DNA from: Folioceros fuciformis
Taxonomy: Eukaryota
Length of the DNA stretch: 64,000 nucleotides
Assembly (NCBI GenBank): GCA_049999805.1
Contig: JBNGIO010006303.1
Coordinates: 387,873 to 451,872 of the forward strand
Direction of reading: 5' to 3'
Below the pieces are notes generated by a model. The model saw only the letters and a list, made by a program, of their open reading frames with translations, searched no databases and was not told the DNA's origin. A program made the position numbers and the translations under genes. Positions 1 to 64,000 of the stretch are shown piece after piece (positions within the stretch are counted from its first letter, which is position 1; each line of letters starts with the position of its first letter).

Positions 1-149
1 AAGCTAGTAAATATATATTTGATATATGAATATATTTAAACCTACAACTATGCTTTATTGAAGTTTTTTTTTTCAATGAATTTATACATCTCTCTTTTAT
101 TGAAGTGAAGCATATGTGTTATTGAAAAATTGAAGTGGTTACTTTAAAC

Positions 150-3036
150 ATGGAAAGCCCCAAGAATGATGTTGAATTTGTGCTGCAAGGTAAGCATATT
201 GTTGTTGTTGAGATTATATTATCAAGGTGCATTAAATATTAAACCTTTGATTGCAGGTATTAATGATGGTATTGGATCCGATGTGGATACAAATATTGAT
301 TATGCATATGAGGATGTTGCAATTGAAAGCGACACTGAAGATGATGTCCAATCAGAAGATTTAGATGATACAATTCGTTCACTTCAACGATTATCATTAT
401 TACTAGGTGATAAATTACGCCCTAATCTTATTCAAAATTATGTTCTTTTTCAGTAAAAGTATGATATAATTTTATTACTCTATTTTTTGGTTCATGGTTC
501 GTCAATTTGTGATTGATTCTAGGCAAGGGGGTGAGACCAGATGGAACAACATTTGATCCATTCATAAAACGAAAAGTAGAAGTGGCTGATGACTTTATAA
601 GAAACTTCCTCTACAAAAGAGGCTTGCGAAAAACACTTGATATATTTGAGGTAAATTAATTAAAATATGAGTATTTATTATTTTTGTAAAAGAATATCCA
701 TGTGATGTTTTCACATGATACTTCAGAAAGAATGGGAGGAGATGTTGAGTAAAGGTGAAATTAATGAGAGTGAAGTTGGTAAAGTGCCAGATGAGTACAC
801 AAGGCATCTTGAAATGCAAGATGCTATTGAAAATTTGCAAAATCAACTTCATGATGCGAATCATCTAGCTCAGTACTGATCTTCCTTGTAAACATACTTA
901 AGATAATTCATTTATATTTTGGATAGGTACGAACTTTATGGATGAAAATTGTGGGGATAAGGAACTTGCCATTGAACTAAATTTTTTTCAGATTGCAGGT
1001 GTAGACAAAAAATGTTTGAAAAAATTCATAAAGAACGAAACGTGCATCGTATGCATCATAATCGGATTGCACAAGAGAAAAATAGGCTGATAACGATAAT
1101 GAAGGTTTCGATTTTAACTGGATCGTGTATGTTAGTGTCACTATCTTAGTGTCTCATATGTAGTTGCAGGAGGTGCTTATTTCAAAGTGCTGAAAATGGC
1201 AGAATTTGAAACGACATTATTCTAAATATGAACCAGTAATAACAACTTTGAAGAAAAAATATGAAGATATTCTTCGTGAGAAGGCAATGCTAGCGCTTGA
1301 AAGAGACCGACTTTTACATAAAGTAAGCTAAAAACATATGTTAGATACTACAATGTATTAATTTATCGGCATAACATGATTCTCTTTTGCGTTAGGTTAC
1401 GAGTTTACTTTCCTTAAGAGACATTAAAGATGCTGCTTGTGAGACTGTTCCCACACCACCAAAATCGATAGCATCGAGTGAAAGTACTAAACCAGATCCG
1501 TTACTTGCAACTCGAACAAATCATTTTATTGATATGGATCTTGAGCCGACTCCCGTAAACTACTTTAATTTGCAAAAGACATTTAAAGGCCACTTAATGT
1601 CAGTTAGCAAGTGAGACGTCATCATCTACTCAGTGGAGAAACAAGTGTTTTCACAAGAAACTTGAGCTTGTTGTTTTCATTTTCTAATGGAATAACATGC
1701 TGGAATTTCAACATTAGTTATGTTTGATTACAGCGTTGTTATTCATCCAAAGAAGCCCGTAGTGGTCACAGCCTCGGATGATTGTACTTGGAGAATGTGG
1801 GGTCTTCCAGCTGGTGACTTGATTATGACTGGAGACGGTCACAAAGATTGGGTTGCCGGTTTAGATTTCCATCCAAGGTGGTTTAGCTAGTATGCCAAAA
1901 GACTATATCGTTTTGGAAGTGGTAATTAATGAAGTTCTAATCTGTTGTGATGTAAACAGTGGCATGCAGTTGGTTTCATCTTCTGGAGACTGCACAGTGA
2001 AGGTTTGGAGCTTTGAGAAGGCTCGTTGTATACATACATTTACAGAACACACTCAGGTATGGATTGCATAATAACTAAACTTTACATACTTTCGACAACC
2101 TACCTGCGCTAATTTCCATACGAGAGGTAAACAAATTGATAATACAAAAAAATCAGGCAGTTTGGGCAATTGCTTTTCATTTCAGCGGTGATGTTGTTGC
2201 TAGCTCCTCTCTTGACCATACTTCACGCATTTGGGACCTCCTTGGGTTAGTTCATATGTGAAGTTTTTCATTAGCTAGAACATTATATTGATGGGAGAAT
2301 TTTTTTATTAAAATTAATCTCGTGGTTGATTTTAACTTGTGTTCCCTAGGATGAGATGTAGAGGAACACTTAGAGGTCATGTTGACTCGGTTAACGGAGT
2401 TGTATGGCAAAATTGTACAAATATTTTATGTACGGCTTCAAGTGACAAAACAGTGAGCTTATGGGATGCTAGATCCTCACTTTGTGTCCAAACTTTTTAT
2501 GGCCACCAAAGCTCGTGCAACCATGCAGCATTTGATCCCAAAGTACGTGCAGTCCAACTTTATTGATTGGGTTTTTCTTAATGATAATTATTTTTAATAT
2601 ATGTTTTCATATGAGCAACAACCTTGTTCGCAGGGATTCATGATAGCATCTGTGGATGCTAATGGTGTTGTTAAACTATGGGATGTGCGAAAAGTTCAAG
2701 AGTTTGCTACCATAAATGTGGGACCACATTCAGCAAATAAATGTTGCTTTGACAGAAGTGGTCATGTGGTTGCCATTGCAAGCAATGACAGTCGAATTAA
2801 ATGGTAAAAAAATGTGATTCAATCTTTGAGTCGAGATTTCATTGACAGATCAAGAAGAGATTACTGATGGATAGTTGTACGCACTTTTTTGCAGCTTCCA
2901 TATTGGCACAGAAGTCGTTCCAATCAACGAGTTGCGGGGACACAATGATGCGGTACAAGCATTGGTATTTGATCCCAATGGAAAGTTTCTTGTGTCTGGA
3001 GGATCTGATAGCACTTTTAGAATATGGTCAGCTTGA
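150..3036 (+). CDS. SPAG16: Sperm-associated antigen 16 / PF20, flagellar central-apparatus WD40 protein (multi-exon)
   Basis: ATG at 150. Hand-spliced GT-AG exons give the N-terminal 'DDFIRNFLYKRGLRKTLDIFE|KEWEEML', a coiled coil 'KERNVHRMHHNRIAQEKNRLI', and WD40 repeats (FKGHLMSVS, GDGHKDWVAGLDFHP, LRGHVDSVNGV, FYGHQSSCNH, LRGHNDAVQAL...FRIWSA*). Stop TGA at 3034-3036. Confidence 0.88.
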
Positions 3037-3591
3037 ATTTTTTCCTAAGTGTGACCCTCCTCTTCAAAAGGCTAGGATTGGTCTCCAAGTCTTGGGATAA
3101 ATAGGTTTTCCTACTGTTTGTTTTTTTTTGGGTCAAAATAAAGACTCTAATCTCATAGAAAACTAGAACTTATTGTTAAGCTGTTCATGAAAAACTAATG
3201 TTATTGAGAAAGTAGAACTTCAAAGAGTTCTATACTTTACTTATTGACGTTACAATTTGACAGAAAAATTGTAAAAGTATAAATAGTTTTTAAATTATAC
3301 ATAGATATTGAGCAAGAATATACAGAGCCTAAATATTTCAACTTAGGGTTTCGGGTATCAAATTGAACCAACCCTCCGGGTACAATACGCGTACGGTTAG
3401 AACAGTACTGAAAGCACACTAGTCGTGCCCGGCCGGTAGGAATGTCCTCCGGGAATGATAAGACGTGGGCCTTGCAGGGCATGGCATCATCCAAATTGCA
3501 AAGACACGATAGCCGTAGCAACTTGATCGTTCAAGGTTTCCATTGACCTCCGGGCTGCCCTTTGATGACTGCCCTGGGACGTGAGACATGG

Positions 3592-6500
3592 CTAGGAGTG
3601 ACCTACGGTAGCTTGTGGTGACGATTTACTAGAATCGGAGACGCGCGCTTTCATGCCACCATGCTTTCTTGGCGGTGGCCGTTTCCTCTTATACTTCCGC
3701 TTAGGAAGTGCAAGAATCCACGCGGGGACCTCGCTGCCGGACAACACCATCGTGTTGGCTATTGAGCGTATGAATGCAGCATCCTTCTCCGTGTACAGCG
3801 TCACTGCCTTTCCTTGCTTTCCTGCTCTACCAGCGCGACCTGGACAAGCAGTCCGTGGATCAGAGAAGGCAACAGAGAACAACAATCTCAGCCCGTTCCA
3901 TCTCCTCAGGCAGGCATGAATCCACTCACCAATTCTGTGAACGTAGTCAATCGTGGACAGAGGCATGTCAAAGTTGATCACCAGATTTATGTTCTTGAAA
4001 TCTATTCCGCGAGCCACAACGTCAGTTGCGACCAGAACCCAGGTTTTTCCTGATTGGAAATTTTCGACGGCCAAAGAGCGCTGCAAGTCAATTGGTACAT
4101 GGTGATCTAAGTACCAGCACTTCGTCTGGGACCTCAAGTTGTACAGTAACAGATTCGAAGAGTTGCCAGGTAGGTGGAAGAATCCAATAACTGACCTGAT
4201 GTTGAGACCGGTCTCCGTGAATACTATCTACGTTGATACCCTCCAACAGGAGATTCTCGTGTAGCTCCTTAGCCCTCTCCTTACTTTGAACAAAAATGAT
4301 GACAGGGGGCTCAAAATCCTGCAACACACATTCAGAATAGGTCAGTCATCAGTCATCAACAACCTGACTAGGCGTTCAAGCACCATAGAGCTTCCCCCGT
4401 CAGGCATTCCTGTTTCTCTAAAGAATTGTAGCGGCGAATGCAAGAGCGCGTCCCAGCCACAGCGACAACACCCAAAACAGCCACACCCATGACAGCATGC
4501 CCGAAAGCGAGGGTAAAGACTGCAATAGTGATTTCAGAGGTCCATTACCTCTGAATCAAGATCCTCTGGAGACTTCATGCCCTACCCTTTACTCTCAGTA
4601 TCCACACACAGCTCAGAAGAAATCACCTTATGACCACTAGTATACCTCTCTAAAAATCTGACGAAGCGCAAGACGCTTCCCATCTTCACTCCCAACAAAC
4701 ACCAACCGCTGATTTACACTCTGAGATGCCGAATTCCTACAAAACAGTAATGCTCATCAATGCAAGACTCACTGGCGGGGTTCCTCCTTGCTCTGGTAAC
4801 AGACCAAAAATACCTTCGACTGTCCTCAAACACGGGTCTTTTGCATAGTACACCAATCACTATCCACTTAGCATCACCATTCATGATATCAAGACAACGA
4901 TACAAGGAAAGCAACAACAGGAAAACGCTAACCTTTCGCCGATGACTATACGTGCAGCATCATGCATGATAGACCGCGCTAATTCTTCAACCGTATCAGG
5001 CAAGGTGGCGCTAAACAACGCTCTAACAACTGCAGGGTTTGCACAAGCAGCAACCACAGCATCGATGTCCTTGACGAAACCCATCTCGAATAGCTTGTCT
5101 GCCTCATCCAAGACTAGGTGAGTGACACTACACATCAAAACCGCAGAGATATTAGCCCCATCACCATCATTGCAGATCTCGCTACATGACTGCATACCCA
5201 TGGACTGAAGATGGAGACGCAAGGAAGGCAACTGTCAAGGACTACCTGCTGAGGTCTATCTTTGACCTCTTCAACAGAAGCTGCAGCCTTCGCGGAGTGG
5301 AAACAAGAATGTCACAGGCACACTTTTCCAAGCTAGCCCGTTGGAACAGTGTTTTTGTCATTGCCTTTATACTGAAGTTTTTCCCTTCACTTAGCCTCCG
5401 GGATTCACGGGCTGTTTGCAGAGCAAGTTCTCGAGTTGGGCACAAAACAAGAGCGCGAATCGGTCCAGTTTTGGGCGCCTGCAATCCACATTAAGCACCA
5501 GACGTCAGCAGGTACTCTCATGACCACGTGGCTGGTGATCAACACACAGAAGTCCCTAGCCAAAGGGGATCCAAACCTTAAGCTTCATCAAAATGGGCAA
5601 CATGAAGGCCAATGTTTTGCCAGAGCCTGTCGGGGCACATGCTAGACATTCCCGATCCTGCAGGTAAGCAGCAGCTCCATGAAATGAGAACAGGACGACA
5701 TACTACTTCCACAAAGCAGTGTCAAATACGACGCGACCCTAAAACAAAGGAAAAAAAAGAAAAAAAGCAAGCTGCAACTCTACGAGGGATTGGTGTTGAG
5801 CCACAGTGACAGAGACAAGAGAAGCATACACTGAGAAGCAGCGGGATAGCCTGCCGCTGTATTGGGGTTGGCTCCTTGTACCCAGATTGGACGATGTTGG
5901 TCAGCAGATATGACTTGCACCGATACCTGAAATGTTCCACGCACATTTTTGAAAGGCTTGAACCCTCATCGTTCTTACTTCACACCATCAACACGGCTCA
6001 CATCTAAACAACAGGAGAAATGCAAATCTGAACCAAGCAGCTCACCGTGATTTCAGCTGCTCAAAATCCTCCAGCGGTGCGGGGATGTCATGGCCTGCAA
6101 CATGAATTCGAAACTTCTTCCTCATCACAGCAGCAGCCTGTACGCCACAATACGTCGGTCACAGTATCCCAATAACCCCTAACTCAACCGAAAAACAACT
6201 AGCCACAAACCTCCTCAGCAGAAATCCTCGACTTGGCATCATCTTGACCTCCAGGTTTCTGTCTCTTGATCAGAGGGGCAGGCGAGGCAGCAATGGGCTT
6301 GAATATGCTCACACTCCCGTCAACATCCCCTGCCACGCCACACCCAATGTCAGACTCTTCCAGACAAATTCGGTCCAAATCACACCACTTTCGTAACAAC
6401 GGATTACCTGGATCAGCGCTTCCTTTCCGTTTCCGATTGGTCTGCAGCGACACTGCATCCACATTTCCACTCCTCTGACGGCCCTTTCCCTGCGGGTCAT

Positions 6501-6704
6501 GAGCAACTACAGACGGGACCTCCTCGAGCTCCTCCTTTCCCTGCCGACGCCAATTTTGCAGCCTTAGGTAATCAGAATCAATTCCGCTGGATCCATCACA
6601 GCCCTTCAACCACCGTCACCTGCCCGCACCTTGAGTAGCCGGAGGTCCTTCCGCACTCGCTCCTTGTCAAAGTGCACCCCGGCGAACAAAAAGGATGTGT
6701 CCAT
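3592..6704 (-). CDS. RH57: DEAD-box RNA helicase 57 (ROK1/DDX52 orthologue), multi-exon
   Basis: Start [14 protein letters not shown]. Contains Q-motif [14 protein letters not shown], motif [33 protein letters not shown] and HRIG-RAGRAG, with a basic C-tail. All junctions checked are GT-AG. Confidence 0.92.
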
Positions 6705-6977
6705 AGCGATGGCGGCACAAACGGCCCTTTTCCTCCTTACTCTCAGAACATGCTACTACCACACGTATTTATGGGTGGTTTGGTCTCATATTTTCGTCAG
6801 TAGCTTCTCCATTTATTCCGAGCGTTACCTTGGTATGTATTGAATAGGGCAACGACGTCAGCAGAATTGAATCGGTTTAAATGAATATTACAGGATATAG
6901 ATTATAGCTAGAAAAAGCAGGGGAAGTGCTGGAAGTCTTGTGGCCTGGACGCAGGACCGAAAATCCACTCCAAGGCA

Positions 6978-7514
6978 ATGGCGCTGGCGATGGCAATGGC
7001 GAGCACAAGCGGAATGTCAATGGCACCGGCCAGCGGCCTGGTCTCCTCCTTCTGCAGAGGCACTCGCGCTCCTGCTCTCAGCAGCCGAGGTTCAGAGCTG
7101 CGCGGCCTTCACTTTTCCGCCTCCCCGTCCTCATCTTCGGCCTGTTGCTCTGCTCCCTCGCCGCTCGTTGTGCAGCCTGTTGCAAGTGCGTTGCACGCTT
7201 TCTCCTTCACCTTTCTCGTAAGTTTGGCCGATGTCACTCCTGTCTCACATTCCTCACATCCTCGTCCCGCCTGCTGTGCAGAAAGAGTGTGCGACCTCAC
7301 GGGTAAGAAGGCGAACAATGGGTACAAGGTCTCCTTCTCTAACCACCGGACGAAGAAGCTGCAGGGTGTGAACCTCCAGTACAAGAGATTATGGTGGGAG
7401 GAGGGCAAGAGATTCGTGAAGCTCAGGATTTCGACCAAAGCTCTGAAGACAATTGAGAAGAAGGGTTTAAGCGCCATGGCCAAGGAAGCGGGCCTCGATC
7501 TGAACCAGTACTGA
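6978..7514 (+). CDS. RPL28: Plastid 50S ribosomal protein L28 with transit peptide; one intron 7186-7281
   Basis: Ser/Ala-rich transit peptide, then [62 protein letters not shown], a bL28 core. Confidence 0.93.
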
Positions 7515-7886
7515 GGCCAGTCGTAGCATTCGCGGTCCAGTGGCAGGGCTAGGGTACGAGGCATTGGAGTCGGTAGGATGGAGCAGCGTCTCCCGCGTGC
7601 GTGTAGAGTGCAAGGTAGATAGTAGGCGCAGTGGCGGTGTGAATGCATCCTGCGTCATTCCGAGGATGTCCTACTCCACCTTGGCCTTCTAACTTTGGCG
7701 AGCCCATACGGATGTAATCGTGATTATAGAGCCGTAAAATGTTTTTGGCTGTGTTTTTCGGTTGGCCGGAAACGATGCCCGCATAATCCCCGCTCTTTCT
7801 TCGATGCCTGATGTGGGCGTAACGTAACAGGAGAGCGCGCCAGACGAGAGGGCTGACAGTGGGTTTGTGGAGGTTGCGGTGTGGCG

Positions 7887-9367
7887 ATGGCAGGACCCGG
7901 CAAGAAGAAGCCGGGGGGGAAGGCTGCATCGGCAAGCAAGCAGGACCCGGTGCGGGTGTTTGCGGAGCGGGTGCGGGACCACAAGAATCTGGAGTCGCGC
8001 TGGGCGGTGTTGCAGGAGGCAAGGGTGGAGTATTTCAGGGCCAAGGATTTCGTGGCGCTGCTGGCGGCGAATCCTGAGCTGCGGAAGGTGCTGGGAGCGG
8101 AGCTGGGTGAGGAAGCGGGGTATGAGGAGCTGGGCAATCTGCTGCTGCACCGGAAGCTCATCGTGCGGTGTGATCGGGTGGTGAAGACTCTGCGCCCCGG
8201 CAAGAAGAAGCTTTCCAAGTGGCCTGCCCGCATCGAGATCTTCCAGGTTAGTGGAACTGGGCTGCGGGGCTGAGCTGGGGATGAGGAGCTGGATCGGAGT
8301 GTATGTGGAACGCGAATGGCTGTCGTCTGTGTAGTGTGCACGATTCCGAGGGGCGGAGCTGAATTGTTGTGGTTTGGTTTGCCGGTTGGTGTGAGTATGA
8401 TTACTGACGGATGTGTGGGACGTATGTGTTGCCAGGAGCAAGAGTTCTCGCTGGATGATGCTTTTTTTGCCTGGACGTTTGAGAGGAGGAGTCCCTTGTG
8501 GCAAACTGCGCTCTCAATTTTGCTTTTAGTCGTGACAGTAGGGTGCTGTTTGTTTCCATTGTTTCCGCATTGGTGCAAGCTGGTGGTGCTGTACCTGTGC
8601 TTAGCGTTCCTAGCTCTCATCGTTGGCACTCTGCTCGGTATGTATCCTCAGCGTGTTTCCTTGTGGCTTCTTCACCTTGTTGATTCACGGCTGGTGTGTA
8701 TCCTACTGAGGACCTGCTGCTGGTCTTGTAGTTCGCTGGGCAATTTTTGGACTTTTGTGGATTGTCCTCGGGAAAAGGATTTGGTTCTTCCCCAACATCC
8801 TCGCTGAAGAGGCAACGTTTTCAGAGTTATTCGTATTCCTGCCTGATTGGAGTGAGGCTAAGGAGCCCCCACCGAAGTGGACCGCTCGAGTCGGCTTTGC
8901 TCTAGTCACTTTGTTGACTCTTTGGTTTCTGGTGCACCATTCCCCGGACGAGTCCGCACGGATCAGGTTCGGGTTTGGGTTTGTCAGGATGTTTTCCTCT
9001 CCATCCCTTGCTTTGCAGATCGGTGTGTGTGTTGATCCCCTTCTTGGAATGATGCAGGTACAAGAGAAAAGTCACGAACACACTTGATGACATCCTGGAG
9101 TTCAAGTTTTCGGCTCTTACTGGAAAGACGGCACCTACTATTGTGCCAGAGGCCGTTTCGGTGAATGATTCTACTTCAGACGAAAGCCATTCCACTGAGG
9201 GTACAGTGGATGACATTCCGGGTAGCCCCTCGGGGGATGATTTGACTGATGAGGGCGTAGACGAGGGGCTTAACGAAGAGGAAACTCAGTCAGAAACATC
9301 AGAAACGTCAGAAACAGCGGCCTCTGAAGCGGATGCAACCCAGGGAACCAAAAAAGATGAACTGTAG
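7887..9367 (+). CDS. SEC62: ER translocon subunit Sec62 (4 exons)
   Basis: VFAERVRDHKNLESRWAVLQEARVEYFRAKDF; CDRVVKTLRPGKKKLSKWPARIEIF; TM segments 'CCLFPLFPHWCKL' and 'GKRIWFFPNILAEEATFSELF'; acidic C-tail. Confidence 0.92.
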
Positions 9368-11659
9368 CATGGGACTTCCGCAAGAAAAGATTAAACATTT
9401 TGTGCCAGAAATAAGTGGCACGCTTTCTATCCCCCGTTCGCCTTGCTTCCTTGGGTCAGTCCGTTTGTCTTCTAGTAACGTGTTGCTCTTCCAGCGTCAG
9501 CCTTCATTTTAGCCAGACATGCGTCCTGTGAGAAAGCTACTTGTAAGTAGTAATACTGAATGACATCTGTTATGGAGAGGCAGGCTATGGGGACACAAAA
9601 AACTTGTTGGCACAGCTTCCCTGCAGGTGACCAGACGCGCTGTTACGAGAATGATGTGGCCAAGCCCTCGCACTGGTCAGACTCAGGAGCACATGTACAC
9701 AAACGGGTAGAGTCCTCAGGCGCAGGTCAACCACCTTTCGACGATCCAGGCTAAGGGTGAGTCACTATCTTACTGGATGTATCACACGCAACCCTGAGAG
9801 GAACACAGACACTAGCTTGACAAGCCAAGACACTGGAGCTTATAAGCTTCTTAGGAGCAACAGCGCATAACCCTGTCTCAAAGATGGGAATGGGGTACAT
9901 GTTAATGCGGAATGAATTATCGGAATGCTGGACATCATGGTACGTGCTAGGCCCTTGGAGAGCCAAGGCTTTTAGCAAGCTAGACCTCTGGCTTCTCAAC
10001 AGAAAACTAACGACCAAGAACCTTGAAGTCCTTGGGCCTGTATTGATATTTAAAGGGCGGTGCAATCCGTAACGGTAGGGTGTAGCCCAAAATGGGTTCT
10101 TGTTCAGCTCTCCATGGGCCCCATCATGTTGTGTAGTCCGAATGTAGTACGCGGAATTCCAGACCGAAGTGTGCTGGTTTTCAGCCCCAATGGTCCCATG
10201 TTGTAAGGTCGGCAGGGACTCTCGCCGATTGGTAGATGGACATTTCTCATCCACATTTCTCTGTGGTAAGACTTTAAAGATCAAGTAGAATAGTTATTGT
10301 TGATAGATAATCGTGGGGAGGTGCAGAGGTGCAGTGGCCCGGTCACATGCACTGCGTGAGGGAGCCCAACACACCATCTAGATGTGACGTGTTCAGGACA
10401 ATTACATGCCACGGCCTGGATACCGGCACTACTGAAGTACACACCCACAGTCATGAACATAAGCTGTGCGCGCCGGATCCTCTATGCCTAACGCCTGATG
10501 TAGGCCAGAAAACGACGTCTAGTGACAGTGCCATCCACCTGTTACAATACTGCTGTATCTACACTGAGTGAAACTCATACGCATTGAGAAATAAAGTTTG
10601 TAGCCAATCTCTTGATTGGAAGACTGGACGAAAATGAAAAAGAAACCGCGAGTGGTGGTCAGCAGCTTCACCCGTCAGATGGAGCTATCACTTCAAGCCC
10701 TGAGGCCGTCAAACATCTCCACAGGCTGCACTTGGACATGCAAGCGTATCATGTAGTCCACACATTACACGATGATAAAAAAAAACATTCACGACACGAG
10801 ACCATCTCAAATAATCACAAGGCAAGCTGGTCGAGTCGTCGCATTCTCGCCAAAAACGCTGTACCCTGCTGAAGACTAGAGAGGAGTTCGTGTAGTGGAA
10901 GTACGAGAAGTCACTGTGATGCTGTACGTGTAGATACTTCCGCGGGGCTTCATCCCTCCATCTCGGCGGAGACTGTGCCTCAGCCAGATCTGAGTCTAGA
11001 GACAATCACCCGAGCTCAGACCGAAAGAGCCGCGGATGTCGACCACAGATCCGCTGACGCTCGTAGCCTCCTGTCTGCACGATCAGACAACAAATCGCAC
11101 GGATTGTGCCCGTGGCCACATCCTGCAGCCAACAGTTATCCGGCGAAGCACACTGTAGTACAAATCAACGCAAACGAGGCACGCCACAAGCTCCCTAGCT
11201 GACAAAAAAAAGCAAGGGAGGCACACAGCGCTGCGATCAGAAGACATTGGAGAGAAGTTTGCTGTGAAAGCTGTGGATTGCATCTCGAGAACTCCCACGC
11301 TGACGTCGCTGCGGCACCGCCTAAAACAATGCAGGCTACAGATTTCGCAGCAAACTTCTCTCCGAAGCTGACGAGCTCGCGCATAAGCACCTCGCCGCCA
11401 GGCATGCCGAATGCTCTCAACGCGAGACAAGTAACCCGACGTCCCAGAGCTCGGCAGCTAGACACGCTCCCTCTCACACTCCGCGCCACTTCCTTTACCC
11501 GCACCATGGAAGGCAGGGCCACACCGGCAACTTGCGAGTGCGCGTCAGACGCCTCTGATCTCGGCGGAGCAAGGGGCGAAAAGAAGAAGAGCGCAGTGGT
11601 ACCAGCGCCGGGCCACCGGCTCCTACCATCACTCAGCCAATCAGTCCCAGTCCAGTAGG

Positions 11660-11730
11660 TGCCCTCTCCCTCTTCCACTCTCTCCCCTACTCTCTCTCGC
11701 TCTCTCTCTCTCTCCCCGCTTTCGCTCTGC
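11660..11730. repeat. CT/GA-rich microsatellite-like tract
   Basis: ccctctccc tcttccactc tctcccctac tctctctcgc tctctctctc tc. Confidence 0.8.
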
Positions 11731-12398
11731 CTGCCCCAGAAGCGGGGGAGCAGGCCCGGCTATCACGAGCGACTGTGGAGAGCAGTACGGCTGCGCTTCA
11801 ATGCGCTACTACAAGACAAACCGGGTTGCATCGCCGTGAGACTGAGAGCGGTGACCTGGACCACACTCTCTGCTGAGGACTCGGAACAGATATGGTTTGC
11901 AGTTGCAACCGGTGATCATGAATGCAACATTCTCATCACATGACATCTGGCGTGTCTATGTAGACATGTCCTGGAGGCTGACGCTTTCATCGCGCGGAGT
12001 TGCTAGACTTGGCTCATTGTTTCGCCTGCATGCCCGTGGGCCACACCCGTAGCGCACAAAAGGACTTCCGCATCGCTGCTCCGGCCCTGCCGTGTCTTTG
12101 CAGCCTCTCCACGCCTCGGACCTTGCGAGCAGGACCGAGGAGGTAGTCGAAGGCGTGAGGTTCGCATATTCTTCTGCATCGTGTCTCGTTTCGTGAGCAA
12201 GGTAGATGAGTTCGAGGATGGCCACTCCCTGGTGCGGATTTGGTGCAGCATCTGCGGCGGAGATTGGCGGGAGGTCACTGCAGTGTCTGCATCGCTGTTG
12301 CCTTCAATAGAGGGTTTTGGAATTGGGCTGGGCCTGGCTCGAGGGTTTTGGAATTGGGTGGGGCTGGTGCTGCCTTGAGGATTTTGAGGTGAGGCAAC

Positions 12399-14318
12399 AT
12401 GGTGGTTGATGTTGGGCAGACGGCTCTTGAGGATGTGGCCACCGGGGCCGGTGCTGCCGTTTCTGTTGTGCCCTCTTCGTTGCAGAGAACTGGCGTAAGG
12501 CAGGTTATTATTGATACCGACCCTGGCATTGGTAATGTCCCGCGCTCTCTCAGTTGCAGGGCCTTGAGCGTTTCATGGGTTTGGGGATTCAGGCACTCTT
12601 GTGGACGGTTGGTTGCGGATGGTCGCGAGTTTTTTGGTGGTCACTGACGCAGTGTTTGTTACCACAGACGATGCTCTGGCAATATTTATGGTTTTGGGGT
12701 CTCCACAATTCGAGGTGATTGGTCTCACCACTGTTTTTGGAAATGTGACCACGCCCTTGGCTACCAAGAATGCTCTGTACCTGGTGCGTTGGCGTGTTTC
12801 TGACCTGCAGCCAGCATGTTGAGATGGTTCTTGGTAAGGGCAATGCGGTGCCTTTTCCTAACAGTATGTGGATTGCTGGTTTAGTGTGAAGTGGCCGGAC
12901 AAGCTGATATTCCAGTTGCAGAGGGAAGCTCGCTGCCGTTGAGGGTACGCCGTGCTGCTTCTCTGTCTCGTCCCAGTGTCTGTCAGTAGCAATTCGTGAT
13001 GGTTTTGTCAGTTTCATGTACCTTATGGCATGGAATTTGTCGTCAGGGTCCACTTCCCCCCGTCGCAGACTTCATCCACGGTACCGACGGGTTCGGGAAT
13101 CTATTTGTGGCCAATCCGAAGGGCAAGAAAATTGACAAGGAGGCCTGTGACTTTCTGGTGGAGCAAGTCAATGCGCATCCTGGCGAGGTTACCGTTGTGG
13201 CGCTTGGGCCACTGACGAACGTCGCGCTCGTGAGTGTCAGGCCACCATAGTTTTTTTTGTCATGTCGCCAGGAAGTTTGTCCAATTGTTGTGTGTGGAAT
13301 GTGAAGAAAGCTTAACGTGGATGCCATTGTTCTGCAACAGGCTATCCAGAGAGACCATTCTTTTGCCAAGAATCTGAAAGAGCTCTTTGTACTTGGTGGT
13401 GCATTTTTCTCAGCTGGTAATATGACTCCAGCAGCAGAAGCCAATGTGAGTCTCCATCTCATATGTAAACATGCCCCGATTCCTCTGTAGACGGTTGTGC
13501 TGAGAGTGATTCTGGCGGTTGGTTTCAGATCTTTGGTGATCCGGTCGCTGCTGATGCTGTGTTCACATCAGGAGCAAATATTGTGATCATCGGGATCAAC
13601 CTCACCACTCAAGTTTCGTTTTCTGGTTGGGCAAATTGCTAGCTATGGTTGTCGTGGTCCTCTTACACTTGGATATATTGCTTTAGGGTCTAGCATGACT
13701 TGATTGCCGAGAGAGCATCATCTCAACATTTATGGGCTGGTCAGAATGGTTGTTTTCTCAGTGATTATTTTGCTGACTGCACTCTTCCTTGTTTCTTCAG
13801 GTTCAGATTTGGAAGAAATAAGGGACTCCAAGAGCAGATTTGGAAAATTGGTCTACGACATGTGTGCGTTTTACAGAGATTGGCACTTGAAATCTGACAG
13901 CGTCGATGGTAATCTTGAGTTTTCTCACACCTCTCTTTACGGCTGCTAAATCAGCCAGCTTGTTTAACAGCACGCTGTGCAGGGATTTTTCTTCATGATC
14001 CAACTTGTATGGCGGCACTCATCGATCCCTCTCTCTTCACCTACAAGTCTGGGGTCGTGCGGGTGGAAACCGAAGGCATCTGCTTTGGCCACACGCTCAT
14101 GGATCAAGGGCTCAAGAAGTAAGTGTCCGAACCATCTGCCATCGAGTCCGCTATGCCGTATGATATGTTCCCGATTCTGGAGAATCATTGTGTTCTTGTT
14201 GTCAAGCAGCTGGGCATCAGAAAATCCGTGGACTAACCAACCGCAAGTAAGAGTTGGTTGGACTGTCGATGTGGAGAGGGTGAAATCACTGGTGAAGGGC
14301 TTGCTGAAGCAATCTTGA
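12399..14318 (+). CDS. Inosine/uridine-preferring nucleoside hydrolase (URH/NSH family), multi-exon
   Basis: IIDTDPGI|DDALAI catalytic motif, LTTVFGNV, ADFIHGTDGFGN, ALGPLTNVAL, GNMTPAAEAN|IFGDP, GIFLHDP; stop TGA at 14316-14318. Confidence 0.93.
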
Positions 14319-15348
14319 CTCATGCTACTGTCCAAGTCTACAGACACAAAAACAAAATGTGCAAAGTTGCCCGAGCAGCTCGTGACTGTGAAATCATAGG
14401 TTACGGAGAGTGGCATCATGCTATATGCCTGCCAGTGCTACCATTTCTCTTATAAACCGTGACATGCCGCTGTTTCCTGGCCTAACTACGTTGTTAACGT
14501 CTACCTGCTCTTCGCCACATGGGAACGAGAAGGTTAGGTCTGTCCACAGTCCTAGACTGCTGTCAATCACCTGTTTCTGAAGCCCAGAGGACTGAATCCT
14601 TTAATGAGATCATTTCAGTATTCCATCGGAGTGAACATGATGATAGAGACCTTGGCTTGCAACGGTGTAACAGCAAACCCAAAGAAGTAGTACGTCCAGA
14701 TGCTTCGCCAGACACCCCAACCCAGGTCAGTGCACGAGCAATTCACTGACATTTCTTGCTCTATCATGCAACTGCAGGTACAAGAATATTGGATTATCTA
14801 TCTATACAAAGACATGAACAAATAACTTGAAGTATTAGATCTTTAAATATTAGATGATGTAACCAAAAAAAGGTATTTTATCAGAAGTGTATAAATAAAT
14901 AAATGAACAAGCATCGTCTTCTCTTGTCTTTGCTGTTTTGGTAGAAGTATCTTAGGCTAGTGGTAGGGTTTTGTTGTCTACTAACGTGATAAAATATCAA
15001 GTTTATTAAACTATGATAAATTCTTATTATAGTCAATATTATGAAACAATTTTCACCCAACCTCAATGAATACAACAAATGGTCTTCTCATAAAAAAAGT
15101 TTGCCCGAGAGGACAAGTCATCAATATCACAAATACTTATATTTTATATACACTATACTTGTATTTTATATACATTATGCCTAAATCACTAAGTCATCAC
15201 TTAACTTCCTTAGATAATAAAATTATCATCTATCTACATCCAAAGGTAATAAAATAATAGGCTGCATAATCAACACCATTTCAACCTTTCTAATTACTTG
15301 GACCATGGATTCATCACATTAAAGTATTTTAAAAATATAATTATCTCA

Positions 15349-15517
15349 ATCTCGGTACTGTGGATAGATTAGGTTAAATCATGATTCGTATATCACTGGG
15401 AGACAAAAGCACTATATATGCAAGCACTCTGAGAATCTCGGTACTGTGGGTAGGTTAGGTTAAATCATGATTCTTATATTACCCGAGACAAAAACACTAT
15501 ATATATGCGAGCACTCT
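15349..15517 (+). promoter_or_regulatory. Tandemly duplicated ~86-bp proximal promoter unit with TATA-like box, upstream of F-box copy 1
   Basis: atctcggtactgtgg...aggttaaatcatgattc...gagacaaaa.cactatata(ta)tgc.agcactct occurs at 15349-15430 and 15435-15517; one copy lies upstream of F-box copy 2 at 18124-18206. Confidence 0.7.
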
Positions 15518-15584
15518 CACATTCGAAGGTAATCAGTTGCAAAGACCTTTAACCTACAACCGTGTCATACGTGGAATCAGCGCT

Positions 15585-17001
15585 ATGGAGCGTGCAACTA
15601 GCCTTGCTGCTGGAGAAGAGGTTGTCGCAGGCCCAAGCTGCTCCATATCGGACACGAATACGACGTAGGACATTGGATAGCCAGATGACATCATATGTTG
15701 ATCGTAGACCAGCAGATCCGGAGGAAGGGTCCCATGAGTATGGGATCAATGGCAAGGAGGCCCTGGTGCAATGGAGCCAACTGCCTGAGGATGTAGTGGG
15801 TAAGATCCAAGCTCAGCTCCCGTTGGTGAGCTTGGTTGGATCGAGCGCAGTGTCCAAGCAATGGAAGGAGGCGGTGACGTCACCCTTCTTGTTGCAGGAG
15901 AGGCTAGCATCTCGAGGAATGTCAGATCCATACATGTTGTTCATGGTAGGCTTAAACTTCCGTTCAGGCATCAAGTCTTGCGCCTATGATCCTACCTCCA
16001 ACCGTTGGTATCAGCCCCAGCGCCCGCCAGGGACAAAACGCACCTTCTTGGAAGGTACGGGACGCCGTGGGTCGCAGCCAGGAGATGTGGAGTTGCCCCC
16101 AGTGTCTGCAAGTGGCAGTGTGCTAATGTTCGTTCAGTTCAGTGAGAGGCGAGCCTCCGTGCCTTGTATTGGCAACCCCGTGGCCATGAAGAGGTCCTGG
16201 ACGTGCCTACCCGCGCGCCCAGATGACATAGACCTGCGAGACGTGCGGGGCATGTTTGTAGACGCCACAACGAAATGCTTCAAGATGGTGGCAGTAAGAG
16301 AGACTCGGGTGCATCGCGCGGATGCCAACTCCATCCCGACATACGTCTTCGATTCGAAGGTGGGGAGTTGGAGTGTGACAAGCCGTGACTTGCCGGCGGG
16401 TGGGATCTTCAATAAGCCCTCTCGTAAATGGCAGCACGGAGTGTTTGTGGGCACGGTGCTGTATTGCCTGGACCGAGACTGGAATATGTTGTGCTACGAC
16501 CTGGAGCAGGCCAGTTGGAGCGGGCTGGCCATAAACAAGCCTGCCGACTTTAACATGTACTACGGTAATTTCATGAACGTGCGTGGGCGACTGCTATGCG
16601 GGTCCGTAGGTGTGGAGTTGAATGTGGGCGAATTTTGCTTTCAGATATGGGAGTTGGATTTCAAGTGCATGACTTGGACAGTGGTGGACTAAATCCCTGC
16701 TCACATATTGTATGAATTCAGAAAGAACTGCAGTGAATGTCAACATCGAAGGTGGTTTCATTTTCTCCGGCATATGAAGATTGTGGCTGCACAAGACCAA
16801 GTTCACATTATGCAGAGCCAGTTAAACACAATCGCAGCTCTAGATTTGAGCAAGGGTCCCGCGACTTGGAGATGGCTTCCTCCCTACCCCTACGAGCGTT
16901 TCGTCGTAACCAGTGTCCATTGCGTAGACCCATGGCTGGAAATGGCAAGTTGGAACCAAATGGATGGAGTAGAGAAGATTTATACAGAGCCTGTGCAGTA
17001 A
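15585..17001 (+). pseudogene. Intronless F-box/kelch-like protein, copy 1, disrupted
   Basis: F-box 'WSQLPEDVVGKIQAQLPLVSLVGSSAVSKQW'. In-frame TAA at 16690-16692 where copy 2 has CAA, with homology continuing in the same frame to 17001. A 20-nt deletion near 15660 frameshifts the first ATG (15585). Confidence 0.8.
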
Positions 17002-18356
17002 ATGTAAGGCAAGGGATAAGGATTTTGGGTAGAACCTTCACATACACTATTCCCTAGTTAGGGTTGGTGCAATAGGGCACTACCGAAAGTCATAGTAGCA
17101 AGCTGCATGTATTGAATAGCCTTCTTGCTCATGTGTTCTTTGGAATCCAACATTTTGCTCTTTTCTCACTCTATTTTGCTACCTTCCACTTCGGGCTTCT
17201 CAACTCACAATGGTAGTTCTCTTCCATGCCTTGTGGACAAGATAGTCAAGCACCTCAGTGCAACATGCGTCAACTCAAAGAACGTTTATGTTTAACATGA
17301 CTTAATCCTAAGAATCAACATGTCATTAGAAGACATGTCCTTAAAAGCTCTTTGATTACCTAGACCTCCCATTCAGGTGTGGCGTTTGCGGGTTTTAAAG
17401 TCACCTTAAACAACATTTTTTGTTGCAATCAAGTGTAGGGGCAAGACTTTTTGATGCAGAGGTCAAAAAAGTTACGAACTTCGTTGAAGAAAGTGGAAGT
17501 TGCAGATGACCCCTTGGTAGCATACACCCCAGAGTGCAAGGAAGCAAAGTCAGATCTCGACGAGCAGGTAGGTAGGCTATTGGAAACTAGATTGGGTAGT
17601 GTTGAATCTTCTTAAGTTGGTTCTTCTCAATCCTTTCTGGTGGTTTCCTATGGTTGAGGAGGTCTCTTGGAAAGGCTAGGTAGGGTTGAAGGAAGGGTGT
17701 GGCGAGAGGCATTGTGACCCATAACGGTTTTCATCAAAGCAAAGCGTGCAAGACGATGGCTTACTTAGGATGAGCAATGCAATAGGCAATAATCTCTTGG
17801 CTATGCCTTCTACTCAATGCTAGTTTCGCCTAATGAAGAGCTGGGAACTAAAATTGAGACTTAACATCTTCCCATGGCCTCAGCGCCCGAGATGTCACAG
17901 CAAAAGGTCACAGCCTTTTGCTGACATAATTTAATAATTTTCCTTCATGAAAAAAAAACTTTGTTACATATTTATTCATTCAATCACACACTTCATTTTT
18001 ATTTTGTGCCCTTTCCGACATTATACGTTCAATTAGGGCATATGACCACCTATCCAAGGCTTGGTTACAGATTTATTCACTCCAGCACACATTACAAACG
18101 ATTTTGGACATAGGGTTGTCTTAATCTCGGTACTTTGGGTAGGATTAGGTTAAATCATAATTCTTGTATCACCGAGAGACAAAAGCAGTATATATGCGGG
18201 CACTCTCTCACACAGTTCGAAGGTAATCACAGTTGCAAAGACCTTTGACCTACAGGCGTGTCATACTTGGAATCAACACTATGGAGCGTGCAAACTAGCC
18301 TTGCTGCTGGAGAAGAGGTTGTCGCAGGCCCAAGCTGCTCCATATCGGACACGAGT

Positions 18357-19688
18357 ATGTCGTCCTCTCCAGCAAAGCGACGTAGGACATTGGACAGCCA
18401 GGGGACATCGTGTGTTGATCGTGACCCAGCAGATCCGGAGGGAGGGTCCCGTGAGGATGGAATCAAGGTACAGGACGCCGTGGTGCAATGGAGCGAGCTG
18501 CCTGAAGGTATAGTGGGTAAGATCCAAGCTCAGCTCCCGTTGGTGAGCCTGGTACGGTCCAGAGCAGTGTGCAAGCAATGGGAGGAGGCGGTGACGTCAC
18601 CCTTCTTGTTGCGGGAGAGACTAGCATCTCGAGGAGGGGTGTCAGACCCATGCATGTTGTTCGTGGTAGGCTTAAACATCCGTTCAAGCGTCAAGTCTTG
18701 CGCCTATGATCCTACCTCCAACCGTTGGTATCAGCCCCAACTCCCGCCAGGGGCAAAACGGACCTTCTTGGTAAACCCGGAACGTCGTGGGTCGCGCCCA
18801 GGAGACGTGGAGCTGCCCGTAGTGTCTGCAGGTGGCGGTGTGCTTATGTTCGTTAAGTACAGTCGGAGGCATGCCTCCGTGCCTTGCGTTGGCAATCCCG
18901 TGGCCATGAAGAGGTCCTGGATATGCCTACCCGAGGCCCCAGATGCCATGAACCTGCTACACGTGCGGGGCATGTTTGTAGACGCTACAACCAAGTGCTT
19001 CAAGATGGTGGCAGTGAGAGAGACGCGGGTGGATCGCTCGGATGCCAACACCGTCCCGACATACGTCTTCGATTCGAAGGTGTGGAATTGGAGTTTGGCA
19101 AGCCGTGGGTTGCCGGTGGCTGGTAGCTTCAACGACACCTTTCGTACACGGCAGAACGGAGTGTTTGTGGGCACGGTGCTCTATTGCCTGGACCGAAACT
19201 GGAATGTGTTGTGCTACGACCTGGAGCAGGCCAGTTGGAGCTGGCTGGAGGTAGACAAACCTGCCTCCTTTAGCATCTATTATGGTAATGTCATTACCGT
19301 GCGGGGGCGATTGCTATGCGGGACTATAGGTTTGGACTTCAAGGTGAGGGACTTTTGCCTTCAGATATGGGAGTTGGACTTCAAGTGCATGACTTGGTCA
19401 GTGGTGGAACAAATGCCTGTTCACATGTTGCATGCATTCAATAAGCACCGCACGGGAGGTCGCCCAAGGAATGTTCCTATTTACCGGAAGATGACGATTG
19501 TGGCTGGAGGAGACCAAGTTTACGTTATGCAGATGGATTTAAACACAATCGCGTCGCTAGATTTGAGCGAAAGTCCCGCGACTTGGAGATGGCTTCCTTC
19601 CTACCCCCACGAGCCTTTTATCATAAGAAGTGTTCATTGCGTAGACCCATGGCTAGAATTGGGTAGTTGGGGCCCAGATGGAGTATAG
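18357..19688 (+). CDS. Intronless F-box/kelch-like protein, copy 2 (open frame)
   Basis: F-box 'WSELPEGIVGKIQAQLPLVSLVRSRAVCKQW', then kelch-like AYDPTSNRW, VFDSKVWNW, GVFVGTVLYCL, CYDLEQASW, IWELD. First in-frame ATG is at 18357. Confidence 0.88.
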   Translation: MSSSPAKRRRTLDSQGTSCVDRDPADPEGGSREDGIKVQDAVVQWSELPEGIVGKIQAQLPLVSLVRSRAVCKQWEEAVTSPFLLRERLASRGGVSDPCMLFVVGLNIRSSVKSCAYDPTSNRWYQPQLPPGAKRTFLVNPERRGSRPGDVELPVVSAGGGVLMFVKYSRRHASVPCVGNPVAMKRSWICLPEAPDAMNLLHVRGMFVDATTKCFKMVAVRETRVDRSDANTVPTYVFDSKVWNWSLASRGLPVAGSFNDTFRTRQNGVFVGTVLYCLDRNWNVLCYDLEQASWSWLEVDKPASFSIYYGNVITVRGRLLCGTIGLDFKVRDFCLQIWELDFKCMTWSVVEQMPVHMLHAFNKHRTGGRPRNVPIYRKMTIVAGGDQVYVMQMDLNTIASLDLSESPATWRWLPSYPHEPFIIRSVHCVDPWLELGSWGPDGV

Positions 19689-20044
19689 AAGACTCATGTG
19701 GAGCCTGCATAGTATGTGCAGTGCTAGGGCTAAGGATTGCGGATAGAACCTTCACACATGCTACTCCCTTAGGGCCGGTCCCACGGGGCGCTACCGGAAA
19801 TTGTACTCGCGAACTGCATGCACTGAATGGCCTTTTTGTTCATCGTGCTCTTTGGAATCCAACATCCAACATTTTGCTTCTTCTTACTCCATGCTGCGAC
19901 CTTCCACTTCGGGCTTCTCTACTTCGCAACGATGTCGCATGTCTTCGAAGGAGCTGAACTTGAGAAGGATGAATTTGCAAGTGCCTTCCACTCAGTTTCT
20001 CACCGATTTACCCATGCTTTAAATCCCATTTCACAAGATCAGCT

Positions 20045-21724
20045 TCATGAGCTGACATACATGTTCAGCTTCCTGATCTCGTCTTCCTCCTCCTCATCCA
20101 CTACATCCTCTTTGTCTTTGGGCAGTTGCAGACGCCCACCCATGCTGAATTCTGGCGCATCAGCTTCATCTTCGCTGCTGGGCGGCTGCACGTAATCTAC
20201 TGACAGCTTACTCTTAAACTGCTGATCGCTGCACTTGAGAAACCATGGCAAGCTGCACTTGATCTTTTTATCGGTTATACGCTGGTGCCGGGGCTTCACC
20301 CTTCCCTCCAGATCATAAGTGAAGTACTCTGGGAATTCAACAATCTCCTTTGGAGGTCGCTGCATTTGTGTCAAGCAGTACTCCAAATGCGGCTTGATCA
20401 CCTGCTCCACGCTCAAGCCGAGGATGACAGGACACCGGGTCACCATCTTCCTGACATCTTGGAGGCTAAACCCTGCTTCGCTTAAAGCTGTAATCCTGGT
20501 GCCCGCAAGCGGCACGTTGATGACAAGTATTTGAGGAAGCTTTTCTAGGATCTCAACACCATCATTCTGACTTATCCCCGCGTTCTTTACTAGCCAGGAG
20601 AGCTTTGGGTTGTACTTGGCCATCACATCCAGCCCCAGGAGGTCTGGGAATCTCACCACAACATCTCCCACCACCTCCTTCCTGACACCTATCTTCAGGA
20701 GGGCATCAACAGCAGGCTTTATTTGATCTTCAAGATCAAAGCCCAACAAAAACGGCCTTGTCTCCAGAATGGTTGCAATGACACCTTTCGGAATCCCAAG
20801 ACCTATCAAATAGTCTACTTTAGGCTTGAGGTTGTTGCCCACTCTCATGCCAAGAATTTCTGGGTACTCTGTCAGCATTCCTCCCACCTCTCTCACATTC
20901 ACTCCCAGGCTGACCAGGTATGCGACAGAAGTGCTCATGGTGCCTTCAATCCTAAAACCCAAAATATCAGGATACCGAGTCAACACTTTCCCGATATCTT
21001 TGTTGTCGATGCCAAGGCCCCTGAGATAGCTCACCACTGGCTGCAAATCGATCACCACGCTAGCATGCAGCACTTGCGGATGCTTCCTGATCAAATGAGG
21101 CAGTGCAGCTCTGGTCACCCCAATGTTCTCTAAGTAGTCAAGGACAGGAATGATGTTCTTCTTCACACTGCACCCAATCATGAGAGGATAGTTGTTGATG
21201 TCATCCACTGTGAGCTCAATCTTTTTCAAAAACTTGACTCTCTCCTGCATCACCTCCAATGTGGTTGGCAGCTCCACCTCCCGCAGCTCCTTGGTGTTGG
21301 TGTCCACGCCTTCCGACTTGAGGTACGCCAACACCTGTCCCCGCCCAGACACCTCCTTCGCATACGTGTTCACCTCGCCGGCTGTGACAGAAGGCTCCGC
21401 AAACGCCGACGTTTGGGCTGAAACATCCCGCGCTGCGGCTTGCGCACAATACTTCCGCACGCCGGCCTGCTGGTAACATCTCCCAGCACACCATCCCCCT
21501 GTGCTGGCCGACTGCTGCCTCAGCGAGGGTGAGGGCACCAACTGCCTGCGCAGCAGTTCCGCACATTGCAATGCCTTCTCATCCGGAACACTCCCTGACC
21601 TTACTCTGGACAGCGTAGATTTCCGCACGCGAGGCGACTGCAGCGATTCAGAGCATAGCGAGGCAAGCAGGGAGGATGCTGCCATGCCAGGGCCGTTCTG
21701 GCACCGGGCCCCTAGGAGTTTCAT
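20045..21724 (-). CDS. Organellar mTERF protein, mTERF4/BSM-like clade, intronless
   Basis: ELPTTLEVMQERVKFL, INNYPLMIGCSVKKN, PQVLHASVVIDLQPVV, GFRIEGTMSTSVAYL, FPEYFTYDLEGRVKPRH; N-terminal transit-like peptide; acidic C-tail. Confidence 0.92.
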   Translation of the reverse strand: MKLLGARCQNGPGMAASSLLASLCSESLQSPRVRKSTLSRVRSGSVPDEKALQCAELLRRQLVPSPSLRQQSASTGGWCAGRCYQQAGVRKYCAQAAARDVSAQTSAFAEPSVTAGEVNTYAKEVSGRGQVLAYLKSEGVDTNTKELREVELPTTLEVMQERVKFLKKIELTVDDINNYPLMIGCSVKKNIIPVLDYLENIGVTRAALPHLIRKHPQVLHASVVIDLQPVVSYLRGLGIDNKDIGKVLTRYPDILGFRIEGTMSTSVAYLVSLGVNVREVGGMLTEYPEILGMRVGNNLKPKVDYLIGLGIPKGVIATILETRPFLLGFDLEDQIKPAVDALLKIGVRKEVVGDVVVRFPDLLGLDVMAKYNPKLSWLVKNAGISQNDGVEILEKLPQILVINVPLAGTRITALSEAGFSLQDVRKMVTRCPVILGLSVEQVIKPHLEYCLTQMQRPPKEIVEFPEYFTYDLEGRVKPRHQRITDKKIKCSLPWFLKCSDQQFKSKLSVDYVQPPSSEDEADAPEFSMGGRLQLPKDKEDVVDEEEEDEIRKLNMYVSS

Positions 21725-24700
21725 GCACTCTCCCGTATTCTGACCAACCACTACAAGACTCTACTTCCAGGTCTCACCAATTCCTTGAGCTCAAGATCTC
21801 CGATGGCAACAGTGTGCAATCCGGCAGCTTCTCAAGGAATCATCCGGCATCGCAAGACGACTCACAAGGCAGGCGAGCCATTTCTTGCAATGCGAGCTCT
21901 CGCAATGCGCTAAGGTTGCCCGAGGGTTTAGGGTTTTGGGGCATTAGGGCTTCATAAACCACGAGATCAGTTACTTGACCTTTCACAGTTTTTGCGAGAG
22001 CTGTGCACGAAGATGGCCGAGGTGGCCCTTCAACCTCGCATCCTTGGAATCGCTATACCCAGGATCTAGCAGAGATTTGGTACACGCGGACGAAACCCAT
22101 TTTCTACAGGAGACAGTGCTAAGGACTGAGCGCCAAGGAGTTCTCTGCTTGCGATGATTACTCACCAGCTTGCACACTTGGACGGTCCAGGGTCGATTGA
22201 GGTCACGAATCCTTCTGACTCGCAAGGATTTCCTTGTGCGGTACGCAAGTCCAGAATGGGTGACTATGTGTCGTCCTGATATCAGGCCCTCAGTGCATGC
22301 TCCGAATTTTTTTCCTCTTACACACTAACATGGACTACGCTATCGCTGCAGAAATATGTACTGTGGGGTTTCTTCTGGGTTCACGGGTTTTGATCCCTGG
22401 AAGCCTACTGTGAGGCTACATACCAATATCTGGAGCATCTGGAATGCAAAAGCAAGTGTTGCTGGTAGTTGTTATTCAGGATGTTACCGGTCGGCTTTTG
22501 TATGGATGGGGAATGGTTTGGTCATTCTCTGTATATACAGTCGCCTTGGGTTCAGCAGATTGATACATGGGTTCGTTCCGCAATATTGAATGGTGAGGAA
22601 AAGCAGGTCTCCGAGACGCAGGACTGTCGACTGACGAATCTGGAGTAAAGTCTTATTACAGAGGTAAAGGAGGATTTGTGGGCTCCCTCCCCCTTTGATG
22701 CCCTCATGAACGGGGACCCTACACCATGAGCGAGTGAGGACAGTTCTCTGGTGAATGACAAAGGATAAAGCTGCGAACAGTTGAGAGAAGTGAAAGACCA
22801 AGTCCTTGGGCCCTGGAGCACCACGTACAAGTTTTGCTGAAGTTTTCTTGTAAACCTAGTGCCGAACAGGTGTCCATCTAGCAGGGCCATCTGTCAGCTT
22901 GTTTCAATTTAGAGTATTGGCCAGCAGCGCTCAGGAGCCACGAGCGTTGTGAACATCCCGCACAGGCAGCAGGGCTGAACATGTCAGAAAGACAGGCTGA
23001 GGGTGATCCTGTGTATGAGTTATGTATGTTATATTGTACGTAGGCCAGGTACCCATAGCACTTTATAGACCAGCCAGGCCGTACCCCCGGACAGTGCCAA
23101 GTCTGCAAGTTTTTTGGGTGGATCCATGTCGTGAGCGAAGCATTAGCAAGGCACATAGGTGTGGTGGTGGAGGCATTGCCCGCCATAGACGTGGCTGCCT
23201 TCTGCATCCTGCAACATACTTGCTGATGCCGGCCTCTGGACGATACTTGGCACCCCGTGATTTCGAAACAGGCAGAAGAGACATCACAAATCCCACGAGC
23301 TTGACGCAGCGCCTGAGTTGAGTCCATTGGGGAGTGCCCGTTGCGTGAAGACAAGGGTGAGCGTAAAGAAACTTAATTCTCCCGCGACAAAGTGGGTTTT
23401 GTATGTTCTTGCATGATTGCAGTTTACGTTTGACTGGGTCCGCGGAGTCTGCAGGCTGCATGCATGGTTCAACCCCGCCCACGAGAAGTCTCGTTCCTCG
23501 CGTCTGACAGGAGGGAATCCTTCCACCTCCCTCCCTCCCTCATGGGCCATGTGGGAGTGGACTTAAGCATGTCATTTACGTACAAACTGTGCATCGTTGC
23601 AACAGTCCGTATCCCGTCTGCCAGTAGCCAGCGTCCCATGTCAAGGTGCATGGCCATGCTTCTCCTTGCCAACCACCCACACGTGCAGTCAGGCATCCAC
23701 TAAACCACTGTTTCCCTTGAGCACATTCCACTGAAGGCGTACAGGAACGCAGGAAGGGGGAGAAGAGGGACGCCTCCACAGCGCCACCCACTAATCGATA
23801 CTTATTTCCTGCAAAGATACTGAGAACTGTATCCCCAAAACATCCCTCTCCCTCCCCCGACGTGTCAGCCTCCTAGTTCAGGCCCAGGTTCAGGTCCTCC
23901 TCCAACCATAGCCCTCCAAGGCTGCTTGTCATGTGATTGTCCTACACGAGCGATAAGTATGCAGTGTATGCTACTCTCCCCCCTGACAGCGTCGTCCAAA
24001 AGCCAATGACCAGAACAACATAGAACGTGTGCAGCGCACCGACGTGATCACAGACCACGACTCATCAAGGCTCCTACCGGCAAAGGCATCTGCCGTGGCG
24101 ACTGGCCAAAATGAGCCTGCCCTGCCCGCATCCCTCAGGGACAGATGCCAATCCATGAGGTGTCGCCAGGCCTTGTAAAATATCCCACACAAAGGAGGCG
24201 TTGAGGAGCAAGATATCTTCAGGCCCTTCGCCTACGAGGATTGCCGACGTCAAGAAGTTGAAGATATGTTCCGGTCTCCTCTGTCCATTCATGCATGCCA
24301 TTGGTTGAATCCAGCAGGCCCCGGGATCCCGTTAACGGCTGCCTAAACGGTGGGCTTGCCCACAGCAAATATCACACCTGTCCCCGACCGTTACAGACCT
24401 CGTCGTCGAGTGGTAAGTCATGACACACCCACCAGCTTAACCAACTCGTGGGTTACTCATTACGTAGCTAGCCAATCACCTAACCACATAATTAGGGCCA
24501 GGGACTAGCTATCCGGGCATTTAGGGTACATACTCCTTAAATGTAGGACTTTCGTGAAATGCAACCTTCCCTTCCCCGGAGTTGAGGGATGTTTTTCCTT
24601 ATGTTTTGGAGTGCACGAGACGTCTTCAATATATGATGAATATATGTATATATAATAATAATTAAAAATATATAAATTTTGTTGCTCTTGAGTTCTTTCT

Positions 24701-27089
24701 GTCTTAGTTATAAAAATTAATTAGTTTCTGACACGTGCGTAAAATTGTACTAAGCACAAGTGCCGAGAGATTAGGATCTAGAGTTTGTGGATTGTACGTG
24801 GAGGGTGTTTGTTGGCGGAGGGAGTGTCTTCCTGGATTCTAATTCAACAAGAAGTGCAAAATCCCAAAGCAAGCTTACGTAGGGTCGATGCTCTTTTTTG
24901 CACTCTTGTCTTGTTCCGGATTGGAGCACTTTTTGGCGTTGGCACCTCTACAAGGTTGAGTTGGGAGTTGGGATGATTGGAGAAATCCAATACTAGAAGT
25001 AAGCACGTACTGTTAAGGAGTGGATACTGTGGATGGGAAGGGAAGGAGGGAGGGACGATACATGGTCTACAGGCTTGGCTGTGATTTTGGGCGAGGAAGT
25101 ACATACATAAATAAGCTTTCTGGCGCGCATTCCCATTCCCGTTCCTGCTCTTGTTCCCATTTGGTGCCCCTACCAACATTCCCAGTCGGCATAAATGAAT
25201 AAAAGTACGTTCCCCCAAGTCCCGGGTCGGTGGATTCCGGCCAACGGTCCGGGTGGAGGCACTGCACCTTGTCTCACGCCACCAAATGTGAATGTAATGT
25301 ACGCAAACCCGTGTCCGTGACACCCGTCACAGCTTGTTCTGGTTCCGTAATTTCCGTCCAAGCGTGGCAGGAGATGGCGAACGTGACGCTCCCCTCTGGC
25401 TGGTTCTTGGCTGGGCCGGGATTGTGAGGTGACGCCAAATCTCCCTCCTGCTGCACCTGCATCCTGCTTCCGCACAAAGGCACCCGGAGATTGATAATGC
25501 TTGCAGACAGACAATAATTCAGAGCTACCTCTGCACTGCCCGCCATTTATGACAAGGCCGTAAAGGCCTGCAAAGCGAAAAGGAAAGGGAAAGGGAACGG
25601 CCGAGGCGAGCGGGAGTGGGAGTGCGAGTGTCTCGGCGGGTACCGACACTGTGTAACAGGCTTTGGATGTGGTTATGGCACGGCGTTTTGTGGAAAGCAA
25701 AGACGCACAGAGCGGTTGAATGGATGGCTATGGTTACGGAAGGGACGGTGGATGCGGGTTTGCAGGGCCCGCCAAAGCCTGCAGCAAGATCAAGTTGGAG
25801 GAAAGGGAAGAGCAGGGAGGGGTGACGCATCGGCGCTGAGACATGCCATGGGCCCATGGCCTTCCCCTCCGAGCACCCCCGCTTGCGCCTCGCCTTTATC
25901 CGGCACCTGGGATGCTTACCAAAATTGGCTCCGGCCATGAGATGAGCACATGCCCCCTTTCCCGGCGCCTGCCTCCCCCGCTTTGTCGCATTTCGGCAAC
26001 AGTCCAGTCGCGCTTGCCCAAATCTTTTCCCACTCTCATCCGCTTCGAGATCTGTGAATTCCTTGCGTCCCTCCTTCCTTCGCTTTAACTTTTCCCCCTC
26101 CTGGCCGAGCCTTGGCCTAGGCCTAGGCCTAGGCAGCATCTATCCCTGCCCGACTTCCCGACTCCCGACGATGCCGCCATCACCATCCACACTTCCAAGC
26201 TCGGCGTGCTTTCCTATACGCCAGACCGGAAACCCTAACTCACGACCGTGGGTTTACTACACGCAGCGTGGTAAGCTTTGATTAGCGCGTGCGCAAAACT
26301 TTCCCACGGGACTCTCGCCTTGGCGTTGGCGTCGCTAGCTCGTCGGATACTAGACTGTTACAAAAACAATAACATAATGTGCGTGTGCGGGAGTGGCTTT
26401 ATTGTACACTTGTTTTGCCGCTTCTTCGTTTGTGCTGAACTTGTACACATATGATGAAGTTGTGAAGTAGAGTGGGGAGGTGTTGTGCATTGAGAGTTGT
26501 GCGGGAGAGGGTTCGATCAGCGGGCACCGGAAATCGGGCACGGCATTGCGCGGCGCCCTTCCTGCCCTCTTCTTCTTCTGCCTTACTTCCTTCCTTGCCT
26601 CCCTCTTGCCTTGCTCCCCGTCCTGCGCCTGCGCCTGCATTCACGATCCTCGCCTGACAGGGCTGACACCTTCTGCGGGCTTTGCGCCGGGAATCAGGCG
26701 TTGCTCAAAGCTAATTTCTGCAGCTCGCTGCATTGCATTCCATTGTTTTGCAGTTCCCGCCTGCGACTGTTGCGATAGAGCAATTTGGTTGTTCTTTGCA
26801 GAGAGAGCACTTGCAGGCATTGGTGGTGGGTTGCCAGTCGCTGTCCCCGTCCCTCCCGCCGCGCCTGTCCCTGTGTCCTTGTCCCGTCCCCGGCTGGCTG
26901 CCTCGGACGCTCATTAATTGCTTCATCGCCTCGCATTTCGAGCCCCGGAGGGAAGTGCGAGGCGCTCTGCCCTCCCTCTGCCCGCCAACGCTGCCGCCGC
27001 TCTGCCCGGGGCATGGAAGTGAGGAGCCGTGCCGCTACTGCTGCTTCTACTTCTCCTGCTGCTGCTGCCCCGCTGCGGCGTCGGTGAAG

Positions 27090-30000
27090 ATGGCGGTCCT
27101 GTACGTGGCCCCGGCGCCAGGCGCGCGGCTAGGTGCTAAGGAGGAGGAGAGGAAGGAGGAGCTGCTGGCCCGGGAGCTCGAGAACGAGCACCATCACTTG
27201 CGCAACAGGTGCCTTGACGCGGATACTGCGAGTAGCAGCAGCGAGGCCAGCGTTGGGAGCGCCAGCTCTTGCCTCACCTCCTCGGGGTCTGGGACGTCCG
27301 ACTCCGACTCCGACACCTCGGGTTCCTCTACCTCCGCTGGCGGCCGTGATGGAGCTGGAATTCCAGCAGCGGAGCCAAGTGCAGGCGCTCGCCTTCCGCT
27401 TGTGGGTGCTCTGGATGAAGAGGAGGAGGCTGCGGAGCGGGAGCAGGTGTCGGGTGCACAAGCTCACGAGGAGGACGTGCTCGACGGCCGGGGACTTTCC
27501 GGAGGAGCGGAACGGGACGACGGACAGCCGGTCTCGGGTTTGATTTCTGTTGGCGAGGCGGTGAAGGAGGCAGAGGTCGAGGACGAGGAGGAAGAAGACC
27601 AGGAGGAGGAAGACCAGGCCGAGGAGGAAGAGGAAGAACAAGAAGAGGAGGAGGAGGAAGAGGAGGCTGTCGCGCATTTTCTGCTCCTGGGTGAAGAGAA
27701 CCATGCAGCATTGGAGAAGATTTTGGAGGAGTCGGAGCACATGTCGCAGCTCTCCGAGTGTCTGGACGGCCAGTCCAGCCTGCTCGAGAGGGAGAGCGCG
27801 CAGCTACCGCGGCAGCCCATGACCTTCCCCCGGGCCTCAGTCCCCACGGTCATCTCCTCCTTCACCTCCACCTGCTCCACTAGCTTCACATTGAAGCCCA
27901 GTCTCATGTCGCGCTCGCACGAGCTGCATTTCGCGGGCTCTACCTCGTCGGGGGGGCTCGGATTGCAGTGGGAGCCTGGGAGGAAGGAGCGAAGGAGTTT
28001 GACTGGGGCGCCAACTGGGACGGAGATCGGATGGGATAGAGACGCCGGGGCGGGTGCGGGGGACGCGGCTCTTGGTGGGCTGCGGAGGAATTTGCGGCAC
28101 AGCGGACCCATGCCGCAGCCGTCTCGGCCTCTCTACTCCCCGTTACCCAGCCCCAAGCACGATGCCGTCTTCAACGACGCCGACAGGAACCGGACCAACG
28201 TGCTGCGTGTCGGCCAGTTCGAGGAGTGGGCTGCCAGGGCGGGCTACGCTGTTGGCAGCCGGGAGCAGGCTAGGACACCTTCGCCTGGGAGAGCCTTCGT
28301 GCCGTCTCCCGGCAGGACTATCTATCAGACCGGGATCATCTCGCCCGGGAGGTCGTTCAGTGCCGTGAATGCGGGGGTACGAGGGGGCAAGGGAGAGCAG
28401 AGCAAGTCGCAGCTGGCAAGCCTCGAGGAAGAGCTTTCCAATCTGCTGAGGAACAGGGCCTCCACCCGACGTGCTGCTTCATCGGCGGGAGGGGTTGCCA
28501 GTAACGTCGTCCCGCACGTTCCTCTGCTTCCTGCTGGGCGGAGGGGATTCTCAATGGAGCTGCAGCGGGGGAATCACCATTTCGGGAACAGTTTCTCGTA
28601 CGCTCGGACTGGGACTGTGGACGTGCAGGTGGAAGAAGCCTGCTCCTACGGTGAGCAAGATCAGGGCGAGGACCACGGGGACGACGCCGTGTACGAGGAG
28701 AGTATGAGGGAGTTGGAGATTCTTGTTAAAGCTGGGAGCCGGAGGGAGAACAATGGTACTAAGCTCCGAGAGGGGCCGGTGTTTCCTTTGCCTCCTAAGG
28801 TGGAGAGTTTCATCAAGGAGTCCAATATTAACAGCAGCGGCAGCAGTCCTGTGAGTGATGTTGGACAGCCGGAGGAGAAGCAGGTCGTCCATGTTGCGCC
28901 TTCCATGCATGTCGAGGACCGTGATTGTGTTGGGAGGAAGGGGCTGGGCTGGACCGGGCTGTCTAAGTCCAGGTTGCCGGAAGGGAGTATGGGGAGCCAC
29001 CAACTCGGAACCAGCGCGCCAGCTCTCAAGCCCCTGCAAGTCTCCGGGAGGGATCTGAAGCCGAGCTCCAATCGTGTCAGTGGGGAAGCGGTAGCGGAGG
29101 CTGTGAGGAGGAGGTCGGCGGTCGGGTTCTCGCAGAGAAAGGGCAAGCAGGCGCTGAAGGCTCTGGGGCAGGATGATTTGCTTGCGGAAGAACCCGGGCA
29201 GTACGTGCCATCGGCGGCTGCCAAGGACGCTGACAGTCTCCAGTCTGTGTCGTCCCCGACCCCTTCGACGCCCTCGCTCAAGAGCTTTGGCAAGGACGTG
29301 CAGGCGCTGGTGAGCAGGGTGAGCTGGAGCTATAAGAAGGATCTTCGAAGGTCTCGGTCGATGGATGACAGTTCCATCCCGGATAAAGTCCTGCTCCTGG
29401 CTGCCCATGATACCAAACCTGCTGTGGCTGCGGAAGGGACTAAACCCCCGAAGCCGGATTCGGTGCCGGTGCCAGCGGATGGCAGTCTGCGCAAAATTTC
29501 GAAGCAGGATTCGCGGGAGAGCAGTCTACGCAAGATCTCTAAGTCGGACAGCAGGCAGAACAGTTTGCGCAAGCTGGATGCGCTGTTAAATGCGAGTTTC
29601 AGGAAGATGGAGGCCGAGGCACTGGCTTCCGCTTCTTTTGGAAACAAGTCTTGTCTTGATCACAACTTCCCTTCATTCAAGACTCTGAGCATCGCCGGGC
29701 CTGCTCCTCCGAATCCTCGCCCTGACGTTGCAGCGCTGAAAGCCTCTGCCCTTGAGGATCGGCAGGCTCCGGACCTGGAGCGGAGTGTGGTGAGCAGCTT
29801 GGAGAAAGTACCCGTGTTGCGATCACGAGGACCCAGGCTTTACTATGGCTCCTTCGCTGACAGTGATACTGATGGCGCCCACATTGATCTCACTGCGTCT
29901 CCTGCTGCCAAGTTCCTCGAGACGATGTCCTATTCAGGTGAGATTGACGCTGCCATGTGGTTGTCTTTACTTCCATGTTGGGCCTGTCTGACGGTCCCCA

Positions 30001-31558
30001 CGTTTTGTATGTGTTTGCCCAGACGACGTCAGTGCTGACTTTGGAAGAAGCCTTCTTCACCCGTTCAAGGTGTCTGCCTCTGTGCCCTTCAAGTGGGAAG
30101 ATGCTCCTGGGAAGCCTAAGTCCCCCACTGTTAGTGTTAAGAAGCAGGCGGGCTACTCTCTGCAACCACCTCCACGGCTTCAGCTCCCGTCTGGTGCCCT
30201 TTCTTACTCCGGTGGCGTCAGCCCAGCGACTAGGTCAGGCGTCCAGAGCAGACAGGGCTCAGGCCCTCTGCAAGAACAGGATTGTAGGTCTCCTTCCGAG
30301 CAGTATGACTTCGGCAGCAGTTGTGGGTTCTCAATTCCCGCATCACCCAGCAAACCTCCCCGCGGCAGTGCTGCGTCACCCAAGAGGCATGCCACCAAGA
30401 ACGGGGGCGCCTCGTCACCAGATCACAAGAAGGGCATGTCCCGTCTGCAAAGTCTTCTTCACGGTGGCTGCACACTGACCGACGTCGCTCATCTCAGCCA
30501 CGCCTTGAGGCCGCCCATTCCTCTCAGCAAGGACGAGATGAGTCGGTTTTCACCCAACATCGATGGCCTGGGACCGGGTGAGTGCATCTCTTGCACTTCT
30601 GTCATTGGCGGCTTGGTTCCTATGAAAGGTATTTGGTCCATCACTCGGATGTCTAATGTACTAACGGACTCATCTATGCTACTGTGTGGCTGCCTGCCTC
30701 AGATTTTCAACATCATGACAAGATCGTTGTCGAGGATGGCTGCTCTCCCAGCAGCGTCCTGGCTGGGCCCGCGGAGTTGAGCTCGTCCAACAGCTCCATG
30801 AACCGGGACAACCAACAAGGAAAGGAGGATAGTGGTGATCACAGTGCCTCCGATCGGGAGAACTTGACATCAGCAGCGGACGCACCTAGTCAGAAAACTT
30901 CGCTAAGCAACTGTTTGTTGAGAGACAGAGAGGCAGATCTGGCGGACTGTGCAGGGCAGCAACAACTACAGCAACAGCAGCCGCCTGGCTTGAACCGAAA
31001 CCACAGCGGCAGATATGATCCAGAGAGACCGGAATCTATCCCGCCTGAGGAAACGGGCAAGAGCAAGCCAAAATCTGGCCAAGTGAATTCCGAGTCCAGC
31101 TTAAGCCCCGCCAGTTTGAAGGCTGGCTCCAGCAGCAGGGAGTCCAGGTCCTCGAGGAGGTTGCGTGTTGGCTCCAGCAGGTTCAGCTCCAGCAGGGTTC
31201 CTTCAGGCAGAACGTACGACGGTCCAGGAAGCGGGAGCGAGTGGGAGGACTATCTCAATAAGTCACCCCGTGCAGTATTGGCCAAAAAGCGGAAGTCAGA
31301 GAAAGCGATCGTCCGACTTCGAAGATGTCCTCGCTTCATGGTAAGCTGTTGTTTTTGAGCTGCCTCCCTCTAGTTTTGGAGGAAGAGTGAGCCGAAGTTT
31401 TCTGACCGAGGTGTCGCTAAAATTGGTGGCAGATTACGTTGAAGCGAGTGCTGAGGCGTGCATTTTGTCTTGGACCCAAGAGCAAGCTGGGGAACAGCCA
31501 AAGGTATTCTGCATCCGGATCTGGATCTCAGGCCATGTATGCTCTCACCCTCAGCTGA
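27090..31558 (+). CDS. Large Ser/Glu-rich, mostly disordered protein with VPFKWEDAPGKPK motif (DUF688-like); exons 27090-29937, 30023-30577, 30703-31340, 31433-31558
   Basis: ~2.8 kb open first exon with a poly-Glu tract. GT-AG junctions keep frame, and the plant 'VPF.WE..PG.PK' motif lies in exon 2. Confidence 0.75.
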
Positions 31559-33282
31559 CAACCTGAAGAGAAAGCAGCTTGAATTGTATACCCTGTTTGT
31601 TCGGCTTTGTAGCTTTTACTAGATACTTTACAAAATGGTTACTTTATGTGTTTCAGTAGTACGTAGGAAAGTGTGTGCAAGTCGAGGGAGATGCCATTCC
31701 ACATCCTTGCTCATGGTGGGATTCAAACTCCTCCCCACTTGCTTACCTTGTATGCGGACTGTTACATAGCTAGTCATGGAGTACATACCGTCACAATAGC
31801 AGTGTAATCCTTTGATAAAACTTCCCCTTGACTCGGGCACTGGTGACTGAACATCGATCAGCACATACCTAGGTTGTATCAGGTATTTTTGTTTGATGAG
31901 GCAGCTTTAGAGCAAATATCGGGCCTTGTGCCCCCAAGTTCATTACAGACCGTGATGAAATGTCTGCTCTGTTGGATGTAAACTTGCTGAGAGAAGAGGG
32001 ACGCGAGTTCCTACTGCTCGATCCCTGTGAGGATCGGATCCTGGTCGCTATCTTGTCGCAGGAGCTAGGATTGCTGCCGACGACCAACTACTGTAATTGA
32101 GCTGAGCAGGTGGAATCGTGGACATTGGCAGTGGCCTACTAGATGTCTACATTAAAACCTATTTTCCCGCCGGTTTGATTCTCTTGTCAATTTGTCATGG
32201 CGTTCGTTCCCATTTGCAAACCGTCTTGTCCTCAGCAGTGATTGATAAAATTGGGGTGGAATCGGGGTTGTTTCAAGACCTGCCTGCTCTGCGAATGCAT
32301 GTACATGTGGCAGGACAGAAGTCGGAAGTAGACTTACTGCACCTCGGAATACCGATGTAGCTTTGGACAAAGGAATCTCAACTTCGGGTATCCTCGAAGT
32401 AGCCCCCTTCAAGAGCAAGGTAGGTCACTGGCGCCTCTAGCACATAACACTAGGGAAGATGACCTGCTGCCATCTCCGGAGCAACGGACATCGATGATTC
32501 CTTGCTCTTGTCGATAGGATCAGGGCGCCTTGAGATTGCAATTGATATTAATAATTCTGAATTGTAAGTGTGCCCTATGCATTTACCCCTGCTTCAAGAT
32601 CCATCCTGGTCTTACAGCGCACTGCGTACTTGGAGCCGGAGGAATTCATCGCAAGCAGACCCAGTTAGACTCTGGTACCGCGAATTGTTGAGGATGTTCT
32701 CGTGGCACATATTTTAGACAATGCCAGCAGTAAACGTTTCGAAATTCCAGAGCACAGCCAATGAAAGAAATTCGAATCCCAAGCATCAGAGCAGTCCAGG
32801 GCCTGCTTCTGTACAGAACCTGCAGGGGAGAGGACGAAAGAAAGTAAGAGGAGAAAAGCACGTTCTTCTTCAGCAAAGCACGTAAGGAGTCACGTCCAAC
32901 GGAGATATAAGAATCACGACCAACGAAAAAGGAGACGAGGAAGAAGTTCGCCTGGTGCAAACAATAGAAGCACAATAAGCCTCAAATTGGTGGAAGGCAC
33001 TTACGATGACTACCGGCAAGATTTTCTTGGAAAGCACTTGCAGGTGGCTAAAGCAAGAGCCTTCTGGCGCAAGTACTACATAGGTTAACTTGCAAGTCCT
33101 ACCACTACGTGGAGCGGAGGAGTTTGAAAACGTCTATGGCGGTTCCTTTTTTACCAACTCACTCCTTTCAGAGTGCAATGTCGGTAGGATGTGTACCACG
33201 GGCACCGTCGATCATCGTGGAGAACAGAATCTCCTCGTCCACCGCAAAGAATTCGGCTGTACTACAAGTATCTGGTTTACAA

Positions 33283-34745
33283 CTACACTAGGATGACCTC
33301 TGCATGGACAAAAGACAACGGGTCACCATATTTGCAAACGGGGTTGCTGACGGCCACCAAAAATGTTGACCAAACGAAGTCTTACCTCTCTTTTTGTGTG
33401 GTTCAGGGGATATCTCCTCCAGATCTTTGTTCGAGCCCTCACTCACAACAATTGGTTTGGTTGGCACGCTTGGTAAATCTGGTTCCTCCTCAACATCGAC
33501 GCCTTGTGTCAACTCTTCTTGTCCCTTCATGGAGTTCAGATTTTCATCTCGCCTTGGCAAACTACTTGCCTCGGCCGTCTCTCCATCCGTGCGTCTCCCT
33601 TGTCTCTTTCTGGGTGGCTCTGCCTCCTCAGCAATCGCTACCCTGGTTGGCACGGTGCCCTGCTCACGTTGTGGTACCAAAGTAACCGGTGGCAAGCCTG
33701 ATACTGGCACTTCAGGAAACTGCTCAAGCTCCATCTGTAAAACGAACGCCGTTAACAGGAGCCATGCATGATAAACAGGCGGGAACGTTCCTAGTACGAG
33801 AAGGGAATGACAGCACAACAGCTTATTGAAAGTAAGCACATACTTGACTTTCAAGTTGTTCGAACTCTGCCAAAACCTCTTCTTCGTCTTCTGCAGTCAA
33901 TTGTTGTCCGAGAACCTCATTGAGAGCCTGAAAAACATTGTGGGTCATTGGGGGTTACCTAACAAGGTGATCCTGCTGCAAAACATGCATTTTGCAAGCA
34001 CGTGGGCATACTATAAAACTGGCATATGTAAATGTGCATCAAGAGATCCTTTTTTGGACACCAGGCTGGATAAGTAGGAACGCTCGTGTGATGTTGTCTT
34101 ACATCCTGGTAGGCCTTCGCTTCTGCGGTATCATCCATGAGCTTTTGCACATCGTCAATGTTGATTTCATTCTGCAGCTCTTGCACAGACTTATGGCCCG
34201 CCTTGAGACTCTCAAACACATCTTTCTGCCTGGTGGCTATCTCGATGTCGTTCAGCTGCAGAGAACAAGTTCATCCGTTCATCCTTGTTACAGCTGGCCG
34301 GATCACACAACACGCACCTCGAGGGGACGAGGCAGAGCCAAGCCAGCCCTTAAGATCCAAAACCGGGTACAGCAGGAAAGGTTTCCCTTGCAAATGAATA
34401 TGGCCCCACCTGCTGCTCGACGTTCAAAAGCCACACATCAACGTTTTTGAGCATTTCTTCCTGAACCTTCTTTTTCTTCAACGCCAGCAGCGCCCTGTCT
34501 TTCCTATTCTCCCTAACCAACAACAAGGCCACTTCCTTCTCCCGCTGAATCACGCGTTCCAACTGACAAGCAATGTCGAGCCAGGTCAGAATTCAGTGCC
34601 ATCTGTGCCAACCCACGGGCCAAAATCCTACTCCCCCTACCTGCTTCTGATACTGAGAGAGCTTCCGTCGCTGGGTCTTGAGCGTGAGAATGGCCCTGTC
34701 CACATCCGTCACTTTGGGCTTCTTCTTGGCAAAAAGATTGCCCAT
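33283..34745 (-). CDS. VPS20: ESCRT-III subunit VPS20/CHMP6 (Snf7 family), multi-exon
   Basis: Myristoylation-type start [82 protein letters not shown]. The last exon (EVILV*) is inferred. Confidence 0.92.
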
Positions 34746-35632
34746 ATCTAGCACTCCAACCAAGCTCTCTCTCGCTGTACTCAAATCCTGAAACCCAATC
34801 AACTCCGGTCCACGGCAGTATGTTGCTCCCCCCGCCGGATCAACATCCTCATCAGCTTCCACAGACCCTAGATGTCCACAGATGGGCGTACTGCGGACAA
34901 GGATTCCGGCAATCGCCAATCAATTACATCACTTGGGCTCCCAAGCTGGACGCTGGACTCAGCGGAGGGTCCGACACTGCAACAATCAAGCTTTCAGAAT
35001 CCAAGTGAAAAAACTCAATCACTACGGGTAGGTCACGGGGTGCACCGAAACGGCCTCCCCTACACTTGGCGTACGAAACTCGGTTCCGTCCATTCCTGAT
35101 TCGGACTGCGCCTTTTTCAACCATGCTCAAGTACTGTTTGGTCCGTCCGCAAGCCCTGTATAGCGGGCGACGGACGGACCCTGTCGGCGATTTTAACTCG
35201 GTGTTGGACCCACCAAAAAAGTGAATCCATACGCTGGGTCAAGCCTACATCGTCCCGGGCTGCCCAACATTTTGGGCTACTTAGAACTTCACAAAAAAAA
35301 ATTTGGCGTTCGTGTATTCTCTCGAGTTGTCGCTCCTTGGTTTTTGAGTTTTAAGTTATGGATGAAACTAGGGTTTTTTTTTTCTTAGTCTTTCTTTCGA
35401 TATATTCTTAAGATGATTTTCTAAGACAATGTTCTAGCATATGTAGTGATGATATTTTATTGAGTATTGTAATGAGTTTTTTCATACTGTTGGTCATGGC
35501 TGGAGCAGGTAATTTGACGGTTGAGGCTACAAGACCCAGTGTTTCAAGGGTTTGGTGGAAAGCTCCAAGTCGGCAAGGTCTTGGGAGAGGTTGCACATGC
35601 AAGCATGGTAAATGTTTTCACCTTCAATGTAG

Positions 35633-36423
35633 GATGAGAAGTGGAGGCGACAATATCGTATGACTTATACAACTTTCATGGTTTTGGTTGAGTAACTTCC
35701 CCCTTTCTTGTTCGCAGTTCTCCAAGAGCTCCAATTAACTTAAGAAAGCTGTTGCAATGGTATTGTGTCGGCTTGGAGGAGGGTTGCCCCCGTATGAAGT
35801 GGCTGTGAAATATGGTGTAGGTGTGGCAACAGTGGTGCAATATACCAAGGCTGTGGTGGCCATCTTAAATGATCCCAAAAAATTATATTTGTCTTTCATT
35901 GGTATTCCATCAAGACAACATCAGCAAGCCATTTCTGCTAAGTTTGGGGAGTGGACTCTACTACCTAACATTGTATGTGATATCGATGGCTCTTTGATCA
36001 AGTTCACAGATAAGCCGCCACCAAGGTACATGCCAGCAGCATATCATTGCAAGCGTTACAACATGCACTGTATCGTTCTACAAGCTGTATGTGACCTTCA
36101 ACTCTTGGTTCTCTTTTGGTCGTGTAGTCATAGAGAATGCATTCTCAATGTTGAAGGGCTGGTGGAGAGTTTTGAAAAACCTCAATATTCATATTGAATA
36201 TATTGCGAGTACAGTAGCAACATGTTGTGTGCTTCATAACTTTTGCATAATTGTTGGGGAGATGGATTTTGATAGTCGATATATGGATGAGCATGGACTC
36301 CCACATCCAGTGAGCTTCTCACTAACAAATGCTCAAGAAGAGGCTTTGAAGAGTCAAGTAGAAGTGCAATATGCTGCCTTAGTCAGGCATTGGAGAAATG
36401 CTCGGTCGAACAGGCGTGCATAA
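35633..36423 (+). pseudogene. Harbinger/HARBI1-type DDE transposase remnant
   Basis: DEKWRRQYRMTYTTF..VE* (stop 35693), frameshift, then YGVGVATV, CDIDGSLI and IVLQAVCD. The frame then jumps at ~36095 to FNSWFSFGRVVIENAFSMLKGWWRVLK...CCVLHNFCI. Confidence 0.85.
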
Positions 36424-36499
36424 GTCCTTTGTAGCATACAAATGTAATGTGCATGTTGTCTAGCTTTATTACTTTCAAGGTTACTTCTTGTTTTGTTGC

Positions 36500-37210
36500 T
36501 AAGGCTTTGTTTTGAATAGCACACTTGTGTACATGAAATGTGCTATGCATCACTATAAAGCGCTTGAAACGAGCTCTCTTTTAAGTGTTCACTTGCATTT
36601 TTTCATCACGATTGGAGTGAAATATAATGGTTTCTAGTTTCTATGCTTTCACATAATACAAACAACAATCCCGTTGCTTTCATGCTTCGTTTTGAATAGC
36701 ACACTTGTCTACATGAAATGTGCTATGCATCACTGTAAAGCGCTTGAAATGAGATTTCTTTTAAGTGCTCACTTGCATTTTTTCATTACTACTAGAGTGA
36801 GATATGGTGGTTTTTAGTTTCTATGCTTTCATACAACACAAACAACAATCCCTTTACTTTCAAGCTTTTTTTCTAACAGCGCACTTGTTCAAAAGAAATG
36901 TGCTATGCATCATTCTAAAGCTCTTGAAACGATCTTTCTCTGAAATGCTCAATTGTATTTTTTCATTACGACTGGAGGGAGATATGGTGGCTTCTAGTTT
37001 TCATAATTTCACACAACACAAACAACAATCCTGTTACTTTTAGGCTTTGTTTCGAACACCACACTTGTCCAAATAAAATTTACTATGCATCATTGTGAAG
37101 CTCTTAAAATAAGCTTTCTTTGAAATGCTTGTTTGTAATTTTTTATGAAGACTTGAGTCAGAATTTGACATTCACAGTTTCTGAGCATTTCTTGTAACAC
37201 AAGCAATACT
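36500..37210. repeat. Tandem array, 180-bp period, ~4 diverged copies, inside the Harbinger element
   Basis: gctt.gttttgaatagcacacttgt.tacatgaaatgtgctatgcatca... recurs at ~36504, 36684, 36864 and 37044; aacaacaatcc recurs at 36661, 36841 and 37021. Confidence 0.9.
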
Positions 37211-37317
37211 TGCGGCTAGTTTGAAGGGGAGCTGCTCTTTGCTCTTTTAGAAGACTATACGAACAGCTTTGCAGCCTCCAGTTGCATGTATTGTTGCAAC
37301 TCCGAGATTTTTAAGCC

Positions 37318-38106
37318 CTATTCTAGTCTACTCTTCTCCGCAGCTTGCATACTCTTTAACTTTGCTGTCTCAATCTTCGCAAAGACCTCAAGAAACCTAG
37401 AAATAGTATCAATTATTCTATTAGGCCCGGATTCATCAGACCTACGCTTTCCAGTCTTGGCTTTCTTAGCTGTTATACCCTTCAACTTAGTTACCTTTGT
37501 TGTAGGAGATTCACCACATGCTTCTTCCGGTGGTGAAGAGGCTGGCAAGCTTTGTGAAACAATAGCCACAGGTGGAGGGTCCACCGTAGAAATAAAGGGG
37601 TCTTTAGCAGTGCTGAGAAGAATAGCAGCTTGCTCGGAGCAGCAATCTGAACTCGTCAAATCAACAAGCCCAGGATCTTGAGAGTTCGAAATTCCAACTA
37701 CCTTAGGATTGTCATTCATGAATGCATCCATGGCCTCCCAAAACACCCATTTCGAGGCATAGACCCCGGTTGTAAGCTTCTTTGCCTGTGCTTTATATTG
37801 CCGCTTCAAACTGTCCATCTTGTACCTACATTGAATTCCCGTAGGGTGAAAACCTTGCTACAGAGGAGAAATTAGCATGACAATGTTGTCACAGTGGTGG
37901 GCTGCCAAATTCCCCCGTCGAAGGTGCTCCATGTAGATGTCTTCAAAAGCTGCAATCAAGGCAAAAGTGCTGTCGACTGTCCATGCTGCAAGGTTGACCT
38001 TTGGCTTGGTGACAACCACAGGTGCTGGAGCTTGTGCTGTGAGTGTAGAGGGGGTTGAGAAGATAGTTGAGGAAATAGAGGAGTCCAGCAAGTTCGAGAG
38101 GTCCAT
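37318..38106 (-). pseudogene. Harbinger Myb/SANT-like (trihelix) DNA-binding ORF with one in-frame stop
   Basis: WTVDSTFALIAAFEDIY...RRGNLAAHH...*QGFHPTGIQCRYKMDSLKRQYK...SKWVFWEAMDAFM. TAG at 37858-37860, same frame on both sides. Confidence 0.85.
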
Positions 38107-38330
38107 TGTTCTTCAATGAAAAAAATTGAACCTAAACAAGGAGGAATGGCAATAGACCCAAGCCCAAGCTGCAAATGAGACCTGTCTAAGTTGCAATTGA
38201 GAATTGTCCAAACTGCAAGCAAGGCAACCGGCCTGCGGAGAGGACAGCTTGCGAGCAAGAACGACGTGCGAACAACGGTGTGAGCAACACAATTCTCGTA
38301 GGGCAGCAACGGAGGCAAGCTGCAGAAAAG

Positions 38331-38425
38331 GCGGACTGCAAAACCGCGATGAAGGCAGGCTACAAGGGAGGCGGGCTGCAAAACTACGATGAAGGCGAGC
38401 TACAAGGGAGGCAGGCTGCAAAAAA
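38331..38425. repeat. 40-bp tandem repeat (~2.3 copies) in the transposon's subterminal region
   Basis: gcgg.ctgcaaaac..cgatgaaggc..gctacaagggag at 38331 and 38371, partial at 38411. Confidence 0.8.
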
Positions 38426-39144
38426 GGCGGGGTCGGTGTTCCCATGAAGGGAAAACTAACTCGGTATGTAAAATGGTCATAATATTATAACTTACTAAAA
38501 CAGCAAACGGTCCATTGACAACAACCGCAGACGAAAGTTTAGATAGACCACCCTAAAAACAGGGTGATCTGATCTAGGGGGACGGACGGAGCATGCCACA
38601 CCCACAATGTAAACACTGCTTTAGTGCATAAGAAAGCTGAGAGGAATAACAATGGAAACTTTATTATAAAACAAATGAGATAGAAAAAGTCCACCCCTGA
38701 ACGAAAGGGACAAGCTAGTCAAAGGCACTTAAAAAGTAGGAACTGCCCCCGTGATCACCCTCTTATACTAATAGGGCAGTTAGGTGATGAGGGAAGCAAA
38801 GAATCTCAAATGCTACTTGTGGGTTTGTGAGGTAAGAAAGGTTGTCCATGTGTTCTAAATCCTTTACCAAAGCTTTGTCCACATTTTTTAGAATAAAAGT
38901 TTGAGCTCAACTCGCCACCCAAAAATATCAAGACATTGGGCACTATCTCCTTGCATATCGAAAGAGAAAGAAGCATGCTAAAAACAAGAACTGGACCCTA
39001 ACTTTAAAACTGAGGCAAGAGAGCTTCGCTTAATCTTGTATAACCCATGATCGTATAGCATTGTTTTTAGGGATTATTTTCTATTATTAAAAAAGAGATA
39101 GAAAGTCTTAGATTGGAAGAAATCTCAAAATGTCACAATAATAT

Positions 39145-39550
39145 GGAATAATAAAAGACCTACCCTCCACTGGTGCCAAAGAAGCCCTTTGGAATACTAA
39201 TAAAAGGCCTACTTACCACTGGTGCCAAAGAAGCCCTTTGGAATAATAATACAAGGCATACTTACTACTAGTGCCAAAGAAGCCCCTTCACCTTTAAATT
39301 GCCTTGGCTAATGCTCTTTCACCTTTAAATTGCNNNNNNNNNNTTCACCTTTAAATTGCCTTGGCTAATGCTCTTTCACCTTTAAATTGCCTTGGCTAAT
39401 GCTCTTTGCAAAGCAAATGAATACGCCTTGTCAAAGGAAGGCCACCAATAAAAAAAGGGAGAGAGAACATCCCACACCACCAAGGAAAGAGAGAGAACAT
39501 CCAACACCACCAAGGAAAGAGAGAGAGCATCCCACACAGGAAAGGAAAGA
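39145..39550. repeat. Cluster of three adjacent minisatellites (~49 bp x3; 31 bp x>=3 spanning an N gap; 30 bp x3)
   Basis: ggaata..aaa...cta....cactggtgccaaagaagccc (39145-39286); ttcacctttaaattgccttggctaatgctct (39287, 39318, 39344, 39375); ggaaagagagagaacatcc.acaccaccaa (39457-39540). Confidence 0.88.
39334..39343. other. Assembly gap (10 N)
   Basis: Run of n inside the 31-bp tandem repeat. Confidence 1.
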
Positions 39551-40310
39551 GGGACAACATTCATTCCTTATTAGGACTCTGATAAACCTTGGCCCACTCT
39601 TTGATAAACTGTGAAAAGTCCTTGGCCTTGGTTCCATGAGTCTAAGAGCAAGAGGATGATGGATTTCCCGATCTCTTATTAAAATTCATAAAATATTATT
39701 TTACATATCATATTATGTAAATGAAGGTATGGGTGTCTTAAAGCTCAAGTACCTGTCCAAAATAAAAGCTCCGATGGAACAAAATAGACATTCTAGTTTT
39801 GATAGGAGGTTTATTTTATTTATATTTTTATTATATGGGAAAGCTAGCATTTGTAAGCAGGCAACCCTGCTGAAGCTCATTGTCTCCCAGGTATGGCCGC
39901 CTCTGCTAAGCCAAGCTCACGGCACGCCACAGCAGACCGCCTAAGCTTGTTGATGTACAGGACTCACTGCTGAGTTCGCCCGTGGCTCGGATAATAATAT
40001 TTCTCTTCGCCTGCAAGTTTTGTCTATCTAAGGGAGGGATGGTGATGACGCTTGGAGCTGAAGGGACGGGGTTAACGCGTTTAACGCGGTCGCCCTGGCA
40101 CTAGCACTGGCGCTCACAGTTGGTCTGCTCTTCTCTACCAGGGCATATGGCGTCCGTGCCTGCGGCAGTACGAACCGACCAGGCACAGGCCGGGGAGGCG
40201 GCGACAGAGGCAGCAGCAGTACGCCCTTGCTGTGATTCCGATTCAGCAACCCAGACAGACAGAGCCTTTGAGCCTTACATCCTTCGATCTTTGGCGCCGG
40301 GTAAAGGAAA

Positions 40311-40715
40311 ATGGGGGATAGTGGTGGCGGGGGAGTGACGATCAGCACCGGACCGTTCGAGTCGTCGTACAACGGGCACGGCGCGCCCAGCCCCGGATTC
40401 ATCGTCGGCGTCGCTCTCTGGACCCTCTCAGCTATTGTGGGGGAGATCATGGTGATGTGTTGGTTGTTCCAGGACCTTGCCCAAGAAGATCCGTTCTTCT
40501 CTAGCAGCTCCATGTCTTGCTGGATTTCGATGTTCGCCTTCCTGTGGGTGGGCATAAGCAGCGTGCCTGGTATAGTTCTTCTGGCTGGGGGCCATCGTCC
40601 GACCGCCTTCATAGTCGGCATCGCCAGCCTGGGCTGCATTGCGCTCCCGTTGCTGATCTTCGTGCTAGCCCTTCTTGTCAATTGCGTCCGAAGACGGTGG
40701 CGGCGTACCCGGTGA
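40311..40715 (+). CDS. Small multi-pass membrane protein of unknown function, copy A (134 aa if unspliced)
   Basis: About three hydrophobic segments and a basic RRRWRR tail. Differences from copy B include many synonymous third-position changes and no indels. Confidence 0.7.
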   Translation: MGDSGGGGVTISTGPFESSYNGHGAPSPGFIVGVALWTLSAIVGEIMVMCWLFQDLAQEDPFFSSSSMSCWISMFAFLWVGISSVPGIVLLAGGHRPTAFIVGIASLGCIALPLLIFVLALLVNCVRRRWRRTR

Positions 40716-41481
40716 TCGGCCAATTCGACTCCTTCTCGTGCGACGTGTAGCACATTGCATTCCTTCAGGACCTACATTCTTCCATCCCTCGCAGCTGGTT
40801 GCGCTTCAGGATACAAGGCGAGGGTCTGTGTTTGCCACATCCGATTTGAGAGGGTATGAAGTCCGCAGTACAGTCTCCAGCATACGCGTCATGTGGCCAG
40901 GACATTCTGCGTGCCTTAATTGCTACTGTCCCCGTCTTGCCACGTTTACGCGGCAAGAGAAGCCGTTGCAAGTGCTGTACTCCTTCACGACGTAATGTAG
41001 AGTGTTCAGAGTGTTCTAGTTTTGATAGGAGGTTTATTTTATTTATATTTTTATTATATGGGAAAGCTAGCATTTGTAAGCAGGCAACCCTTAAGCTCAT
41101 TGTGTCCCAGCTATGGCCGCCTCTCCTCAGCTAAGCTCACGGCTACCCAGCCGTACGCCACAGCAGACCGCCTAAGGTTGTTGATGTACAGGACTCTATG
41201 TCAGCGAGGGACGGTGATGACGATTGGGCTTGCAGGGACGCGGGGTTAGGGTTTAGGGTCCCGCCCTGGCCCTGGCCCTGGCGCTCACAGTTGGTCTGCT
41301 CTTCTCTACAAGGGCGTATTGCGTCCGTGCCTGCGGCAGTACGCGCGACGACCAGGCACAGGACGGGGAGGCGGCGGCAAAGGCAGCAGCAGTACGCCCT
41401 TGCTGTGATACCGATTTGGCAACCCAGCTAGAGCCGCCTTGCGCATTACATCCTTCGAGCTTCGCCGCCGGGTAAACGAAA

Positions 41482-41886
41482 ATGGGGGATATCGGTGGCG
41501 GGCGAGTCACACTCAGCACCGGACCGTTCGAGTCGTCGTACAATGGGCACGGCGCGCCCAGCCTTGGTTTCATCGTCTTCGTCGCTCTCTGGACCCTCTC
41601 AGCTGTTGGGGGGCAGATCATGGTGTTGTCGTGGTGGTTCAGAGACCTTTTCCAAGAAGATCCGTTCTTCGCTAGCAACTCCATGTCTTGCGGTATTTCG
41701 GTGTTCGCCTTCCTGTGGGTGGGCATAAGCAGCGTGCCTGGTATAGTTCTTCTGGCTAGGGGCCATCGTCCGGCCGCCTTCATCGTCGCCGTGGTCAGCT
41801 TGGGGTGTGTTGCGCTCCCGCCACTCTTGTTCATGCTAGCCCTCCTTGTCATGTGCGTTCGAAGACGGTGGCGACGTAACTGGTGA
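41482..41886 (+). CDS. Small multi-pass membrane protein of unknown function, copy B (134 aa if unspliced)
   Basis: Same length, start and stop as copy A; conserved GPFESSYNGHGAP and FAFLWVGISSVPGIVLLA. Confidence 0.7.
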   Translation: MGDIGGGRVTLSTGPFESSYNGHGAPSLGFIVFVALWTLSAVGGQIMVLSWWFRDLFQEDPFFASNSMSCGISVFAFLWVGISSVPGIVLLARGHRPAAFIVAVVSLGCVALPPLLFMLALLVMCVRRRWRRNW

Positions 41887-42094
41887 TCGGCCAATGCGAC
41901 TCGTTCTCGTGCGGCATGTAGCATATTGCATTCGTTCAAGACATACATTTTTCCATCCTTCGCAGCTGCTTTCGCTGCAGGATACAAGACAAGTGTCCGT
42001 GTTTGCCACATCCGATTCGAGGGGGTATGAAGTCCGCAGTACTGTTTCAGACCACAGCAAACGCGTCATGTGGCCAGGACATTCTGCGATGCCT

Positions 42095-44061
42095 TCATTG
42101 GTACTGCCCCGTCTTGCCTCGTACAAGCCGTTGCAAGTGCTGTACCCCTTCACGACGTAAGGTGGAGTATTCAACTCCAGCTTTGTGTGCAGCCATCACA
42201 CCGATGGCTTCTAAGTAGTTGTCCACCTTGACCTGTTTAGTGCAACACATGTGAGCGACGTCCAGATGAACCTTTTCTTACTTGCTCCATCAAAGATCTC
42301 TCACCGCATCCAAATCCAGCTTCTGTGGTGTATCATCAAGAACCGTTTCATTTTCGTCCACTGCTATAAGCAAAGGCTGTTACACATGTGAACGGGGGAC
42401 AAGGAGCGCATTCGTGTGGGACGTGAGGGTCTGATACCACGCGAGACAAACAAGGAAGAAGTGGCAGGTCAGGGTGCAGGGGAGTCGTACCTTCCGCACT
42501 CTTTGGCTACAAAAAGCTAGAGTTCCAGGACCTCCACATGCGTTTCCCGGAACAATCACACAGTCCACATCATCTGCCCAGATGCTCCTTCCACTGCTTC
42601 TTCCGGGGAGGAGGGCATCCTCCTTCCTTGAAAACTGGGGGGCTTTGCTCAACCCAGCCAGGACGCAGGGAAGAAACGTGTACCCTAGCTGCACCCAAAG
42701 GAGATAACATAACATGTGAACAGGCCCATTTGTTGGCTCCCCACAACTCTTCACCGAGACAAAAACACACACACACCTCTTCTGCCGCGGATCGAGGAGA
42801 GATGGAAGCATCCAATGGCAACGGGGACAGAGCGGGCGCATGGGCGCAAGGTATCCCGAATTCTTTCACAATCATGTGGCTGATGATCGCCTCAACCCCT
42901 GCCAAGGCATCAACACCCTGTGCGGTGCAACGGCAGAAAATGAAGTGAGCATGGTGCAGCTGCTGCTGAGTTAGCAAGAGTGTACAACGACACCGCACCA
43001 CCAACCTGGCCCTGCCTGTAATCCTCCAGTTCATCCAGTGAGTCATCAGGGAAGCGCGCCACCACTGCAACTGCATCGACTCCGCTACTCTTGATCAAGG
43101 AATCCACGGCTCGAAGAAGTGAATCAGGTCGTCCCAGGCGACCAGTTGACACTCCAGTCTTCCGGTCGACCCACTTCTCCACCTGCGCCGCTTTAGGTCA
43201 GGTATTCGCTTCGCCGGCAACCAGCAGCGCCAGAATGCAGCACATGCCCAACAGAGGGACACAGGCACACGGCGACAAAGCGAGGCACCTGCAATGGCTC
43301 GTCCGTAACAACGTACTCCAGAACGGTCAGACCCAAAGTGGCCCGCACAGCATCGGCAACCTGGAGGTGCCGCAGCCGCAGCTCCTCCTCTACACCCGCA
43401 TCCAGAACCAGGCCAACCTGCGATTCACGCAACAGAGACGCAACTGCTGGTCAGAAGGAGCGCAGGTAAGAGCTCTGGCAGCAGGGGATGACCACCACAT
43501 TCCCCTCCACTACCTATACCCACTCTGTTCTGATGCACAGGCACAAGACCCCATCCCCCTGCTGCAAACTGGTCCAGAGCGTAACCTTCCACGTAGAGAG
43601 CGTTGGGCAGCGGCCAATACAACATGGCTCCGTTCAGCACCTGCGCATACCATCCATCCATCCACACATGAGCCGGCAGCTCCTTGCGTCCAGTAACGCC
43701 CACAACAACTGACAGGACAAGAGGACGAGTAGATGAATCCCACATTGGGGTGGGTGATGAGGCAGTCGGCCACCGAGGCCATGGCTCGGGCAACCGGGAG
43801 CGCATCCCCCGCGTACCCACCGATGCTGGCTCCCGTGCCAGTGGGCACGATCAGAACAGCAGTGTAAGGCCTTCGGGCAATGCTGCCGCCCACAGCATAT
43901 GCCAAGACGGCACCTCGTCTGCCTGCTCCCCATTTCGTCACTCGCACGCCTAGGTGCAGGCGCTGCCTGGGCAGCGCGGGCCAGGGTCGAGGCCGGGGCC
44001 AGGCCGAAGCCCAGTCTCGGGACCAGAAGCAGGGAACGGCGGTTGCCACCATTTTGTCCAT
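42095..44061 (-). CDS. DUF3326-family plastid-targeted protein (cyanobacterial-type), multi-exon
   Basis: RRPYTAVLIVPTGTGASIGGYAGDALPVAR...ITHPN|VLNGAMLYW...YVEGYALDQF; GVDALAGVEAIISH; ISPRSAAEE|LGYTFLPCVLAGLSKAP; last exon VKVDNYLEAIGVMAAHKAGV...GQYQ* (stop 42095-42097). Confidence 0.88.
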
Positions 44062-45076
44062 TTCTGGCTCGAAGACTAGACTATCTAGCAACTGGACTCT
44101 CTTGTCCACATGGATAAGATCTGTAAATTGCAGGCGGTGACTCGAGGTGGGTAGAATTCCTGCAACCGCACCCTGTGTGAACAACCCCCGACAACCTACC
44201 CGGCAGCGGGAGCCGCAGCTGTAGTGACAGTGGCCGCCTGCGCTGGGCAGTGGAACGCACACATGTACAGATCTTTCCGTTTGGCAAGGGCAGTGTAAAA
44301 ACGGACAATGGGCGGACTGCGGTTAGGGCAACAACGCTAACCACCTCCACGCTCGGTGCATGCTCTCTGCAGCAGGGCCAGGCCTGCTTGTTGCTCCCCC
44401 CCAGTTTGGCGTAGGCGTAGGCGTAGGCCTTCCTTCTCTCCCGGACCAGTTGTGGCGTCCAGCCCCGCAGGCTCAATCACATCCTGCTTGAATTTGGCAT
44501 TTATCCATTTGTCCTTACCGGCTTTTACGGCATCCTGACCGGGATCGGCCCCTCTGCTGCCTTGGTATTTTCTAACACCCTCTGCTTCCCCGAGCTCTCA
44601 TTTTCGTGATTGGTTATCGTTTTCCTGCATGCTTTGAAGGTATCCATGCCCACGTCTTAATTCAATGAAGTTCTGTCCCAGCAATCGGTGTTGTGTGTGT
44701 GTTTTTGTGAGTGTCTAGGTGTGTGTCCAGTGAAGTAGTGGCTGTGAAATTTGGCATGACAACCCTGTTTATAGCACAATTGAGTTGGCTTCATTGTTAG
44801 TACCTGTCAGTAGGCCGAGCTAGTGCTATCGTCTTTATCAGAGCGTGGTGATCGTGACGTGACTCAGTATATCCCAAGGGTACATAACGTACTGCGGCGG
44901 AGATAATGGTCTGGTCGAGCAATGCCATCGTGATTGCACAGTAGGTGGGAGTTACTCATGTTTGGTAGTTACGAGGGAAGGCTTTTTGCTTGCCTCTTCA
45001 GCTTCTTTCACAACATGGTTTCCTGTGCTTTTCTCAACAGGCTGACCTGACCTGAGAGGCGCTCTCCAAGTCTTGT

Positions 45077-46743
45077 ATGGCTGGAAGGTCCAGGATGCCT
45101 CCCCCGCATATAATCAATCCTGGTGTCAGAGGTCCTCCTCCAGGCCCCGGCATTATGCGTCCTGGTCCAGGCGGTCCATATCAAGTTCGGCCGCAGATAG
45201 TTGCGCCTCAGCAAGTAATGGGTGGTGCTCCTCCTATCATCCTAGAGCAGAAGATCGCCACACAGAATGCTGAGATTCAAAGGCTGTTGACTGAAAACCA
45301 GCGGCTAGCGGCTACTCACGTGGCTCTCAGGCAAGAGCTTGCAGCTGCACAACAAGAGTTGCAGCGGTTGAACCAGATGTGGAAAGTACTCCAGAGTGAG
45401 ATGGAGCGACAAATAAGCACACTTGTTGATAAGAATAACAAACAGGAAGCGGAACTCAGATCCTCGGAGGCAATCAAGTCCGATGTAATGCAGCTGCGGG
45501 CTGACAACCAGAAGCTTCATGCCGTAAGAACAGAGCTTATGCAGCAGGTCCAGCAGGTCACAGCGGAACTACAGAGGCTACGCTCTGATGGTCAGCAAGT
45601 AGCAGCTCTCAGGACTGAGAATGAAGGGTTACGACAAGAACTGCAGAGAGCAAGGTACTACTAAGATATGCACATCCCTGTTGCCTTGTACCAGATTACG
45701 AGTTCATCTTGCAGCATCGTAATTGGGACTAATCCAGAAGCTCAGAAATTTGGATGGAACTTTTATGACATTGCTCCTGTGTTCACCTAGGACGGCATTG
45801 GACTATGAGAAGAAAGCAAACAGTGAACAACTAGAACAGAGACAAGCAATGGAGAAAAATCTGGTTTCAATGGCGAGAGAGGTTGAAAAGCTGCGTGCAG
45901 AATTAACAAATGCAGAGAAGAGAGCCCGTGTCAACACTACTACTGGTGACCCGACTGCAAGTTTGGTTCTTCTCTCTGCAGAATTGAGCATTGTTCTTAG
46001 CCTGTCTTACAGTTGGTCTCTCTCACAGCTGTTGGGACTTACAACGGGGGATATGCTGCTTCAGATATTACGTCCTATGGATCTGTACCTCAGGGAATTT
46101 ATGCTGATGGCTACGGCATCCACCAGGTTAGTTAGGCTTTTCCACCAAGTCTAGTAGCACTAGTGTAACTCTAGAGTTTGTAAGTTGGTGTCGTTTGGTC
46201 TCCATTTGGATTTATAAGCGACTGTCTTCTTAGTGCATGTGAAAGAGGTTATCCTTGCATCCCCCTTTCCCTCTTGTTTTCACTCTTGGCATGAAATTAG
46301 TCTTAGCCAACTACGGTCTTCTGGTCATACAACGTGGACACTTTTCAATTTTCTTTCACGTCCACAGTTGCCAGGAATTATACTGCTGCTTTTGAAGCTT
46401 GTCAAGCTTTTTGTGTAATCAACTCTGCTCTGAGTGATACATTTGTCTCTTCTTGGTGAAGTGATTTGAATGAGATTTTCGCCAACTTGAATCTCTTACA
46501 TCTATGTCAAATATTAACATAGGGCACAAGCAGTTCATTTGAGCTTCAACAAGCTCAAATGGTCTGGTTGTGAAGTTGTAGAAGGTTCTGTGTGGGATTG
46601 GATATGTTGATAGTATTTGTTGCACCTTTTGCTTTCAGATGCCAGTAGCGGTGGAAAACGGTGTGCAGTATTCCACTGGTCCAAATACTGCATGGGGAGC
46701 TTATGAGTTACAGCGCACTGGCATTCCTCATGTACGTAGATGA
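45077..46743 (+). CDS. FLX-like (FLL) coiled-coil protein, short isoform; exons 45077-45654, 45791-45945, 46029-46126, 46639-46743
   Basis: [41 protein letters not shown] and [18 protein letters not shown]...[32 protein letters not shown]. Gly/Tyr-rich exon, and a terminal exon AWGAYELQR...RR* typical of the FLX family. Confidence 0.88.
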
Positions 46744-49700
46744 GCCCAGGGATTGTTGTTAGGATACTGAGCAGCTGTGGTACAAGCTCCCATTTCCGAC
46801 AAAGTAGATGTTTTTGTGTATATTTTGACATACGGGATCTAGGCAATGGCAGGTTGCATAAGAACGTACATTGGTGAGGGAGTCTGCCATAGTTGAAGTT
46901 TTACCTCTTGGGTGCTCTAAGTTTCTGCTTGCATCGCTTTTGTTTTTGTGTGAGAGTCTTGTTACGTCTCTAGGACCCATTCAAGAGTTCTGTGGAGAGA
47001 GGAAGAGCCTAGGCATGATAGGTGTGAGGAAGCATCCTTCTCCTGCAGCTGTCGGTCTACATAGAATGTTATTCCAACTATGAGCATTGCTTCTGGTGAT
47101 TGAGAAGAAACTTGATGGCACTCTTGCTCCCATGACTTGTCTGTAATCACTAATCTTGTCTTCTCCCATGACTTGCTCCCAAACATGAGTATCCTGTGTG
47201 GTCGATTAAATATGGTCTGCTAGGATTGTCATTTTTTGTTTCTTTTGAGTCACAATGAAGCATGGGTTATGTATGTCGTCGAATGACTCGTGACTTCCAG
47301 TAGTGGAAAACTTTTGTGTCGCATGCTGATTGAAGACCGCACAGTATGAGTCTTTATCGGATGTTAAGCCATATGCTAGATATGTTTCAGTTCATGCTTA
47401 GTGTAGCCAAAAAAACTTGAGTGGAAGCAATCCATTAATTGTGCAATATACAGCAGATCGAGTATCCCTTGTCATTTGCTGTGAACATATGAAAATACCT
47501 CCCAAGACCCAGCTCACTCAGAAGGAGGTCTTGGTTGTGTGTTGTGGATATTTCATGAAATTTAAGCCTCTATAGCAGTGTATATACCTAACTACGTATA
47601 TGATATATTTATCTGCATACAGAATTTTGTTTCCTAGTATGTATGCATCTGTAGAGTCGTCACCTGTGCAGAGTCACGCTATTTAGTTCTGTCATGCTTA
47701 CTGTTGAGTACCTGCAACGAGGAACTTGCCAAAAATCGTGCAGAGAACTTGGAATTGTAACAAACAATTCATTTATACCACCTGTAGAGATAGCCTTGCA
47801 CTTGTATTCGTATTATGTTGTCTGTTTGTCATGGCACTCACACAGCAGGCAAACTCAAGAGCTATACTTCTTTAGGTTGGACACTTATAATATCAGTGCT
47901 TGTGTTTTTATCCTGGTTTGCTGTACTTGAAGCGCAGTAGCTGTAGCATTGTGTCCCAACTAGCAGAGTGATAGTGATGAACTTAGTGTAGATGCATCGA
48001 CTAGTTTGGGATCATGCCTGGTGAAATTAGCTACGAAATTTAAGGTCTCACTTGAATGTAAGCACAAGGCTGGATATAATTTTGCACAAGAAGGAAAACT
48101 GCTTTGGTAGCTGCTCAAGGACAAGATCAGGTCAGGGATGTTCCACCCTTACAAGAAAAAGAGACTTGCCATGGAAGACGAGTTGTGTGGTGCACTCCGG
48201 GCAGGTGGTGTGTTTTGCATATTTCTTGGGTACATAGTGATCTCTAATCCTGAAAGAACTTAATTTGAAGTCAAGTCTTAAGAATGCAAAATGGAGGATT
48301 ACTTGAGTCAGTATCAGTTTGTGCTTACTGTTTTGCATATGTGCCTGATTCTTGTCTGATTTCATGTCTTGACGTTTTCACCCAGGTGACCCACAGATCT
48401 GTTTCCATGTTGTTAAAGCTGTTAGAACTTGAAATCTGTCAGGTTTGCAATGTGACCCCACTTGTGTTGTGTTTGAAGTGTTCTCTCAGCCTTCTCTCAC
48501 AAAGAGAAATAGACCGTTATTTTTTCTCCGAAGTGCTGGAAATGGAAACTGTCATGTGCTGTCCTGCAGTGATTGTTGGATGTTGGGTAGATCAGAGTGC
48601 CTGCCCAGATTGGACATTGTTCCTCCAGTATGGAGGAACGTGACTTTAACGTTTTACTTCCAGTACGAGTAGCATCGTTGTACCACCGAATAGCATGCGG
48701 AGACAGTGCACGTCTGTTGTTATTGTGTCGTGTTGTTTCACGCTTTGTGCGTTTTAGATGAGGGTATGGTCTACAGCTCACAAGATGTGTGTGTAACAGT
48801 CTGTGTGTATGTTGTATGAGTTTTTGATAAAGTAGGTCATTTTTGTCAACTGTCAGGTTCATGTACGGAGGTTGGTGGTCGTAGTACATGTCCTATGTTA
48901 ACTTTTTGGGAAAGCTTCGTTCAAGTTTAAGCACCAAAGTCTGAGGTGTCACATGTTCACAGTCTTGTGGATTGGCGTGTCGCGACATATTGTTGAAGCA
49001 ATTGACCGATGAGATCTGCTGATGGGTGAACCGTCACATGTTTGCTGAAAGCGCTTACAAAGTTTGTGCATTGTACATGGCGCTGGGACTGCTAGATTTG
49101 TTGATTGAAGAACCTTTTTGTAGTCTTGTTTCCTGTTGCGTGGTTCCCTTTCTTGCATGCAATTGATCAGTACAATACTTAGTGCATTGAATTTGAAAAA
49201 GATAATTGGAAAGGATTCCTTTAGGAGATTCTCCTATTTGGATGACCAAATAACCACATCAAGGTGAATGGTAATGAGGGACCAACTTTGTATTACCTTG
49301 TAGATTCAGTGGAAGCTTCGGATGATGCTCACAGGTTCCCCACTTCATTTTTACTACCATGTCCCTGTATTACCATGGTTCTCGTTGCTCCACTGCAGTG
49401 GAAGAGACCGTGTGCATTGCATTATGACACTTCTTCCGGCTCATGGAGCTTTCTAATTTGCCACGCATCCGTTGCTTTGGTGGAGCAATTTGGAGGTTCC
49501 TCCATCAAAGTAGCACGTCAACTTGTATATGTGTAGTCTGCTCTCTTGACAATGGAGATTCCAAATAGCCATTAGTCCAGTGTATGGCCAAGTAGTTAAG
49601 TTACGACAGCTTGGATTGAATGCTTGCTTTGAACTGATCTACAGTCAAAATATGTGAACCTGAGTCTAGGGCTTCCTTGCTCAAGTCTTGTCTGTTGTGT

Positions 49701-49802
49701 TATCTGACTCGTATTTTGATGCGCAAGGATTTGAATATTAGGGTATCTGCGTTGGCAGGCCTTTTCTAATTCAAATGCATTCTTTATTCTGTGTATTTGC
49801 AG

Positions 49803-52514
49803 GAACCGCCTACAATGGCAAATGGCCAGGGCTCAGGTGATAGTGACTACAAGGGTGGAACAGAAACTTCGAAGTACCCTGGGCAAGATAATCACTTTCA
49901 AGCACCAATTGCAGCTTCTCAAGATCAGTTTAGGCCTGCACTGGCAGAAAGCAAACCTGCTGAGGAGTGGACTGTCCATGAGGCTCCCAATGGCAGGCCT
50001 TTCTATTACAATCCAGCTACAGGAGCTACTCAGTGGGATAAGCCCGCTGCTTTGATTGCAGCAGAAGCAGCACAACATTTCAACCAGGCGCAGATGCATC
50101 ACCCTTCACAGTCACAGTCTGGTCCGGTGCATCTGCAGTCGTCAGGGCCAACTCAAATGCAGCAGTCAATTCCAGGTCAAGGGTTGCATGGTCAAAGTGG
50201 CACAAGCCAGCTGCCGCAAGCTGTTTCTGTCCAAGTGAAACAGGAAAACCTGTCTCCTCAAGTTCACCTTACACAGCCTGCCCAAAGCCCAGCGCAACAG
50301 TCGGTGAAGGGGCAGATGCAGCCTCTCCAAGGACAATTGCAGCAGCCAGGGGCACAAATGCAGCAATCTGCACCTTGTCCCCTGCCACATACCATGCAAG
50401 GTTCTCTAATGCCCCGCCCTTTACCTCTTCCATTGCCTCGTCCTGGTCAACTCCACGGGTTGGCCCCAATTCCGCACGCGATGCAGCATCCCTCTAGAGG
50501 TCCTTTGCCTCAGCCAGTGTCGCAGCCACATTTGATTCCCAGACCAGTTCAGCCGAACCCAGTTGGGGGCCCTCCTGTCCAAACACATCCTATGACGCAA
50601 ACCCCACACATGGCTTCTCAAGGTTCTGCACCTTTGTTGGCGGCTCCCCCCCACACACTACAACAGCCACCACATGGGCCGCATGGTATATGGCAGCACA
50701 TTTTCTTGTTCTGAAATTCCTGAATGCATACTGTCCATTTGTGTTTGTTGCTCAGCTCACTTCCTTTTTGATGTCCTCAGTGTCTGCACCTCCTATAATT
50801 CATCAAAGACCTCCTGTGCACACACCCCCTCCATCAAAGCCTCCAGCCCCTGTCTCAACCTCTGCGCCTACAAGTGGCCCTCAAGGTACACTTCGAAGTA
50901 GACGTGGTTTTCTGCTGCACTGGTAGGAAAATGTGTTGACCAGTATTTGATCTGCAGGTGCAAATTTGTTTGTGTTTGGTATTCCTGAAGATATGGGTGA
51001 TCAGAAACTCAAAGATTTGTTCGCTCCCTACGGCACTGTTTTGTATGCAAAAGTGGGAGTTGAGAAAGAGACAGGGCGAGGGAAAGGCTATGGTAAGCAA
51101 TGTCTGCTTTTGTCTTGGTAGTGCCAGTTACAGTCGTATTCTTCAATGATGTGCGTATCCATAGTCAGCCCGGACATATTTTACGAGGAAAGCAATTTCA
51201 AGTCTTAACCGTGAGGGCCAATCTAAGTAACTCTCCCTTCTCACAGTTTTGCCTTCCCTTTCTCTATCTCAGAGAGAGGTCTTTCGTTACTGGTGATGGT
51301 GCTTGCGATATTGGTAGTTTGCAGGTGAAATTGGTGCCAGCTTCCTGGATTGATTTTGTTATGTCCTTTCCGGAATGATGGATGTTACCCGAGATCTGTC
51401 TTACAAACCAGTACTGTGTCCTGTCTTTTTAACACCAGTGAGTGAAGCTCCGTATGGCTAGTTGTCACTGCTTTTAGATTCTGGGTAGGACTTCAACCTA
51501 TTGCAAATTCATGTTGGGTTGTCCACAAATTCTATCGTGAAAATGCCATAGCAAGTGTTTCATATCTCCAGCTCCATGATCGTCTGCTTGGGTAGCAGCC
51601 GTGAAACCCTTGCAGCAAGGGGTTGTGTCAGATGGGAATAGCCCATTCGTACTGGGAATCAGCTGGTTCTCATTGTAATATAGCCCATTGACAAGTTCAC
51701 CAGTATTTGTTTAACCCAGGGTCTTGGTATTTTGTTACTGCATGGGCCCATAATGCAAGACATGGACCCTATGTAGTAGTAGTTTTAAAGTACGACACAA
51801 GAGGAGCACCGTGATTCATCTTCTGTAACTTTGTGCCGTGTTGTCTTCAGTCATATCTTGCATTTGTTTGTCGAAATCATTGCAGTTGTGTAGTGAGATA
51901 TTCTTTAAGCTTGTTTTGCACCTTAGAATGCTACTTCATGGCGGGTAGACGTTACTTTGTGTTGACTTGTTATTCCGTGTATGCTGTTAGCTGTATCTCA
52001 GTATGCTCAGGAAGATGTCAGGGGTCATGGCTTGAATGATTTGTAGTTTTGTAATCACTCTGTTCGTGTAACATTGTGCGCTTGAATTAATCTTGACCAG
52101 ATTCCTGTGATGCATGGTATGTATCATGGGGACTGTCCAGATTATCCGCCTGTAGTCTGTGCTTTGGTGAGCAGTAAGACGTGTTTGAGTCTTTCTTTGG
52201 GTGATTGGTGTTCTCTCTGTCCTTTTTGCTCTTAAAATCCTAGCCTGTTTGGTCACTGCATTTGATGATCTTAAGCAGGTTTTGTATCAATGGATTCTTC
52301 TAAAGCTGCTGAGGCAGCCATCCAGCAAGTCAATGGTATGTCCCTTTCGGGCAAGCGTATCAAGGTGGAATTGAAGAGGGGAGAACATGAGCCTCATCAA
52401 CAGCAGTCTCATCAACAGCCTCATCAACAGCAGCCTACACAGCAGAATCTTTCAGGGGGTGTTGGCCCTACTAGATGGCATCACAGTGACAGTAGAGTGT
52501 ATCGGCCTTACTAG
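49803..52514 (+). CDS. WW domain + Q/P-rich low-complexity region + C-terminal CELF/Bruno-type RRM; exons 49803-50685, 50781-50885, 50958-51092, 52279-52514 (5' end uncertain)
   Basis: WW: WTVHEAPNGRPFYYNPATGATQWDKP. RRM: GPQ|GANLFVFGIPEDMGDQKLKDLFAPYGTVLYAKVGVEKETGRGKGY|GFVSMDSSKAAEAAIQQVNGMSLSGKRIKVELKR...YRPY*. All junctions are GT-AG and in phase. Confidence 0.85.
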
Positions 52515-54944
52515 TTGTTGTAAGGCTCATGTATCCCCATATTCAAATCCCTATCTAGTCAGTGAGACCGTGGAACCCAGGTTACACTGTAGGCACCTGA
52601 TGTAGGGAGTTGCACCTGCTTACAAGGATTGTCTTGTTTGGAACCTTAGTGCCCACCTCGACTGGTATAGTCTGCTGTAGGCAATGAATCAGTGATCACA
52701 GTAATAGGGTAGATTGCAGGTCATATAGGGCAAGTCTCAGAACTAGAACCTTATCTCCCCTCCCTCTAATCCCTCCAGTATAGACGGAAAGGATTCTCTT
52801 CTTTTATTTGTATGTAGCCAGTCCTTTTACTTGCGTGGGATTTTGGTCCTTGGCTGACAGTCCTCATAGGTGCAAAATTAAGAGTCTGGTCGTTAGATCA
52901 GTGTACATATTACAGAGAGTAGCATTGTGGGAGCTGCTGATGCCTCGTTTAAACTTGTTTAGGGTCTCCAACTTGATCTGCGTGTAGGCTGATTTTGGTT
53001 GAATTATGTTCCGGTAGTTTTCACATCTCAGTCCTTCAGCTCCTTTGTTGATATCCTTCATCACGGTGCTTTTGCAAAAATCATGTCTTACTGGCTATCA
53101 AACTACAATGTGCTAACCGCTGGAAGATTTTTGTCCGAACTCCTAGGATACAGCTGGAGGATGAAACAGTTGTTAGGGTGTGTTGTCACAGGGATTCCTG
53201 AGACCAGGTGTATGGTTGCACCTCACTGTAGTTGGCCGTGCCCTTGTTTTGTGGACTTCTTTTGCTATTCCAGCAGTACTTAAAGAAGTTGGCTCACACT
53301 GTCCAGTTATCGGAGTTAGTATATGCAGCACTGCCACTTTGTTGTTCCTCTGTCTCAACATCCGTAGTTTTTGACAGGACCTGATTTGAGGCTGAAATGT
53401 AATGCAGCCTGTTGGAATTATATTTTGGTTTCAAACTCATGGATGATACAACATTAGTGTGTTTGGTAACTGCTTTGTACTTTACCTAAGCTTGGACGAA
53501 GTTTGTGAAGATAACTCATTGTGAGGTGCGTCCTCAGAGCGATGGTGTTTCGTGAGATTGTCTCATTTTAAGGTTCTTTTACCGCATTTGATACTAGATC
53601 TTGAGTATGTGAGAAGTGTGTACGTGGGCTCTGAGGAAGGTAAGCATATATCACGTCCAATTTTGGGGGTTGGCTGCTTTTATTTAGGGGAGGTTGGTTC
53701 TTGACAATTTGGTTGCTACCAGCTTCATAAAACTCACCGCATGGTGTTTTAAGAACGTATGGGTGCAACACAGTTTTCTGCCAAATTGGATGAGCAATAG
53801 CCTGTCAACATGTTTGCCCTGAAGCGTTTTCAGATTTCTCATGAGGTTCGGGTCCTAGGAGTCTTGAATTGTGGAGATGTATCCCTCATGTTGTAGTTCC
53901 ATTAGGGTTTAGGGTGTTCACCCGGTGATACATTGGCTTGGAATTGCTACTGATTTATTGAATTGTAATTGTTACTATTGAGTTTTGTTCCAGAGGTCCT
54001 TCAGGCCGTTCACCCTTTCTAATATAGCGCCTCTACTGTTTACAGAGTTGTGGTGGACCTTGTCCCTGATCATTCCAAGATGGGAAACTTGCCAGGTGCG
54101 CCTGTAATGTTGGCAGATTGATGTCAACGTATGACACTCTGACGCTCGGAGCGGCCATTGTTCCTAACCTGGCCAACCCTCTAAAAGTCAGGTGCAGGCT
54201 TGATTTTCATGTATAGCTGGAAAGTGATTCAGTTTTTCTTTTCTGAAGGTGTTGCAGTGGCTTTTCTATGGAACTTCTTCCCTAAAAACTTGCCGAAATG
54301 CCCGTGAGCAATTGGATTTTTTCATGTGGAAGCAATCTTGTTGCAGCCCTGATATGTTGGAATGCTGCTGCTGCTTGTGCAGGAACTAAAGCAATTAGGT
54401 GTTGTGGGTTTCGTTTCGGCCTGGACGGAGCGACGTGGAGTTTCAATGTCGGTGCCTGAACGGCAATTACCTTTTCATCGTCTGGCGCGCTTTTCAGTCG
54501 TCAAAATCTGACCACGTACATGTTGTTGGTTCAGGAAGTCTCCAAAGGACACAAACTGACGTCAAGCACCGACAGGACTAAGAGGAGAACTCTTTGAAGT
54601 TGGGGGTTTGTACGCTCAGGAAAGCAAGCAAGCGTCCATGGATGATTGAAGTCGGATTTCATCTCAAAAATGTACATGGCAACCTTGCGGGAAAGTGAAC
54701 AATTGTCGGACAGGCTTTGCCCCATGAATTGATCCACGTCGCATAATATTGCTATAAGAGCTGCTGTGAACCAATGTCAAATGCAAGCCGACTTTTGCAT
54801 GCCAGCGTTAGGCAGAAGGAAGCTGTTGCTGTAACAGAGCCGAGGTCGCAGCACACTAGCTGCTATGGAAAAAATAAAGCTAGGAGAACTATTGACAAAA
54901 TGTAATTTACAAAAGGAAATTTCCTTCCACAGCAGCCCTCGCTG

Positions 54945-57900
54945 TTACCTCGTTCTTAAGAATCCCCGCACATCAGACAAAAATAAGTACAAATTTTCCC
55001 TGAACCTGCGTCTATTCGCCCGATCCAAAGATGCCGTCACCTGATTCGAGTTTAACAGAACGTGAAATGCCGTGGCCAACCGGCTTTGAAGCACGGCATT
55101 CTGTTGCCCCTCTAGAAGTTCTTGAGCGAATCTCTACACCGTAGATAGAAAGCATCAGTACTAAGGATGGGCAAACGAGCCTTTGTGTACAAACTGACAG
55201 TCCAATTTTCACCTGGTAAAGAGCAGTATTGCACAAAATCAAGGGAAGAAGCGCATCCGCGGCAGGCTCCACCAACTCATTACTATCAGACATAAGAACA
55301 TCTTGGTCCGTCAGTACCGTCCAGCGCTTGGTTCTGGAATAAACCTCTGAAACAGCACACTGACCTGTAGTCCTCGAAGAGCAGGTATTGCAGCACTGCC
55401 CTAAGGAAATGGGCAAGAACGCCCTCCTCCACAGCGCCATCCGCTCCCTGCTTGTTGACAGCATGCAAACCAAGGCCCTCTTTCCCTGCACAGATCTCTT
55501 GATAGTGGTAGAAAGCTACGGCGTTGAGCGCTGTTAATGACATGTTCACAACTTCGACATCCTGTCGACAAAAAACCATGAGAGCGTTCATCCTGTAACA
55601 AGAACAAAGTACACACCTTTCCAACAGTGAAATACCTGATGCCTTAGGCCAAACTCCAGAGTAGCAACAATTCGAGAGAATCCTTCTACCGATAACTTCG
55701 CAACCTTTTGTGGATATACTTCCAGCATGTGTGCAATTAGTGTAAAATACTGCAACCACAGCAAACAAACGATCTCAAACACTTTTCCTAGTGAATGTGT
55801 TCATGTATCATATATGCATTCACAAAGACTATCTGCACCAACCTGGCGGCAAAGTTTTGGGTACTTAAGCAAGTCTACGGATAGCAGTGGAGTAACGATG
55901 TGCAAACCAAGGTAGACTACCTGAAGAACAGACCCCACAAGCTTAATTCATACGAAAGTATCCAAGAGCTTATCACTTTTTCCCCGCACAAAACAACTGC
56001 ACGTCTCGAGACACACACCTGTGCAACATCGGAATTTTCATCCTCCCCACTGTCAGAAGCAAAATCAACCTGTCATGACACAAAACCCAAACAACATCCC
56101 ATCATGACTGTTGGAAACGGATTTAAGAAACAACACTACAGTAAACCAGCGTGACTGTATATCGAACAGTAGAACTACCAAATCCTTTGAGCTCAAATTT
56201 GTAAGAAGCTGCAGCAGAGCCCTCAGGTCTTTGTACTTCTCTTTCTGGCTCTCGCTCAACAAATTCACTGACGGGGAGACTGAAACCTTTTGACAAACGA
56301 ATTTTCAAACCGCATTTCCAGAGTTCAGTGTCAAGACTGGTAGAGAATGTAGCCTCAATTGGGTTGATACCACATCCCAGCCATGCAACGTCACTAATTG
56401 CAATGCCCGATTAAAACTTGCATGCCTTCACATCCTCCTTTTTTCTATAATGTTTAAACGACGTACCTTCCCAATATTGTGGACAGAGTAGACCTCAAGA
56501 AGGCGAACACAAAAGCTGAACAGAATGGCCATTTCCTTGGGCTCCAAAAACGCTACTTGCCCATCAACCCAATCCACTACATATTTTAGAAGCAAATAGA
56601 CTACAGATGACTGCCAAGAAAAATTTTAAGTCAGCACCACTGCATTACAAAAAGCTAAAAGGTTTCAGGAAACTCTGATCAGCAACACCCTGACCTGGTT
56701 CTTGTACGTTTGCAGCAACACAAGCAAAGGCTCCATAACCGCAGCTCCCATCTCAAAAATGGCTTTCTGGCTGCGAGGAAGGGTTGCCCTTGCAGCCCCC
56801 CGAAGCATTTCCATTAAACAACTCACCTGCAAGATAGACGGGACAACACTCGTTGGGTACAGGTTTGTGTGTGAACAAAGTGGTAGACCATGACAGGTTA
56901 AGGGCCTTCAGGAGGTACAGGTTAAGGGCCTTCAGGAACAAACCATTACCTGGTGAATAGAATCTGGTTGCTGAGAGCAGCTTCGCAAGTCTTCTCTTTT
57001 GGACAAATCTGCAATCCTTACAGCGATGGGTCCAAGTAGATCTCTGACATATCTAAAAAATCAACACCCAAAATTCAACAGCTTGAACGTGAAATTGAAG
57101 ACGACCAGTTTAAGAACAGATATTCCTAGTAAGACTAAGTACTCACTGATTGGTTGCATCCACTGTACTCATGCCAGCTGCTGACCGGCACAAAACCTCT
57201 GAAAGTGCTCTCTGTCCACGTTCAACATGCGACAGCGTTTTACAATAGGAACACAACGATGTCCCAAAGTAGATGACATCGAAGATCAACCAGTAGTAAA
57301 AATCATGAACCTGGGTTGCAGCTGCAAGTCCTGGAAGCGCAGGCTGCTGATAAGCGAAGGCGTGTGCAAGCTCTTGCCACGCATCCTAGAAAGAATGAAC
57401 ATTATAGGAGAACTCCACCGTGTAGCTAAAACTGAGAAGACCTCACGGACATGTACCCTTCACATCTCAGTACGTTATATAGCGCTTACCATAGTAACCA
57501 GATGGACACATATATTGCGGCGCTGAGCCAAATGAGGCAGTAACTGAAAGGCAGCAATCTCCTGCACTCAACAAGAGCCGCTTGATGTTATGACTAATTA
57601 TACGTTCAAATGTTTCTATTGTCATCTGCCTGACTTCATGAAGTGACATCTGCAACAGGTGAACACCTGAAAACAGAAAAAATGAAAACAAATTCCTGAC
57701 CTGCAAATTTCTTTCGCCTGGCCATGCAGTTAACGCAGTGAGTGTAACACGAACAAGGACCTCAAGCACAGCCTTTCCTCCACCCTGTTCTCCGAAAGCA
57801 ATATTAAGGGCATTCCTTCCGTCAAATTGAGCACTGGATGCAACAATCAGGTGTTGATCACCCTCATGCCCAGAAGGCGTGGAATTTGGGCCCCTGCCTG

Positions 57901-60900
57901 CATGTGCTGGCATGAGATATGTGTCAACCCATCTCCCAAAGAACCATATGAGAGCCTGCAGAAAATGAACCACAGTGGTGAAAATCCAATTCTACCAACT
58001 CCGATTCATGTTTTTCCCTGCTCATATCCACATTGCCTAGGAGGCAGACGTCAAATTTGTGGGGGAGTGGTGCTGACCTCCATTAGACGAGGACTGAAAA
58101 CTTGAGCTCGTACATTTGCATCCAGGCTCTGGCGAGCTAGTTCAATCACAGAGCTGAGAACCACCAATTGGACAGAATGTTAGATTATGCTAGTAGTGGA
58201 AGAGAGCCAGCAAGAGACCTTGTCACTTACTGGGAAAGAAGTATGGCAGGGTGCGTCGTTGGATCATCCCCACTTGCGTAAAGAGCCGAGATTGATTCAG
58301 GAACCTGCAAGGTTGTCACCAATCAGGCATGGCATTGGCCTAGGAAGAATAACATTGCACGAAAGTTCAGGTTTCAGAATCACTCTACTCACAAAAGGCG
58401 TCTCTCCGTCGCCAGCATCCGCTAGCACATGACCAGACATCAGTAACAGCCAGTGGAGCTCCTCCAGTATTGATACAGGATCCGCCATTCCTCCAACGCA
58501 CTGAAGAGATCAACCACTATCACAATCAATTCCCCTAGATTCATATAGATATGTTCCAGCCCGACAAGAGTGAGTACCTGAAGCAGCCAAGAGCATCGTT
58601 CTGAGATAAGCATAGCCAACAGGGGTACTGTTGCAGCGGGAGCAGCTCGGGCAACTAGAGCAATGGTGCTAAGTCTTTCATCCCGTGCTGCAGACAGAGC
58701 CCATAAACTTTCCTCAGTGCGCATGATGGCTCGCTAAATCGTGCAGCCTAGCTAGTTGTGATTGTGAAACCAATAGCCAGATAAATGTGCAAATGTACTG
58801 TCGAACATTACCAGCTATAACAGCATGCAATTGTTCATTCTCGTCATCTTCTTCATGCACAGAGGCAACAGCCACTGCATGTGCCACATGAGCTTATGTT
58901 GTCAATCTTCTTAAACGGAACAGACAACAAAGAAACAAAAATGCACTTACACCAAAGCCTGGGCGACTCAATTGGGACATACCTCTCAGTTCTGTCTCCA
59001 CGTATGTTCGAAAAACTGCTGCTGCTGCTTCTATTCCAGTAGCAGGGAAAGGGTTTCTTCTACTCAGATCTACAGGCTGACAGAAACACGCCCAATAAAA
59101 CACAGACATGCTATGAATAGGCTTGTTCAGCTTAGAAAATTTCTCACAGACTATGACCTTGGTCAGCCACGTTTCACCTACTTGCAAAAGGACAGTCCAA
59201 GTATCCAACAAAATATCAAGGGCTTCTTTAGACCAAGTCTCCTCTTTATCTCTCTCGCCAGTTGCTTTGATCACTTCACATGTTAATGCAGCTAGGAAGC
59301 TCAGCGTTCCTACAGGCCTGTGTGTGGTGTCAGTCAGAACTAACTACGAACTGCTGCAGAACAGAACTACATCTGCTAAATACGGACCTTGCAACTGGCT
59401 TCAAGTGCTGATCAAATGCTGAGGGAGAATTCAAACTTGCTACGGCCAGAAGAGCCCGGCACCCATCTAAAAGCTCACTGCAGGTAACTCGGATGGATCA
59501 GGCATAAAGGGAGTAGAAATCTTCCGTGGCAGGAATGAAATTTCTTTCCACCGGGCAGCTGTGACCAAAAGAGGACAGAATCTTACCTCTCACTAATGCC
59601 ACTTTTCAGAGCCTTGATTACAGACTCTGGGGGATCAAACCAGGAAGTTATCCCAACAAGCATTCGCTGCAAATGTAGCTCTTGAGTTACACCTCCTTCT
59701 GGAATAACAGCCGAACCAGGTACCCATCAGCTGGTCTACGAGTGTAAATACTTACCTCTTCCATCTTCTCACGTGTAAGAATAACAACACAGGTGGATGT
59801 GCACAATTCACAAGTTACGCACCAGATCCAAAAATATTGCCACTCAATGCACACAACTGCACAATCACTTGCCGAGCAGAAACAGCGAGAGGGGAATCTA
59901 TCCACGAAGTTTCCCCCCATTGACCTTGTCTTATCCGTGCATACAGCTCCAAAATCCAACGAACTCTATTTGGCGAAAGCAATATATCCTGCCAACTTAG
60001 TCCTGGCTGAGACAAAGAAGAAAAAATTTCACAGAAAAATACCCACAACGGTCAGAAGTGGATGCCCCAGGAACATCGAGAATGATGCAAGTCAAGAGAT
60101 GCGCTCGGAAATGAATCACGCTATTAAGAGGTAAATACGATCTACGTTCCCAAGCCAAGGATCTTGTGAGGGTGGACTATAATCGCAGATAGAGTTGATC
60201 CAAAAGTAGGTGAAAACGGAAAAGGCTTACCTGGACTGAAAATCCATGATCCCCAAGACGCCTTCCAGGACTATCCCGGCCAATTGATGATGTAAAGGCA
60301 CTTGCTCTATTCTTTCCTACAACAATGACACCCCCAGCCCCTCGGACTAGGGCTCCCTGAAACTCCCAGTTCAAAATTTGGGACATGAGATGAAGAGCTG
60401 CAGCACAGACAGTGACATCCATTGCACTTCCCGAGCCATGAATTGTTTTGTCTGCTGCTGTCACAGCAGCATCTTGCGCCCAGGTGTAGAATTGCTGGTA
60501 GCAACAAAGTTCTAAGTGTCAGCCAGAGCAGCAAGTGGATAGACAAAAACTCTGCACTCAGCGTTACTTTAACACTGAGAAGTGAACCCAACATTCCGAC
60601 TCAACACCTGGAGATAGTCGAGCTCCAAGGATGCTCGACAATGCTCATGAAATTCAGCTGGAAGCCCCATCGCACTCGCAGTAGTAGGTGAAAACTCTGA
60701 GACCTGATATGGATTGAGTCAAGGCCATGAGAATATTTCTCCAGAACATACCGAGGACAGGCAAGTTAAGGACACCAATAGCATTACCCTATCAGAATCA
60801 TCCAACAGACAGATGGCCAGACCTACCAGAGACTCAAGGAGTGCAATTCCTGACCGCTGCGCTGGAGCACCATGGGCACCAAGGACAGCCTGCCTAACCT

Positions 60901-61956
60901 GCAAACCATTTAAGTGAGCATCCTCCCTGTGGGAGACGTGCAGCAAGCCGTTGAATTGTAACGTGTAACGTAGGAACAAGCGCTTTTAACCAAACCTCAT
61001 TGAAGAAGGCATCCATTTCTGAAGGACTGGAATCCAACCTGCAGGTAACAGAAACCGCACATCAAGTACAACAGCACATACATTTCAATGCCAGGAAGAC
61101 CTGCTTCTCTTATACTGACCAGCTTCGTTTGAGTAAGACTGCAGCCACTGCCAGAACCTTTGCCTGCACATAACCTTCCGATGCTTCTGCCCGTGCCATC
61201 ACATAACGTAGACAATACCTAATGCATGTTCAAAATGGCCGAATATCATAATCGCCATGCCCACAACGACGCAAGATTGCCATGCACAGGCTAAGTTCAA
61301 ATGTAAGAAAATCAGAGTTCCGCCAGTATTGGGAATATAGCACAGTATCTCTCAAAAACAAAAGAAAAAAAATCTCCTACACCGACGACAACATGGAAGT
61401 CCATACGTGCGCAAACTCTCTCTCTCGGTTGCTGACAGGAGACTCCATTCCCGAATCGCTGCCTCTTGCATTGTTGCTGCAGCTTGGAACCTCGCTGTGG
61501 CCATCTGGGAATGTTCTGTGCACAATCAAAGGACCCCCCGAAGGACGCTTAATAAGGTCTTCTGCCAATTAGGACATGCCCTGAAGACATGGCCTCAAGA
61601 CTGAAAAAGACCCGACCAACTCTGAAACGAAAATCATGTGGTGAATCCGACAATCTTCACAACAACTTACCGAGTATGTACTGGCAAGCTTGGATCGGTT
61701 GGGACGATCTCCGAAAAGCCAAAAGCGTTGCTTCTGCAGCTGCTCGAGTGCTGGGAGCCTGCACAAACAGATAAAGGCCATCGTCTCAAACAGAAGGCAA
61801 GCGGAGCAGCGACCCAACCATGAGCAAGAGCTGGGAAGAGAGATATACCAGAAGCGCTGCGCAAGCTTGTTCAACTGCCTGCATGGTTCCCACATAGCGC
61901 TCTCTGTCACTGGCATTCGCCAGCTGGGCCTGCCACCCAGGTTGCTCCATACCCAT
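54945..61956 (-). CDS. XPO4: Exportin-4 (karyopherin-beta family), many exons
   Basis: MQAVEQACAAL; AAEATLLAFR; CQYILEHSQMATARFQAAATMQEAAIREW; SEFSPTTASAMGLPAEFHEHCR; LEELHWLLLMSGHVLADAGDGETP; LVEPAADALLPLILC; C-terminal RENLYLFLSDVRGFLRTR* (TAA 54945-54947). Confidence 0.9.
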
Positions 61957-62428
61957 AACTGAGTCGATAGCTGACAAAGGAGCACCCGCCTCCAGAACCG
62001 AGTCCCGCTTGCAGAAACTGCTCAAATTGGTGTGGGAATGCGGGAAAGATGCGAGGGCGTCCCACTGTAGATGGGTTCATGCAATGGTAGCTCAAGTAAA
62101 GCCTGCTTCCTCCTCTTTGCCCTCCATGCACATCTGCGCATTGTGTCTTGCACTTCCGAGGCAGCAGCACACTCTAGTGCCCCAAGCTCGTGAACGGTGC
62201 GGAAGCCGAAACCCAGCCCGCACAGCTGGGCCGCTACCCGCGGCGAGAAAGCAATATTTCCGAGTTTGCGTGTCTGTGACCGTGTTTGTATCCCAGCAGA
62301 AGTTCGAGCTTGCCGGCCTTGGAGGCAACCGGATCACGGAGCTACAGCTCTTATAGCCCAGCTCCTACCGTCTTGAGCGTGAAACTGCACATGTACTGTT
62401 TTACTACTGTGGCTGGGTCGTAAACACC

Positions 62429-63613
62429 ATGAGCGCTGATTTCTTTTACAAGGAAGCGCAGCGGCTCAAGTATGTTGCACGATCTGCCTTCAAGGTGGGC
62501 ATACCCTTTTTCTTCTTGCTCTTACCCGGATTTTGTGCTGGCTACCGAGATGAATTTGTATGGACTCTAAGAGCGTGTAGGTGCAAGGCAGCTCCTCGAA
62601 ATTCAGAAGAAGCATGCTCTAATTCGGCCGGGCGAACCGGTGCTCGACCTTGGCTGCGCCCCGGGCGCGTGGCTGCAGGTATCGACACTGCCCTGCCCAC
62701 ATGCATACCAGCTGGGCTGCAGCAAAGCTTGTCGTACGACCCTTGTGAGATAGATATAATATGGCTGGTAACTTTTGTTGCTGCCAGGTAGCCTGCCAAA
62801 GTCTGGGCGCCAGCAAATGCGGTGGAGCTGTAATCGGAGTGGATTTGAAGGTGACAGTCCTACGTTGCTGCTTCTCTGGTGTCTTGATCCAGAATTTTTG
62901 CTGTTGTGCATCCATGGCGCTACATGTGCTCTTTGCAGAGCAGAAGGTGAAGCTACCTTTGGAGTACTGCGATCACCGAGTCCGCAGCTTATGTGCAGAT
63001 GTCATGACCCTTGCCCCACAAGTGCTAGCAGATTTGTGTGAATCGGTCAGTTGGAGATGCACGTGCAAAATTCTGCAAGTAGTAGACAAAGCAAGGGTTT
63101 ATGGGGTTTAAGCTTGACCGGATCCTGTCGAATCATGATGCAGGAAGATGGCTTCTCCGTGATTCTGTCCGATTTGTGCCCGGCAGTTTCAGGCATCGGC
63201 AGCAGAGACGGTGCACTTTCCGGGGAGCTTGGCATGCGGGCTCTTGAGCTTGCCCTGGGATCCACCTTTTCTTCGTCAAGGCATGCCATTTCGGAGTCGG
63301 AGTCGGATCTAGACCTAAAATGTTCAGGCTCATCAGACAACGAAAGCAAGGGACTTCTGAGAGTAGGGGGAAGTGTTGTAATCAAGCTGCTTGAAGGTGA
63401 AGAAAGCCAAAGTAAGGTGCTTTGGGCGAAGCTATTTGCTGTTTTGCCGGAAGTTTCAAGTCGTGTAGTTCCTGACCCGTGCTTCTGGCAGGGTTCCCAC
63501 AGATCTGCAAGGGGCATTTCCGGACGCTGTTGTGGTACAGACCGAAAGCAACAAGGCCAACTTCTCGAGAGATATACTTGATTGCCAAGAAACGTATTCA
63601 TCCCGGAGGATAA
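62429..63613 (+). CDS. FtsJ/RlmE-type rRNA 2'-O-methyltransferase, multi-exon
   Basis: [82 protein letters not shown] (K-D-K-E tetrad positions); stop TAA 63611-63613. Confidence 0.92.
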
Positions 63614-64000
63614 TCTCCTCAGGACGAATATTGATCCTGCGTGACGGGGGCTGTTCACTCCTCGTGTTCAGACCGTTGTCTTGCTGTTCTGTAGCCATCT
63701 ACGTTTGCATGGTGATTTTTGGACGCAGCTTACTTTCAAGACCCATAAGTAACATGCGTCTCCGTAGTGCATTTTAGGAGACACCAGCACGTATTTCCGG
63801 ATCTGGCGACCCGAACGACAGAGTGATGTCGGGGGATCAGGGGCCGCGTACGGCACAGTTTCCGACGACAAGGCCGTTACAAAACAAATATATAGTCTGA
63901 AGATGGCGAGCATCGTGTGTCGGTTCCAAGCCATGAGGAGGGTCCATGAGTTCAAACGCATGATGTGGAGATCGTTCTCGGGGCATATCAGACCAATTCC

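Follow-up and report, generated by a model that had tools for sequence, protein, structure and literature searches.

Organization of the locus and transcript support

The locus lies in a 64,000-nt stretch of the Folioceros fuciformis contig JBNGIO010006303.1, which is referred to here as the window. Exons encoding an FLX-like coiled coil, a scaffold familiar from the control of flowering time, are followed on the same strand by exons encoding a WW domain, a P/Q-rich region and an RRM. The features of the gene, in window positions, are as follows:

44000..44564, + strand: non-coding 5' exon, with donor TTG/GTATTT at 44564; the contig reaches 314 nt upstream of 44000
45041..45654, + strand: start-codon exon (ATG 45077); its 192-aa product, P0001, spans the Pro-rich N-terminus and the beginning of the FLX-like coiled coil
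45791..45945, + strand: FLX-like coiled-coil exon 2 (joints 45654^45791 and 45945^46029), 44-71% identical to homologues
46029..46126, + strand: FLX-like exon 3, Gly/Tyr-rich, ending in phase 0 at CAG/GTTAGT
46639..46743, + strand: putative composite exon; 46639-46731 would be a 31-codon in-frame cassette, to which read-through would add V-R-R and TGA 46741-46743
46744..49802, + strand: remaining part of the 3,676-nt intron that the observed mRNA lacks (the joint skips 46127-49802)
49803..50685, + strand: exon for a linker, followed by the WW domain (about 49962-50045) and the greater part of the P/Q-rich region; contains ATG 49815
50781..50885, + strand: Pro-rich linker exon (joints 50685^50781 and 50885^50958)
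50958..51092, + strand: N-terminal half of the RRM, RNP2 side (PF00076 profile 1-41, E 1.6e-8)
52279..52514, + strand: C-terminal half of the RRM, His/Gln-rich tail and conserved end G-P-T-R-W ... R-P-Y; stop 52512-52514
52515..54073, + strand: 3' UTR with optional intron 53526-54045; the transcript reaches at least 54073

A 2,869-nt spliced contig of the public run X1 matches the window with 0 mismatches, joins 46126 to 49803 and runs onward through the WW and first RRM exons. The joint has 96 nt on its shorter side and 4 ambiguous letters (X1 contig record 1). Since the contig carries 46126^49803, FLX-like exons 1-3 and the WW, P/Q-rich and RRM exons belong to one mRNA. A long FLX-like::WW::P/Q-rich::RRM mRNA from one locus had been proposed in a sequence-only reading of the window, and it is borne out both by this joint and by the linkage of the two halves in relatives; the sequence features named in that reading all lie where it had placed them. 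Among these is the phase 0 end of exon 3 (...CAC CAG/GTTAGT at 46126, with exons 45077-45654, 45791-45945 or -45960, and 46029-46126); the transcript uses the exon 2 donor 45945, and the alternative at 45960 is unused in the contig. The phase agreement of the exon 3 donor with the acceptor at 49803 is by itself a 1-in-3 chance event, and the pairing is more than chance because it is backed by the transcript joint and by full-length collinear homologues. Read across the joint, the frame stays open for 729 codons, and the leader of the spliced mRNA has an in-frame stop upstream of ATG 45077.

All eight X1 contigs at the locus are at least 99% alike to the window and all seven joints are GT..AG, including 44563/4^45040/1. 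The joint 51092^52279 has a shorter side of 27 nt. At the 3' end, contig record 3 spans 52278-53525, and loose letters behind 53525 match 54046-54073. The assembled path is unbranched from the 5' exon to 51092, the joined path being the only one assembled through both halves. The transcript evidence consists of contigs from this single run, which has no RNA label on record, and X1 is treated as cDNA on the sole ground that seven GT..AG joints occur in its contigs. Such contigs drop rare forms, and transcript ends and strand are not visible in them. One of them extends into the divergent upstream DUF3326 gene via contiguous genomic sequence with no GT..AG joint; unstranded contigs are thus able to merge neighbouring transcripts. 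An Rfam search of 43500-55000 returned 0 matches.

Domains of the fused protein

The FLX-like half was identified by its similarity to named FLX-like proteins. P0001, the 192-aa product of exon 1, has 351 phmmer matches at E<=1e-3, and the named top matches are 'protein FLX-like 2' of Iris, Macadamia and Coffea (49-51% identity over ~190 aa, E 1e-38 to 2e-36). Pfam has no model for this region, and a Pfam scan of the window product gave just weak coiled-coil matches there. The C-terminal signature of FLX-like proteins is also encoded, in the short exon, as A-W-G-A-Y-E ... P-H-V-R-R-stop. With its additional domains, the 729-aa product of the observed mRNA is not a coiled-coil protein of ~250-470 aa; only a predicted 311-aa isoform would be one. 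In a FastTree phylogeny (138 rows, most of them without taxon name; 254 coiled-coil columns; unrooted), all 15 fused rows fall with a 50-row seed-plant clade containing the FLL1/FLL2-named rows, with SH-like support of 93. The 44 rows left out of the tree are the two window pieces, partial or WW-only proteins, redundant isoforms and sequences <180 aa. We treat the grouping as weak evidence, because its branch is not starred and the tree is unrooted.

As the sequence-only reading had it, the acceptor GTATTTGCAG/GAA at 49803 opens the WW, P/Q-rich and RRM exons, starting with a 295-codon frame in which the WW domain (Pfam PF00397, E 4e-10) occupies residues 54-81. In the 729-aa product, the WW domain is found at residues 333-355 and the RRM starts at residue 609; the 253 residues between them (including exon 50781-50885) are 21% P and 17% Q and contain P-L-P-type motifs. 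The RRM (PF00076) is split over exons 50958-51092 and 52279-52514 (E 1.1e-3 for the latter), its second half (profile 43-70) scoring 19.3 bits, below the Pfam cut-off of 20.7 when taken alone. The RRM of the orthologue P0007 is nearest to single-RRM chains of CELF1 (2cpz, E 1.3e-19) and CELF2 (2my7, 5m8i), which we take to be RRM3 of these proteins. The WW domain is nearest to those of TCERG1/PRPF40A/Prp40. The idea that the distal half carries the modules of FCA, the partner of FLL2, is not supported in that form; this half has a single RRM, placed C-terminal to a WW domain of the TCERG1/PRPF40 kind.

A conserved family from Chara to ferns

The architecture had not been recognised from the window alone, yet proteins that combine an FLX-like coiled coil with a WW domain, and usually also with an RRM, in one chain are already present in public databases as hypothetical proteins of a stonewort, clubmosses and ferns. 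Both halves occur in one chain in at least 7 named genera, namely Chara braunii (GBG78372.1), Selaginella (XP_002974282.1), Diphasiastrum (KAJ7527838.1 and KAJ7555778.1), Ceratopteris (KAH7279964.1), Adiantum (GOP47_0016919) and, as transcripts, Pteridium and Psilotum. The members are unnamed or 'hypothetical', and Selaginella XP_002974282.1 is labelled 'CUGBP Elav-like family member 1'. Nine of the best 150 of the 351 phmmer matches to exon 1 also match the WW exon, and six of these nine match both RRM halves. Conversely, all five WW-exon matches of at least 518 aa carry PF00076 and PF00397, and all five start with the FLX-like N-terminus.

The window product matches the family exon by exon and is collinear with P0185, P0007 and P0037 from end to end. 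The 760-aa form, in which the 31-codon cassette is included, aligns over residues 55-760 to residues 4-734 of P0185 (E 4e-155), over 1-760 to 1-703 of P0007 (E 5e-134) and over 1-753 to 1-657 of Psilotum (E 2e-102). Beyond the module order, the unnamed proteins share with the window the same ...S-H boundary and the same C-terminal end. The latter reads G-P-x-R-W ... P-Y in the window, Chara, Psilotum, P0007, P0184 and P0185, with a fern variant G-P-M-R ... W-P-Y. Their lengths vary from 468 to 955 aa, owing to differences in the low-complexity parts. Two Diphasiastrum paralogues have no RRM, and ferns have no cassette. P0011 and P0008 are each assigned to a single Logan contig of 22,886 nt, which suggests that a relative, too, has the two halves on one contig.

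No fused chain was found in seed plants by word-seeded, length-windowed searches (best 150 or 8,000 candidates), and an ESM Atlas search with P0185 gave no usable match. In the accessible portion of the literature we found no description of an FLX-WW-RRM fusion; the WW-domain match there concerned rice FCA. The architecture is real and conserved, and its sequences are public.

A putative composite exon within the long intron

The short exon follows the acceptor TTGCTTTCAG/ATG at 46639, where a 34-codon frame begins that is closed by TGA 46741-46743. It has the layout of a composite terminal exon, with an internal 5' splice site, CAT/GTACGT at 46731/46732, only 9 nt before the in-frame TGA. Splicing at 46731 would yield an in-frame 93-nt cassette of 31 codons, which the sequence-only reading had overlooked. 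The cassette is found in the orthologues P0007, P0086 and P0184, and its boundary, ...S-H followed by E/D-P, is the same in P0007 and P0086. The end reached by reading through, ...P-H-V-R-R-stop, is identical to the last five residues of the Taxus protein P0024, 'FLX-like 1', and the Welwitschia protein P0032 terminates in ...A-H-V-R-R-stop. Among 182 proteins scanned, 14 carry the W-G-x-Y-D/E motif; 12 of these 14 are unfused FLX-like proteins, and 10 of the 12 have the motif <=10 residues from the end. The annotation of the Diphasiastrum gene O6H91_16G073900 lists three isoforms that part at the same ...S-H boundary: one of 515 aa with the cassette, one of 489 aa without it and one of 312 aa by read-through. 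Of the short terminal exon proposed earlier, the frame and stop at 46639-46743 stand, and homology points to a role as an alternative last exon in this gene; the predicted splice into it, 46126^46639, is not listed among the X1 contigs. Neither is 46731^49803, and the exon has no contig cover, in contigs that drop rare forms. X1 has no cover over 46338-49677 in general, a stretch bridged by the joining contig. Since X1 shows only the exon-skipped form, the existence of a short isoform or of a poly(A) switch is a prediction.

The sequence after the short exon had been described as intron-like, with no coding exon seen. The composition of 46744-49802 (T 0.335, G 0.236, C 0.184) matches that of introns confirmed by transcript joints, and inspection of the frames revealed no long one besides the short exon. 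A putative proximal poly(A) site would fall in the first few hundred bases after 46743. No AATAAA occurs in the ~360 nt that follow the TGA, and the A-rich hexamers closest to it, 360-510 nt downstream, are weak variants only (AAGAAA 47105, ATTAAA 47205, AATGAA 47254). According to PMC12167784, plant poly(A) signals are degenerate.

Alternative interpretations

The data are probably best explained by one gene that makes the fused 729-aa mRNA, belongs to an uncharacterised Chara-to-fern family, has a predicted composite exon with three fates and would encode a nuclear RNA-processing scaffold. In one rival reading, the gene would make long proteins only, the exon 46639-46743 being an optional cassette or an evolutionary relic, with no short form or proximal polyadenylation in this organism. 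This is what the assembled X1 form, which skips the exon and comes with no listed joint into it, would look like, and the lack of a canonical AATAAA within ~360 nt of the TGA fits as well, as does the pure cassette use in P0007, P0086 and P0184 and the absence of the exon from the fern proteins and P0185. A pure cassette, however, has no need of the three codons and stop past the internal donor, which match the family end in Taxus P0024 and Welwitschia P0032, and the annotation of the Diphasiastrum orthologue includes a 312-aa read-through isoform at this boundary; the missing hexamer, too, loses force where signals are as degenerate as PMC12167784 describes. We consider the restriction to long proteins somewhat unlikely.

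Two further readings turn on the ATG at 49815, which lies 12 nt past the acceptor in a good context and starts a complete 448-codon frame. It could open an independent WW-RRM gene next to an FLX-like gene ending at 46743, with 46126^49803 as a minor read-through chimera. The Nothoceros transcript ORFs P0009 and P0165, which hold the WW-RRM part only, and the single-exon call P0008 indeed begin in the WW exon. Yet P0009 and P0165 are immature or partial transcripts, because both read into a retained intron, and the P0008 gene call is confined to one open frame. The joined path is the only assembled path, unbranched as far as 51092, and X1 has no cover of the short exon or of the 125 nt upstream of 49803, a stretch joined across by the contig. 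Together with the chains that combine both halves collinearly with the window product in at least seven named genera, this makes two separate genes very improbable. Alternatively, the fused mRNA could be accompanied by a 448-aa WW-P/Q-RRM protein expressed from a promoter inside the intron, for which the Nothoceros ORFs, labelled complete and starting within the WW exon, might be taken as a precedent. A retained intron would give the same 'complete' ORF, because a stop codon lies 33 nt upstream of the acceptor at 49803. The GC content is flat across the long intron (0.40-0.44), in contrast to 0.58-0.62 at the real 5' end of the locus, and no contig lies just upstream of 49803. Such an internal promoter is quite improbable in our judgement.

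Comparison with known systems and proposed function

With seed-plant FLX-like proteins (FLL2 / FLX-like 2), the window shares the N-terminal ~190 residues and the W-G-x-Y-D/E ... H-V-R-R-stop tail. The named seed-plant matches among the best 150 of 351 have no WW domain or RRM, whereas the window mRNA continues into WW, P/Q-rich and RRM exons. FCA has two N-terminal RRMs and, C-terminal to them, a WW domain embedded in prion-like sequence. The kinds of modules (RRM, WW, Q/P-rich disordered region) are the same in Arabidopsis FCA and the window product, but the latter has one RRM instead of two, located after rather than before the WW domain. It differs likewise from CELF/Bruno-like proteins, which have three RRMs (two N-terminal and one C-terminal). 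Composite terminal exons in which a splice site competes with a poly(A) site are familiar from the immunoglobulin mu secreted/membrane switch and from FCA intron-3 polyadenylation. As in those systems, the window exon has a 5' splice site just upstream of a stop, the use of which would lead to a longer protein with additional distal exons and the disregard of which would lead to a short one; unlike them, it can be skipped altogether, and use of the proximal end is here a prediction. [quoted passage not shown] FCA and the window product may share a setting, 3'-end processing condensates with an FLX-like coiled coil.

The fused gene is observed at the level of its junction, reading frame, domains and collinear homologues. 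The encoded 729-aa protein consists of a Pro-rich N-terminus, an FLX-like (FLL1/FLL2-type) coiled coil, the WW domain, ~250 disordered P/Q-rich residues, the RRM and the ...R-P-Y end. Skipping the composite exon gives this 729-aa form, the one seen; splicing at donor 46731 would give 760 aa, as in three orthologues; read-through to the stop 9 nt later, with polyadenylation, would give a 311-aa canonical FLX-like protein. Judging entirely from the domains, the fused protein may be a multivalent nuclear scaffold in co-transcriptional RNA processing (3'-end formation or splicing), with a coiled coil that would mediate oligomerisation. Proline motifs would be recognised by its WW domain and RNA by its RRM, with additional weak contacts from the disordered region. 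The short form would be the counterpart of seed-plant FLL1/FLL2, which would have retained the scaffold part alone.

A bolder extension, which we regard as unlikely, is that the ancestral streptophyte FLL1/FLL2 gene had two outputs, a 5' splice site in the last four codons choosing between a scaffold-only protein and a coiled-coil/WW/prion-like/RRM protein. The deciding site would lie in the GTN codon for the valine of the canonical ...H-V-R-R end. In seed plants only the short output would have survived, the RRM, WW and prion-like modules now being supplied in trans by FCA and similar proteins, and the Arabidopsis FLL2-FCA condensate would be a split version of a one-protein system. Such a gene could also regulate its own isoform ratio, given that its product probably takes part in selecting 3' ends.

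To our knowledge, FLL2 is known only as a coiled-coil helper promoting condensation of FCA and the polyadenylation machinery in Arabidopsis. From Chara to ferns, the apparent closest relative of FLL1/FLL2 carries a WW domain, a prion-like region and an RRM in the same chain, a natural "Rosetta-stone" link to modules that bind RNA and proline motifs. The conserved family, which carries just "hypothetical" or misleading "CELF1" database labels, is open to study in transformable non-seed plants. The fusion predicts that the coiled coil and the WW/PrLD/RRM part act as one scaffold, that the short form would be the ancestral counterpart of seed-plant FLL proteins and that isoform choice would be a splice-versus-polyadenylation decision.

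Gene model and transcript evidence

The gene carrying an FLX-like coiled coil, a WW domain, a P/Q-rich stretch and an RRM occupies the plus strand at 45077-52514. When its frames and splice sites were re-read in the window, the coordinates of exons, acceptors and stop codon matched the sequence-only reading exactly.

Exons of the FLX-WW-RRM gene and its divergent neighbor
From ATG 45077, plus strand: coding part of exon 1, open frame of 192 codons
45791-45945/45960, plus strand: FLX-like exon 2
46029-46126, plus strand: FLX-like exon 3, phase 0 end at CAG/GTTAGT (donor after CAG)
46639-46743, plus strand: short exon, acceptor at 46639, open frame of 34 codons, TGA at 46741-46743
49803/49815-50685, plus strand: WW exon, acceptor at 49803, open frame of 295 codons
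50781-50885, 50958-51092 and 52279-52514, plus strand: rest of the distal half, forming a consistent model of frames and splice sites with the WW exon
42910-44052, minus strand: divergent DUF3326 gene, three exons (Pfam PF11805, E-values of 8e-21, 3e-16 and 1e-15)

Pfam places a WW domain inside the 49803 exon (E-value of 4e-10) and an RRM split across two exons, 50958-51092 (1.6e-8) and 52279-52514 (1.1e-3); the second half alone scores 19.3 bits, slightly below the Pfam cut-off of 20.7. Exon 1 has only weak coiled-coil matches, because Pfam contains no FLX model. The interval of 3,059 nt from the short exon to 49803 had been described as intron-like, and this agrees with its T- and G-rich composition, which is that of transcript-confirmed introns, with the lack of a long open frame on frame inspection and with the lack of an Rfam match.

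Transcript evidence comes from a single public run (X1), stored as contigs only and with the library kind guessed on its record. All eight X1 contigs are at least 99% alike to positions 44000-54000, and their seven joints are all GT..AG; X1 is therefore a cDNA library. One contig of 2,869 nt aligns with 0 mismatches and runs unbranched from the 5' exon through to 51092.

Exons aligned on the 2,869-nt contig, all on the plus strand
Ending at 44564: 5' exon
45041-45654: leader and coding part of exon 1
45791-45945: FLX-like exon 2
46029-46126: FLX-like exon 3
49803-50685: WW exon
50781-50885: distal exon
50958-51092: first RRM half

This contig contains the joint 46126^49803, the junction to be looked for according to the sequence-only reading. 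Its shorter side measures 96 nt with only 4 ambiguous letters, which excludes a repeat-driven misassembly. X1 holds no contig on the short exon or immediately upstream of 49803, and 46127-49802 is joined across. Another contig supplies the joint 51092^52279 (shorter side of 27 nt), and the 3' UTR is covered to 53525. Joined in silico, the exons form an open frame of 729 codons, and an in-frame stop lies in the spliced leader 5' of ATG 45077.

The 2,869-nt contig also spans the first exon of the DUF3326 gene and a spacer of ~500 nt before entering the 5' exon, reflecting either head-to-head overlapping transcripts or an unstranded assembly merge. Since it runs in from the DUF3326 exon, its 5' end need not mark the transcription start of the FLX-WW-RRM gene. 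On the other side, at 54500-59300, the sign of the AT skew flips and open frames on the minus strand are numerous, which suggests a convergent multi-exon gene with its 3' end nearing the 3' UTR of the FLX-WW-RRM gene. Positions 39334-39343 are an assembly gap of 10 N.

Relatives with the fused architecture

A phmmer search with exon 1 retrieved 351 proteins at E<=1e-3; among the best 150, nine also match the WW exon, six of them together with both RRM halves. Searched against proteins of at least 518 aa, the WW exon gave five matches among 7,659 candidates, including Adiantum GOP47_0016919, and all five have WW and RRM domains as well as an FLX-like N-terminus at their start. Near its own length it gave three matches among 3,175 candidates, namely a gene call confined to a single frame (P0008), a WW-RRM-only transcript ORF of the hornwort Nothoceros running into a retained intron (P0009) and a fused form short at the N-terminus (P0010). 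Named fused relatives are Chara braunii GBG78372.1, Selaginella XP_002974282.1, Ceratopteris KAH7279964.1 and two Diphasiastrum genes, and Pteridium and Psilotum transcripts are further examples. A region search with P0007, the closest full-length relative, added P0184, P0185 and P0186. Alignments of the joined product to P0185 (E-value of 4e-155), P0007 (5e-134) and the Psilotum protein (2e-102) run from end to end; judged from them, the fusion is no chimera but a conserved architecture. For the distal half, the closest relative with a name is Nothoceros, with 56–61% identity and 86% in the RRM exon, which makes a hornwort the probable source of the window. The best seed-plant matches to exon 1 carry the name "FLX-like 2", apart from a Taxus "FLX-like 1", and the WW and RRM exons have no match in any of these proteins.

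The architecture is not new to sequence space, since database entries for such proteins already exist, as hypothetical proteins or under a wrong label; the Selaginella protein is labelled "CUGBP Elav-like family member 1". No publication on the fusion was found in a literature search with supplements and subscription journals outside its scope. The match for the full FLX gene name with a WW domain was a paper on rice FCA.

The short exon and the short isoform

In three orthologues (P0007, P0086 and P0184), coiled coil and WW region are separated by a segment with a W-G-A-Y-D/E motif. The segment of P0007 and P0086 ends in ...S-H followed by E/D-P, and in the window the short exon has ...I-P-H and the 49803 exon opens with E-P. 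The sequence-only reading treated 46639-46743 as a terminal exon only, and the frame is indeed open to the TGA, but it overlooked a good internal donor, CAT/GTACGT, cutting at 46731/46732. Because of this donor, 46639-46731 could serve as a 93-nt phase-0 cassette, the inclusion of which would give a protein of 760 aa. Read-through past the donor adds V-R-R and then a stop; the protein would finish in ...P-H-V-R-R, the same five residues that close Taxus FLX-like 1 (P0024). This terminus is also near to ...A-H-V-R-R of Welwitschia (P0032) and to other FLX-like ends. The W-G-x-Y-D/E motif was found in 14 of the 182 fetched proteins scanned; 12 of these are unfused FLX-like proteins, 10 of which have it at most 10 residues from the end.

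A short protein of 311 aa is probably made as well, since the three post-donor codons and the stop copy the canonical FLX terminus and would be needless for a cassette alone. Support from another lineage comes from Diphasiastrum O6H91_16G073900, with annotated isoforms of 515 aa (cassette in), 489 aa (cassette out) and 312 aa (read-through after ...S-H). Against the short isoform count the X1 contigs, where neither cassette nor read-through use is seen, and the lack of an AATAAA downstream of the short-exon TGA. The proposed short terminal exon is therefore backed by homology but not by X1.

Canonical FLX-like proteins (P0024, P0032 and P0028), compared with window positions 46729-46743, end in H-V-x-x-stop, and the Val codon (GTN) of this end coincides exactly with the 5' splice site of the fused genes. 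In seed-plant FLX-like genes this codon may be a relic of that splice site.

Alternative processing of the distal half

Loose ends of X1 contigs past 51092 and past 53525 carry the same letters, both located at 54046. These shared letters indicate an alternative junction, 51092^54046, by which the last RRM exon is skipped; in silico translation of this form predicts 671 aa without the second RRM half and a stop 20 codons into the 54046 exon. An optional 3'-UTR intron, 53526-54045 (GAG/GTGCGT ... TTTACAG/AGT), begins ~1 kb past the stop codon and is followed by the exon part 54046-54073. Spliced and unspliced forms are both present in X1, and splicing of an intron so far past the stop could expose the mRNA to nonsense-mediated decay. 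The RRM-splitting intron 51093-52278 is unspliced in a separate X1 contig (51065-52307). Because both Nothoceros transcript ORFs, P0009 and P0165, read into the equivalent intron, its retention may be a conserved regulated event.

Classification

By its N-terminal domain and the tail of its short form, the gene is classified within the FLX-like family. Its observed mRNA differs from that of a plain FLX-like protein in extending beyond the FLX-like part. The sequence-only reading saw the modules of both FLL-FCA partners in one chain, which holds for the kinds of module but not for the distal half as an FCA orthologue: with one RRM, placed after the WW domain, FCA family membership is ruled out by domain order rather than by sequence. 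Identity with CELF proteins is likewise ruled out, the window product having one RRM.

An unrooted FastTree phylogeny was built from 138 FLX-domain rows; 44 fetched rows were left out (two window pieces, partial or WW-only proteins, redundant isoforms and sequences under 180 aa). All 15 fused rows group with the seed-plant clade holding the FLL1/FLL2-named rows (SH-like support of 93, unstarred, unrooted) and form a grade. The tree fits, weakly, the view that seed plants have lost the distal exons.

Predicted function

The WW domain is nearest to those of TCERG1, PRPF40A and yeast Prp40 (E-values of 2e-12 to 4e-9), factors linking transcription with splicing. Among single-RRM chains, the RRM of the orthologue P0007 is nearest to CELF1 (2cpz) and CELF2 (2my7, 5m8i), structures which we take to be of the third RRM. 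The stretch from WW to RRM comprises 253 residues (21% P, 17% Q) with P-L-P-type runs, and the conserved C-terminal end, ...R-P-Y, could be a PY-type nuclear import signal, which it resembles. [quoted passage not shown] The long protein would be a self-contained multivalent scaffold, in which the coiled coil oligomerizes, the WW domain contacts proline motifs and a disordered region is combined with RNA binding, with a probable role in the co-transcriptional processing of RNA in the nucleus. Seed-plant FLL1/FLL2 would correspond to the short protein. The FLX-WW-RRM gene is real, conserved and uncharacterized, and sheds light on the relation of FLL2-type scaffolds to condensate proteins that bind RNA.
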